Part shown: positions 1 through 46,868 of the stretch, piece after piece
Layout of the letters: each line of letters begins with the position of its first letter
How positions within the stretch are numbered: position 1 is the first letter of the stretch
DNA from: Candidatus Dormiibacterota bacterium
GTDB lineage: Bacteria > Chloroflexota > Dormibacteria > CF-121
Direction of reading: 5' to 3'
Assembly (NCBI GenBank): GCA_035947855.1
Contig: DASZJR010000147.1
Location: forward strand, 1 to 46,868
Length of the DNA stretch: 46,868 nucleotides
Made by a program: the position numbers and the translations under genes
The notes under the pieces: model-generated
What the model saw: only the letters and a program-made list of their open reading frames with translations
What the model was told of the DNA's origin: nothing
The model's database searches: none

Positions 1-281
1 GCGAGGTCCTGGCCATCGGGCTCGAGGGCAACCGCCTGCTCGTAGACGTAGAAATAGACGTTTTCGAAGGTCCAGCTGCCGAGCTGGCGTTCCCGGAAGC
101 CGGCCTGCAGGCGGCGATCCTGCTCACCAGCCGAGAACAGAGCGTTCGCGGATTCGTAGATCGCCTTCAGGATCCGAAGCTGGGCTTCGAGTTCCTCGAT
201 GATGACGACCGAACCGCGCTCGAACTTGAGCTTGGCGATCCGGCGGCGCAGATCGTTGATCTCGAGCATGTATTCGTCCAT
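1..281 (-). CDS. hypothetical protein (N-terminal part; gene continues beyond the window start)
   Basis: Absent from the ORF track because there is no stop in the window. A reverse-strand ATG at 281-279 opens MDEYMLEINDLRRRIAKLKFERGSVVIIEELEAQLRILKAIYESANALF... The frame stays open, with G/C-rich third positions, down to nt 1. Confidence 0.45.
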   Translation of the reverse strand, partial: MDEYMLEINDLRRRIAKLKFERGSVVIIEELEAQLRILKAIYESANALFSAGEQDRRLQAGFRERQLGSWTFENVYFYVYEQAVALEPDGQDL

Positions 282-360
282 GGGTCAAGTTTATTCAAGA
301 ATCGCCGCGAGCAACAGGCCCGGAAGGCCCCCAGAGGCAGAAGGTAACGCGCGCCGCGGC

Positions 361-2376
361 TTAGTGAAGCAGCGAGTGGGCGGCGACCATGGGTGCGATC
401 AAGATCGCGATGATATTCACGACCTTGATCATGGGGTTGATCGCCGGCCCGGCCGTGTCTTTGTTGGGATCGCCCACGGTATCGCCGGTAACGGCGGCGG
501 CATGCGTCTCCGTGCCCTTCCCACCGTAGTGGCCGTCCTCGATGTACTTCTTGGCGTTATCCCAGGCGCCGCCGCCCGACGTCATCTGGATCGCGAGGAA
601 GATGCCAGTCACGATCGACCCAATGAGCATGCCGCCCAGCGCCTTCGGTCCGAGGCTGAAGCCCACCAGCAGCGGCGCGGCCACCGGGATCAGCCCGGGG
701 ATGATCATTTCTCGTTGGGCCGCGCGCGTGACGAGATCGACCGCCCGGCCGTATTCCGGCTGCGCAGTTCCTTCCAGTAGGCCCTTGATTTCGCGAAACT
801 GGCGGCGGACTTCGACTACGACCTGGCCAGCGGCCCGGCCGACCGCAAGCATGCTCAAGGAACCAAATACGTACGGCAGGATGCCGCCGAAAAAGAGCCC
901 GACGACCACTAACGGATCAGTTAGATCAAATGCCAGATGCGCGCCGCGCCCGACCTCTTGGGTATAGGACGAGAAGAGCACTAACGCGGCGAGCCCTGCG
1001 GAGCCAATCGCGTAGCCCTTGGTGACGGCCTTCGTGGTATTGCCCACAGCGTCGAGCGGATCGGTGATGTTCCGGACGGAATCGGGCAGTTTCGCCATCT
1101 CGGCGATGCCGCCAGCATTGTCGGTGATCGGCCCATAGGCATCGATGGCCACGATGATGCCGGTCATCGACAGCATCGACATGGCGGCGATGGCGATGCC
1201 GTACAGGCCGAAGTCACCGGCCGACGGCTGCTGATTGAGAAAGAAGGCAATCAAGATCCCGGCCCCGATGACGAGCACCGGCAGGGCCGTGCTGATCATG
1301 CCGATCGCCTGGCCCGCAATGATGTTCGTCGCAGCGCCGGTCGTTGAGGCGCGCGCAATCAGCCGCACGGGTGGATAGTCGGCGCTGGTGAAGAACTCGG
1401 TGATACCGACCAGGGCGATCGTCACCACGACGCCGACCACCGCGGCCCAGAAGAGATTGATATCCAGGCCGATCAGGAGAGTCACCGCCAGGAAGCCGGC
1501 CAGGGCCAGCACGGCGCTGACGCCGAGACCACGATAGAGCGCGCCCATGATCCAGGAGCTGCGGCCCAGCCGCACGAAGAATGTTCCGATCACCGTCGCA
1601 ATGATCGAAATGGCGCCCAAGATCAGCGGATAGAGGACGTACTGAACCTTTCCGGGGAACAGGAGGCTGCCCAGCAGCATGGCGGCAATCGCGGTCACGG
1701 CATAGGTCTCGAACAGGTCCGCCGCCATGCCGGCGCAGTCACCCACGTTGTCGCCGACGTTGTCCGCGATGACCGCGGGATTGCGCGGATCATCTTCGGG
1801 AATGCCGGCTTCGACTTTGCCGACCAGGTCGGCGCCGACGTCGGCCGCCTTGGTGAAGATGCCGCCACCGAGGCGGGCGAAGACACTGATCAGGCTGGCT
1901 CCGAACGCGAGCCCGACCAGGGACTGGGGTTTTTGAAAGACCCAATACGAGACCGCGACGCCCAGCAATCCAAGTCCGACGACGAACAGGCCTGTCACGG
2001 CGCCGCCGCGGAACGCGAGCTGCAGCGCCGCATCGAGCCCGCGGGTGGCCGCCTGCGCGGTCCGCACGTTCGCCCGCACGGAGACGTACATTCCCACGTA
2101 GCCGGCCAGCGCCGAGCACGCAGCGCCCACGACATAGAGCACGCCGGTCTCCCAGTTGATGGCAAACGTGAGCACCAACGCCAGGACGATGCCGATGACC
2201 GCGATCGTGGCGTACTGCCGGTTGAGATAGGCGGCCGCGCCCTCCTGGATGGCGCGTGCGATCCGTCCCATCGTCTCGTTTCCCGCGTTGGCCGCGAGCA
2301 CCCAGCGCGTCAGCAGCCCGCCATATGCCAGTGCAATCAATGCCGCGACGCTAACGAGAGCCAGGACAGCCGTCAC
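361..2376 (-). CDS. hppA: membrane-bound H+-translocating pyrophosphatase, K+-independent type
   Basis: 671-aa polytopic ORF with H+-PPase hallmarks ([48 protein letters not shown]). [10 protein letters not shown] carries Lys at the known Ala/Lys K+-dependence switch. Confidence 0.95.
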
Positions 2377-2483
2377 TGTCGAGTCATTGATGGTTATTGT
2401 GGCCGCGACGAACAGGTTCAGCGCCTCCCTACCTTAGTGTCGGCGTTCCAAAAAAGGCCCGCCGTATTGTACCGTCCGAACGC

Positions 2484-3116
2484 CTATGACCTCGGACGAC
2501 CAAAGAGCGCAAGGACCTGGTCCCGGATCCACTTCGGCGGCGGCACACCGCCCGGCCGCAGGTGGTCTTTCGCGACCATGACGTCCTCGGCGGGCGCAGG
2601 TGACGATATCTCACGTTTGGGCGGCGCCACGAAGCCCACGCCCAGCGTCTCCGCCAGGTCGCGAATGCGGGCGAAGAAGCCCGAGGTGTGCGGTGAGCGC
2701 TCCAGTTGCAGACCGGTGAAATCGTAGTGATGTACCCATTCGTGCAGGAGGGTCTCGAGAAAGACCTTGGGGGCGAGCACCTGCTGCCGAATCGCCGTCA
2801 GGTTGTAGATCCGGATGGACCCGCGCCGCGGTGTTGACTCCCAGGCGATCCGGTAGTAGCCGTAGGTTTTGACTTCGAGTTTGCCCCCGCGTGTGCGGTG
2901 GCGCTGCGGACGGTCGGCCACCGTCAGCTTGCAGGGTGGAAGGCCCGCGGCCTCGTCGAGGACGTCGAGCAGGGCCTGGCCTCGTGCTTGCCGTCCGGCT
3001 GCCGTCGTCTCGTCCAGGATCGAGAGCGCTATGCCTTTTCCGAGGGGAAACTCGCGCCACGTGACCGATTCAACGCCCTTGCTGCGATCGTAGGCGGATC
3101 TGGGCATTCCTGTCAT
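2484..3116 (-). CDS. HExxH-motif protein, possible SprT/WLM-like zinc metallopeptidase fold
   Basis: Track ORF 2484..3296 trimmed to Met61 (ATG 3116-3114), because the upstream part overlaps the divergent cinA-like gene. Contains LLHEWVHHYDF. Family assignment is tentative. Confidence 0.5.
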   Translation of the reverse strand: MTGMPRSAYDRSKGVESVTWREFPLGKGIALSILDETTAAGRQARGQALLDVLDEAAGLPPCKLTVADRPQRHRTRGGKLEVKTYGYYRIAWESTPRRGSIRIYNLTAIRQQVLAPKVFLETLLHEWVHHYDFTGLQLERSPHTSGFFARIRDLAETLGVGFVAPPKREISSPAPAEDVMVAKDHLRPGGVPPPKWIRDQVLALFGRPRS

Positions 3117-3125
3117 TATGGGCGC

Positions 3126-3899
3126 GTGCCGCAGTCGAGCATCATCGTCGTCGGCAACGAGATCCTCCGCGGATTCACGGTCGACACCAACTCCAACTGG
3201 CTTGCGGGTCGATTGTTCCAGTGTGGGTTTCCGGTGCGGATGATGACGACCATTGGCGACGTCGACGAGGACATCGTCGCGGCAATCCGTGAACATGTGG
3301 CACGCTCCGAGCTCTCACGGATCTTCGTCTGTGGTGGGCTTGGTCCGACGCCGGACGATCGGACCTATGTCGCGTTGGCCCGCGCGCTCGACCAGCGCCT
3401 CGTCTACCGACGCGAGGTCGGGGCGCAGATGCAGAACCTGATGTTCATCATGAACATGGCGGCGCGCCGCGGTACTGCCGGGCTCAATGCCGGCAACCGG
3501 CGGATGGCGATGCTGCCCGAGGGAGCGATGCTCGTGCGCAACGGCGCGGGCATGGCCCCCGGTCTCGCGTTCGACCTGGGGCAGGATCGCTACGTCTTTG
3601 CCCTGCCGGGTGTGCCACACGAGCTTCGCTCGGTCTACGAAGACATCGAAATTCGTTACCTGACGGGCAGTCATGGTGACGCGGTCCGGGAGCTGCACTA
3701 CCAGCTCGCGCCGGAGAGCATGTTCCACGACGTCATGAGGGACCTCGAGCGCGAGTATCCGGACGTGTCGCTGGGATCGTATCCGCAGACGGAAACACGC
3801 GAGCTCATCCTGCGGGCATCCGGGCCCGATCCCGACCGAGTCGAGGCCGTGATCAACGCCATCCGCGACCGCGTCAAACAGTTCACGCCGGTCGGCTGA
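3126..3899 (+). CDS. CinA-like molybdopterin-binding (MoCF-biosynthesis) domain protein, lacking a PncC deamidase domain
   Basis: Track ORF 2898..3899 trimmed to an in-frame GTG at 3126. IIVVGNEILRGFTVDTNSNWLA and IFVCGGLGPTPDDRT are typical CinA N-terminal domain motifs. Confidence 0.8.
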   Translation: MPQSSIIVVGNEILRGFTVDTNSNWLAGRLFQCGFPVRMMTTIGDVDEDIVAAIREHVARSELSRIFVCGGLGPTPDDRTYVALARALDQRLVYRREVGAQMQNLMFIMNMAARRGTAGLNAGNRRMAMLPEGAMLVRNGAGMAPGLAFDLGQDRYVFALPGVPHELRSVYEDIEIRYLTGSHGDAVRELHYQLAPESMFHDVMRDLEREYPDVSLGSYPQTETRELILRASGPDPDRVEAVINAIRDRVKQFTPVG

Positions 3900-3915
3900 T
3901 TCGTCTAACGGGGCC

Positions 3916-3952
3916 CGACCCTACCCCTCCGGCCAGCCGGGTGAGGGAAATC
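3916..3952 (+). repeat. REP-like hairpin element, copy C (degenerate stem)
   Basis: cgaccctacccctccggccagccgggtgagggaaatc aligns with the copies at 18471, 24845, 34454 and 40253. Lies between convergent stops at 3899 and 3958. Confidence 0.6.
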
Positions 3953-3957
3953 TCTGG

Positions 3958-4767
3958 CTATTTGCCTTTGAATTCGGGCTGTTGCTTGGCGACGAAGGAC
4001 ATGATGCCGATCATGGCGTCCTCGGTCATGGCCGCTTTCCCGAAGTTCTCCGCCTCGACTTCGAACCCTTTGCCCGGGGATCGCTCCAGGCCCGCCAGCA
4101 GCGCCTCTTTCGCCAGGCGCAGGGCGATCGGCGCGGCCTGCGCCAGCTTGCGGGCGCGCGCGAGCGCGGCCTCATGAAAGCCATCAGCGGGGATCGCCGC
4201 CGTGATCAACCCGATAGAAGCCGCTTCGGGCGCTTTCAGCCGTAACGACTCGAAGATCATTTCCGTCGCGCGCGCGCGACCCACGAGACGGGGGAGTCGC
4301 TGGGTCCCACCCGCGCCCGGGATCAGCCCAACGTTCGGTTCGGTCTGACCGATCGTCGAGCGGCCATCGTCGATCATCAGCCGGTAGTCGCACACGAGCG
4401 CCAGCTCGCACCCGCCGCCAAGAGCATGCCCATTGATGGCGGCGATCAGGGGTTTGGGGAAATGCTCGATCTCGCTGAACGCGGCCTGGCTGCGGCGCGA
4501 CATCTGCGCCACCCGCTCCAGCGTCTCGGGATTCTCCCGATCGAACCCACCGTCGCCACCCATGGACTTGAGGTCCGCGCCGGCCATGAAATAACGGTCG
4601 ATGGCGCTGGTCAGCAGCACGACTCGCGTCGCATCGTCGTCTTTGAGCGGGTTGAGTGCGTTGATCAACTCTTCCTGGAGCTCGGGCACCAGGGCGTTGA
4701 CCGGCGGCCGGTTCATCCGAATTGTCGTCACAAAGTCGGTCGTCGAGACGTCCAGCAGGCCGGCCAT
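3958..4767 (-). CDS. enoyl-CoA hydratase/isomerase (crotonase family)
   Basis: FMAGADLKSM and INGHALGGGCELALVCDYR crotonase motifs. The ATG at 4767 overlaps the TGA of the upstream SDR gene (TGATG). Confidence 0.9.
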   Translation of the reverse strand: MAGLLDVSTTDFVTTIRMNRPPVNALVPELQEELINALNPLKDDDATRVVLLTSAIDRYFMAGADLKSMGGDGGFDRENPETLERVAQMSRRSQAAFSEIEHFPKPLIAAINGHALGGGCELALVCDYRLMIDDGRSTIGQTEPNVGLIPGAGGTQRLPRLVGRARATEMIFESLRLKAPEAASIGLITAAIPADGFHEAALARARKLAQAAPIALRLAKEALLAGLERSPGKGFEVEAENFGKAAMTEDAMIGIMSFVAKQQPEFKGK

Positions 4768-5600
4768 CAAAACGTGAACAGGTCCAGGCCGCCGGTTACC
4801 GGAAGGGCCACGCCGGTGATGTACCCGGCGGCGGGTGAGCAGAGGAACGTGATCGCGTTGGCAATGTCCTCTGGTTCGCCCGGACGGCGGAGCGCCACGC
4901 GCTTGATCATGCGTTCGTTCATGTCGGGACGGCCCATCTTGAAGGCCTCGGTGCCGATGATGCCGGGCACGATGGCGTTGACCGTAATGTTGTAGCGGGC
5001 GCCCTCCAACGCGAGCGTTCGTGCCAGGCCGACCAGCCCGGCCTTGGTCGTTGAATAGCTCGCCTGCCCAAAGCCTCCCAGCGCGCCGGCGATCGACGAC
5101 ATCATGATGATCCGGCCCCAGTTCCGCTGCTTCATGTGGGGCCAGACGGCCTTCGAGACATTGAACGCGCCAGTCAGGTTGACTTTCAGGTCGCGGTCCC
5201 AGAGCGCGTCGACCTGGTTGTCGACGGTCCCCATGTGGTCGAGTGTGCCGGCGTTGTTCACCAGGATGTCGAGGCTGCCGAACTCTTGAACGACGTGGTC
5301 GACGACCTGCTTGACTTGTTCGCGATTCGTCACGTCCATCTTCAGGGCGACCGAACGCCGCCCCATCTCACGAATCTCGCTTGAGGTCTTCTCCGAATAA
5401 ACGGCCTTCTGCGACGCCATCGCCTGCGAGAGCACGCTTTGCGAGGCTTCCGCCGTCTTCTCCAGCTCCGGATCGCTTTCGATCAGGATGTCGGTCACGA
5501 CCACGTCGGCGCCGGCACGGCCCAGCGCCAGGCAGTCGGCCCGGCCAAGGCCGCGCGACCCGCCCGTCACCAGCGCGACTTTCCCCTTCAAGTCGATCAT
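4767..5600 (-). CDS. SDR-family oxidoreductase (3-hydroxyacyl-CoA / 3-oxoacyl reductase-like)
   Basis: Track ORF trimmed to MIDLKGKVALVTGGSRGLG (ATG 5600). Has the TGxxxGxG Rossmann motif, NNAG, and the S...YxxxK catalytic pattern (SYSTTKAG). Confidence 0.9.
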   Translation of the reverse strand: MIDLKGKVALVTGGSRGLGRADCLALGRAGADVVVTDILIESDPELEKTAEASQSVLSQAMASQKAVYSEKTSSEIREMGRRSVALKMDVTNREQVKQVVDHVVQEFGSLDILVNNAGTLDHMGTVDNQVDALWDRDLKVNLTGAFNVSKAVWPHMKQRNWGRIIMMSSIAGALGGFGQASYSTTKAGLVGLARTLALEGARYNITVNAIVPGIIGTEAFKMGRPDMNERMIKRVALRRPGEPEDIANAITFLCSPAAGYITGVALPVTGGLDLFTF

Positions 5601-5602
5601 GA

Positions 5603-6829
5603 CTAGCTCGCCTTCCGGATCAGTGGCTTCGGTTGTTCGCGCGTCAGCGGGCGGCGCTCGCCGGAGATCGCTCGAGAGATGACCAGCCGCTGGATCTCGG
5701 AGGTTCCTTCCCAGATCTGGTAGATCTTGGCGTCGCGCATCCACTTCTCGACGGGATACTCGCGAATGTAGCCGTTTCCGCCCAGGACCTGGACGGCGTC
5801 CACCGTGACCTGCATCGCCATATCGGCGGCAAAGGCCTTCGCCATGCTGCCCTCGGCGCGGGTGAAGAGCATGTTGTTCTGCGCCATCCAGCCCGCTCGC
5901 CAGGTAAGCAGGCGCGCGGCGTCGATGTTGATCGCCATCTCGGCCAGCTTGAAGCCGATGCCCTCGTGCTTGATGATCGGCTTGCCGAAGGCCACGCGCT
6001 GCTGCGCGTAGTCGAGTGCGTACTCATAGGCGGCGCGGGCGATGCCGAGCGAGCCGGCGGCGACAGCGGGCCGCGAGTACTCGAGCATTTGCAGCGCGCC
6101 CAGGGCGCCGGGACCGGCATCGGGGTCACCGGGCTCGCCGCCAAGGCGATTCTCCGTCGGGACAAAGCAGTCCTGCAGGATCACCTGCGCCGTGTGCGAG
6201 GCGCGCACACCGAGTTTCTTCTCTTTCCGGCCCATGCTGAGGCCTTTGTTGCCCTTCTCGACGACGAAGGCCGCGATGCCGGCTGCGCCGATGTTCGGGT
6301 CGGTGTTGGCGAAGATCACGTGCAGGTCGGCTATGCCGCCGTTGGTGATGAACTGCTTGGTGCCGTTGATCAGGTAGCCACCGTCGACCTTCTTCGCCGT
6401 GGTCGTGATCGCCATGGCGTCGCTACCGGTGCCGGGCTCGGTCAGTCCCATGGCACCCACGACCGGGCTCTTGGCACTGCAAAACTCGCGGATCCATTTT
6501 TGCTTCTGCGCCTCGCTACCCATCGCGAGGATGGCAGTCGCGGCCAGCCCCGTGCCGGTGATGGCCACCGCGATGCCGGCGCAGCCCCAGTGGAGCTCTT
6601 CGGCGATCAGCATGTTGGAAATCATGTCGAGGCCGCCACCACCGTAGGCTTCCGGCATCACGGCGACCGGTGTCAGCCCCACTTCGTGGGCCTTCTTCAA
6701 CACCGGCCAGGGGAACTCCTCGGTCTCGTCGTAGTGCGGCGCCACCGGCCGGATCTCTTTCTCGGCGAATTCGTGGGCGAGCGCCTTGATGTCTTCTTGC
6801 TCGGCGGTCAACGTGAAGTCAAGCGGCAT
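5603..6829 (-). CDS. acyl-CoA dehydrogenase
   Basis: Track ORF trimmed to [28 protein letters not shown]. Typical ACAD N/M/C layout ([44 protein letters not shown]). Confidence 0.95.
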
Positions 6830-7271
6830 GGGTTGAGCTCCTTTGTGGCGGGAACTCGGCCTCCGCCACACCTTTGTTGAAGACTTTCTCTCCGCGTTGA
6901 TTGGTCACGACCAGGTTGATCAGCACGCGTCGTGTCGCATCGTCCTTCGACGCGACGCTTCCCGAGACGGTCACGTCGTCACCAGGCAGAACCATCCCGG
7001 CGAAGCGCCCCTGAAGACGCTTGAGCCGGGAACGATCGCCCAGCCAGTCGGTCACCATTTGGTTGGCGAAGGCCATCGTCAGCATCCCATGGGCGATTAC
7101 GCCGGGCAGGCCGGCGGAGCGCGCGAAGCCGTCGTCCAGGTGGATCGGGTTGCGGTCGCCGGAGGCCTCTGCGTACTGACGGATCTGCTCGACCGTGACG
7201 TGCTTGGTCAACGAGGGCAACGCGTGCCCAGCGCTCACGTTTTCGAAATCCACGGCACTCATGGTTTTCAT
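6819..7271 (-). CDS. MaoC-like (R)-specific enoyl-CoA hydratase, catalytic hot-dog subunit
   Basis: [33 protein letters not shown] is the hydratase-2 motif. Overlaps neighbours by 11 and 4 nt. Confidence 0.9.
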
Positions 7272-7669
7272 GGCTTCCGAATAATGAAGAGGGCCGTGCC
7301 ATCCGAGACCGGCTGACCCTGTTCATCGATCGCTTTGAGTTCGAACGTGACCAGGTCCATGTCGCCGCGCGTGTTGATCGCGGTCAGGCGCCCGGTGGTG
7401 CGGATGCGATCGCCCGGACGGACCGGCCTTTGGAAACGAAAGCGCTGTTCACCGTGCACCAGGTGCGCGACGTCCAGGGCCACCTCCTGGTCGGTCCAGA
7501 GCTGCCAGTAGGCGTCGAAGCCGTAGACCATGGCGTAAGTCGGTGGCGCAATCAACTCGCCGTCCTCCCGCAGGTCGCCCACGGCCGCCATATAGTCCCG
7601 TATCGACTGCTCGGTGACTTGATAGGGCGCCGTCTCGTAGCTCCGGCCGACCCAGCGCGCGTCCGTCAC
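7268..7669 (-). CDS. MaoC_dehydrat_N / FAS1-like hot-dog subunit (HadA/ChsH-type non-catalytic partner)
   Basis: 133 aa, YQVTEQSIRDYMAAVGD...IAPPTYAMV, hot-dog-like, immediately upstream of and overlapping the MaoC gene. Confidence 0.75.
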   Translation of the reverse strand: MTDARWVGRSYETAPYQVTEQSIRDYMAAVGDLREDGELIAPPTYAMVYGFDAYWQLWTDQEVALDVAHLVHGEQRFRFQRPVRPGDRIRTTGRLTAINTRGDMDLVTFELKAIDEQGQPVSDGTALFIIRKP

Positions 7670-7986
7670 TACTGCAACAGCCCCTGCAGTTTCATCGCCA
7701 GCCCCATGTCGCCCTTGACCTTGAGCTTCTGCTGCATGAACGCCGTCACGGGGTTCAATTTGCCGGTGGCGATGCTCATCCAGTCATCCGTGGTGGCGAT
7801 CAGCGTCGTGTTGGGGCTCTGCGCCGGCCCCTGGGTGAGGGTGGGCGCTCCGTTTGCGATCTGCAGGGTCCACGATTCACCGCTCAGGTCGAACTGGTAG
7901 GTCGCATTCAGACCCGCCGACTTCTCCGGGTGGGACTTGATGCGATTCTGGATCTCGGTGAAAACTTCCTTGGCTTCAGGCATGTG
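7669..7986 (-). CDS. SCP2 sterol/lipid-carrier domain protein
   Basis: Track ORF trimmed to MPEAKEVF. ATYQFDLSG....IATTDDWMSIATGKLNPVTAFMQQKLKVKGDMGLAMKLQ matches the SCP2 fold signature. Confidence 0.8.
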   Translation of the reverse strand, partial: HMPEAKEVFTEIQNRIKSHPEKSAGLNATYQFDLSGESWTLQIANGAPTLTQGPAQSPNTTLIATTDDWMSIATGKLNPVTAFMQQKLKVKGDMGLAMKLQGLLQ

Positions 7987-8632
7987 TGCCTCCTTCTTGT
8001 GATAGCGAGCTTGGGATCGACGCGGCGCCATCGAGGAACAGGCTGGCGCACGCCTGGGCGAGCGCAGCGGCGCTCATGGACGGCTCGTTGACGCGCTGAA
8101 AGTGCTGCCAGTAGGCGAGCTGGGCCGCCATACCGAGGAGCGCGAAGGCCGCCAGCGCGGTCTCCCGCACACCGAGCTCACTGAGGGTCGGCACGAAGGC
8201 GGCCGCCAGGGTCTGATGCAACTCGGTCTGCCGAGCCTCGAAACGCTCGTCGATGCCCAGCCCCTCGATCGTCAGCCGGCGGTTCCATGCGGCGTACTCC
8301 TGATAGAAGTCGAAAAACGCCTCGAGCCCGGCCGCGAGCCGTCGGGGGGCGTCGGTCTCATCGCGGGTGGCCCAGTAGATCCGGCGGCGGAGCAGCGTCG
8401 CCATCTCGTTCTGTAGCGCTGCGAAAACACCTTTCTTGTCAGTGAAGTAGAGATAAAACGCACCCTGGGAAAGGCCGGCCGCCTGCACGACGGCACTCAC
8501 GGTCGTGCCGTGGTAGCCGTCACGTTCGAAGACCTTGCGGGCGGCTTCCAGGAGCTCGCCACGGCGCACCCACTGCCGCTCGGTCAGTGGCGATTCGCTG
8601 GCGGTCCGGCTACTGACTGACACGTCAGTCAC
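7976..8632 (-). CDS. TetR/AcrR-family transcriptional regulator
   Basis: N-terminal HTH RRGELLEAARKVFERDGYHGTTVSAVVQAAGLSQGAFYLYFTDKKGVF. First gene of the overlapped operon. Confidence 0.9.
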   Translation of the reverse strand: MTDVSVSSRTASESPLTERQWVRRGELLEAARKVFERDGYHGTTVSAVVQAAGLSQGAFYLYFTDKKGVFAALQNEMATLLRRRIYWATRDETDAPRRLAAGLEAFFDFYQEYAAWNRRLTIEGLGIDERFEARQTELHQTLAAAFVPTLSELGVRETALAAFALLGMAAQLAYWQHFQRVNEPSMSAAALAQACASLFLDGAASIPSSLSQEGGTHA

Positions 8633-8660
8633 CAGCCTAGCAGGTTCCTCGACCGGCTGT

Positions 8661-10460
8661 CTAGCGGATGATCACAAAGAACCGTTCGCTCGCCCGGTCC
8701 GCCTGGCTGGACGCCGTGATGATCACGGCCTTGAACGGAGCCGCGTTCGCGCCCAGTGTACTGCTGGAGCTCAGGCCCGCCTGGGCTCCTAGTGGGGATT
8801 GACGGATGGCGGTCAACAGCCTCGCTAGGTCCAGATAGACGATGACTGAGGGCTTGGCCAGCGACGCCGCGCCTGCCGTCTTGTAGGTCGCATCCGTCGC
8901 AATGGTCGCTCCACCCTTGTGCGCATCGATGATCGCTTTGACTTCGGCCGGCGTTGAGGCGAGAATGCCCATCCCGTCGAGCGCGGCGTAGGAGGGAATG
9001 AAGGTTTCGCCCGCCCCGAGCTGACCGAGCAAGGGGGATGCCCAGGAGGTGATCACGACGCCGCGATACGTGCTCGTGGTCAGGTGGCTGGCCGGCGGCG
9101 TCACGGTGACACCGGACGGAGGGCCGAAGCTCGAACCCGCCGCCCCCTCCGCCAGCGCCAGCAGCCTGGCGAAGAACGCATTCATCGTGCGAGCGTCATC
9201 GGTTCCCAGCAGGATCGCGCCGGCGGGAAGACCGTTCTGGCCGAAGCTCACTTCCAGCCCAGCGTCGCCGGTCAGGTGGGGCAGGATGCCGGCCGGGCCC
9301 GTGAGGCCGATCGCGTCAGTGCTCGCTTTCACCGACGCCGTGTTGCCCGACTGGTCGAGCACGGTCTGGATCGTCTTGTTCAGGCTGGTGATGGAGAGAA
9401 ACGCATCGCTCGCCTTCGGCACCCAGTTGACCAGGGTGTCGGCCCGGCCGGCGTGCGCGAGCGCCTCACGGGTTGCCGGCGAGAGCTTCGATTGGTCGAG
9501 CTTGACCAGGACATCGGTCACGATGCCGTCGCCATTCGCCGAAAGCGTGGCCCCAATCCCCTGCAGTGCGTCGAGGTCGTTCACATTCTTCAGCGCCAGG
9601 CCGAGGGCGGGCGCTGTGGCCAGGTCCTTCTTCGCGTTGCCGACGATCGACTTGCCGTTGATGTACACGAGACCAAGCCGGTCGGAGGGTAACCCGGCGA
9701 GGGTCGCCTTGTAATCACTCGAGTCCACCAGGCGCGGCGCCCGTCCCTGGTCGGTGTCGATGATTTCGTGAATCAATGCGCTCGAGGTGGCGAGTACCAC
9801 GACGTGATCGACAACGCTGTAGGCACCGGTCTTTCCCGATGTGTCAGTTGGCGTCCCGACGGAGATCGTGATGCCGTTGTAGGTTTCATCCGTCCACCGG
9901 TAGTTTTTGGCCCATTTGCCCGCGCGCAGCTTCGCCAGCATGGCCCGCGCCTTGGTGTCGTCGCGGGATACCGCATAGAAGGCGGCCTGGGTGTCCGCTG
10001 TACTACCGGCCGCAGCACTCTTCAGGTTCAGCCTGACACTGGCACCAATTTCGGAACCGAGCCAGGGCTGGATATCACCGCTGAACGATAGGCCGGCATC
10101 CTTGAGGAGCACGTCGAGGTTGTCGGTGACGGCCTTGTCGGTCTTGTAATCAGGGAAGCTGTGCACGGCCCGCAGGAGGTTGACCTTCTGCGTCACCGAG
10201 GGATCGAGGTTCGCGATCGCGATCGCGTCCGCGGTCGCGGGCACCATCTTCTCGACGGCGGCGTTCGGTTTGACGAGTAGCAACACCGCTGCCGCGCTGA
10301 CGGCGCCGAGGGCAAGGACCGCCGCAGCCGGAATCAGCAGGCGTCGATGCCGGAGCAACCAGGGCTGAGGCGCCACCGCAGCAGCGACCGGCGCGGCCGG
10401 AGGGAGACCCTGCCCGGGATCGGGCTGGGGAGCCGGCGTCAGGTCGCCTTCGGTGCTCAT
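8661..10460 (-). CDS. membrane-anchored extracytoplasmic protein, DUF3352-like
   Basis: 599 aa with a Pro/Ala-rich N-terminus, then one TM helix (LLIPAAAVLALGAVSAAAVLLLV) and a large Ser/Thr/Ala-rich ectodomain. The DUF3352 assignment is from memory of that family's architecture. Confidence 0.7.
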   Translation of the reverse strand: MSTEGDLTPAPQPDPGQGLPPAAPVAAAVAPQPWLLRHRRLLIPAAAVLALGAVSAAAVLLLVKPNAAVEKMVPATADAIAIANLDPSVTQKVNLLRAVHSFPDYKTDKAVTDNLDVLLKDAGLSFSGDIQPWLGSEIGASVRLNLKSAAAGSTADTQAAFYAVSRDDTKARAMLAKLRAGKWAKNYRWTDETYNGITISVGTPTDTSGKTGAYSVVDHVVVLATSSALIHEIIDTDQGRAPRLVDSSDYKATLAGLPSDRLGLVYINGKSIVGNAKKDLATAPALGLALKNVNDLDALQGIGATLSANGDGIVTDVLVKLDQSKLSPATREALAHAGRADTLVNWVPKASDAFLSITSLNKTIQTVLDQSGNTASVKASTDAIGLTGPAGILPHLTGDAGLEVSFGQNGLPAGAILLGTDDARTMNAFFARLLALAEGAAGSSFGPPSGVTVTPPASHLTTSTYRGVVITSWASPLLGQLGAGETFIPSYAALDGMGILASTPAEVKAIIDAHKGGATIATDATYKTAGAASLAKPSVIVYLDLARLLTAIRQSPLGAQAGLSSSSTLGANAAPFKAVIITASSQADRASERFFVIIR

Positions 10461-10506
10461 CGGAGGGATGCCTCACAGCATCAACTCCCCCGATTCAGGC
10501 AACTTG

Positions 10507-11823
10507 TTAGCTGCGCGTGCTCGTTGCCAGGGCGTTGCCGAAATGCAACTTGGCGAGGGCCTGCATCTCGTCGGGCGAGAATCCCGTGCTCCGGCCGGAC
10601 TGGTATTGCCGCTCCACCTCGCGGTGGATGGCGACCACCCGCGGGTCGTCCTTGCGCACCTGGGAGGCGCCCTTCAGCCCTCGGGTGGTGTTGATCCAAT
10701 AGGCGATCCCGGCCAGCCCCGAACGGTCGTTGACGGTGATCCCGAGCGGCCGGTCGAGGATGCGCGCCGTGTCGAAGATGTTGTAGATCTCCTCGTTCTT
10801 CAGCAGGCCGTCGGCATGGATGCCGGCGCTGGTGACGTTGAAGCCGGCCCCAGCGAACGGATAGTTCGCCGGCAGCGGCGACCCGAGATGATCGCGGAAA
10901 TAGGCGGCGGCCCGGGTCATCGCCGTGGGATCGGCCCCGGGCGTCTCCCCGCGCAACCCGATGTGATCGATGACCAGTGCTTCGAGCGGGGGGTTGCCGG
11001 TCCGCTCGCCCAGGCCGAACATCGAACCATTTGCCGCCGCGCAGCCATAGAGCCAGGCGGCCACGGTGTTGACTTCGCCTCGGTGGAAATCGTTGTGGCC
11101 ATGCCATTCCAGATGCTCGGGCGAGACGCCGAGCGTGCCCGTGAAGAACTGCACCAGCCGGGGCACACCTCGCGGCAGGGACGCTTCCGGCCAGGGAAGC
11201 CCGAACCCCATCGTGTCGCAGAGCCGGAATTTGACGGGCACGCCGGCCCGCCGACCCAGCTCCTGCAGCGACGCGACCAGCGGCGCGACGAAGCCCTCCA
11301 GGTCGGCGCGGGTCAGGTCCTCGAGATGGCATCGCGGACGGAGGCCGGCATCGATCACGGACGCCACAACCCGCGCGTAATCCTCGGCCGCCTGCCGGCG
11401 CGTGCGGTTCATCTTCAGGTAGATGTGATAGTCGGAGGCGGACAGCAGGATGCCCGTTTCCTTGACGCCCGTTGTCCTGACGGCCTTGAGATCGTCGAGC
11501 GAGGCGCGCATCCAGGTCGTGACCTCGGGGCCCGGCCGCTGCTGGCAGGCCGCGATCGCTTCCCGATCGACGGGCGTGTAGGCGAAGAACTCGGTCTGAC
11601 GGATCAGTGGCCCACCCAGCTGCTGCAGCAGGTCGTAGAGGTGGATGATCTGCTCGACGGTGTACGGAGCGCGCGCCTGCTGGCCGTCGCGAAACGTCGT
11701 ATCCGTGATCCAAATGTCAGCAGGTATCGCCTGCGGGACGCCATCCGCCTCAAAGCGGATCGGCGGGATGCGGCTGTAGGGAAAGTCCTCGCGCAGCAGA
11801 TTGGGCTCGGCGCGATCCAGCAC
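10507..11823 (-). CDS. HMGL-like (pyruvate carboxyltransferase) enzyme of the homocitrate / isopropylmalate / Re-citrate synthase family, without a LeuA regulatory domain
   Basis: ITDTTFRDGQQA substrate motif and HGHNDFH metal motif. 438 aa, GTG start. Confidence 0.85.
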   Translation of the reverse strand: MLDRAEPNLLREDFPYSRIPPIRFEADGVPQAIPADIWITDTTFRDGQQARAPYTVEQIIHLYDLLQQLGGPLIRQTEFFAYTPVDREAIAACQQRPGPEVTTWMRASLDDLKAVRTTGVKETGILLSASDYHIYLKMNRTRRQAAEDYARVVASVIDAGLRPRCHLEDLTRADLEGFVAPLVASLQELGRRAGVPVKFRLCDTMGFGLPWPEASLPRGVPRLVQFFTGTLGVSPEHLEWHGHNDFHRGEVNTVAAWLYGCAAANGSMFGLGERTGNPPLEALVIDHIGLRGETPGADPTAMTRAAAYFRDHLGSPLPANYPFAGAGFNVTSAGIHADGLLKNEEIYNIFDTARILDRPLGITVNDRSGLAGIAYWINTTRGLKGASQVRKDDPRVVAIHREVERQYQSGRSTGFSPDEMQALAKLHFGNALATSTRS

Positions 11824-11896
11824 CCCTCAATTGTATGCATATGTTGATTTGCATTGCAATCTATTGACTGCAACGATCAACTCACGTACGCTTGAG
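11824..11896. promoter_or_regulatory. divergent promoter/operator region (AT-richer, several TTGCA/TGCAA half-sites)
   Basis: TTGCA-T-TGCAA dyad at 11849-11859. Outer dyad ttgatttgca (11844-11853) / tgcaacgatcaa (11869-11880). TACAAT on the minus strand at 11835-11830, only 6 nt from the GTG at 11823. TTGACT (11864-11869)-N17-TACGCT, 4 nt before the ATG at 11897. Confidence 0.45.
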
Positions 11897-12139
11897 ATGA
11901 ACGTGATCGAGGTCCACGGGGAGCCCTACTTGAGCGCCACCGAGGCGTGCGAACTGCTGGGCGTGAAGCCGGCAACGCTCTACGCCTACGTCAGCCGGGG
12001 GGTCTTACAGAGTTACCGCCAGGGCATCAAGCGCGCGCGCCTCTACCGGAGTGCCGACCTGCAGCGGGTCCTGCACCTGCGCCCGAGCAGGGGACACCGA
12101 GCCCTCCCCCAGTCGGCCGACTGGATGGGCGACCCTTAG
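11897..12139 (+). CDS. excisionase/MerR-superfamily helix-turn-helix (HTH_17-like) DNA-binding protein
   Basis: Track ORF trimmed to MNVIEVHGEPYLSATEACELLGVKPATLYAYVSRGVLQSYRQGIKRARLYRSADLQRVL, the typical excisionase-type HTH pattern. Confidence 0.7.
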   Translation: MNVIEVHGEPYLSATEACELLGVKPATLYAYVSRGVLQSYRQGIKRARLYRSADLQRVLHLRPSRGHRALPQSADWMGDP

Positions 12140-12282
12140 ACGGTCACCAGGTGCGTCGCGCCGCAGATGCGGCACTTCTCTTCGCGCTGACCGCCCTGCG
12201 TCTCCCCCGTGGCCTTCCACGGCCATCCTGACTTCTTGACGTGGCAAATGCACGGCTTGTCCTTCGCTGCTGACTCTCCCAT
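12136..12282 (-). CDS. 48-aa Cys4 (CxC...CxxC) zinc-ribbon-like mini-protein
   Basis: Too short for the ORF track. Reverse strand reads aaGGAAAAGGGGAGagccc-ATG, then MGESAAKDKPCICHVKKSGWPWKATGETQGGQREEKCRICGATHLVTV*. G/C-rich third positions and an SD-like GGGGAG. Confidence 0.5.
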   Translation of the reverse strand: MGESAAKDKPCICHVKKSGWPWKATGETQGGQREEKCRICGATHLVTV

Positions 12283-12582
12283 GGGCTCTCCCCTTTTCCT
12301 TTGTGTGCGGGCCAGCGTCCCGCGCCTGCCCGACTATGCGGCATTTCGGTGACGCCATCAAGCTCTGCAGGGCGGGTGCCGACCGGGCCACGGGGAGTCT
12401 GGCCGCTTTAGGAGCGCCTCTGATCAAGTTGCCCCAACTCAGACACGCAGTCCTCGCGGTTGCGACGATTGGCTTTTTCCTGCTTGCCGTCTTCTTTGTG
12501 CCACTTGCACTCGCCGGTTGTTTCTCGCTTGTGTCGTTGGTCAGTTCGACCAGGGCCACTGGTTCTTGGTTCTGACGGCTCG

Positions 12583-12774
12583 CTACCGAAACGTGCTGTA
12601 CTCGATCTCCTTCTTGCGCTCGAACGCTTCCTCGCGAGTATTGAACGTCTGGAAATGGCCGCGGCCGTGCAGCACGTAGATGCCGTCGACGTCGTCACGA
12701 GTGACGCGAATATCAGGGAGATCGATGTTGTAGACCTGGCCCGAATCGGTCGCGCGGAGACGGGGGGCTGCCAT
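12583..12774 (-). CDS. 63-aa hypothetical protein downstream of fbaB
   Basis: C-terminal in-frame part of the spurious track ORF 12583..13800. ATG at 12774 gives MAAPRLRATDSGQVYNIDLPDIRVTRDDVDGIYVLHGRGHFQTFNTREEAFERKKEIEYSTFR. High GC3. Confidence 0.55.
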   Translation of the reverse strand: MAAPRLRATDSGQVYNIDLPDIRVTRDDVDGIYVLHGRGHFQTFNTREEAFERKKEIEYSTFR

Positions 12775-12803
12775 GCGCGGATTGTATCGCCGCCACCGGC
12801 CGG

Positions 12804-13880
<1,077 letters not shown>

Positions 13881-13982
13881 CTCCTCCTCCTTCTGGCGAG
13901 GTGTTCTTCAGTTTAGGCCTTGCCGCGCTCCGAAACTGGCAAGGGCCACGACGAAAGTCACGCAGCCTACAATGGCGAGTCG

Positions 13983-14327
13983 ATGAGCCTGGTCGACTGG
14001 TCAATCATCATCATGGGGGGCTGGACGGTGGCCATGATCGCCACCGGGTTGGTGATGGCGCTGCGCCCCGGGGCCGGCGAACTGCAGTACGACGCGCCGC
14101 TGGCCGAACCGCTCGTGCTACGGCAGGCCGCGGGCGTGATGCCGCGTCGGGCCTGGGGTTTTCGCCCAGCAGTCCACCACTCCCAGTACGACCCTGCGCC
14201 CTGGCAGGTGGAGCCGCCGCGACCCGACCAGCACAGCTTCGACATCGTGGAGCGCGCGACCGACATCAAGCGCGAGCTTGGCAGTGAGCACCCGCCCTGG
14301 GAGCGCCTCGACCGCCAGGGTCTCTAG
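13983..14327 (+). CDS. hypothetical small membrane protein
   Basis: Track ORF trimmed to MSLVDWSIIIMGGWTVAMIATGLVMAL (one TM helix). High GC3. Confidence 0.55.
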   Translation: MSLVDWSIIIMGGWTVAMIATGLVMALRPGAGELQYDAPLAEPLVLRQAAGVMPRRAWGFRPAVHHSQYDPAPWQVEPPRPDQHSFDIVERATDIKRELGSEHPPWERLDRQGL

Positions 14328-14330
14328 CGC

Positions 14331-14657
14331 CTACTCGCCGAGTTCGCGGCTGACCCGGTCGAGAACATCCAGCATTCGCCGCGAGGTGGCGTGCAGGCTC
14401 TCCTGGAGCAGGGTCAACGCATGGTGCGCATCGGCGAGGACATCGGCTTCGCCGGTGAGGTCATTCGGCGTCTCGGCAAAGCGCGGCAGCACGTCCTCGA
14501 AGAGCAGCTGGAAGCGCTGCTCCGCCAGCGCCAGGCAGGTCGCCAGGGTGACGATCTGGTCCTCCACCTGCGGATCGAGGCCGCGGAGGGCCCGCCAGGC
14601 GGGCTCGGGAACCGCGCTGCTGCTCGGTGGCGATGCCCCTGCCATCTCGACCATCAT
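14331..14657 (-). CDS. hypothetical helical protein (108 aa)
   Basis: 3' portion of track ORF 14331..15185 from MMVEMAGAS. High GC3. The upstream remainder of that ORF is antisense to the alpha/beta hydrolase gene. Confidence 0.5.
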   Translation of the reverse strand: MMVEMAGASPPSSSAVPEPAWRALRGLDPQVEDQIVTLATCLALAEQRFQLLFEDVLPRFAETPNDLTGEADVLADAHHALTLLQESLHATSRRMLDVLDRVSRELGE

Positions 14658-14696
14658 GCTACACGCGGAAAATCCCGCGACCCTGACGTCCGCGGA

Positions 14697-15470
14697 ATGA
14701 TCGCCACCGCCGCCGACGGGACGCGCCTGCATTACATCGTCGAGGGGAATGGCCCGCCGCTGGTGCTGGTCGGCGGACGGACCTCGACCATCGACGGGGC
14801 ATGGTGGCGCTACATTCCGGCGCTGAAGCGGCGCTTCAAAGTGATCGCGCTCGACAATCGCGGCAGCGGGGCTTCCGACAAACCGGACACGCCGTACAGC
14901 ACCGGGTTGATGGCAGAGGACGCGCTGACGGTGCTCCGCGATGCCGGCGAAACGTCGGCGCATTGGTTTGGGCTCTCGATGGGCGGGATGATTTTGCAGC
15001 AGCTCGCCATCGCGCATCCCGACGCCGCGCGCAGCCTGATCCTGGGTGCGACCCACTGCGGTGGCGAGCGCGCTCCGGTGGGCGACGCGCCGGCGGTTGA
15101 GGGCCCGCTGCGCCGCTATGCCAATCTCTACGACGCGCGCTTCATCGCCGAACATCCCAACTGGGTCCAGGAAGACGCGACGCATTTCGGCAAGATGCCG
15201 CTACACGCCATCGTTCGCCAGGACCAGGCGGTCAAGCGACACGACCTCTGCGACCGGCTGAGTGAAATCCGCCAACCGGTATTGATCATCCAGGGGCGGC
15301 AGGACCGTATGGTGCCGCTCGCCCGCGCCGAAGAGCTGCAGCGCGGGCTGCCGAACGCCCGGCTGCAAGTACTGGACCCTGGCGGCCACCAGGTTCACTC
15401 TGAGCAATTCTCGACCGTGCTGCGCCTCGTGGAGGACTTCGTCGAGGAGGTCGAGCGGCAGCGAGCTTAG
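14697..15470 (+). CDS. alpha/beta-fold hydrolase
   Basis: Track ORF trimmed to MIATAADGTRLHY. Nucleophile elbow GLSMGG, typical HG-region LVLVGG, and a C-terminal His (GGHQVH). Confidence 0.85.
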   Translation: MIATAADGTRLHYIVEGNGPPLVLVGGRTSTIDGAWWRYIPALKRRFKVIALDNRGSGASDKPDTPYSTGLMAEDALTVLRDAGETSAHWFGLSMGGMILQQLAIAHPDAARSLILGATHCGGERAPVGDAPAVEGPLRRYANLYDARFIAEHPNWVQEDATHFGKMPLHAIVRQDQAVKRHDLCDRLSEIRQPVLIIQGRQDRMVPLARAEELQRGLPNARLQVLDPGGHQVHSEQFSTVLRLVEDFVEEVERQRA

Positions 15471-16435
15471 GCGGCCCTCCAGGTCACCAGCTCGCGGCTG
15501 ACCTGCTTGTGCAGCCGGCCCTCGACCGCCAGCGATTGACAGTGCGCCAGCGTCTCCTGCAGGGCAAGGCGCTGCTGGAAGACGTTGCGCTGCATGATGC
15601 CCTGGAACAAGTCCGCCGCCAGCTGCCAGCCTGATTTCGGAGCGCCGGTGGCAAGGCGGACCAGCGCCGCCTTACGCGCCTCATGGTGCTCGACGATTTC
15701 CTTGATGCGGCTGCGGTGATCAAAAAAGGGATCGCCATGCGCGGGCAGAACGGTTTCAACGTCGAGGCGGCGGACGCGTTCCAGCGACGCGATGTAATCG
15801 TCAAGCGGGTCCGCGCCGGATTGTGGGTGTAAGCCGATGTTGGGGCTGATCTTCGGCAACAAATGATCGCCCGACAAGAGCACGCCGCGCGCCGGCCAGT
15901 AGAAACAACAGTGGCCCGGCGAATGTCCCGGTGTCCAGATGACTTCGATCTCGCTATCGTCGATGGGCAGACGCTCCGCACCCTCTAGCAAGGTGTCCGG
16001 TTCAACGACCGACACGTATTCTCGGGCGCCCATCGATGCACTCTTGACGAACTCCGCGTCCTCCTCAGGGACTCCGTTCATGCTCAGCCATTTGCCGACG
16101 TCATACACCAGGTCCTCGGCGCGCGCATAGCGAGGTTCCATCAGCGCCACTTCCAAGCGATGAATGATGAGCTCGGCGCCGGATCGATCCCGCAGCTCCC
16201 CGGCAAGGCCGAAGTGATCCGGGTGGATGTGTGTGATCAAAATGCGATTGATCCGCCGGACAGGGACTTTTAGTTCGGCCAGCTTCTGGTTCAGGGCCGC
16301 TCGGGATTCATCGGTCTGTAGCCCCGTGTCGATCAGCGTAAAGGCGTCGCCGTCGCGCAATAAATAAACGTTCACGTGCTTCAGCTCGAACGGCATGGGG
16401 AGTTCTAGCCGAAAAATGCCGGGCGCGACTTCCAC
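15467..16435 (-). CDS. MBL-fold metallo-hydrolase
   Basis: ILITHIHPDHFGLAG (HxHxDH) plus TPGHSPGH. Confidence 0.9.
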   Translation of the reverse strand: MEVAPGIFRLELPMPFELKHVNVYLLRDGDAFTLIDTGLQTDESRAALNQKLAELKVPVRRINRILITHIHPDHFGLAGELRDRSGAELIIHRLEVALMEPRYARAEDLVYDVGKWLSMNGVPEEDAEFVKSASMGAREYVSVVEPDTLLEGAERLPIDDSEIEVIWTPGHSPGHCCFYWPARGVLLSGDHLLPKISPNIGLHPQSGADPLDDYIASLERVRRLDVETVLPAHGDPFFDHRSRIKEIVEHHEARKAALVRLATGAPKSGWQLAADLFQGIMQRNVFQQRLALQETLAHCQSLAVEGRLHKQVSRELVTWRAA

Positions 16436-16456
16436 TGAACGGTAACGGTACTCGAC

Positions 16457-17710
16457 TCAGGCGGCGGTTTGGACGGGCTCGTCCGGCCGGTTGGGCACCA
16501 GCTTCTGCCCCTGGTCCTTGGTCGGCAGTGGCAGATGCACCGTGTCGGTTGCGATCAGGTCGAGGAAGGCGTCGACCACGCGCGGGTCGAAGTGGCTCCC
16601 GCGACCGGCTTTGATCTCTTCGAGTGCCTTGTTGAGGCCAAGGGACGGCCGGTAGATCCGGTCGGCCACCATCGCCTCGAAGGCATCGGCGACCGAGATG
16701 ATGCGCGACCCCAGCGGAATGTCCTCGCCCTTGAGGCCCTTGGGGTAGCCGGTGCCGTCAAATTTTTCGTGGTGGTGCCGAATGAGTGGGGCGACATGGT
16801 GCAGGCCCTCGACCGGACCGATGATGTCGGCGCCGATCTGCGGATGACGCCGCATCCACGCCATTTCGTCTTCGGTGAGCGCCATCGATTGCCGGAGGAT
16901 CCGGTCCGGGATTCCGATCTTGCCGACGTCATGGAGAATCGCGCCCAGGCGGACCGCGGCCGCCTCGTCGCGCGACAGACCCATCCGCTCAGCGCAGGCA
17001 CCCGCCAGCTTGGCCAGCCGCTCCGAGTGTCCACGGGTGTAGCTGTCTTTCGCCTCGATGGCGTTGGCCAGCGCCATGTTGACCTCGGTCATCAGCTTGG
17101 CCTCAACGTCACGACGGGTCACGAGCTCCTGGTGGGCCGATACAGCGCGCGCCATCACCGAGCCGACCACGGCGACGACCACGAAGAGGAATAGCCGTTG
17201 CAGGATGATCGATCGCTCGTCCGAGACGGTGGCGAGGTATGTGCCGTTCTGCAGCGGTGCGACGGCGCCCGCGGTCAGGTAGAGCACGGCGACCAGCAAC
17301 GCGCAGAGCACGGAGCCGCCGGCCCCGAACCGCAGCGCGGACACCGTGATGACGAGGAAGAAGAGCACGGCGAAGGGGCTCTGGTAGCCGCCGGAGGCGT
17401 AGGTGATCATCGTCGCCACCAGCATGTCGACCGCGGTCGTCGTGTAGCTGAAGGCTCGCCCCGGACGTTGATGCAAGAAGAGCAGCAACACCGTGCTCAG
17501 GCATACGACGCCCCAGGCTGCGAGGATGGCGTTGATCCGGCCCTGGTCGTAGCCGGGTGCCGGGTTGAGGTTGTTGAGGATGACGGCGAAGATCAGCAGC
17601 GTCCAGCGAAAGAGTCCGGTGAGCCGCTCATTGCTGAGGTTGATCAGACTCTCGGCCGGGTCCTGGGAGCGCTGCCGGCCCTTGCGCGACGCATTGCGGG
17701 CGGCGGCCAT
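16457..17710 (-). CDS. membrane-bound HD-GYP domain phosphodiesterase (cyclic-di-GMP type)
   Basis: Multi-TM N-terminal half. HSERLAKLA...ILHDVGKIGIP...HHEKFDGTGYPKGLKGEDIPLGSRIISVADAFEAM. Confidence 0.9.
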   Translation of the reverse strand: MAAARNASRKGRQRSQDPAESLINLSNERLTGLFRWTLLIFAVILNNLNPAPGYDQGRINAILAAWGVVCLSTVLLLFLHQRPGRAFSYTTTAVDMLVATMITYASGGYQSPFAVLFFLVITVSALRFGAGGSVLCALLVAVLYLTAGAVAPLQNGTYLATVSDERSIILQRLFLFVVVAVVGSVMARAVSAHQELVTRRDVEAKLMTEVNMALANAIEAKDSYTRGHSERLAKLAGACAERMGLSRDEAAAVRLGAILHDVGKIGIPDRILRQSMALTEDEMAWMRRHPQIGADIIGPVEGLHHVAPLIRHHHEKFDGTGYPKGLKGEDIPLGSRIISVADAFEAMVADRIYRPSLGLNKALEEIKAGRGSHFDPRVVDAFLDLIATDTVHLPLPTKDQGQKLVPNRPDEPVQTAA

Positions 17711-17785
17711 TGCCGAAATTATCAGGCCGCTCTGTGACGGAGAGCGTTACAAACCGGTCGCATTCCATGGCGCGGTCTGACCAAC

Positions 17786-18469
17786 CTAGGCCGGGAGGCG
17801 CACGCCCAGAAAATCCGACAGCACCTGCCTGACGTCCTGGAAGCGGAGGAAGGCGGTGTCGGCCTCGGCCAGGGCTCGATCAACCGCGTCAAACGCATCC
17901 CTCAGCGGACCCGCCAACCCGGTGGTATTGACCTGCGCCCGCTCGACGTGCGCCGCCCGCAGTTGCTGGCCGATCGCCTGTGTCGACGCGCTGTAGTCCC
18001 GGGCGAGGCCCTGCGCCTGCTGAAGCAGGGTCTGGAGGTCGTCCGGGGTAAGCGTCCGTCCGGCATATTGTTGCTTCAGCCTCGCAACCTGGATCGCCAC
18101 GGCGGCGGCACCCTGTCCAGCCCGGCTCATATCGGCGCCGATCGCCGCCAGGTGCGCAGTCGCATCGAGGTTGCGTCCCGCCGCTGGGACCACGCTCGCC
18201 GCATGCAACGCCGGGTCAGTGCGGGCTCGTCGACCGGCGTCACTGAAGTCGCGCTCAGCCTGCACGAGCTGGTCTGCTGCGACCCGCAGTTGCGCCGGAT
18301 CGGCGGACTGGACGGCCGCGCTCATGCCCCCCTGGGCTGCCACCAGTTCCTGTCGGCCACTGTCGAGGTGCTGGTAGACAGCGCTGCCGGCGTAGCCTGT
18401 GTAACCCACCACCGCCAGCACCGCCAGCACGATGACCGCGATCACCGCGCCGCGGCCGTAGGCCTTCAT
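17786..18469 (-). CDS. membrane-anchored alpha-helical hypothetical protein
   Basis: N-terminal TM helix (AVIAVIVLAVLAVVGYTGYAG), then an Ala/Gln-rich helical region. Resembles the N-terminal part of DUF4012-type proteins (weak). Confidence 0.6.
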   Translation of the reverse strand: MKAYGRGAVIAVIVLAVLAVVGYTGYAGSAVYQHLDSGRQELVAAQGGMSAAVQSADPAQLRVAADQLVQAERDFSDAGRRARTDPALHAASVVPAAGRNLDATAHLAAIGADMSRAGQGAAAVAIQVARLKQQYAGRTLTPDDLQTLLQQAQGLARDYSASTQAIGQQLRAAHVERAQVNTTGLAGPLRDAFDAVDRALAEADTAFLRFQDVRQVLSDFLGVRLPA

Positions 18470-18470
18470 A

Positions 18471-18514
18471 CCCCCACCCTAACCTTCTCCCGCGAGCAGG
18501 GGATGGAAAATTCC
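18471..18514 (+). repeat. REP-like hairpin element, copy D (degenerate)
   Basis: cccccaccctaaccttctcccgcgagcaggggatggaaaattcc aligns over its full length with copies A, B and E. Confidence 0.6.
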
Positions 18515-18523
18515 TCAGGTTGC

Positions 18524-18555
18524 AAAAAAAGAGCGGGCGCCCGGGGCGCCCGCTC
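18524..18555 (-). terminator. rho-independent terminator of the GlsB-family gene
   Basis: Perfect 11-bp stem gagcgggcgcc/ggcgcccgctc (18531-18555, 3-nt loop), followed on the minus strand by a T7 run (18530-18524). Confidence 0.8.
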
Positions 18556-18574
18556 TCGATTGCCTGGACTTGGC

Positions 18575-18832
18575 TCAGGCCGCTGCCCGATTACCGGTCA
18601 CCAACCGGACCAGGAACAGCAGGATCACGGCGCCGATGAATGCCGCGATGAAGCTGATGATCAGTCCGCCGCTGGTCACACCGAGCAACGTCGAGAACAG
18701 CCACCCGCCGAGGAACGCGCCGATGACGCCGACAACGACATCCATGAGGACTCCGTACCCGTGGCCGCTGACGACCCGCCCGGCCAGGGCGCCCGCGATT
18801 CCGCCGATGATTAGAAACACGATGAGATGCAT
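18575..18832 (-). CDS. GlsB/YeaQ/YmgE-family (transglycosylase-associated) stress membrane protein
   Basis: 85 aa, IIGGIAGALAGRVV...VVVGVIGAFLGGWLF glycine-zipper pattern. SD GGTAGGAGGAA upstream. Confidence 0.85.
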   Translation of the reverse strand: MHLIVFLIIGGIAGALAGRVVSGHGYGVLMDVVVGVIGAFLGGWLFSTLLGVTSGGLIISFIAAFIGAVILLFLVRLVTGNRAAA

Positions 18833-18928
18833 GCGTTCTTCCTCCTACCGATGAAAGTTGGTACTGACATACTTGTACCCGGTTTGCATCTAATATGTCA
18901 ACCCTGCTATCACAATATCGGTCCGGGG

Positions 18929-19522
18929 TCAGCTGGCGAGCTGCTGGTCGAGGGTCGACAGAGCCCGGCTTTCGCCTGGCACCCCGGCGAAGAGATCCCG
19001 TTCCAGGACCCCGGTAACCCAGGGATCAGGAAAGGCTCGAACAAACAGTTCCGCCGACCGGCCGGCGCCTACGGCGATCGAGGTGGTCACGCTCACCAGC
19101 GGGCTGGTGGTCGACGTCCGGTAATAGAGCTTGGCCGGTAAGGCGGCGGATCCGCCGGCGGTACGGCGCACGCGTGAGAAAGCCCACGCCGTGGCATCTC
19201 TGACGGCCGGCTCTGTACCATCGGCGACCACCACGTGCGGGCGGACCCCGGCCATGACGTCGGCAAGGAGATCCTCGAGCACGGCCGCAGTGAGCTCGCT
19301 CGGCGCATAGTCGAGCAGGAGGAGGGCACGCACGCCCAGCCGGCGCAGGGCCGGCAGGTGGTCCACGCCTTGCCAGTCCCGAGCACCGGCACAGACCAGG
19401 GTCACATCGGTGCCCGAGGCCGCATAGTGGGCGAACGCGGTTCCGCAGAAGTCAGCGGCCTGGTTTGGATCCGCCACGACGCCCAGCAGTCGAAAGGGCA
19501 CATCGGGTAATCGAGCGGACAC
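18929..19522 (-). CDS. PIG-L/LmbE-like protein with a degenerate metal/catalytic motif
   Basis: 3' portion of track ORF 18929..20047 from GTG 19522. LLGVVADPNQAADFCGTAFAHYAASGTDVTLVCAG parallels vlvvaAHPDDExlgcGGtla..G..V.vv..T, but HPDD is replaced by DPNQ. The start could instead be TTG 19660 (see findings). Confidence 0.5.
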   Translation of the reverse strand: MSARLPDVPFRLLGVVADPNQAADFCGTAFAHYAASGTDVTLVCAGARDWQGVDHLPALRRLGVRALLLLDYAPSELTAAVLEDLLADVMAGVRPHVVVADGTEPAVRDATAWAFSRVRRTAGGSAALPAKLYYRTSTTSPLVSVTTSIAVGAGRSAELFVRAFPDPWVTGVLERDLFAGVPGESRALSTLDQQLAS

Positions 19523-19533
19523 GCGGATTCTTT

Positions 19534-19645
19534 CAAAGGGGCCCCGCTCCGGCGTGAAAAAGCGGGGAGAAAAGGGGCCCCGCTCCGGCGTGAAAAAGCG
19601 GGGAGAAAAGGGGCCCCGCTCCGGCGTGAAAAAGCGGGGAGAAAG
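19534..19645. repeat. 3 x 36-bp perfect tandem repeat (plus 4-nt partial unit), each unit a 7-bp-stem hairpin
   Basis: Units at 19534-19569, 19570-19605 and 19606-19641: (c/a)aaaggggccccgctccggcgtgaaaaagcggggag. Units 2 and 3 are identical; unit 1 differs at its first base. ccccgct/agcgggg form inverted arms. Confidence 0.95.
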
Positions 19646-19656
19646 TAGCGGCTTGC

Positions 19657-20148
19657 TCAAACGGCGGCGCGGGCGCTGGAAAGCAGGCGGTCGTAGGCGT
19701 GCTTGAGCTGCGGGTAGCGCAAGAAGATCAGGTGGGCAAATTCCTGGGTCAGCGCGCGTGGCGGCCGGATCAGCCGCATGCCCGCCTCGCTCAGCAAACG
19801 GTTGCCCTTCCGCCCGTTGCAGCGCCGGCAGGCGATTACCTGGTTCTCCCAGCTGTTGGCGGCGCCACCACGCGAGGTGGGAACGACGTGATCGACGGAG
19901 AGCTGCGAGGATGGCATCCCTTTGCCGCAGTACTGGCAGGTGCCATCGTCGCGAAGGAGGAGGTTGCGCCGGTTCGCCCGCAGCAGGCGCCTGGGGATCT
20001 GGATGTTGGACAGCAGCCGGACGATGACAACGTCCTGACCAAAGCAACGCCGCGCCATTGCTTGCTCGACCGCCTGCCGGGCAACATCGTCAATGAAGGT
20101 GACGCGCTGCTTGGTCAGCAGGACGACCAGCCGCCGCTTACTGATCAC
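19657..20148 (-). CDS. HNH endonuclease (small McrA-like)
   Basis: CQYCGKGMPSSQLSVDHVVPTSRGGAANSWENQVIACRRCNGRKGNR: the HNH/zinc-finger signature. Confidence 0.85.
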   Translation of the reverse strand: MISKRRLVVLLTKQRVTFIDDVARQAVEQAMARRCFGQDVVIVRLLSNIQIPRRLLRANRRNLLLRDDGTCQYCGKGMPSSQLSVDHVVPTSRGGAANSWENQVIACRRCNGRKGNRLLSEAGMRLIRPPRALTQEFAHLIFLRYPQLKHAYDRLLSSARAAV

Positions 20149-20269
20149 GTTCAGCGGCTGAAGTGAGGCGTTTAGCAGTAGGACGAGTTCGAACGACCTC
20201 CTGTTGTCGGGTTTCCGCCCTCGGGCGCCACTAATATAACGGAGTTCGCTCGCGCAGTTTTCGCCTGAC

Positions 20270-21415
20270 CTAGCTGGCGGCCTTGACCCGCCGGTCGATC
20301 GGGACGTAGGCGACGTCCTTCTCCCCTACGTACTCGGCCCGCGGCCGGATCAGGCGGTTGTCGGCGTACTGCTCGAGCACATGTGCCGCCCAGCCCGCCA
20401 CCCGGCTGACGGCGAAGACCGGCGTAAACATGTCGATCGGAATCCCCATGGTGAAGTAACAGGACGCCGAGTAGAAGTCGACGTTGGCATAGAGGTGTTT
20501 CTGCTGCATCACCACCTCCTCGAGCTTGCGCGAAATCTCGTACCAGCGAAGGTTGCCGATGTGTTCGCCGAGCTCTCGCGACATCTCGCGCAGGTGGGTG
20601 GCCCGCGGGTCTTCGGTGCGGTAGACGCGGTGACCGAAGCCTGGGATCTTCTGATGCGCGGCGAGCCGCTCGCTGACATAGGCCTCGACGTGAGACGGTT
20701 CACCAAGTTTTTGCAGCATCTTCATCACCTGCTCGTTGGCGCCGCCGTGTAGGGGACCCGCCAGCGCGCCGATCGCCGACACGATCGCCGAATACATGTC
20801 GGCCAAGGTGGCCGCCGTCACCCGGGCGGCGAACGTTGACGCGTTGAGCTCGTGATCGGCATGAAGGATCAAGGCCAGGTCCATCGCGCGGACGTGCAGC
20901 GGATCAGGCTCGGCGCCGAAGAGCATCCGCAGAAAATTTTCAGCGTGGCTCCCGTCCGGTTCCGGCTCAACAGGCCTGCGGCCCCGCCGGATCTGTTCGT
21001 ACGCCGCGGTGATCGTCGCCGTTTGGGCGGTCACCCGCAGGGCTTTCGCGACGTTCGCCTCGCGGGACGCGTCGTGCGCCTGCGGATCGTAGAAGGCGAG
21101 CGCAGAGAGGGCGGTCCGCAGCGCGTCCATCGGGGTCGCGCTCCGCGGAAAGTCGTTCATCAGCGTCAAGATCTGGGTGGGGAGCGCTCGGTGTGACGCC
21201 AGCTCAGCGCTGAACTGATGCAGCGCCTCGCGCGTCGGCAGTGACCCGAACCACAGCAGGTAGGTCGTCTCCTCGAAGGAGGAGTTGCGGGCCAGGTCGT
21301 GGATGTCGATGCCCCGATAGGTCAGCTTGCCCTGCGCTCCGATGATGTCGCAGATCGCGGAGTTCGCCGCAATGACATCCTCGAGGCCGGCTTTGGTTGT
21401 CGACATACGAGCCAA
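20270..21415 (-). CDS. citrate synthase (short, ~380-aa type; 2-methylcitrate synthase not excluded)
   Basis: GPLHGGANEQV, GFGHRVYRTEDPRA and DFYSAS citrate-synthase motifs. Confidence 0.93.
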   Translation of the reverse strand: MARMSTTKAGLEDVIAANSAICDIIGAQGKLTYRGIDIHDLARNSSFEETTYLLWFGSLPTREALHQFSAELASHRALPTQILTLMNDFPRSATPMDALRTALSALAFYDPQAHDASREANVAKALRVTAQTATITAAYEQIRRGRRPVEPEPDGSHAENFLRMLFGAEPDPLHVRAMDLALILHADHELNASTFAARVTAATLADMYSAIVSAIGALAGPLHGGANEQVMKMLQKLGEPSHVEAYVSERLAAHQKIPGFGHRVYRTEDPRATHLREMSRELGEHIGNLRWYEISRKLEEVVMQQKHLYANVDFYSASCYFTMGIPIDMFTPVFAVSRVAGWAAHVLEQYADNRLIRPRAEYVGEKDVAYVPIDRRVKAAS

Positions 21416-21454
21416 GTATAGGAACCGGTCATAGACTTACTGCGCGGTACACGA

Positions 21455-22819
21455 GTGAGTTGGAAGTCAGCCGTCAGCGATTCGGGTAAGGGTTACTACA
21501 CGCTGCACACCCAGGAGATCGGGGCCGTCCCGGTACGTCTCTTCCTGACGGCCAACCTGCTCGACCAAGTCGAGGAGTCGATCTATCCCCAGATCGTCAA
21601 TGCGGCCAGCTTTCCCGGCGTCAAGCTGGTTGCGATCACGCCCGACGTTCACCACGGCTACGGCGTGCCCATCGGGACGGTGCTCCTGACGGACGCGGAG
21701 ACCGGTGCCGTGGCCATGGGTCCTGTGGGGTTTGACATATGTTGCGGAATGATGAGCGCCTCCAGCGATGTGCCGCTGAGCGCCGCGACGCCGGAGAATC
21801 GGCTGCGCTTCAATCGGGAGGTCACACGGCGCGTGGCGCTTGGACCCGGCAAGGTCAGCCGTACACAGCTCAAGAGCCTGACGCAGAAGCAATTCGAAGC
21901 GATCATCCGCGGCGGCGCCGCCTACTACGCGCAACGCTACGGCGAGCGGGTGGACCGAACGCGCACCGAGCGTGACCGGCTCCCCGTCGATGACTCGTGG
22001 CAGCCACCCTGGGGCGGCCAGGGACGCCCCGAGCGCGGCGTTCCGCAGCTCGGCACGTTGGGCGGCGGCAACCACTTCATCGAGCTCCAGGGCAACCTGG
22101 GCACCGACACGCTGTACGTCCAGCTGCACTCCGGCAGCCGCGGCTTCGGCCATGGGCTGGCGACGAACTATTTTCGGCTTGCCAAAGACGAGAACCCGGC
22201 CATCAAGGCGCTCGACCTTGGCTATTTCACGCCAGAGTCAGCGCACTACCGCGATTATCTGAACGCGGTGGCGGCCGGCGGGAACTTCGCCATCGTCAAC
22301 CGGCTCGCCATGTTCGAGCAGATCTCGATGGCATTCGAGGAGGTCTTTGGCAAACCACTGTCGCTTGTCTACGAAATCAGCCACAACCTGGTTCAGCGCG
22401 AGCACCATCCGGAGTTCGGGTGGGTCCACGTGCACCGCAAGGGCGCAACACGCGCGTTTCCAGCCGGCTACGACGATCCGCAAGCGGGACACCCGATTCT
22501 CATCCCTGGCAGCAACCGAGATTCGAGTTTCATTCTCCGGGCCGCGGACCAGGCCCACCTGAGCGGCTACAGCGTCAACCATGGGTCCGGCCGCCGGATG
22601 TCGCGCAACGCCGCGAAGAAGGCCTTCAACCAAAATGAGGTGAACACCGCCTATCGTGAGGCGGGAATCGTCGTCAACACCGACGGCCTGGTCCCCATCG
22701 ACGAGTCGAAGGACTGTTACAAATCGTCCCGCGAGGTCGTCGAAGCCGTCACCCGCGCGGGTCTGGCCACGATCGAGCATGAGCTGGTGCCCCTGGCGTC
22801 GATCAAGGGAACGGAATGA
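21455..22819 (+). CDS. rtcB: RtcB-family RNA 3'-phosphate ligase
   Basis: PDVHHGYGVPIG, GGGNHFIELQ, HSGSRGFGH, VHRKGATRA, NHGSGRRMSR. GTG start. Confidence 0.92.
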   Translation: MSWKSAVSDSGKGYYTLHTQEIGAVPVRLFLTANLLDQVEESIYPQIVNAASFPGVKLVAITPDVHHGYGVPIGTVLLTDAETGAVAMGPVGFDICCGMMSASSDVPLSAATPENRLRFNREVTRRVALGPGKVSRTQLKSLTQKQFEAIIRGGAAYYAQRYGERVDRTRTERDRLPVDDSWQPPWGGQGRPERGVPQLGTLGGGNHFIELQGNLGTDTLYVQLHSGSRGFGHGLATNYFRLAKDENPAIKALDLGYFTPESAHYRDYLNAVAAGGNFAIVNRLAMFEQISMAFEEVFGKPLSLVYEISHNLVQREHHPEFGWVHVHRKGATRAFPAGYDDPQAGHPILIPGSNRDSSFILRAADQAHLSGYSVNHGSGRRMSRNAAKKAFNQNEVNTAYREAGIVVNTDGLVPIDESKDCYKSSREVVEAVTRAGLATIEHELVPLASIKGTE

Positions 22820-23995
22820 TCAGGGCGAGAGCGAAACCGTCTGCGATTGCGAGAGCAGCCCGCCGTCGCTGACCGTGATGATGATCGAAGGTTCTGAGGT
22901 CTGAACCTCGACGGCGCCGGATGTCGTTGTCCCCGGCTGCACCAGCTGTAGGGTTGACGAATTCGACGGGGCCAATAGGCCCAATGGCTGGGTGAAGCCG
23001 GAGGCGCGACGGATAACCGGACAGATGATGTACGTGCCTCGAGCGGTACGCGTCACTTTAGGCGAATCAAGGACGAATGTCCGGATCACGCGGTCGATGC
23101 GGCCAGCGTTGAACTCGGTGTAGTAAAGGTTATCGGCGTAATCGAGAGCGATGCCTTGTGGCTGCTGAATGCCGGTGATGACACGGACCTGCCGGCCCTG
23201 CGCGTCGAGCTCGTGGATGGCGTTGTCCCCGAGCGTGTTGACAAAGATATGGCCACCCCGACCAACGAGCACATCATCGGGTGTTGACAAGGTGGCGAGT
23301 CGACGTCGTGCCGGATCGAGCACCCAGAGCGCGCCGCCCTCGTCGGCAACGAAGATTCGCCCAGTCGCGTCGAGGGCGGCCCCGACCGGACGTACCATGC
23401 CGCTCGCGATCTGCGTTGCGGTCTTGCCATCGGCAGTGACGCGCCAGACCACGCCGTTGGGACTGTCCGGCACGATGACATTGCCGCCGGTCGCGAGCAG
23501 ATTTCCCGAAGCATCTCTATCCGGGAGCACCGGGCCGATGCCGTCGAGGCCGTCGCGCCCTGTTCGGTTCGGAAACGCGTGCCAGGGGCTGACCGCGTGC
23601 GTTTGCGGATCAATGGCCACGACACGATTGCGCCCCTGCTCCCCCACCAGGATCCGCCCATCGGCTTGCACGACCATCCCTTCCGGCGCCGACATGCCGC
23701 CGGCGATGCGCTCGACCGAACCGTCGGCCTTTAGCACCGAGACGGTTCCAGCGTTGATGTCGCTGAAGAGCAGGCGGCCCTGATTGTCGAAGGCGAGATC
23801 ATCTGGCGCCGGCTGATTCCGAAGCAACACGTCCGGAGCCGCCGACGCCAGCGAGGCGGGGCAGGCCGCGAGCGTTGGCGCCGTTGGGCTTGCGGTCGCG
23901 CGGTGCGTCGGAGACGCCGTGGGAGCCGGCTCACAGGCGCCAACCGCCAGGAAGACGGCCAGCGATAACAACCAGCGATGACGTTTGACCCGCAT
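22820..23995 (-). CDS. secreted lipoprotein with a beta-propeller (SMP-30/gluconolactonase/NHL-like) domain and a C-terminal beta-rich domain
   Basis: Track ORF 22820..24382 trimmed to MRVKRHRWLLSLAVFLAVGAC (signal peptide plus lipobox-like VGAC). Repeated ...DxxGRxxVxD/E... blades. Confidence 0.75.
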   Translation of the reverse strand: MRVKRHRWLLSLAVFLAVGACEPAPTASPTHRATASPTAPTLAACPASLASAAPDVLLRNQPAPDDLAFDNQGRLLFSDINAGTVSVLKADGSVERIAGGMSAPEGMVVQADGRILVGEQGRNRVVAIDPQTHAVSPWHAFPNRTGRDGLDGIGPVLPDRDASGNLLATGGNVIVPDSPNGVVWRVTADGKTATQIASGMVRPVGAALDATGRIFVADEGGALWVLDPARRRLATLSTPDDVLVGRGGHIFVNTLGDNAIHELDAQGRQVRVITGIQQPQGIALDYADNLYYTEFNAGRIDRVIRTFVLDSPKVTRTARGTYIICPVIRRASGFTQPLGLLAPSNSSTLQLVQPGTTTSGAVEVQTSEPSIIITVSDGGLLSQSQTVSLSP

Positions 23996-24910
23996 GAAAA
24001 GCCGGTCTACGATGGCATCGTGCTCAAAGTCATTTCCGCTCCCGAACTCGCCCGCAACCTCGATCCCATTCTTCAGGCTCTGGAGGAAAGCGGCACCTCG
24101 TTGATCGTCAAACATCACGACCAGCCCGCCGCACTGCTGGTCCGCTTCGACGCCTATGTTGCCATGCTGGCCACAATGGATTACTCCGGGTGGGAGCGCT
24201 GGATCGAGGAAGTGCGAGCGGCCTTCCCGACATCCGTCTTCGCACCACCACGCCGGCCCAAATCCGTTGTCCCCGCCTTCATCGATCCCGAGGACATTGG
24301 TTACGCGCCGCAGCACGGGCAGCTTGGCACTGCAGCGGGGCGGCGCCGGCTCGCCGAGGAACTGGGGACGATGGGCATTCAACTGGACGAGCAGCAGCTG
24401 GGATCCGTGTACTCGCTGGTGCTGAGCCTTGCCGAGCGCAAGCGCGTGCTCTATGCCGAGGATCTGAAGCTAGCCGTCGATGAGGCACTCGGCCGAACCA
24501 CGCCCGGGCGGTACGCCCTCAAAGACGTCCAGGTGCATTCACAAAGCGGGGTGTCGTGCAACGCGGAGGTCTCCCTCACGGACGACGGCACCCTCAAAAC
24601 CGGCAACGGGACCGGGACAGGCACCCTCGATGCGGTGTTTCGCGCGATCCAGGACTTGACCGGTGTGCCGGCCGAGCTCGAAGATTTCAGCCTCGCGGCG
24701 GCGACCCAGGGCACGGACGCGCTGGGCGAGGCGGTCGTGACGCTGAGCCAGGGATCCCACGTCGTCATCGGCCGCGCGATGGCACTAGACGTCATCGAGG
24801 CGGCAGCGAAAGCCTACGTGAATGCGCTGAATTGGCTGGTGCGCCCCCACACCGCGCCTCCCCCGCAAGCGGGAGAAGGAGAAGTGCTGCCGGTGGGGAG
24901 AAACAACTAG
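23978..24910 (+). CDS. fusion protein: Phd/YefM-antitoxin-like N-terminal domain plus LeuA (2-isopropylmalate synthase) C-terminal subdomain-II/regulatory domain; no catalytic barrel
   Basis: N-terminus ISAPELARNLDPILQALEESGTSLIVKHHDQPAALLVRFDAY. Then PEDIGYAPQHGQLGTAAGRRRLAEELGTMGIQLDEQQL, and GNGTGTLDAVFRAI...GTDALGEAVVTL....GRAMALDVIEAAAKAYVNALN (LeuA_dimer pattern). The start may be GTG 24020. The last ~20 codons lie in REP copy E. Confidence 0.7.
   Translation: MTFDPHEKPVYDGIVLKVISAPELARNLDPILQALEESGTSLIVKHHDQPAALLVRFDAYVAMLATMDYSGWERWIEEVRAAFPTSVFAPPRRPKSVVPAFIDPEDIGYAPQHGQLGTAAGRRRLAEELGTMGIQLDEQQLGSVYSLVLSLAERKRVLYAEDLKLAVDEALGRTTPGRYALKDVQVHSQSGVSCNAEVSLTDDGTLKTGNGTGTGTLDAVFRAIQDLTGVPAELEDFSLAAATQGTDALGEAVVTLSQGSHVVIGRAMALDVIEAAAKAYVNALNWLVRPHTAPPPQAGEGEVLPVGRNN
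24845..24886 (+). repeat. REP-like hairpin element, copy E (degenerate), inside the 3' end of the preceding ORF
   Basis: ccccacaccgcgcctcccccgcaagcgggagaaggagaagtg aligns with copy A (34454). Confidence 0.55.
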
Positions 24911-24911
24911 C

Positions 24912-26171
24912 TCAGCGGCGGTTCGAGGCTGAGTCGATCGCCGGCGACGCCGCCGACACGTCGACCGCCGACGGCGCCCAGGCCGGCCAGCGTGCGCGCA
25001 TGGCAATCACGCGCGCCGCGGACGCCTGCACCTGGTCCATCGGGATGGCGCCGCTGCGCACCTGCTGCTTGACCATCTCGATCGCTGACGCCTCGTAGGC
25101 GGCATCAGCGCTGTTCAGCAGCACGAGGTCGTTACCCGCCATCACCGCGGCGACGGTCGCCTGCGGCAGCGCGTAGAGCGTGGTGATTCCGCCCATGCCG
25201 AGGCCGTCGGTCACGATCACGCCCTGGAACTGCAGCTGCTCGCGCAGCAGGCCGGTGACGACCGCACGGGAAAAGAGGGCCGGCGTCCCACTCGGGTCGA
25301 GGCCCGGAACGACCACCGCGGTGGTCATCACGGCGTCGGCGCCCGCATCGATCCCCGCCTTGAAACTGCCCGCCTGGGTCGCGCTCCAGCGCGCGAGGCT
25401 CTCGGAGTCGGTTGGCATAGCGCTGTGCGGATCACCGGCCGCCCCGCCCAGCCCAGGGAAGTGTTTGAGGGTCGCGGCGACCCCTCCATCGTGTAGGCCG
25501 TTGACGGCGGCCGCAACGAGCGGTCCGACCGCGCGCGGATCACTTCCGAACGAGCGGTCGCCGATCACGCCGTCGGCCGGATTCCACCGCAGGTCCGCGA
25601 CCGGGGCAAGGTCGAGCTGGATGCCGAGCGCATGGAGGCCGGACGCTGTGGCCGCCACTGCCCTTCGGACGCCGTCTGGACCGCTGGCACCGAGCTGCAG
25701 TTCCGAGGGAAGCGCGGCTACACCGTCGTGGATCCGCATCACCCGGCCACCCTCTTCGTCGACCGCGATCAGGAGCGGCGCCGGTAGGCCGGCTTCGCGT
25801 CCCAGCCGCTGTAACTCCGTGGTCAACCGGAGAAGACCGGCGGCGTCCGTGAAGTTGTCGCTGAAAATCAGCACGGTGCCGACCTTTTCATCCAGGATCA
25901 GGTGACGCAGCCCGTCGGTGATGTTCGGCCCGCCGAAGCTCGCCGCCATCATCTGACCGACGGCCATGTCCACCGTCAACGGCGCGGGTCGTGGGTCGGG
26001 CGTGGCGGATGGCGTAATGGAACTCGGTGACGGGGTCGGCGTGGTGGTCGGGCCGACGCGCGCGACCTGGGCGGTTGGGCGCGGCGCGCTCGGCCCCAGC
26101 GCCGCCGGAAGCGCCGCCATCAGCAGCAAAACGATCAGGCCGGGACGAACGAGGTAGCGGGCGGGCCGCAC
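24912..26171 (-). CDS. secreted glycoside hydrolase family 3, beta-N-acetylhexosaminidase (NagZ-like)
   Basis: Signal peptide. KHFPGLGGAAGDPHSAMP and VVTDGLGMGG GH3 motifs. Confidence 0.85.
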   Translation of the reverse strand: MRPARYLVRPGLIVLLLMAALPAALGPSAPRPTAQVARVGPTTTPTPSPSSITPSATPDPRPAPLTVDMAVGQMMAASFGGPNITDGLRHLILDEKVGTVLIFSDNFTDAAGLLRLTTELQRLGREAGLPAPLLIAVDEEGGRVMRIHDGVAALPSELQLGASGPDGVRRAVAATASGLHALGIQLDLAPVADLRWNPADGVIGDRSFGSDPRAVGPLVAAAVNGLHDGGVAATLKHFPGLGGAAGDPHSAMPTDSESLARWSATQAGSFKAGIDAGADAVMTTAVVVPGLDPSGTPALFSRAVVTGLLREQLQFQGVIVTDGLGMGGITTLYALPQATVAAVMAGNDLVLLNSADAAYEASAIEMVKQQVRSGAIPMDQVQASAARVIAMRARWPAWAPSAVDVSAASPAIDSASNRR

Positions 26172-26184
26172 CGAAGGCCGCCCG

Positions 26185-26601
26185 CTAGTGCTTGAAGGTG
26201 CGCCCTACCAGCGGTTGAAGGACGGGTTCAAGCAGACTGAATAGAAAACTGAAGATCAGCAGGAAGATCAAGTAGACGAAGAAGACGCCAGCGACGACGA
26301 TCCCGATCAGGAGTCCCTTGGAGAAGCGCTCCATATCGAGCCGCACGACCTTGATCAACAACCCGGCCATCAGCAAGCCGAAGGCGGCGCCGATCGGGTT
26401 GGGGAATCCCAGCAGGGCACCGATGGGAACGGCCAGGTAGCAGGCGAACTCGGGCAGGGTCCGCGGCATCAGCGAACGTCGCGGCGCAATGACGGCGGCG
26501 GCGGCGGCCGGAGCAGCGAGGTAGCCCTTGCATTTCCCGCACGTCTGGTTCTCGGGCGCGTTGTAGCGGTACCCGCAGTGCGGGCAGGCCTTGAGGGTCA
26601 T
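26185..26601 (-). CDS. membrane protein with an N-terminal zinc-ribbon (CPHCG...CGKC)
   Basis: 138 aa, MTLKACPHCGYRYNAPENQTCGKCKG followed by 3 predicted TM helices. Confidence 0.65.
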   Translation of the reverse strand: MTLKACPHCGYRYNAPENQTCGKCKGYLAAPAAAAAVIAPRRSLMPRTLPEFACYLAVPIGALLGFPNPIGAAFGLLMAGLLIKVVRLDMERFSKGLLIGIVVAGVFFVYLIFLLIFSFLFSLLEPVLQPLVGRTFKH

Positions 26602-26608
26602 CGCTGCC

Positions 26609-26929
26609 TCAGGCGGCTCCGCGGAGCCGAAGCACTTCCTGCTCCAACTCGCTGATCCGGTTGTCCCGCTGGACGATCATCTTCTTGTGTTCGGAAAGAA
26701 CTTTCTTGGTGAAGCGGCTGGCCATGTACCAGCGCACCCGGTCGACAAGACTTATGACGAGCACCATCAGCGCACCGATGGCGGCGCACGCGAGCATCAC
26801 GACCCACGTCGGGATGTCCTGGTAGGTGGCGCCGAGAACGTTGATGACAGCCGGCTGCTGGTTGCCCACCGAAAAGAGGGCGAGCACGATACCCAGCGCC
26901 AACGCGATGAGCCACCCGACGATCGCCAT
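26609..26929 (-). CDS. LapA-domain (DUF1049) small membrane protein
   Basis: Two TM helices, then a short coiled-coil tail (RISELEQEVLRLR): the LapA_dom architecture. Confidence 0.7.
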   Translation of the reverse strand: MAIVGWLIALALGIVLALFSVGNQQPAVINVLGATYQDIPTWVVMLACAAIGALMVLVISLVDRVRWYMASRFTKKVLSEHKKMIVQRDNRISELEQEVLRLRGAA

Positions 26930-27046
26930 AGCGGCTGTTCACCCCCCAGGTTCGGTCAGTGATGCGCACCGACGGGCGAGTCTTCGCCCGGCTCGTATAA
27001 CCGGGCGCGGCCGAGCGAACTTGCGGGCCGATACACTGCGAACTTG

Positions 27047-27835
27047 ATGGCGGTCAGTACCAAATCCGTCTGGAGCAGCCCGGCTGAGCCCGCGGAGCTG
27101 CAGCCATTCCGTTTTCGCGGCGGAACCCGCGGAATCCTGCTGATCCACGGCTTTGCCGGGACGCCCCCGGAGGTGCGCGGCATGGGACAGTTCCTGGCCG
27201 CGGGCGGTTACGACGTCATGGGACCGTTACTCGCCGGACACGGGCTCACGCCCGAGGCGATGGCCGCAACCCGCTGGCCCGATTGGGTCCGTTCCGCTGA
27301 GGATGCGCTCACGGAGCTTCGGCGTGACTGCACCGACGTCTTTGTCGGCGGCCAGTCGCTGGGCGGAACGCTGGCCCTCCACCTGGCGGCGACCCATCCG
27401 GAGGTGCGCGGTGTCTTCACCATGGGCGCCATGAGCTCGCCCGCCTACTTCCGCGATTGGCGGATCAAAGCGATTCGTGGGCTCAAGTACGTGGTGCGCT
27501 GGCATGAGCCTAGTGACGACGTGGACCTTGGGGACCCCGGCGCCGTGCGCTTGCTGCATAGCTACGCCCGCCGTCCCACCGTCTGCATCGAGAGCCTGAT
27601 GGCGCTGCTGCGCGTCGTCGACCGAGAACTGCCGAGCATTACCATCCCCTCGCTGATCACGCATGGCCGCCGGGACCGGACCGTCGACGTCGCCAACGCG
27701 CCCCACATCGTGGCGACCATCGGCTCGGCCGACAAGCGGCTGATCTGGTTCGAACGCTCGGGCCACGCCATTACCGTCGACCTGGAGCACGATGCCCTTT
27801 TCACGGCGGTGCTGGATTGGCTGAACGGCCACTGA
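27047..27835 (+). CDS. alpha/beta hydrolase, carboxylesterase / lysophospholipase-like
   Basis: ILLIHGFAGTP, nucleophile elbow GGQSLGG, C-terminal SGHAIT. The TGA overlaps the ggt ATG (TGATG). Confidence 0.85.
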   Translation: MAVSTKSVWSSPAEPAELQPFRFRGGTRGILLIHGFAGTPPEVRGMGQFLAAGGYDVMGPLLAGHGLTPEAMAATRWPDWVRSAEDALTELRRDCTDVFVGGQSLGGTLALHLAATHPEVRGVFTMGAMSSPAYFRDWRIKAIRGLKYVVRWHEPSDDVDLGDPGAVRLLHSYARRPTVCIESLMALLRVVDRELPSITIPSLITHGRRDRTVDVANAPHIVATIGSADKRLIWFERSGHAITVDLEHDALFTAVLDWLNGH

Positions 27836-29412
27836 TGGGCGGCTGGCCGGCCCAGGAGGCGCGGCGCGCGCCGCATGGCATGATCGCGAGTGTCAACCCG
27901 CTGGCGAGTGCGGCCGGCCTCCGGGTGCTGCGCGACGGCGGAAACGCGATCGACGCAGCGGTCGCGGCCGGAGCGGTGCTCACCGTGGTCGAGCCGTGGA
28001 GCGGTCAGCTGGGGGGCGACGCGTTTCTCCTGGTGGCGCCGGCCGAGCGGGGTACCGTAACCGCGATCAACGGCAGCGGGGCCGCTCCGCACCACGCCAC
28101 CATCGACCGCTATCTGGCCCTCGGTCGAATTCCCGAGTCCGGCTGGCTGGCGGCCAGCGTCCCGGGCATCGTTGACGCCTGGCAGGTGGCGCTCGAGCGT
28201 TTCGGCACGCGGCCACTGGGCCCGCTGCTCGAGGAGGCGATCGGCTATGCGCAGACAGGCTTTCCCCTGACCGCCCGGCAAGCTCGTCAGAACGCCGAAA
28301 TGGCCGCCGTCGCGGCAGGGTTCCCCGAGACCAGGGCGGTCTTCTTTCCGGATGGGCGGCCGCCTGGGGCCGGTTTTCGGCTTCGGCAACCCGACCTTGC
28401 CCGCACGCTGCGAACCATTCAGGCCGAGGGAGCGGCGGCGTTCTATCGGGGTGCTATCGCCCGGGCGATCGTGGCCGCCTCCGATCGAGGCGGTGGGCTC
28501 TTTTCAGAACGCGACCTGGCCGAGCATCGCACGCACGTCCTCGACGCGATCCAGGCGACGTACCGCGGCTGGACGGTCGCGGAGCAGCCGCCGGTCTCCC
28601 AGGGGCTGATCGTGCTGATCGCGCTCAAGATCCTGGACGGCCTCGATCTGCCCAGCGACCCGGCGGATCGCGCCCACCTCCAGGTGGAGGCGCACAAGCT
28701 GGCCCTGACGGAACGCCTCGAGCACGTTGCGGATCCCGCGTTCTCCCCCACCGCGATCGACCACCTGTTCTCAAGAGAGCGCGGCCAGGCCCTGGCGCAG
28801 CGCATCGACCGGAGGCGCGCCGCGGCCCTCCAGAACGAAGCGGCGGGCCACGCTGACACCACCTATCTCTGCGTGGTCGACAAGGCACGCAACGTGGTGT
28901 CGTACATCCACAGCCTCTACGCCGGCAACGGCGTGGTGGCGGGCGACACCGGCATTTTGCTCAACAACCGGATGGACTGCTTCAGCCTCGATCCGAATAG
29001 CCCCAACCGGCTGGCGCCGGGCAAGCGGCCCGTGCACACGCTCAACTCCTGGATGCTGCTGGAGAACGGGATACCTCAGGTTGTCGGCGGGACGCCCGGG
29101 TCGTTCTGGCAAGTGCAGACCAACCTGCAGCTCATCACCAACCTGATCGACCTCGGCATGCCCGTTCAGGCAGCACTCGATGCGCCCCGCTGGACGATGG
29201 GCGGACAGACCACCTGGTCGGATTCCGGCCTCAGCCTCGAGGCCCGTTTCGGCGATGCCGTCATCGGGTCGCTGCGCGAACGCGGCCACACGGTGCAGGC
29301 GATCGGCGACTGGGCCGCGGGGGGCGCCGCCCAGGTCATTCGGATCGAGGACGGGATGCTAACCGGAGGCGGCGATCCGCGACCGGGCACCAGCAGCGTG
29401 ATCGGCTATTGA
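27835..29412 (+). CDS. ggt: gamma-glutamyltransferase
   Basis: NAIDAAVAAG...GGDAFLLV, autoprocessing/catalytic Thr context HADTTYLCVVD, and GGTPGS. Confidence 0.92.
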   Translation: MGGWPAQEARRAPHGMIASVNPLASAAGLRVLRDGGNAIDAAVAAGAVLTVVEPWSGQLGGDAFLLVAPAERGTVTAINGSGAAPHHATIDRYLALGRIPESGWLAASVPGIVDAWQVALERFGTRPLGPLLEEAIGYAQTGFPLTARQARQNAEMAAVAAGFPETRAVFFPDGRPPGAGFRLRQPDLARTLRTIQAEGAAAFYRGAIARAIVAASDRGGGLFSERDLAEHRTHVLDAIQATYRGWTVAEQPPVSQGLIVLIALKILDGLDLPSDPADRAHLQVEAHKLALTERLEHVADPAFSPTAIDHLFSRERGQALAQRIDRRRAAALQNEAAGHADTTYLCVVDKARNVVSYIHSLYAGNGVVAGDTGILLNNRMDCFSLDPNSPNRLAPGKRPVHTLNSWMLLENGIPQVVGGTPGSFWQVQTNLQLITNLIDLGMPVQAALDAPRWTMGGQTTWSDSGLSLEARFGDAVIGSLRERGHTVQAIGDWAAGGAAQVIRIEDGMLTGGGDPRPGTSSVIGY

Positions 29413-29433
29413 TGTACCCGCGTGGGGAAGTGC

Positions 29434-29462
29434 TTGTCTTTGCGGAGAGCCGATGCTATAAA
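29434..29462 (+). promoter_or_regulatory. putative sigma70-type promoter of the lysine-rich protein gene
   Basis: TTGTCT (29434-29439) - 17 nt - TATAAA (29457-29462) in an AT-richer spacer. SD GAGGGAGG lies before the ATG at 29539. Confidence 0.35.
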
Positions 29463-29538
29463 TCGCAGGTAACAGCAGCGGGTCCTCATCCGCATGAACC
29501 ACGCGCGAACTCTGCATCGCGCATCCGAGGGAGGAAAA

Positions 29539-30012
29539 ATGCCAGCGAAGAAGAAATCCTCGACTAAGAAGAAGTCGACCGCGAAGAAATCGACGGCCAA
29601 GCGCGCCGGCGGCAAGAAGTCGACCGCCAAGCGCACGACGGCGAAGAAGGGCACCGCCAAGCGGTCGACCGCCAAGAAGACCACAGCGAAGAAGAGCACC
29701 GCCAAGCGAAGCGCGCCCGCCAAGCGGAAGAGCGCCCCCGCCAAGGTGAGCGCGCCGAAAGCCGCCTCCAAGCCGGCGGTCCGCGCGGCCGCCCCAGCAG
29801 CCCCGGCCGCGCCCAAACCATCGAGCTCATTCACCGGCGGTGGGCGTCCGGTGGCGCGGCCGGCTGAGCCGCCGATGCCGTCGTTCGGTGGATTTGGCAG
29901 CGAGCCCGGCATGGGCAGCGAGTCCGAGCCCGGCGCGCCCGGCGGCCCGGAACGGATCAAGATCGGCGAGCGTCCCCCGGAGCAGACCTGGCCCGGAGGC
30001 GGAAACCGCTAA
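29539..30012 (+). CDS. lysine/alanine-repeat histone H1-like (nucleoid-associated-like) protein with a Pro/Gly/Glu-rich tail
   Basis: Track ORF trimmed to MPAKKKSSTKKKSTAKKSTAKRAGGKKSTAKRTTAKKGTAKRSTAKKTTAKKSTAKRSAPAKRK... The antisense track ORF 29406..29960 is a shadow ORF. Confidence 0.75.
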   Translation: MPAKKKSSTKKKSTAKKSTAKRAGGKKSTAKRTTAKKGTAKRSTAKKTTAKKSTAKRSAPAKRKSAPAKVSAPKAASKPAVRAAAPAAPAAPKPSSSFTGGGRPVARPAEPPMPSFGGFGSEPGMGSESEPGAPGGPERIKIGERPPEQTWPGGGNR

Positions 30013-30069
30013 ATGAAATAGCGGCCCCCGACGTGGAAAGGGCCGCGAGATCGTTCTGGCAGTTCACAG

Positions 30070-30099
30070 GCCCCTGCCCCGTTGGGCAGGGGCTTTTTT
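30070..30099 (+). terminator. rho-independent terminator
   Basis: gcccctgccc-cgtt-gggcaggggc (perfect 10-bp stem) followed by tttttt (30094-30099). Confidence 0.85.
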
Positions 30100-30204
30100 G
30101 TTGCGCCAGAGGTTACAGCTACGTCCGTATACGCAGAGGGAATGGGCCGAATCGCCACGCGGCGCGTAATGCCAGGCGCGTTAGGTGTAGTAGAGGGATT
30201 TTCC

Positions 30205-30705
30205 ATGACAGCAGTGCGGCGCCTGGCAGCGGGCGGTCTGGCAAGCCTGCTGGCGCTCGCCTTGACCCTCCCGGCCTACGCGGCCACCAAGCCATCCAAG
30301 CCCACGCGACCGGCTGCGCCCGCCCCGGCCCGGCCGACCGCGATCCTTCCGCCGCTCGTCTTCCAGCTCAACCCGGTCAAGGTCAACCCGACCGTATTGC
30401 CGAACGTCATGATCCTCGGCCAACACCTGACCCCTGGGACCACCGTGCAGGTCGGCGGCCGGCCCGCGACCACCGTCCAGGTTCCCGACGCGAATCACCT
30501 CCTCATGAAACTGCCCGAGAACCTGTCGCAGGGTACCTATTTAGTCGCGGTGACAAACGAAGCGGGTACCACGTTGGCGAGTGACGAGCTCGTGATCGAC
30601 GACCCCTCGCAGCGCCCGAGCACGATGATGATGCTCGTCGGCGGCGGCTTGCTCCTCCTCCTCCTGCTCGTCATGCGGCTCGCCCGGACACCGGGCCTCG
30701 CCTAG
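30205..30705 (+). CDS. secreted IPT/TIG-domain protein with a C-terminal hydrophobic anchor
   Basis: Track ORF trimmed to MTAVRRLAAGGLASLLALALTLPAYA (signal peptide). Ig-like NPVKVNPTV...GQHLTPGTTVQVGG...GTYLVAVTNEAG. C-terminal MMMLVGGGLLLLLLLVMRLAR. Confidence 0.7.
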   Translation: MTAVRRLAAGGLASLLALALTLPAYAATKPSKPTRPAAPAPARPTAILPPLVFQLNPVKVNPTVLPNVMILGQHLTPGTTVQVGGRPATTVQVPDANHLLMKLPENLSQGTYLVAVTNEAGTTLASDELVIDDPSQRPSTMMMLVGGGLLLLLLLVMRLARTPGLA

Positions 30706-31802
30706 CGCGAGATCAAGAGTTGCAGGTCGGGCTCCTGGACCTGGTCGAGTTCCGCCTCCGGTGCCAACCCCGCCTGCGGCACCGCGCGCAGGGCCGCCAG
30801 CGCGCCCCGCATCTGTCCCAGGTTGCGCTTGGCTTCGGTAAAGGCGTTCTGGATCATGGTGCTGCCCCGCGCGATGTTGTTCTCGAGGAGGCGGTCGAGC
30901 GACGCGACGTTGTCGTCGATTTGCTGCAAGTAGCCTTCGAGGTTCTCGAGGTCGATCGACTTGGCGTACTGCAGGTGCAGGCGGAAGAGCGCCAACACAT
31001 AGGGGATCGTCATGCTGTAAGGCATCAGGATCACGCCTTCGCGATACGCCTCGAGGTGCGCACGGCGGCAGGCATTGAAGACCGGGTCGGGAACGGCAGC
31101 AAGCGCGAAGCCAAGCGTCGCCCCGGGGTCGATGTACTGCTTGACTTCTCTGACCTTCAGGCGAAGGACCCGCTCGATTTCCTGGACGATCGTTGCCTCT
31201 TTCCCCGGTTCCTGCAAGCCATCGTTGAGCCGGTCCAGCAACTCGGGAGACGGCCATTTGCTGTCGATCGGTAGTCGCTTGCCGTTCGCGAGGATGAGCG
31301 CGTACTCGACGACCTTGCCGTTGACGCGGAAGTTCATGTCGATCATCTCGGCAGGGAACTGGCGGAACGCATCCTGCAGGATGTTCTCGCCAGCGGCACC
31401 GCGGGTGCGGCTGCCCAGCAGGACGGTCTCGATCCGCCGGGCTGAAGCCTGGACGTCTTCTTCCATGCGGCGGCGCTCCTCCGCGTCGACCTTCAAACGC
31501 TCCATGGCGAGGCGCGCCTCGGACAGGTCTTTGCCGATCGCGTCTCGAACCCCGGCCGAGCTCTCGAGGACCTTGGACTCGACGCCCTGAACCGCCGTCT
31601 GCACCATGCCGAGCGACTGGCTCAGCGCGCTCTGCTGATTGCTCACCGCCTCGACATTCGACTTGAGCGCTCCCAGGTCCGTCAGCGCCGCGAGCACCGC
31701 ATCCGATGGACCGGTCGCGGCCGGCCGCCGGAGCAGCAGGGCGACCAGGCAGAGCAGGGTGGCCACCAGCAGAACCACGAGGACCAGTTCGAGGACGTTC
31801 AC
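30702..31802 (-). CDS. rmuC: DNA recombination protein RmuC
   Basis: N-terminal TM helix, long coiled coil, and a nuclease-like core (VEYALILANGKRLPIDSKWP). GTG start preceded by AAGGAG. Confidence 0.85.
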   Translation of the reverse strand: MNVLELVLVVLLVATLLCLVALLLRRPAATGPSDAVLAALTDLGALKSNVEAVSNQQSALSQSLGMVQTAVQGVESKVLESSAGVRDAIGKDLSEARLAMERLKVDAEERRRMEEDVQASARRIETVLLGSRTRGAAGENILQDAFRQFPAEMIDMNFRVNGKVVEYALILANGKRLPIDSKWPSPELLDRLNDGLQEPGKEATIVQEIERVLRLKVREVKQYIDPGATLGFALAAVPDPVFNACRRAHLEAYREGVILMPYSMTIPYVLALFRLHLQYAKSIDLENLEGYLQQIDDNVASLDRLLENNIARGSTMIQNAFTEAKRNLGQMRGALAALRAVPQAGLAPEAELDQVQEPDLQLLISR

Positions 31803-31879
31803 TTGGACTCCTTGAGGACGTGAAAAAGACGAATGGTCGTGTCAATGGTGGTTTGGAGCATGTCTAAAGTCAAGCAGGC

Positions 31880-31900
31880 GGTTTTGACAGCTGTCTGTCG
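31880..31900. promoter_or_regulatory. palindrome-containing motif, copy 1 (GACAGCTGTC core), 77 nt upstream of rmuC
   Basis: ggttttgacagctgtctgtcg. Its reverse complement shares 18 identical nt (cgacagacagctgtcaaa) with 39958-39975. Confidence 0.6.
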
Positions 31901-31922
31901 GAGCGCCCCACAAGGTGGAGGG

Positions 31923-32243
31923 TTATTTATCGACGGGGTAGCCGCGCTCGATCCAGGCGGCAGTGCCGCCGTCGACGTTGCTGACCGAGGCGTAGCCGAG
32001 TTGCTGCAGGTAGCCGGCGGCCGCCAGGCTCCGCTGCCCGCTGTGGCAGATGGCCAGGACCGGCCGGTCGCGGGGCACCTCGCTGACCCGCTGCTCCAGC
32101 TCACCCAACGGGATCAACTGGGCGCCGGGGACGTGGCCCTGCTGGTACTCCCAGGGTTCCCGGACATCGAGCAGGAATGGCGCCGGCTGGGCCTTGAGTC
32201 GCTCGCGCAACTGAGTGACGTCGATGCCGGGGACGGGAGCCAT
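31923..32243 (-). CDS. single-domain rhodanese-like sulfurtransferase
   Basis: Track ORF trimmed to MAPVPGIDV. LLDVREPWEYQQGHVPGA and the active-site loop AICHSGQRS. Confidence 0.85.
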   Translation of the reverse strand: MAPVPGIDVTQLRERLKAQPAPFLLDVREPWEYQQGHVPGAQLIPLGELEQRVSEVPRDRPVLAICHSGQRSLAAAGYLQQLGYASVSNVDGGTAAWIERGYPVDK

Positions 32244-32304
32244 CGGGAAAATCTTAGTCGCCGGAGCGCAAGCTTCACCGGCCACCCGGCGTCGTTTTCA
32301 CAGC

Positions 32305-33051
32305 GTGAGCAAGGGCCAGCAATACCTGCAGTTCTTCGGCTCGGACGCGCTCAAGCGGCTGCACGGCTGCGCGATCGCCGAAGCCGATCGGGGCGCCGAC
32401 AGCCCCTGCGCCGGCCTGGCTGAGCCGCTCCGCCGGCCGCAGATCGGGTTTGGAAACCCGCACGCACCGATCGTCTTCCTCAGCCCCAGCCCGCTGGATG
32501 CCGCCAGCGCCAGTAACGAGGCCTTCAGCGAGTGGCTCGATCACGAAGCCGGGCTCGAACACCACATGACGTCGGACACGCCGCAGCCCTACTACCAGTA
32601 CGTGCGGGCCGTGCTGCTCGGCGCGCGCCGCCGGCTCGGGCAGAAACCGGAGAAGCATGACGGGCTGGACCTCGCGTTCCACACCTGGGCGGTGCGTTGC
32701 TCGACGGCAAACCCCGACCTGGTGACCGACGAGGCCTTGAACCAGTGCGTCGACCGCCACCTGCACAGCCTGTTGGAGAGCATCAACCCGCAGCTCGTCG
32801 TTGCCATGGGCGGCCCGGTCGCTCGCCACCTCTGGTGGCGGACGATGCAAACCTGGGATGGATGGGGTCGGATGACCAGCCTGCATGGCCGTGTGCTCGA
32901 TGTGCAGCTGGGCAATCGAACCGTACCGGCCATCCTGAGCGTGCACCCCTTCCAGCGCGGCGTCGAGCTGCATCCGGAAGTCATCGGGCGCGCCATCGGT
33001 GACCGCTTACGGCCGGAGCAATTCGCTCCGCAGGAGTTGAAGGCCGCATGA
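32305..33051 (+). CDS. uracil-DNA-glycosylase-superfamily protein with a non-canonical motif A
   Basis: Collinear with family-4 UDG as I recall it. GFGNPHAPIVFLSPSPLD stands where family-4 UDGs have GEGNPxAxxMxVGExPG. VVAMGGPVARHL. HPF where family-4 UDGs have HPS/HPA. The start is uncertain (GTG 32305 chosen; track ORF begins at 32215). Confidence 0.6.
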   Translation: MSKGQQYLQFFGSDALKRLHGCAIAEADRGADSPCAGLAEPLRRPQIGFGNPHAPIVFLSPSPLDAASASNEAFSEWLDHEAGLEHHMTSDTPQPYYQYVRAVLLGARRRLGQKPEKHDGLDLAFHTWAVRCSTANPDLVTDEALNQCVDRHLHSLLESINPQLVVAMGGPVARHLWWRTMQTWDGWGRMTSLHGRVLDVQLGNRTVPAILSVHPFQRGVELHPEVIGRAIGDRLRPEQFAPQELKAA

Positions 33052-33257
33052 CCACGCAAACGCCCACCGATCCGCGCTTCATCGAGAAGGACGACGACAG
33101 CCATCTCCGCGAGCGCATGCAGCAGGCGGAGCAGGCCGTTCCGCTGCGGCCGGGTGCGCTCTGCCCGCATTGCGGAGGCCACGCTTTCAAGCGAGCCGAG
33201 CTCAAAGCGGGGACCCCGTGCCCTGCCTGCGGCAAGCAACCGCGCGTCGCCGCCTAG
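33048..33257 (+). CDS. 69-aa zinc-ribbon protein (CPHCG...CPACG)
   Basis: The ATG overlaps the upstream TGA (ATGA). MTTQTPTDPRFIEKDDDSHLRERMQQAEQAVPLRPGALCPHCGGHAFKRAELKAGTPCPACGKQ. Confidence 0.6.
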   Translation: MTTQTPTDPRFIEKDDDSHLRERMQQAEQAVPLRPGALCPHCGGHAFKRAELKAGTPCPACGKQPRVAA

Positions 33258-33287
33258 AGATCGTTGCGGCCCTTTTAGTATTGGCCG

Positions 33288-34070
33288 GTGGAAACCGGGC
33301 TCCGCGGACGCCGGGTGCTGGTCACCGCCGCCAGCCGGGGGCTCGGGTATGCCTCGGCCCGGGCGCTGGCCGCGGAGGGTTGTCGCGTTGCCATCTCCTC
33401 GAGCGATGAGCAGCGCATCCAGGCCGCGGCGAGCGCGCTGCGCGACGAGGGTTACGACGTGGTGGCGCGGGTCGCGGATGTCCGGCAGGCTGACCAGTGC
33501 CGCGATCTCGTCGCCTGGGCGACCGAAGCGCTCGGCGGCCTCGAGGTGCTCGTCAACAACACGCGGGGGCCCATCCTGGGCAGCGTCGCGGATCTGGACG
33601 ACCAGGCGTGGGTGGAGGCCGTCAACCTGGTGTTGATGAGCGCCGTTCGCCTCACGCGCGCCTCCCTCCCGACGCTACGGCGCGGCGGTGGGGCGATCGT
33701 CAACCTCACGTCGATCGCCGCACATCAGCCGGTCGACAATCTCGTGCTCTCCAACGCGTTGCGACCGGCGGTGGTCGCGATGGGAAAGACGCTCGCGAAA
33801 GAGGCTGCGCCCGAGGTGCGGGTGAATTCGATTCTTACCGGCCGCTTCGAAACCGATCGCATCAGGGAAGAAAACCGTCACCAGGCGCTCAAGCTCGGCG
33901 TCGAGCTCAGCGATTTCACGGCGGCGAGCATCCGCAACATTCCCCTTGGCCGGCACGGACGACCCGAGGAGCTGGCCGCCGCGGTCGTGTTCCTCGCGAG
34001 CGATGCCGCCAGCTTCATTACCGGCGCGACACTGGCGGTCGACGGCGGAGAGTATCGGGGCCTTTTCTAG
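33288..34070 (+). CDS. SDR-family oxidoreductase
   Basis: VLVTAASRGLG, NNTRG, and the catalytic region ...SNALRPAVVAMGKTLAKE. GTG start. Confidence 0.88.
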   Translation: METGLRGRRVLVTAASRGLGYASARALAAEGCRVAISSSDEQRIQAAASALRDEGYDVVARVADVRQADQCRDLVAWATEALGGLEVLVNNTRGPILGSVADLDDQAWVEAVNLVLMSAVRLTRASLPTLRRGGGAIVNLTSIAAHQPVDNLVLSNALRPAVVAMGKTLAKEAAPEVRVNSILTGRFETDRIREENRHQALKLGVELSDFTAASIRNIPLGRHGRPEELAAAVVFLASDAASFITGATLAVDGGEYRGLF

Positions 34071-34071
34071 C

Positions 34072-34443
34072 CTAGGGCCAGCGACCAGGAAACGGATCGA
34101 CGGTGGGTTTGGACTTCCAGTCCTCGCGAACCGGTGCGAAGACGTCCACCACCGAGACACCGTCGACGCCGGCTTTCGCCGAGTGGGGAACCTGGCTGGC
34201 GATCGTGTACGTCTCCCCCACCCGCAACTCGCGTGCCTGACCGTCGACCACCATGGTCACCGAACCGCGGAGGACGAACCCGACTTGCTCGTTCTCGTGC
34301 CGGTGCTCCGGAACCAGCATGTTCGGATCGATGTCAACGAAGCCGATGCTGAGCCGGTCACCGTTCACCGTCCGCGCGAGCACACCGTCCCAGATGCGCG
34401 TCGGCTTCAGTTTTGCGACGGTCTGAAAAACGCTCACGATCAT
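34072..34443 (-). CDS. cupin-domain protein
   Basis: HRHENEQVGFVLRGSVTMVVDGQ...VPHSA cupin motifs. Start ATG 34443 or GTG 34437, downstream of AAGGAGG. Confidence 0.8.
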   Translation of the reverse strand: MIVSVFQTVAKLKPTRIWDGVLARTVNGDRLSIGFVDIDPNMLVPEHRHENEQVGFVLRGSVTMVVDGQARELRVGETYTIASQVPHSAKAGVDGVSVVDVFAPVREDWKSKPTVDPFPGRWP

Positions 34444-34453
34444 CCTCCTTGCC

Positions 34454-34493
34454 CCCACCCTACCCTCCCCCGCAAGCGGGGGGAGGGAAATTC
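34454..34493 (+). repeat. REP-like hairpin element, copy A
   Basis: cccaccctaccctcccccgcaagcggggggagggaaattc. Stem ccctcccccgc / gcgggg(g)gaggg. Confidence 0.7.
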
Positions 34494-34501
34494 TGACCGA
34501 A

Positions 34502-35464
34502 CTATTTGTTGCGCGCTGCCATTTTCGTGCCTATGCCGCTGATCTTCTTGCGCAGGTCCGCGGGCGCCAGGACCTCGACCGCGTCGCCCCATCCCAGGAT
34601 CCACGGGGTGATCTCGACGGTGCCAGTCACGGTGACTGTCATGTTGACCGAACCCTTCGGCCCATCGCTGAGCGCCTGCGATGGATGCCAGATGGATTCC
34701 TTCACCCGTGCCGCCGCCGGCGGATAGAAGCGCATGCGCACCGCGACCGGCTCGCCGGAGTGGAAGATTCCCCAGGCGCCCGCCAGGTATTTGTTGACAT
34801 CGAACTCCTCCGGGATCTGATAGGTCTCCGGCATTTGCTCGGCCCGCGTGATGCGTTCCAGCTTGAATGTCCGCATCTCCTTCAATCCGCGATCGCGCGC
34901 CACTACGTAGCTGCTGTGACCGATCAGGGAGGGCTCCAGGAAATAGGGCTCGATCACGCGGGGCTTGACCTCGTGATTCGCCGTCGGGTACCAGATGCGG
35001 ACTGCCCTGTGCCCCGCCCAGCTGAGCGCGACCGTCTGGAGTACCCGCGAGTAGATGGGATTCGACGGACGATCGGCCATCTGACGAACCGTGGCGTGAA
35101 CATACTCTGCGACGGGGGCCGGTAACACGGCTGCCAGCTTGGTGAAGGCGTCGGCCACGTCGGGATCGGCCTGGTCGCGATGGCGGTGCATCAAGCGAAC
35201 ACCCATCAACAGCGCCATCGCCTCGCGCAGGGTGAACTTCACGGGAGCCACGAAGTAGTTCGGGTCGATCGCGAACCGCCCGCTGTCCTCGTAGACGGGC
35301 ACGTTCATCGCTTCGAGCGCCTTGATGTCGCGATAGGTGGTCCGCGGGTTCACGCCGGTGCGGCGCGCGATCTCGCCTGTCGCCAAACCGTGGGGATTGC
35401 CCTGGAGCAGCGTCTGGATCTTCAAGATCCGCGCCCCACGATCCCCCTTCTCGAACGAGCCCAC
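34502..35464 (-). CDS. WYL-domain transcriptional regulator (HTH - WYL - WCX architecture, PafBC-like)
   Basis: RILKIQTLLQGNPHGLATGEIARRTGVNPRTTYRDIKALEAMNVPV (HTH_11-like). VRIWYPT...RVIEPYFLE...YVVARDRGLKEMRTFKLERI (WYL). Track ORF trimmed to GTG 35464 because the upstream codons have low GC3. Confidence 0.85.
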   Translation of the reverse strand: MGSFEKGDRGARILKIQTLLQGNPHGLATGEIARRTGVNPRTTYRDIKALEAMNVPVYEDSGRFAIDPNYFVAPVKFTLREAMALLMGVRLMHRHRDQADPDVADAFTKLAAVLPAPVAEYVHATVRQMADRPSNPIYSRVLQTVALSWAGHRAVRIWYPTANHEVKPRVIEPYFLEPSLIGHSSYVVARDRGLKEMRTFKLERITRAEQMPETYQIPEEFDVNKYLAGAWGIFHSGEPVAVRMRFYPPAAARVKESIWHPSQALSDGPKGSVNMTVTVTGTVEITPWILGWGDAVEVLAPADLRKKISGIGTKMAARNK

Positions 35465-35532
35465 TTCGCCGTCCAGTCTAGGCCCAGTTATCGCCACGCC
35501 GGTTGCTTGCGAAACAAATTCAGCCCAACCTT

Positions 35533-35538
35533 TATAAT
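35533..35538 (+). promoter_or_regulatory. perfect TATAAT -10 hexamer in the WYL/sbcD-like divergent spacer
   Basis: cctTTATAATggg, 65 nt upstream of the GTG at 35604. No convincing -35 at 17 nt (TTGCGA at 20 nt). Confidence 0.35.
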
Positions 35539-35603
35539 GGGCACGCTTTCGCGCCCGCTTATGCCATCGCGCCAGGCACAATTCGCGTGGTTACGGGGGA
35601 TTT

Positions 35604-36698
35604 GTGGCCCTTCGCCTGCTCCATTTCGCTGACCTGCATCTCGACCGGTCCTTCGCGAGTGAGCGCCTCTACGGCGTCGGGGCGCAACGACGCCGCGAGG
35701 ATCTTCGCGCCGCCCTCCAACGGATCATCGAGCGGGCCAAAGCGGCCCAGGCCGACCTGATCACCTGCGGTGGCGATCTCTTCGAGCACGATCACGTGAC
35801 CCGCGAAACGGCAAGCTTCGTCGTGCAAACCCTGGGTGATGCCCGCTTGCCGGTCCTGATCGCGCCCGGCCACGCGGATCCGGCATTGCCGAGCTCACCC
35901 TACCGGTACCTGCGCTGGCCGGAAAATGTCACGGTGGCGGCCCATGAGGATCTTCGACCCTACCGCTATGGGGACGTCAACATCTGGGCCGCCGGCTTCA
36001 TGCGCCCCGACGTGGCAGAGGCCGCTTTGCGTGATTTCCCACGGCGCGAGGCCGGCACGCATCTGCTGCTGCTGCACGCGTCAGATATGAGCGCGGTGCC
36101 AGAGGGCGTGACGCCCTATAAACCCATCCTGCCCGCCCAGGTCGAGGAGGCCGGCTTTCGTCACGCCCTCCTTGGCCATTATCACGACGGCACAACCGCC
36201 GAGTCGATCACCTATCCCGGCAGCCCGGAGCCTCTCGGCTGGAACGAATCCGGCCGTCACTGCACCGCGCTGCTGACGGTCGACGATAACGGCGACCTGC
36301 AGGTGTTGCTGGAAGATATCAACCTACGGCAGTTCGCCCAGGAGACGATCGACGTCACCGGGATGACCGGCCTCGAGCAGGTCCGCGACGCGGTGATGGC
36401 GATGCGGGAGGAGAGGCAGCTCAATGGCGGCGTCATCCGCGCCACGCTGGTCGGTGAACGCGACCACCGGCTGACCCTGGATCCGCAGACGCTGGCAACC
36501 GAGTGCAGCGATGGCTTCGCCTATCTCGAGTTCCGTGACCACTCGCGGATGTCGCACGACCTCGAGGCCGCCGCCCAGGAGTTCACCAGCCGGGGCGAGA
36601 TGGTGCGCAAGCTGGTTGACCACAAGCAGGGGTCTCGCCAGGAGGAAGAGGCGGTGGGCCGCGCCTTGCAGCTCGCACTCGACGCCTTCGACGAATGA
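35604..36698 (+). CDS. Mre11/SbcD-like metallophosphoesterase (YhaO-like DNA repair exonuclease)
   Basis: LRLLHFADLHLD, CGGDLFEH, LLLHAS and LLGHYH calcineurin-like phosphoesterase motifs. GTG start. Confidence 0.85.
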   Translation: MALRLLHFADLHLDRSFASERLYGVGAQRRREDLRAALQRIIERAKAAQADLITCGGDLFEHDHVTRETASFVVQTLGDARLPVLIAPGHADPALPSSPYRYLRWPENVTVAAHEDLRPYRYGDVNIWAAGFMRPDVAEAALRDFPRREAGTHLLLLHASDMSAVPEGVTPYKPILPAQVEEAGFRHALLGHYHDGTTAESITYPGSPEPLGWNESGRHCTALLTVDDNGDLQVLLEDINLRQFAQETIDVTGMTGLEQVRDAVMAMREERQLNGGVIRATLVGERDHRLTLDPQTLATECSDGFAYLEFRDHSRMSHDLEAAAQEFTSRGEMVRKLVDHKQGSRQEEEAVGRALQLALDAFDE

Positions 36699-36714
36699 CG
36701 CCGATGAGTCCGCC

Positions 36715-39700
36715 GTGCAGTTAACCCGAATCGAGATCGAGGGCTTCGGCAGCCTTCAGGGGATGGATCTACGTTTCGGTCCCACGATGAACGTGGTCGT
36801 CGGGCCAAATGAGGCTGGAAAATCCACCCTGCAGGAGGCGATCGTGACCGGCCTCTACGGGCTGCAGTCGGGCGATCGAGCGCGCTCAGCGCTGGTGGAG
36901 CGCGCCGACCGGTGGCGCCCCTGGCAAGGCGGCAACTTCGGGCTGGCGCTGGAGGTCGTCCTGGAGGATGGGACTCAGCTGCGCATCGAGCGCGACCTCG
37001 ACGCCGAGACGGTTCGCGTCTTCGACATGAGCACGGGCGCGGAGCTGGGCGACCGCTTCGAGCGGGATGCCTCGGGCGGATTGCAGGTCGGACGCCAGTT
37101 GCTCGGCGTCAGCCGCGATATCTACACCAACACGGCGTGTATCTCGCGCAGCGAAGTGCTGCGCCTGGAAGACGCTGGCACGATCAAGGAGGCGATCGTC
37201 GCCCTCGCGGACTCGGCGCACCCCGACCGGACGGCGCAGAAAGTGCTCGATCGCCTCCGCCAGGAGCGGACCCATCGGATCGGCAAGCCGCGCGGGCGCA
37301 CCGGCCCACTGCACGATCTCGAGGCTCGCCTGACCGAGCTGGAGCGACAGCTTGCGGCCGCCCGCCAGGCACGAGCCGCCGTCGACGAGCTGGCGCAGAA
37401 GCGAGAGACCGTTTCGGCACTGACCGAGGCCGAGCTGGGGATCGTCCAAACGCTCGAGGCGGCCCTGCTCGCCTCCCGCCTACAGGATGCGCGTCACCGG
37501 TTGGAGCGGGTCGACACGCTCGATCACGCGCTCGCCGAGGAACGCGCCCGTCAAGAGGAGCACACCCGTTTCGCGATGTTTCCCCTCGACCGCCAGGCGG
37601 AGGTGCAGGAACTGCGGAGCCACCTGCGCGCATCGAGGGAGACGCAGGCGGACTTCGAAGGCCGGGCGGCGGACACGAGTGCGCAGGTGCAGCAGCTCGA
37701 GGCGGAGCGCCAGAAGCTCGATGCCGAGGCCCAGGGCCACGAAACGCGAGCCCGCGGCATCGACGAGGCGGCGCTCGGCAACGAGCCCGCCGTCCGGGAG
37801 CTCCTTTCCACACTCAACGTCGCCGACACCCAGGCGCCCGAGGTCCACCTCCGGGCCCAGGCCGCGGCGGAGGAGGCTCGGCGGATCGCGGAGCGGCACC
37901 CGGGCCTGATCGGGAACAACCTCGACTGGCCCGCCCGTCAGATGGAATTCCAGCGCGTCTTCTCGGAATGGCACGAGCGCCACAACGTCGCGCTCGAGGC
38001 ACGCCGCCGGGCGGGCGCCGAGCTGCCGCCGCGCCTGGAGCAGCTCAAACACGACATCGCCCGCTACAAAGAAGTCCCCGACGTCATCAAGAACGGTCAG
38101 CAGGCCGAGGAATCGATGCGACGCGAGGAGGCGATGGCCGAGCGCGCCCGAAGCCGGCAGCGCACCTTCCTGGGGGCATTGCTGGGTGGGCTGCTGCTCA
38201 CCGCCATGGCCATTTTGGTTGCCTTCCTCGCCTTGCAAGGGGGCATGCCCCTTCCACTCAGCGGGGCGGCCTTCTTCCTCCTTGGCATGGGTGTCCTGTC
38301 CACCGGCATCGGCATCTGGGTGCGCGGCGCCGCCGTTCGCGAGGTCGATCGCCGGCTCCGCGCCAAGGACGAGGCGCGGGTCAAGCGTCGCGAGATCCTC
38401 CAGCCCTGGGGCGTCCGAAGCTCGGCGGAACTGCAGCAGGCCCTGGTCGAGCACTTGCAGAAGGTCCGCTACGACGCCACACGTCTCGAGCTCGACCGCC
38501 AGGCCACCGAGTTGGAGGAACGCGCGCAAGTGGCCGGGCGCAGCCTGCGCGAGCTGGTCGGATCGTGGGGACTTCCGCAGCCCGCGCCGACCGAGGAGGC
38601 CGTCGACGGGGTCGCCCGCGAGGTCGAATCACTGTCGCAGGACACGCTCGCCTGGAACGCTGCCAGCGAGCGATCGCAGGACGCATCCCGCGCGGAATCC
38701 GAAATGGATCAGCGGCGGGAGTCCCTGCGCCAGCGGCTGCACAGCCTGCTCGACCAGTTGGGGTTCGACCGACGCGAGGCGCTCGGTGCCGCCCGCGATT
38801 TCATTGCGAGTTGCGAGGCCGCACGCACGGCGCAACAGGTCCGCACCAGGATCGAGCAACTCGACGCCCAGCTGGAGCAACTTCGAGCGCCTGGCCAGCG
38901 ATCGGTCGCCGAGCGCGCCAAGGCCGACGATTACGCTCGTCAGCTGGCCGCCGTCTATGCGCCGGCCGGCATCGCCGAGACCGATATGGAGCGCGCGGCC
39001 CAGGCCTGGGACGCTGGAGTCGGCCACGCGGAGGCGTACCGCGCGTCGAGCGCGAGGCTCACCGAGTTGGAGGGCCAGCGGGGCACCGCGCCCAACGACG
39101 AAGGCGCATCGCTCCGCCAGCTGGTCGATGACCTGGCTCGTCAGATTAGCGAGGTCAGCCGGGGCGTCGACGCGGCTGCGGTGGCGGAGTTCGCCGCGCT
39201 GCCGCTGGCCGAGCTCGAACGGCAGCGCGACCAGCACCGTAGCAGCAAGGAGCGAGCCCAGGAAGAACGGGCACGGGCGGAGGAGCTCTTGAACGACCGG
39301 CTCACCCAGACCGGAGACGTCGCCTCGCTCGAAGAGGAGATCGCGACCGCCCGCGAGCAGCTCCAGGAACTGGAAGCCGAGGCCCATGCCTACGACCTCG
39401 CCATCGAAACGCTCGAAGCGGCGGCCAAGTCGGTCCGCAGGGCCGTCATCCCGCGGCTCAAGTCGCAACTCCAGGGCCAGCTCTCCCCGATCACGAACGG
39501 TCGCTACCGTGATGTCCGCATCGGCGACGACCTGGCGCTGCAGGTACGAACCCAGGATCAGCGCACCTATAAAGATGTCGACAACCTCAGTCTCGGCACC
39601 CGTTCGCTGATCTACCTGCTCGAACGGCTGGCGCTGGCGCGGATCATCGGGGGGAACGCAGAGCCCCCTCCCCTCCTCCTCGACGAGGCGCTGGTGCACG

Positions 39701-39924
39701 CCGATCGTCGCCGCCTGAGCGCCGCGATGAACGAATTGGGCCGGCTCGACCACCAGGTCATCCTCTTCTCGAAGGACGAGGCGATCGCCGAACGCGCCGA
39801 GAAGGGTGACGACTGGACCATCATCCGGCTCCCCGGCCCGGCCCTCGTCGCGGCGTCCGCCGAGGAGGCGCGGGCCAACGGGTCAGCCAACCCGGACCAG
39901 GTCGAAGAAGAAGTCACCACTTAA
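36715..39924 (+). CDS. Rad50/SbcC-like AAA ATPase (YhaN-like) with a central two-helix membrane hairpin
   Basis: Track ORF 36511..39924 trimmed to GTG 36715 (VQLTRIEIEGFGSL). Walker A GPNEAGKST, signature LSLGTRS, Walker B LLLDEALVHAD. Long heptad-rich arms. Hydrophobic helices are encoded at ~38164-38325. Confidence 0.88.
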   Translation: MQLTRIEIEGFGSLQGMDLRFGPTMNVVVGPNEAGKSTLQEAIVTGLYGLQSGDRARSALVERADRWRPWQGGNFGLALEVVLEDGTQLRIERDLDAETVRVFDMSTGAELGDRFERDASGGLQVGRQLLGVSRDIYTNTACISRSEVLRLEDAGTIKEAIVALADSAHPDRTAQKVLDRLRQERTHRIGKPRGRTGPLHDLEARLTELERQLAAARQARAAVDELAQKRETVSALTEAELGIVQTLEAALLASRLQDARHRLERVDTLDHALAEERARQEEHTRFAMFPLDRQAEVQELRSHLRASRETQADFEGRAADTSAQVQQLEAERQKLDAEAQGHETRARGIDEAALGNEPAVRELLSTLNVADTQAPEVHLRAQAAAEEARRIAERHPGLIGNNLDWPARQMEFQRVFSEWHERHNVALEARRRAGAELPPRLEQLKHDIARYKEVPDVIKNGQQAEESMRREEAMAERARSRQRTFLGALLGGLLLTAMAILVAFLALQGGMPLPLSGAAFFLLGMGVLSTGIGIWVRGAAVREVDRRLRAKDEARVKRREILQPWGVRSSAELQQALVEHLQKVRYDATRLELDRQATELEERAQVAGRSLRELVGSWGLPQPAPTEEAVDGVAREVESLSQDTLAWNAASERSQDASRAESEMDQRRESLRQRLHSLLDQLGFDRREALGAARDFIASCEAARTAQQVRTRIEQLDAQLEQLRAPGQRSVAERAKADDYARQLAAVYAPAGIAETDMERAAQAWDAGVGHAEAYRASSARLTELEGQRGTAPNDEGASLRQLVDDLARQISEVSRGVDAAAVAEFAALPLAELERQRDQHRSSKERAQEERARAEELLNDRLTQTGDVASLEEEIATAREQLQELEAEAHAYDLAIETLEAAAKSVRRAVIPRLKSQLQGQLSPITNGRYRDVRIGDDLALQVRTQDQRTYKDVDNLSLGTRSLIYLLERLALARIIGGNAEPPPLLLDEALVHADRRRLSAAMNELGRLDHQVILFSKDEAIAERAEKGDDWTIIRLPGPALVAASAEEARANGSANPDQVEEEVTT

Positions 39925-39957
39925 CCCGGTGGCATCGCCGTCCGGGGGGCCGCGCTG

Positions 39958-39977
39958 CGACAGACAGCTGTCAAACC
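39958..39977. promoter_or_regulatory. palindrome-containing motif, copy 2 (GACAGCTGTC core), 19 nt upstream of the ATG at 39997
   Basis: cgacagacagctgtcaaacc. 18 nt are identical to the reverse complement of 31880-31900. Confidence 0.6.
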
Positions 39978-39996
39978 GGGGGGTTAGGCTCCCGTC

Positions 39997-40335
39997 ATGG
40001 GCAATGTCATTCCGTGGTCACAGATCCATCCGAGCATTACAAGTGAAGAGCCCTTTGTCGCGGTCGTCGTCATCGATCCCCAGCGCCAGATTTGCGTCAG
40101 CGAGATGGTCGCGTTCGAGCCAGAAGCGCTCAACAGCGCGGACGTCGCGGCCGCGGAGCTGATCGCGGCCGCCCAGGCGGCCGCGACGAAAGTCGCCAGC
40201 GGCTACCGGGTACGCCGCACGCAAGCCGCCCCCTCCGTGAAGGATTCAAGCGCCCCCACGCCGACCCTCCCCCGCCAGCGGGGGAGGGAAAATCCGCACG
40301 CAGGCCTGCGGGTGCTGAAAGGCGGGAAAAGCTAG
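39997..40335 (+). CDS. hypothetical protein (C-terminus runs through REP copy B)
   Basis: 112-aa ORF with high GC3 in the central part. No recognisable family and a weak SD. The last ~27 codons are repeat-derived. Confidence 0.4.
   Translation: MGNVIPWSQIHPSITSEEPFVAVVVIDPQRQICVSEMVAFEPEALNSADVAAAELIAAAQAAATKVASGYRVRRTQAAPSVKDSSAPTPTLPRQRGRENPHAGLRVLKGGKS
40253..40295 (+). repeat. REP-like hairpin element, copy B (perfect 11-bp stem)
   Basis: cccccacgccgaccctcccccgccagcgggggagggaaaatcc. Stem ccctcccccgc / gcgggggaggg, 2-nt loop. Confidence 0.7.
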
Positions 40336-40919
40336 ACGCGCAGCCGCTCTTCGAGACGGGACTTCACCTGCGGCCACTCACTCTCGATCACTGAGAAGAT
40401 GACCGTATCGCGATAGCTGCCGTCCAGACGGATGCGCTGGTTGCGAAGCGTTCCCTCGTAGCGGGCCCCCAGCTTCTTGATGGCCGCCTGAGAGTGCAGG
40501 TTCTTGATGTCCGTCTTGAGCGCGACCCGGACGGCGCGCCAGTCGTCGAAGGCGTGGCGCATCAACAGGTACTTGGCCTCGGGGTTGACGACGCCGCCCC
40601 ACACGTCCGGCGTGTACCAGGTCCAGCCGATCTCGACATTGCGATCGGCTTCCTGCACGTCCAGGTAGCGGGTGCTGCCGATGACCCGGTTATCCTCGCG
40701 GCGGACGACAACAAAGGGATACTCGCGGCCCTGCGACTCGGCCTCCATCGCCTTCTCGAGCACGCGTTCCATCTGTTCGAGGTTCACCGGCCGGGCCGGC
40801 ATCCAGCTCCAGATCGCTTCATCGCGTCCGGCCGTAAGTAGGGCTCGCGCGTGCGAAGGACGCATCGGCTCGAGCCGGATATGCACCCCGGTCAGCGTGA
40901 TCGGTCCCAGCGGCGCCAA
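40332..40919 (-). CDS. GNAT-family N-acetyltransferase (RimJ/RimL-like)
   Basis: 3' part of track ORF 40332..41615. IGSTRYLDVQEADRNVEIGWTWYTPDVWGGVVNPEAKYLLMRHAF...VALKTDIKNLHSQAAIKKLGARYEGTLRN. Proposed TTG start at 40919 (next ATG at 40865). Confidence 0.8.
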   Translation of the reverse strand: MAPLGPITLTGVHIRLEPMRPSHARALLTAGRDEAIWSWMPARPVNLEQMERVLEKAMEAESQGREYPFVVVRREDNRVIGSTRYLDVQEADRNVEIGWTWYTPDVWGGVVNPEAKYLLMRHAFDDWRAVRVALKTDIKNLHSQAAIKKLGARYEGTLRNQRIRLDGSYRDTVIFSVIESEWPQVKSRLEERLRV

Positions 40920-40924
40920 GTGTC

Positions 40925-41350
40925 TTAGAAGGGCTGCGCGACCATGAGGAAGACGACCACGATCAGCAGCAACCAGGCGACGAGCTGGATCGTCATCGCC
41001 GCCCCGGCTAGGGAGCTCGATCCCTCCGCCATCGCGCCGCGCGCGCGCCGCAAGTTGGGAGCCAGGAAGGCGCCGTCGAGCCCGGCCGCCGCCACATAAA
41101 GAAGGAAGCCGAGTAGGAGCCAACCGGTGAAGAGCTTGAAATGTCCAACCCAGAGCAGCAGGCCGGTGATGAGCACCAGCGCCGATCCCGTGTAGACGAG
41201 AGCCAGTTGCACCCGCCAGCCGAATTGGTAGAGCGCGTGTTGCGCGGCGTCGGCCGCCCGGGCCGCCATCGGCCGGAGTAACGCGTGCGTGCTGACGCCC
41301 CCCAGCAGGAAGATCGCGCCGAGCACGTGAAGCGTTTTCAGGACCGGCAC
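40925..41350 (-). CDS. DUF2269-like integral membrane protein
   Basis: 141 aa with four hydrophobic helices (MPVLKTLHVLGAIFLLGG...). The family call is from memory. Confidence 0.65.
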   Translation of the reverse strand: MPVLKTLHVLGAIFLLGGVSTHALLRPMAARAADAAQHALYQFGWRVQLALVYTGSALVLITGLLLWVGHFKLFTGWLLLGFLLYVAAAGLDGAFLAPNLRRARGAMAEGSSSLAGAAMTIQLVAWLLLIVVVFLMVAQPF

Positions 41351-41385
41351 CTGAGCAGCATACGTTACGGCTCCGCCGGTCCCCG

Positions 41386-41700
41386 TTGTACAGTTGCTCC
41401 GTGCCAGACGAGCCGCGCGGGCAGGCCGAGGTCCTCATCCCGCACGGATGGCTCCTTCCCAACCTCAGCCTCGATGCCGTGCGCTCGCTGCAGCGAGGCG
41501 ATACAACGTCCGATTTGGACAAGGGCGACCTTCGCCTCGCCGGCGTCGAAGTGCTGGTGGCGCGTAACTGGGTGAAGGAAGAATTCTGGCCGCGCATCCA
41601 GGATGCCGTGCACAAAGGCTACGCCGCGGAGAAGACCTACACCTTCATGCGCGCCCATGCGGATCGCCGGGGAAGCCGCCGGCCCAAGAAGTCGTCCTAG
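41386..41700 (+). CDS. hypothetical protein
   Basis: The plus-strand frame has high GC3 (…LAGVEVLVARNWVKEEFWPRIQDAVHKGYAAEKTYTFMRAH…). The opposing track ORF 41365..41658 is judged a shadow ORF. Start uncertain (TTG 41386 or GTG 41401). Confidence 0.5.
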   Translation: MYSCSVPDEPRGQAEVLIPHGWLLPNLSLDAVRSLQRGDTTSDLDKGDLRLAGVEVLVARNWVKEEFWPRIQDAVHKGYAAEKTYTFMRAHADRRGSRRPKKSS

Positions 41701-41708
41701 CCGGCGCC

Positions 41709-43295
41709 GTGGGGGCCTGGGAAGCGAGCGAGCGGCGAGTGATCGAAGGCTTTTTCCATTTTTCGCCGACTCACGCTCGCTACGTTGGCGATCACCGGTT
41801 CGACGGTGTGGTCGGCGATCTCTCCAAGACGGCGATTGGCGCCCGGGTCGCGGAGATCGATCAACAGCTCGCCACCATCGGGGAGGTGCAGGGACTCACC
41901 CCGGATCAATCGATCGATCGTCGGGCGCTGGTCGCGCAGTTGCAAGCGGCACGTTTCGAACTCACCGAGTTACGGCTGCCATTTCGGGATCCAATGTTCT
42001 ACGCCGGCCCCAGCGAGCTGGACATCAGTTTCTACTTGAAGCGGCCCTACGCCTCGCTCGGCGACCGGCTGTCGGCCCTCCGCCGCCACCTCCTCGGCTA
42101 CGGCGGCTTCCTGGAGGCGGCGCGCGACAACCTCGAGACGCCGCTTCCCAGGCCAAACCTCGAGATTGCCATCGAGGCGATCGACGGGCAGGTCGACTAC
42201 CTGGAGGGGGAGGTGCGCACCGCCGCGCGCGATGACGCGCAAACGCTGCAGGCTATCGAGATCGCAGCCCACCAGACCAGGGATTTCGGGGCACTGCTGA
42301 AGGCGAGGCGCGCCACCGCGGACGACGGCTTCGCCCTTGGTGAGGACCGCTTCCTGCGACTGCTGGGATTGCGCGAGCTCGTGCAGTTCGATGTTGCGGC
42401 GCTCGAGCGCATGGTGCACGCCGACATCGAACGAAATCGAGCGGCGGCCGAGGCCGCGGCCGAACAGATCGCACCTGGCGCAGGCGTTCCCGCCGCGGTG
42501 GCGCGGCTGGAGGATCACCATCCATCGGCGAGCTCCATCATCGATGACGTCACGGCCATGCTCGACCGTCTCCGCGCCTTCATCGTGGAGCGCGACGTCG
42601 TGTCCCTCCCCGGCAACGGCCGCTGCCTGGTGCAACCGACGCCGTCGTATGCCGCCTACATCAGCGCCGCGCTGGATAGCGCCGGACCGCTGGAAACCGT
42701 GGCCACCGACAGCCACTACTGGGTCACGGTCCCCGGCGCGGACTGGGATGATGCCAAGAGCGAAGAGTGGCTGCGCTACATGAACTACGCGACGCTGGAG
42801 GGTACCTCGATTCACGAGGCCTATCCCGGGCATTACGTCCAGGGCCTGTTCGAACGGCACGCGGCGTCGCCGACGCGCCAACTGTTCTGGACGTACACCA
42901 CCGGCGAAGGCTTTGCCCACTATGTCGAAGAGATGATGCTGGAGATCGGCTATTCGAACGATCCCAAGCAGGAATTGGCGCAACGTCTCGAGGCGCTGCT
43001 GCGCGATTGCCGATTCCTCGTCGCCGTCGGCCTGCATTGCCAGGGGATGGCGATGCCAGATGCCATTCGCGTGTTCGAATCAGTCGGATTCATGACCGAG
43101 CTGCCCGCCACTCGGGAAGCAACGCGCGGCGCCTGGGACCCGATGTATCTCAACTACACGTTGGGTAAGCTCCTCATCCTCGAGCTCAGGCGCGACATGC
43201 AACGCCGGCCGGGCTACACGCTCAAGACCTTCCACGACGCCTTCCTCGGCTGCGGGTCCATGCCCATCCCCTTGATCCGCGAGCTGATCAGCTAG
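41709..43295 (+). CDS. DUF885-family protein (putative metallopeptidase-like)
   Basis: SIHEAYPGHYVQ and GEGFAHYVEEMM motifs characteristic of DUF885. GTG start. Confidence 0.8.
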   Translation: MGAWEASERRVIEGFFHFSPTHARYVGDHRFDGVVGDLSKTAIGARVAEIDQQLATIGEVQGLTPDQSIDRRALVAQLQAARFELTELRLPFRDPMFYAGPSELDISFYLKRPYASLGDRLSALRRHLLGYGGFLEAARDNLETPLPRPNLEIAIEAIDGQVDYLEGEVRTAARDDAQTLQAIEIAAHQTRDFGALLKARRATADDGFALGEDRFLRLLGLRELVQFDVAALERMVHADIERNRAAAEAAAEQIAPGAGVPAAVARLEDHHPSASSIIDDVTAMLDRLRAFIVERDVVSLPGNGRCLVQPTPSYAAYISAALDSAGPLETVATDSHYWVTVPGADWDDAKSEEWLRYMNYATLEGTSIHEAYPGHYVQGLFERHAASPTRQLFWTYTTGEGFAHYVEEMMLEIGYSNDPKQELAQRLEALLRDCRFLVAVGLHCQGMAMPDAIRVFESVGFMTELPATREATRGAWDPMYLNYTLGKLLILELRRDMQRRPGYTLKTFHDAFLGCGSMPIPLIRELIS

Positions 43296-43316
43296 CAGCT
43301 GCCGGTAATAGTCGCG

Positions 43317-44417
43317 ATGAATCCAATGACCTCCATCGGCAGTCTGAGCGGAGACCTGCTGATCGGGGTCATCGCAGGCCTCGTCTTCATCGAGGAGACC
43401 GGGATTCCGATCCCATTTGCACCCGGCGACCTGCTCCTGATCATCGCCGGGATCGCCGTCGCCAGCGATACGGTGGAGCCAATCCCCATGGTGGCCGCCC
43501 TCTTGCTGGCCACCATCCTCGGCGCCATGGTCGGCCGGGAAGTCTTTGCCGCCGTGGGCCGGCCGGCTCTGATGAAGGCCGCGGACGCCTTGAGATTTCG
43601 GCCAGCGCTGGAGCGAGCGACGCACATGCTGCACCGCCGCGGTGCGCCGGCGGTTTTCATCGGCCGGCTGATTCCAGGGCTCCGCATCACCACCACGCAG
43701 GTGGCCGGGGTCAGCCGGATGCCGCGCCTGACGTTTGCCGCCGGCCTCATCCCATCGGTCGTCATCTACATCGCGATCTTTGTCGGGCTGGGCGCGCTGG
43801 CCGGCCAACCGGCGGTCCGCCTCTTCCACCGGGCGCAGCATCGTTTCTTCGTCATCGCCGTGACTCTGCTTGCCGCACTTGCGGTCGTCCTCTCCATACG
43901 CTGGCTGGCACGGCGCGGCGCCCTTACCGCGCTGGATCCAATCGTCCTGGGCGTGCGGCGGCAGATGGCCGACACGATCGATGCGGCCATTTTCCGCGGA
44001 CGCGACCGGGGCCCCTGGCGGCAGTATTCGTTGGTCCGCCGGGTCTGGGCCGGTCTGATCGACCTGGCCATCGTGTTCGTCGTCACCGTCCTGATCCTGA
44101 CGGCGATATCCGGGATGGACACCTCCGAGATCGTGCTCGACCCGGAAGGCCTCCTGCTGCTGGCGGTCATCGCCCTGGCGTACCGTGTCCCGATCGAGGC
44201 GCGGACCGGTCAGACGATCGGTAAGACCCTGATGGGCATCTCGGCCTACGGACCCGAGGGCGGCGTTCCGGGGTGGTGGCGCGCGGCCCTGCGCAACCTG
44301 GCTGGAGTCCTGCTCCCGTTGTGGCCGGTCGATGCGGTGCTGCTCCTGCGGACGGGTCGTCGCCAGCGGGTTGGCGATCTCCTCACGCGCACCACCGTTC
44401 GTCGGGTGGCTCGCTGA
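43317..44417 (+). CDS. DedA(SNARE-associated)-RDD fusion membrane protein
   Basis: N-terminal half FIEETGIPIPFAPGDLLLIIAG...FIGRLIPGLRITTTQVAG (DedA). C-terminal half VRRVWAGLIDLAIVF...RTGQTIGKTLMGI...RQRVGDLLTRTTV (RDD). Confidence 0.8.
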   Translation: MNPMTSIGSLSGDLLIGVIAGLVFIEETGIPIPFAPGDLLLIIAGIAVASDTVEPIPMVAALLLATILGAMVGREVFAAVGRPALMKAADALRFRPALERATHMLHRRGAPAVFIGRLIPGLRITTTQVAGVSRMPRLTFAAGLIPSVVIYIAIFVGLGALAGQPAVRLFHRAQHRFFVIAVTLLAALAVVLSIRWLARRGALTALDPIVLGVRRQMADTIDAAIFRGRDRGPWRQYSLVRRVWAGLIDLAIVFVVTVLILTAISGMDTSEIVLDPEGLLLLAVIALAYRVPIEARTGQTIGKTLMGISAYGPEGGVPGWWRAALRNLAGVLLPLWPVDAVLLLRTGRRQRVGDLLTRTTVRRVAR

Positions 44418-45250
44418 CGGCCGTTCTGCTGGCCCTGGCCGCCAGCCTGAGCTGGGGCATCGGCGATTTTCTGGGTGGCGTCAGGACCCGGCGCCTGGGC
44501 GCGTTTGCCGTGCTCTTTGTCTCGCAACCGCCGACCCTCGTGCTGATCGCGATCCTGGTCAGCGTTCGCGGGGTGCCCGCTCGGCCCGGCTTTTGGATCG
44601 TCGCGGGCGTCGTGGCAGGCGTTGCCGGCCTGATCGGCCTCTCAGCGGTCTACCGCGGGATGGCCATTGGGGTGATCAGCGTCGTGTCGACCATCGCCGC
44701 CATGGGTCCGGTGGTCCCCATCCTGGTCGGCCTCGTGCTGGGCGAACGCCCGACGGCGCGGCAGCTCCTTGGCATGGCAACCGCGCTCGGAGGGATTGGG
44801 CTACTGGCCGTCGATCGCCGACCGTCAGAGTCAGGTCGGCGAATCCTTCCCGGCGCGGGCCTGGCGCTGCTCGCGGCGCTGGCCTTTGGCGTCTTTCTGG
44901 TGGCGATCCGCTACGCCAGCCGGCCGGATCCGCTCTGGGGCGTGCTCGCGACCCGATCCGGGAGCGTGCTCGCGCTGCTCTTGCTCGGCGTGGTCTTCCG
45001 CTCGCGCATCAAGGTGGGGCTCCCCGACCTGCCGGTCCTTTTTGCCATCGGCATCCTCGACGTTGGAGCTGATGTCCTGTTCGCGTTCGCGACGACCCTC
45101 GGACTGCTAAGCGTCGTGTCCATTCTCTCGTCGCTCTATCCGGTCGCCACCCTCATCCTTGCGCGGATCGTCCTCAACGAGCGCATGGCCCGACCGCAGC
45201 AAGCCGGCATCGGGCTGGCGTTGGCGGGCGTGGCGCTGATCAGCATCTGA
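44414..45250 (+). CDS. EamA/DMT-family transporter
   Basis: LLALAASLSWGIGDFLGG and ~10 TM helices. The track ORF starts at 44273 (145-nt overlap with the upstream gene); the true start is unresolved. The coordinate given is the in-frame CTG where the EamA homology begins. Confidence 0.7.
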   Translation: MTAVLLALAASLSWGIGDFLGGVRTRRLGAFAVLFVSQPPTLVLIAILVSVRGVPARPGFWIVAGVVAGVAGLIGLSAVYRGMAIGVISVVSTIAAMGPVVPILVGLVLGERPTARQLLGMATALGGIGLLAVDRRPSESGRRILPGAGLALLAALAFGVFLVAIRYASRPDPLWGVLATRSGSVLALLLLGVVFRSRIKVGLPDLPVLFAIGILDVGADVLFAFATTLGLLSVVSILSSLYPVATLILARIVLNERMARPQQAGIGLALAGVALISI

Positions 45251-45260
45251 CTCGGCCGCG

Positions 45261-46511
45261 TTAGCCACGGAACCCGGCGAGCAGTTCCAGCACGAGGTCG
45301 ACCTCGCTTGCGGTGTTGTAGTGGGCCATCCCGATGCGCAGCGTGCCGCCCTGCTCGACCAGGCCCAGCCTCGTCATCAGCTCCGTCGCGTAGTGGTCGC
45401 CGTGCGTCACAAAGACCTGGTGACTCGCCAGCCAGCGCGCCACCGCCTCCGGACGATGCGGCGGCCAGATGAGGGACACCGTCGGCGCCCGGCGATCGAG
45501 CTGTTCGGGCGCGGTGATCCCGTAGATCTGGATGCCCGGGATCTGCCGGAGACCATCGATCAGCCGCGCCGCAAGGGCCCGCTCGTGACTGCGGATGCGA
45601 TCCATGGCCACTTCCAGCGCCGGGCGCACAACGCGATCCGCGCCGCCGAGCTCCGCCAGGTACTCGAATGCACCGAGCATTCCCGCGAGGCACTCGTGGT
45701 TCTGGGTGCCGGTCTCCCAGCGGGTCGGCACGTCGTCACTGGAGGGACGAACTTTGTAGGGACGGAGTCGCTGCAACAGCTCGCGGCGTCCATACAGGAC
45801 GCCCTGGTGCGGACCGTAGAACTTGTAGCTCGAGCACACCAGGAAGTCGCAGTCGATGGCGCGGACGTCGATCCTCCCATGGGGCCCGTAGTGAACGGCG
45901 TCTACCCATACCCAGGCGCCCGCGGCGTGGGCCGCCTGGGACACGGCCGCAAGGTCGGGGATGGTTCCTACGGCATTCGACGCATGGGTGATCGCGACCA
46001 GTCGCGTGCGCGGTGTCAGCTGCCGATGGAGATCGTTCATGTCGAGCGTGCATTCGGGAACCTCCATGTCGACGAACCGCACCGTCACCCCGCGCTCCTG
46101 GAGCGCCAGCCAGGGCGAGACGTTGGCGTCGTGGTCGAGCCGGGTTACAACGATCTCGTCGCCGGGACGAAGCTCACGCCCGATCGCGCGGCTCAGCGCG
46201 AAGGTCAGCGTCGTCATGTTGGGGCCAAAGACGATCTCGTCGGCCGAGGCGGCATTGAGGAAGGTCGCCGCTGCCTCTCGCACCTGCGCGATCAGCGCAT
46301 CCGAGCGCTGACTGGTCTTCGAGGTCCCGCCCTGATTCGCATTCATCGTCCGCCAGTACGCGGCCGTGCGGTCGATGACCCGCTGCGGCACCTGGGTGCC
46401 GGCGGGATTGTCAAGGTAGACGACCGGCTCTCCATCAACCTTGAGGGATAGCGCGGGGAACTGCCGGCGAATGGACTGGAGGTCGAGGTCGATCGTGGTC
46501 GGGCTGGCCAT
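45261..46511 (-). CDS. aminotransferase class V / cysteine-desulfurase-like PLP enzyme
   Basis: ITHASNAVGT, VDAVHY, and SSYKFYGPHQG (PLP-Lys context). Confidence 0.85.
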   Translation of the reverse strand: MASPTTIDLDLQSIRRQFPALSLKVDGEPVVYLDNPAGTQVPQRVIDRTAAYWRTMNANQGGTSKTSQRSDALIAQVREAAATFLNAASADEIVFGPNMTTLTFALSRAIGRELRPGDEIVVTRLDHDANVSPWLALQERGVTVRFVDMEVPECTLDMNDLHRQLTPRTRLVAITHASNAVGTIPDLAAVSQAAHAAGAWVWVDAVHYGPHGRIDVRAIDCDFLVCSSYKFYGPHQGVLYGRRELLQRLRPYKVRPSSDDVPTRWETGTQNHECLAGMLGAFEYLAELGGADRVVRPALEVAMDRIRSHERALAARLIDGLRQIPGIQIYGITAPEQLDRRAPTVSLIWPPHRPEAVARWLASHQVFVTHGDHYATELMTRLGLVEQGGTLRIGMAHYNTASEVDLVLELLAGFRG

Positions 46512-46843
46512 CAGTGGTGCTTCGCCGTTGCTTTCACGATGGCGCGGGCGGTGAGAAGCGCCACAATCGCGACCAGCTGACCCATCAGGATCACTCGATT
46601 CAGGTCGAGGGCCGGCTGCCAGCTGACCTCACCGCCTCTGATCACGAAGGCGCCGACCGGCCGGGAGGAAACGCCGAAGCCAGCGCCGCCAGCCTGCTGG
46701 CCTTCGTCACCGCCACCGCCCGCGCCGCCGGAGATCCTGGCCGCGGGAATAATGGTGATCCCGTCCTTTTCATAGGGCGTGCCGAACACTTCGGAGACTC
46801 GCATTGCCGCTTTGGCTTCATTGACGACATCCATGACACGCAT
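46511..46843 (-). CDS. GerW/YtfJ-family protein
   Basis: FGTPYEKDGITIIPAARISGGAGGGG......VGAFVIRGGEVSWQP matches the GerW (YtfJ_HI0045) pattern. C-terminal hydrophobic helix. Confidence 0.75.
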   Translation of the reverse strand: MRVMDVVNEAKAAMRVSEVFGTPYEKDGITIIPAARISGGAGGGGDEGQQAGGAGFGVSSRPVGAFVIRGGEVSWQPALDLNRVILMGQLVAIVALLTARAIVKATAKHH

Positions 46844-46868
46844 CGCAGTCCTCCTGGGGGGTGGCCGT

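Follow-up and report, generated by a model that had tools for sequence, protein, structure and literature searches.

The locus lies in a stretch of 46,868 nucleotides, referred to as the window, and is the copy of the SbcEF (YhaO/YhaN) DNA-repair pair of a soil bacterium of the Dormibacterota. This pair is little studied. On the minus strand the locus encodes a transcription regulator of 320 aa (34502..35464). Beyond a divergent intergenic control region of 139 bp (35465..35603) two genes follow on the plus strand, encoding an Mre11/SbcD-like calcineurin-like phosphoesterase of the YhaO/SbcF type (364 aa, 35604..36698) and a Rad50/SMC-like ATPase of the YhaN/SbcE type (1069 aa, 36715..39924). 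The coordinates and sequence features of the original prediction were all reproduced upon re-analysis, and its gene identities were borne out by Pfam matches to HTH_11, WYL and WCX, to Metallophos, and to AAA_23 and AAA_27, respectively. It had named SbcEF (yhaO-yhaN) as the nearest known pair, in agreement with the AAA_27 match, the YhaN naming in IMG and the SbcD-like gene upstream.

The ATPase and its nuclease-like partner

The reading frame of the ATPase opens with GTG at 36715, 16 nt past the TGA of the phosphoesterase gene. The protein matched AAA_23 with 56.9 bits and AAA_27 with 39.4 bits (cut-off 22), as well as SMC_N; SbcC_Walker_B was matched over aa 932-1006 with 24.2 bits, slightly under its cut-off of 27. 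Close homologues carry the IMG name 'uncharacterized protein YhaN'. An alignment of 95 family members (20-34% identity) revealed conserved nucleotide-binding motifs, all on the plus strand. Within the Walker A motif GPNEAGKST (aa 30-38, 36802..36828) N32, E33 and K36 were invariant. The ABC signature-like motif LSLGTRS (aa 958-964, 39586..39606) contained an invariant S959 as well as G961 and T962, which were conserved in at least 90% of the members. For the Walker B/D-loop segment PLLLDEALVHAD (aa 986-997, 39670..39705), which lies in the SbcC_Walker_B match and includes LLLDEALVHAD at aa 987-997, the residues P986, D990 and D997 were near-invariant. An AlphaFold2 (AF2) model of moderate quality (pTM 0.32; pLDDT 61-77 at the hairpin described below) exhibited long helices spanning residues 198 to 926. 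According to Foldseek its fold resembles SMC, MukB, JetC and Rad50, and the PDB matches of the protein are Rad50 heads.

The phosphoesterase gene is preceded by the Shine-Dalgarno sequence GGGGGA (35595-35600). Its product matched Metallophos with 30.3 bits and the sbcd model TIGR00619 with 44.2 bits, below the cut-off of 77.65; the Mre11_Halo match was also below cut-off. The motifs HFADLHLD, GGDLFEH and LLGHYH were found, and motifs I, II, IV and V have been retained. In the motif III region APGHADPA (35862..35885, plus strand) GHAD replaces GNHD. Residues H90 and A91 align with N83 and H84 of E. coli SbcD (LAGNHDSV); H84 is the position altered in SbcD and Mre11 mutants that are nuclease-dead. 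The family alignment contained Asn in 65 and His in 69 of 74 sequences at these positions, and GNHD occurs in about 90% of the family. Throughout the Dormibacterota clade the His position is occupied by Ala, Thr or Ser (68/68 members, with GHAD, GNAD and GHTD as variants), and G[HN][ATS]D is found also in the relatives L001 and L002.

The replaced motif III His speaks against a fully functional nuclease of the Mre11 type; the nuclease activity of the clade's SbcD-like subunit is probably reduced or otherwise changed. The original prediction of a DNA-end-processing complex had missed the absence of the catalytic His and needs to be qualified in this respect. One could go further and assume that catalysis of this subunit is lost altogether, such that the complex is a membrane tether or sensor which clamps and holds broken ends, incoming DNA or chromosomal loci rather than carrying out resection. 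The position of the lost His, its replacement across the clade, the retention of all ATPase motifs and the strong conservation of the membrane and juxtamembrane regions (see below) agree with such a role. We nevertheless regard it as rather unlikely given the four intact phosphoesterase motifs and a His that in most clade members now stands at the Asn position and might substitute. Moreover, it overlaps with the reading as an SbcEF complex that we prefer and does not exclude it.

A hydrophobic hairpin at the apex

At the apex of the ATPase arms we found a two-helix hydrophobic hairpin (38164..38325, plus strand) consisting of TM1 (aa 484-507), a turn (about aa 509-514, GGMPLPLS) and TM2 (about aa 515-537). 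Kyte-Doolittle (KD) values of 19-residue windows exceeded 1.4 solely within aa 482-538, with a maximum of 2.61, while the next best value elsewhere was 1.12. In the AF2 model a helix at 454-508, a turn at 509-513 and a helix at 514-565 were obtained, such that the hairpin helices continue straight from the arms. Both results agree with the hairpin originally described. The absence of a zinc hook was likewise confirmed: the only Cys residues are at 142 and 700, and a search of the whole ATPase sequence returned no CxxC. The hairpin had also been placed at the midpoint of the coiled-coil. Its turn lies at 0.48 of the protein length, but about 50 aa ahead of the exact midpoint between the heads, the N-terminal arm (~311 aa) being shorter than the C-terminal one (~413 aa). 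Its flanks obey the positive-inside rule, with RARSRQR ahead of TM1 and R537 followed by RRLRAKDEARVKRRE behind TM2. Column identity was 0.86 for TM1, 0.83 for TM2, 0.56 for the loop and ~0.79-0.80 for the arms; the TM helices and juxtamembrane coils are conserved to the same degree as the heads. Judged by hydropathy alone, the hairpin is predicted to insert into the cytoplasmic membrane in place of a zinc hook.

The original prediction had raised the question of how general the membrane apex is among YhaN-type proteins; it proved to be general and not peculiar to this locus. A central hydrophobic segment (window of at least 19 aa, KD of at least 1.6, relative position 0.4-0.6) was present in 98 of 123 distant full-length representatives (24-38% identity), none of which contained a central CxxC. 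A survey of 80 genomes belonging to about 8 phyla showed it in nearly all complete ORFs, and among 119 further PF13514 proteins it was seen in 114. The segments measure ~23 and 19-21 aa, reach KD values of up to 2.6-3.4, and have a short Pro/Gly turn between them and Arg/Lys clusters on their flanks; in the AT-rich Clostridia they consist of Ile/Leu/Phe runs typical of TM helices. On sequence grounds, the predicted membrane apex is a hallmark of the YhaN/SbcE family (PF13514, COG4717), in which it replaces the zinc hook almost family-wide. The SbcD-like gene lies directly 5' of the ATPase gene in 71 of 80 loci.

For B. subtilis SbcE, Krishnamurthy et al. 2009 described a 'unique' central domain that is hydrophobic and insoluble, contains a conserved Pro and has no CxxC (PMC2811018), so that hydrophobicity and insolubility of the apex are not novel. 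SbcE interacts with SbcF, has roles in the repair of double-strand breaks and in transformation, and accumulates at the cell poles together with the DNA-uptake machinery (PMC2811018). Based on the published description, the locus resembles SbcE-SbcF (YhaN-YhaO) in its SMC/Rad50-like ATPase, whose head is of the AAA_27 type and whose arms measure ~300 aa, in a central hydrophobic domain with Pro and without CxxC, in an sbcD-like gene immediately upstream and in its chromosomal location. A sequence search starting from Brevibacillus did not reach B. subtilis YhaN. Unlike in B. subtilis, a WYL gene is divergently placed at the locus, no yhaM-like gene follows downstream, and the His of motif III is missing from the nuclease subunit.

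The helices might alternatively be buried in a four-helix 'hinge' that dimerises the arms within the cytoplasm without spanning the membrane. SbcE-YFP forms foci on nucleoids that move from pole to pole within minutes, a behaviour not commonly seen in integral membrane proteins, and the SbcE authors spoke of a 'central domain' rather than a membrane anchor (PMC2811018). We consider such a hinge improbable in view of the length, hydropathy, turn and charged flanks of the family's segments, the TM-typical runs in Clostridia, the complete insolubility of the SbcE central domain in E. coli (PMC2811018), and a localisation predictor that called YhaN of S. haemolyticus a membrane protein (PMC7137321).

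With E. coli SbcCD and Rad50-Mre11 the locus has in common the head, the antiparallel coiled-coil, an apex at a matching relative position (CPLC at 506/1048 in E. coli SbcC, turn at 511/1069 here) and a nuclease gene ahead of the ATPase gene. It differs by the hydrophobic hairpin instead of the zinc hook and by GHAD instead of the GNHD of E. coli SbcD, and its proteins fall well short of the equivalog cut-offs for Rad50 and SbcD.

The WYL regulator and its control region

The divergent regulator, which starts with GTG, has an HTH-WYL-WCX architecture, with HTH_11 (33.6 bits), WYL (40.5 bits) and WCX (61 bits) each above cut-off. Its best PDB matches were DriD (8tp8, E 7e-13) and PafC (7p5x, E 6e-9), in line with the type of regulator originally proposed. 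The start at 35464 is supported by the spacer lengths of relatives, which differ by non-multiples of 3. A divergent WYL gene was present in 74 of 75 clade loci, and by eye also in L087 (~75/75), but in none of 78 loci outside the clade.

Alignment of the spacer over 54 unique relatives revealed an invariant -10 hexamer TATAAT for the operon (35533..35538, plus strand; 54/54, including L001 with an ATPase 73% identical). For this hexamer no -35 element was found, CGAAAC standing at 17-bp spacing, and a sigma-70 scan did not return a full promoter. Centred near -27 lies a conserved box (35502..35526, plus strand; consensus GGAAyAAAyTCAGCC), a candidate WYL operator that belongs to an imperfect inverted repeat, GCTGAtT-N-AyTCAGC. 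Allowing up to one mismatch, the 46.9-kb window contains a single copy of the box; other matches were at chance level. A conserved block, CAGTcTAGG, adjoins the WYL start and contains a candidate -10 of the WYL gene (TAGACT, 35476..35481, minus strand). The GC content of the spacer is 56.8% compared to 66.1% for the window, an Rfam search of it gave no match, and the fold z-score of the 5'UTR was +0.33. A search of the locus for LexA or PafBC boxes was negative; B. subtilis yhaONM belongs to the LexA regulon. Control by ComA has been reported for B. subtilis sbcEF (PMC2811018).

The divergent protein probably controls expression of the operon. DriD of C. crescentus and mycobacterial PafBC share its architecture, and DriD and PafC are both activated by ssDNA (PMC11804915). 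The promoter, which combines a good -10 with the lack of a -35 and a box ~7-9 nt upstream of the -10, resembles promoters with the PafBC -26 motif (tTGTCRgtg-N8-TAnnnT), although the box sequence differs from those of DriD and PafBC. The regulator is a single gene product, presumably a homodimer like DriD, whereas PafB/PafC is a heterodimer; unlike both it appears to be local, adjoining its target. In architecture and position beside the controlled operon it is similar to the CapW/BrxR repressors, which sense ssDNA (PMC11662680), and the overlap of the candidate operator with the -35 position would also be compatible with such a repressor. CapW/BrxR targets, however, are CBASS or BREX in variable islands, while the target here is a core-genome pair of the repair type.

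Genomic context and proposed function

The order RmuC-rhodanese-...-WYL-SbcD-YhaN-GNAT-DUF2269-DUF885 is retained in relatives at 68-73% ATPase identity. The neighbours are housekeeping genes, whose order is conserved among relatives at 68-98% identity, and the GC content of the locus is normal. The gene pair is chromosomal and spread over about 8 phyla; a search for plasmid or phage homologues found none, and no PADLOC defence system model fitted the locus. These results speak against the originally suggested option of an activity against foreign DNA. The WYL linkage that had been noted is real but restricted to the Dormibacterota clade, and the locus sits in core synteny rather than in a variable island. 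A defence system against phages or plasmids, in which a CapW/BrxR-like repressor frees a membrane-bound nuclease complex upon infection, is therefore very improbable. For it speak that HTH-WYL-WCX regulators control defence islands (PMC11662680), that the WYL protein matches CRISPR-associated WYL profiles of PADLOC and the WYL-like N-terminus of its 'Cas3c' profile, and that the window contains a single copy of the box, which would suit a regulator acting locally. The ATPase also matches LmuB and mad3, but weakly (56 bits) and only over parts of the head or coiled-coil; no PADLOC profile matched the phosphoesterase.

What the analysis directly establishes is which domains the proteins contain, the hydrophobic hairpin at the apex, the arrangement as an operon, the conservation of these features across the family and the core-genome synteny. 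We assign a probability of roughly 0.6 to the whole reading of a WYL-controlled, repair-type SbcEF complex of the Dormibacterota, composed of an ATPase with a membrane hairpin and the SbcD-like partner from the same operon. In such a complex the two antiparallel coiled-coil arms would end in a helical hairpin inside the cytoplasmic membrane, with both arms cytoplasmic and the 6-8-residue turn facing outward. Two hairpins probably pack via conserved Gly-rich faces (LGGLLL, FLLGMG), which would dimerise the arms within the membrane and thus take over the role of the zinc hook. The ATPase/nuclease heads could be held up to ~45 nm off the membrane, clamping DNA ends or DNA entering through the membrane; in the clade with the replaced motif III His, the complex may chiefly serve to tether or clamp. 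By analogy to DriD/PafBC, the WYL protein would bind ssDNA produced by damage and then activate the -35-less promoter through the conserved box near -27.

The locus is a lineage variant of the known YhaN/SbcE family and most likely encodes a DNA damage-induced complex of the repair type. Lineage-specific are the dedicated, adjoining WYL regulator and the nuclease subunit without the catalytic His. Mycobacterial Rv1278 presumably belongs to the YhaN type, too, and has a hydrophobic centre. Similar to the locus, an SbcD-like gene heads the Rv1277/Rv1278 operon, which in the form of the MSMEG_5004 ('dsDNA exonuclease') operon bears the PafBC P1 promoter motif (PMC5656591 Table S1; PMC11551767). 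While its regulator is global and encoded far away rather than adjacent, Rv1277/Rv1278 would represent an independent case of WYL control over such a pair.

Architecture and family of the ATPase

The ATPase ORF starts with GTG at 36715, 16 nt after the TGA of the phosphoesterase ORF (35604-36698), and runs to 39924 on the plus strand, encoding a protein of 1069 aa; the two genes form one operon. Its head is of the Rad50/SMC type: the Pfam models AAA_23 (56.9 bits) and AAA_27 (39.4 bits, cut-off 22) as well as SMC_N and SbcC_Walker_B were matched, the PDB matches were Rad50 head domains, and the Walker A, signature and Walker B motifs are intact. The NCBIfam Rad50 equivalog models gave 20-34 bits at cut-offs of 700-1087. 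The CxxC of the zinc hook, which marks Rad50/SbcC proper, is missing, cysteines being found at positions 142 and 700 and nowhere else. The sole hydrophobic region of the protein spans aa 482-538, where the Kyte-Doolittle (KD) value reaches a maximum of 2.61 compared to 1.12 for the best segment elsewhere. This region contains two hydrophobic helices, TM1 and TM2 (aa 484-537).

An AlphaFold2 model obtained with 26 homologues (mean pLDDT 73, pTM 0.32) is helical with hardly a break from 198 to 926; a helix at 454-508 is followed by a five-residue turn at 509-513 and a second helix at 514-565. In the model the hydrophobic helices thus directly continue the arms, such that the turn forms the apex. 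The turn, which contains PLPL, lies at 0.48 of the protein length, the same relative position as the CPLC hook of E. coli SbcC (506 of 1048). Foldseek gave full-length alignments of the model with Smc5/6, condensin, MukB, JetC and Rad50. The two arms are unequal, with approximately 311 aa on the N-terminal side (198-508) and 413 aa on the C-terminal side (514-926). The C-terminal arm, longer by about 100 aa, must therefore accommodate an extra element, for instance an elbow, a bulge or a stretch that folds back. The original prediction had described a WYL regulator divergent from a Rad50-like ATPase and its SbcD-like phosphoesterase partner, with a hydrophobic hairpin at the midpoint of the ATPase and no CxxC hook; every described feature was present at its predicted coordinates.

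Column identities were determined for the window's clade, i.e. its WYL-linked relatives in Dormibacterota, from 26 sequences at 61-93% identity. Mean values of 0.86 and 0.83 were found for TM1 and TM2, and 0.56 for the turn. The coiled coil flanking the hairpin (45-60 residues) reached 0.90-0.91 and the C-terminal head 0.90, while the arms overall were at about 0.79-0.80. The flanks of the hairpin keep the positive-inside rule, with RARSRQR before TM1 and R537 followed by RRLRAKDEARVKRRE after TM2, and both TM helices carry conserved small-residue faces (LGGLLL, FLLGMG). Flanks and faces would fit a hairpin that holds both arms in the cytoplasm and packs helix against helix in the membrane.

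The membrane apex had been put forward as the headline feature of this locus, with its generality among YhaN-type proteins left as a question. It turned out to be shared across the family and, under another description, to have been known since 2009. When 1.84 billion cluster representatives were searched exhaustively with HMMER, 9,824 relatives of the ATPase were obtained at E <= 1e-3, and 5,013 with the limit set at E <= 1e-10. Among the best 150, 123 were full-length (at least 600 aa; 24-38% identity). A 19-residue segment with a KD value of at least 1.6 was present in 100 of these 123 and lay at a relative position of 0.4-0.6 in 98 of them; a central CxxC was found in none of the 123. Scanning one genome per GTDB species gave 80 loci, distributed over Bacillota (Clostridia, Brevibacillus, Paenibacillus), Actinomycetota, Chloroflexota, Dormibacterota, Eremiobacterota, Armatimonadota, Binatia, Desulfuromonadales and one 'Mollicutes' MAG. 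In essentially all complete ORFs from these loci (about 73 of 76) the centre is strongly hydrophobic (KD 1.8-3.4 at 0.44-0.63 of the length), as it is in 114 of 119 further PF13514 proteins, among them proteins of Myxococcota and Limnochordales. In 71 of the 80 loci the SbcD-like gene is located directly upstream of the ATPase gene, frequently with a 4-nt overlap. Replacement of the hook by a hairpin is thus what characterises the YhaN/SbcE family (COG4717, PF13514) as a whole.

That the window locus belongs to this family, the nearest one named in the original prediction, is borne out by its AAA_27 head, its central hydrophobic domain without CxxC and its upstream SbcD-like gene. All homologues of the ATPase, close and distant, carry a precomputed PF13514 assignment, and IMG places the close ones in the YhaN/SbcE family. 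We consider the window pair to be a membrane-apex complex of the SbcEF family, with a probability of about 0.9. A search with a Brevibacillus query (L044) recovered proteins of Brevibacillus, Paenibacillus and metagenomes only and did not reach B. subtilis YhaN.

The survey also provided several observations on atypical relatives. Most of the 25 of 123 representatives that have no hydrophobic centre (P0159, P0162, P0182, P0188, P0190 and P0212 among them) measure either 912-979 aa or about 1283 aa, and the midpoint of P0182 and P0188 is instead occupied by an amphipathic segment rich in Arg and Trp. In two giant relatives, P0152 (2198 aa) and P0195 (2177 aa), the hydrophobic segment is found about one third along the chain and CxxC pairs close to the C-terminal end; in both, a YhaN-like protein has probably been joined to some other large module. 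In 14 genomes of gut 'uncultured Clostridia' (loci L012, L015, L019, L021-L023, L025, L026, L029, L030, L033, L036, L041 and L053; e.g. L021:3266-4792) a type IV coupling protein with the domains T4SS-DNA_transf, TraG-D_C and TrwB_AAD_bind is encoded directly upstream of the SbcD-like gene on the same strand. A membrane DNA translocase hence adjoins the membrane-apex pair in these genomes. Their YhaN-like gene is short (about 620-690 aa), and an ORF of about 160 aa without assignment often precedes the coupling protein.

An altered motif III in the SbcD-like subunit

The product of 35604-36698 is a calcineurin-like phosphoesterase that resembles SbcD/Mre11 models below threshold (TIGR00619: 44.2 bits, cut-off 77.65) and matches solved SbcD structures, in line with its predicted assignment. 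Aligning 74 SbcD-like partners showed four motifs to be invariant, namely I (D-x-H), II (GD), IV (H) and V (GH-x-H); motif III read G-N-H-D, with the Asn in 65 and the His in 69 of the 74. Motifs I, II, IV and V of the five Mre11/SbcD motifs are present in the window protein. Motif III deviates, reading GHAD instead of GNHD (aa 87-94, nt 35862-35885, plus strand). As H90 and A91 align with N83 and H84 of E. coli SbcD, Ala stands in for the catalytic His and His for the metal-binding Asn. The motif III His is the residue altered in the standard nuclease-dead SbcD and Mre11 alleles.

This replacement is a property of the clade. At the His position 68 clade members have Ala (65), Thr (2) or Ser (1) and in no case His; at the Asn position 59 have His and 9 Asn. 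The loci L001 and L002 have a motif III like these 68 members. GNHD is retained in approximately 90% of the wider SbcD-like family. Since the change is fixed and the remaining protein is under purifying selection, the gene is not a pseudogene. Judged from the alignment, the clade nuclease is probably attenuated or altered. The clade without the His and the clade with the WYL linkage are one and the same; L007, L013, L034 and L039, which are Dormibacterota loci as well, have GNHD and no WYL gene. The lineage-specific loss of the catalytic histidine, a previously unreported feature, is a modest novelty.

The WYL regulator and its promoter

The minus-strand ORF 34502-35464 encodes a 320-aa protein with the Pfam domains HTH_11, WYL and WCX, all above cut-off. 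A phmmer search of the PDB returned DriD (8tp8), PafC and PafB, with DriD and PafC as the best matches. The N-terminal part of the PADLOC 'Cas3c' profile (first 313 of 1009 positions) also matched the regulator, at an E-value of 4e-78, and several of its homologues are named 'Cas3' by IMG. Some Cas3 proteins evidently have a very similar N-terminal HTH-WYL-WCX module, such that stand-alone regulators become misannotated.

We surveyed the linkage of the regulator to the pair from both sides. Among 82 regulator-bearing loci (regulator 83-98% identical, from soil metagenomes) the SbcD-like gene was the divergent neighbour in 74; of the remaining eight, seven end less than 200 bp from the regulator and L087 has the SbcD-like gene by inspection. 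A phmmer search of all ORFs in the 80 genome loci found the regulator in the window and in L001 only, and when the 124 largest ORFs in the 2.6 kb preceding SbcD-like genes were scanned with Pfam, WYL was not among the families seen at least twice. The predicted WYL linkage is thus tight within the clade and absent outside.

Regulator and SbcD-like gene are separated by a 139-bp spacer (35465-35603) with a GC content of 56.8% versus 66.1% for the window. Its plus-strand -10 element TATAAT (35533-35538) was invariant in the 54 unique spacer sequences that we aligned. No -35 element was found: the hexamer at 17-bp spacing is CGAAAC, and a sigma-70 scan yielded no promoter. A conserved box, GGAAyAAAyTCAGCC, which is part of an imperfect inverted repeat, ends 9 nt upstream of the -10 and is centred near -27. 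The leader is strongly conserved in the 54 spacers and includes the SD GGGGGA; a structured 5'UTR or riboswitch was dismissed in view of the missing Rfam match at E <= 1 and a fold z-score of +0.33. Spacer lengths range over 114-150 bp and differ by non-multiples of three, from which it follows that the WYL gene models of approximately 348 aa are wrong and that the start is at 35464. Many pipelines' calls (P0271-P0346) are about 28 codons too long and enter the promoter, corresponding to non-coding DNA at 35465-35581 of the window. The box occurs once in the window, so that the regulator looks local within these 47 kb; on the same grounds a wider WYL regulon was rejected.

The geometry resembles that of PafBC promoters, in which a good -10 is preceded by a box at a distance of a few bases and the -35 is lacking; these promoters carry a '-26 motif', tTGTCRgtg-N8-TAnnnT, and act by sigma adaptation (PMC5656591, PMC11804915). 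DriD and PafC are both switched on by ssDNA (PMC11804915). Alternatively, the site may be that of a CapW/BrxR-like repressor. We favour ssDNA-dependent activation by the WYL protein because of the PafBC-like geometry and the kinship to DriD and PafC, which by analogy would assign it to activators of this type. The resemblance to PafBC has its bounds. PafBC is a heterodimer from two paralogous genes whereas the window has a single WYL gene, the regulator scored 21.9 bits with HTH_PafC (cut-off 32), and the PafBC P1 motif was not found at up to one mismatch upstream of the sbcD-like genes of 74 loci. Likewise new here, to a modest degree, is a WYL regulator that is confined to this lineage and comes with a recognisable promoter of the activator type.

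Other loci carry signs of a different damage-type control. An exact LexA-type (Cheo) box, GAAC-N4-GTTC, was found at L007 only, with 0.18 expected; this Dormibacterota locus has no WYL neighbour, and its box, GAACTGACGTTC, precedes the SbcD-like ORF by 46 nt (region 4813-4824). Boxes with one mismatch to CGAAC-N4-GTTCG were present at L008, L034, L039 and L048 (Dormibacterota, Eremiobacterota, Chloroflexia). These candidate LexA boxes at non-WYL loci of Dormibacterota, Eremiobacterota and Chloroflexota are suggestive but weak, and hint that the pair has come under different damage regulators in separate lineages. In mycobacteria we take MSMEG_5004 and Rv1277/Rv1278 to represent the SbcD-like/YhaN-like pair. 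A literature search on Rv1277/Rv1278 returned indirect mentions only. The M. smegmatis operon headed by MSMEG_5004, termed a dsDNA exonuclease (PMC11551767), is listed with a PafBC P1 motif, and the downstream product MSMEG_5002 was two-fold lower in a pafBC mutant (PMC5656591). This operon provides an indirect precedent for WYL control of such a pair.

Genomic context and proposed function

The locus is surrounded by ordinary chromosomal genes. On one side these encode a gamma-glutamyltranspeptidase, an RmuC-family protein (30702-31802, minus strand), a rhodanese (31923-32285, minus strand), a UDG-superfamily protein (32215-33051, plus strand), an SDR and a cupin protein, and on the other side GNAT, DUF2269 and DUF885 proteins. 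The order RmuC-rhodanese-...-WYL-phosphoesterase-ATPase-GNAT-DUF2269-DUF885 is kept in MAG contigs of Dormibacterota and Limnocylindrales with an ATPase of 68-73% identity. GC content revealed no island in the window, and a tblastn search found no relatives on 72,556 plasmids and in 50,697 phage records. In PADLOC-DB v2 the phosphoesterase had no match, and the ATPase matched partially (mad3, LmuB) or by its P-loop only (GajA, PtuA). The locus is core and vertically inherited, and not a defence island. The suggested action against foreign DNA was accordingly not borne out, and a defence system was rejected as the main reading. The RmuC and rhodanese genes hold the same position in L001 and are, like the UDG-superfamily gene, further DNA-metabolism genes in a conserved neighbourhood. 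Directly downstream of the ATPase lies a 112-aa ORF without Pfam match (39997-40335, plus strand), and L001 has a called 90-aa gene in the same place (L001:11282-11554).

For B. subtilis SbcE a 'unique central domain' was described, whose first half is hydrophobic, which has a conserved proline and no CxxC, and which was completely insoluble upon expression; it was not termed a membrane anchor (PMC2811018). The same work reported a role of SbcE in double-strand-break repair and transformation as well as ComK-dependent polar foci. S. haemolyticus YhaN was listed as a predicted membrane protein in a surface-proteome study (PMC7137321).

In the mechanism that we propose, the hairpin would insert into the membrane and leave both arms on the cytoplasmic side, and two hairpins would associate, replacing hook-mediated dimerisation. 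The heads together with an SbcD-like dimer would bind either DNA ends or membrane-proximal DNA, which fits the repair and transformation role of SbcE and its polar foci. In the clade, ssDNA derived from damage would activate the WYL protein, which would recruit RNA polymerase to the -35-less promoter, and clamping or tethering may outweigh resection. We hold this mechanism as a whole to be somewhat more probable than its failure. A more far-reaching version appears unlikely, namely that the Dormibacterota clade rewired an ancestral membrane-anchored SbcEF by gaining an ssDNA-sensing WYL activator and losing the catalytic His of the Mre11-like subunit, such that a damage-induced, largely non-nucleolytic membrane tether of broken or incoming DNA arose, with the hairpin being a general replacement of the Rad50 Zn-hook across thousands of bacterial proteins. 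To our knowledge there has been no mechanistic study of the hairpin-for-hook replacement, and neither sequence nor fold searches of the PDB returned a solved structure of the family.

The added value of the window locus is modest. It is the family as a whole that merits more attention: it is very large and covers many phyla, and its searchable literature is essentially one functional paper (PMC2811018). The locus is a case of WYL, i.e. LexA-independent, control outside Actinobacteria and Proteobacteria, and its natural motif III variant could separate a tethering role from a nuclease role. A Rad50-like machine with arms that meet in the membrane raises the question of how SMC-like arms work without hook or hinge, and a membrane apex could account for the accumulation of SbcE at the pole of B. 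subtilis where DNA is taken up.
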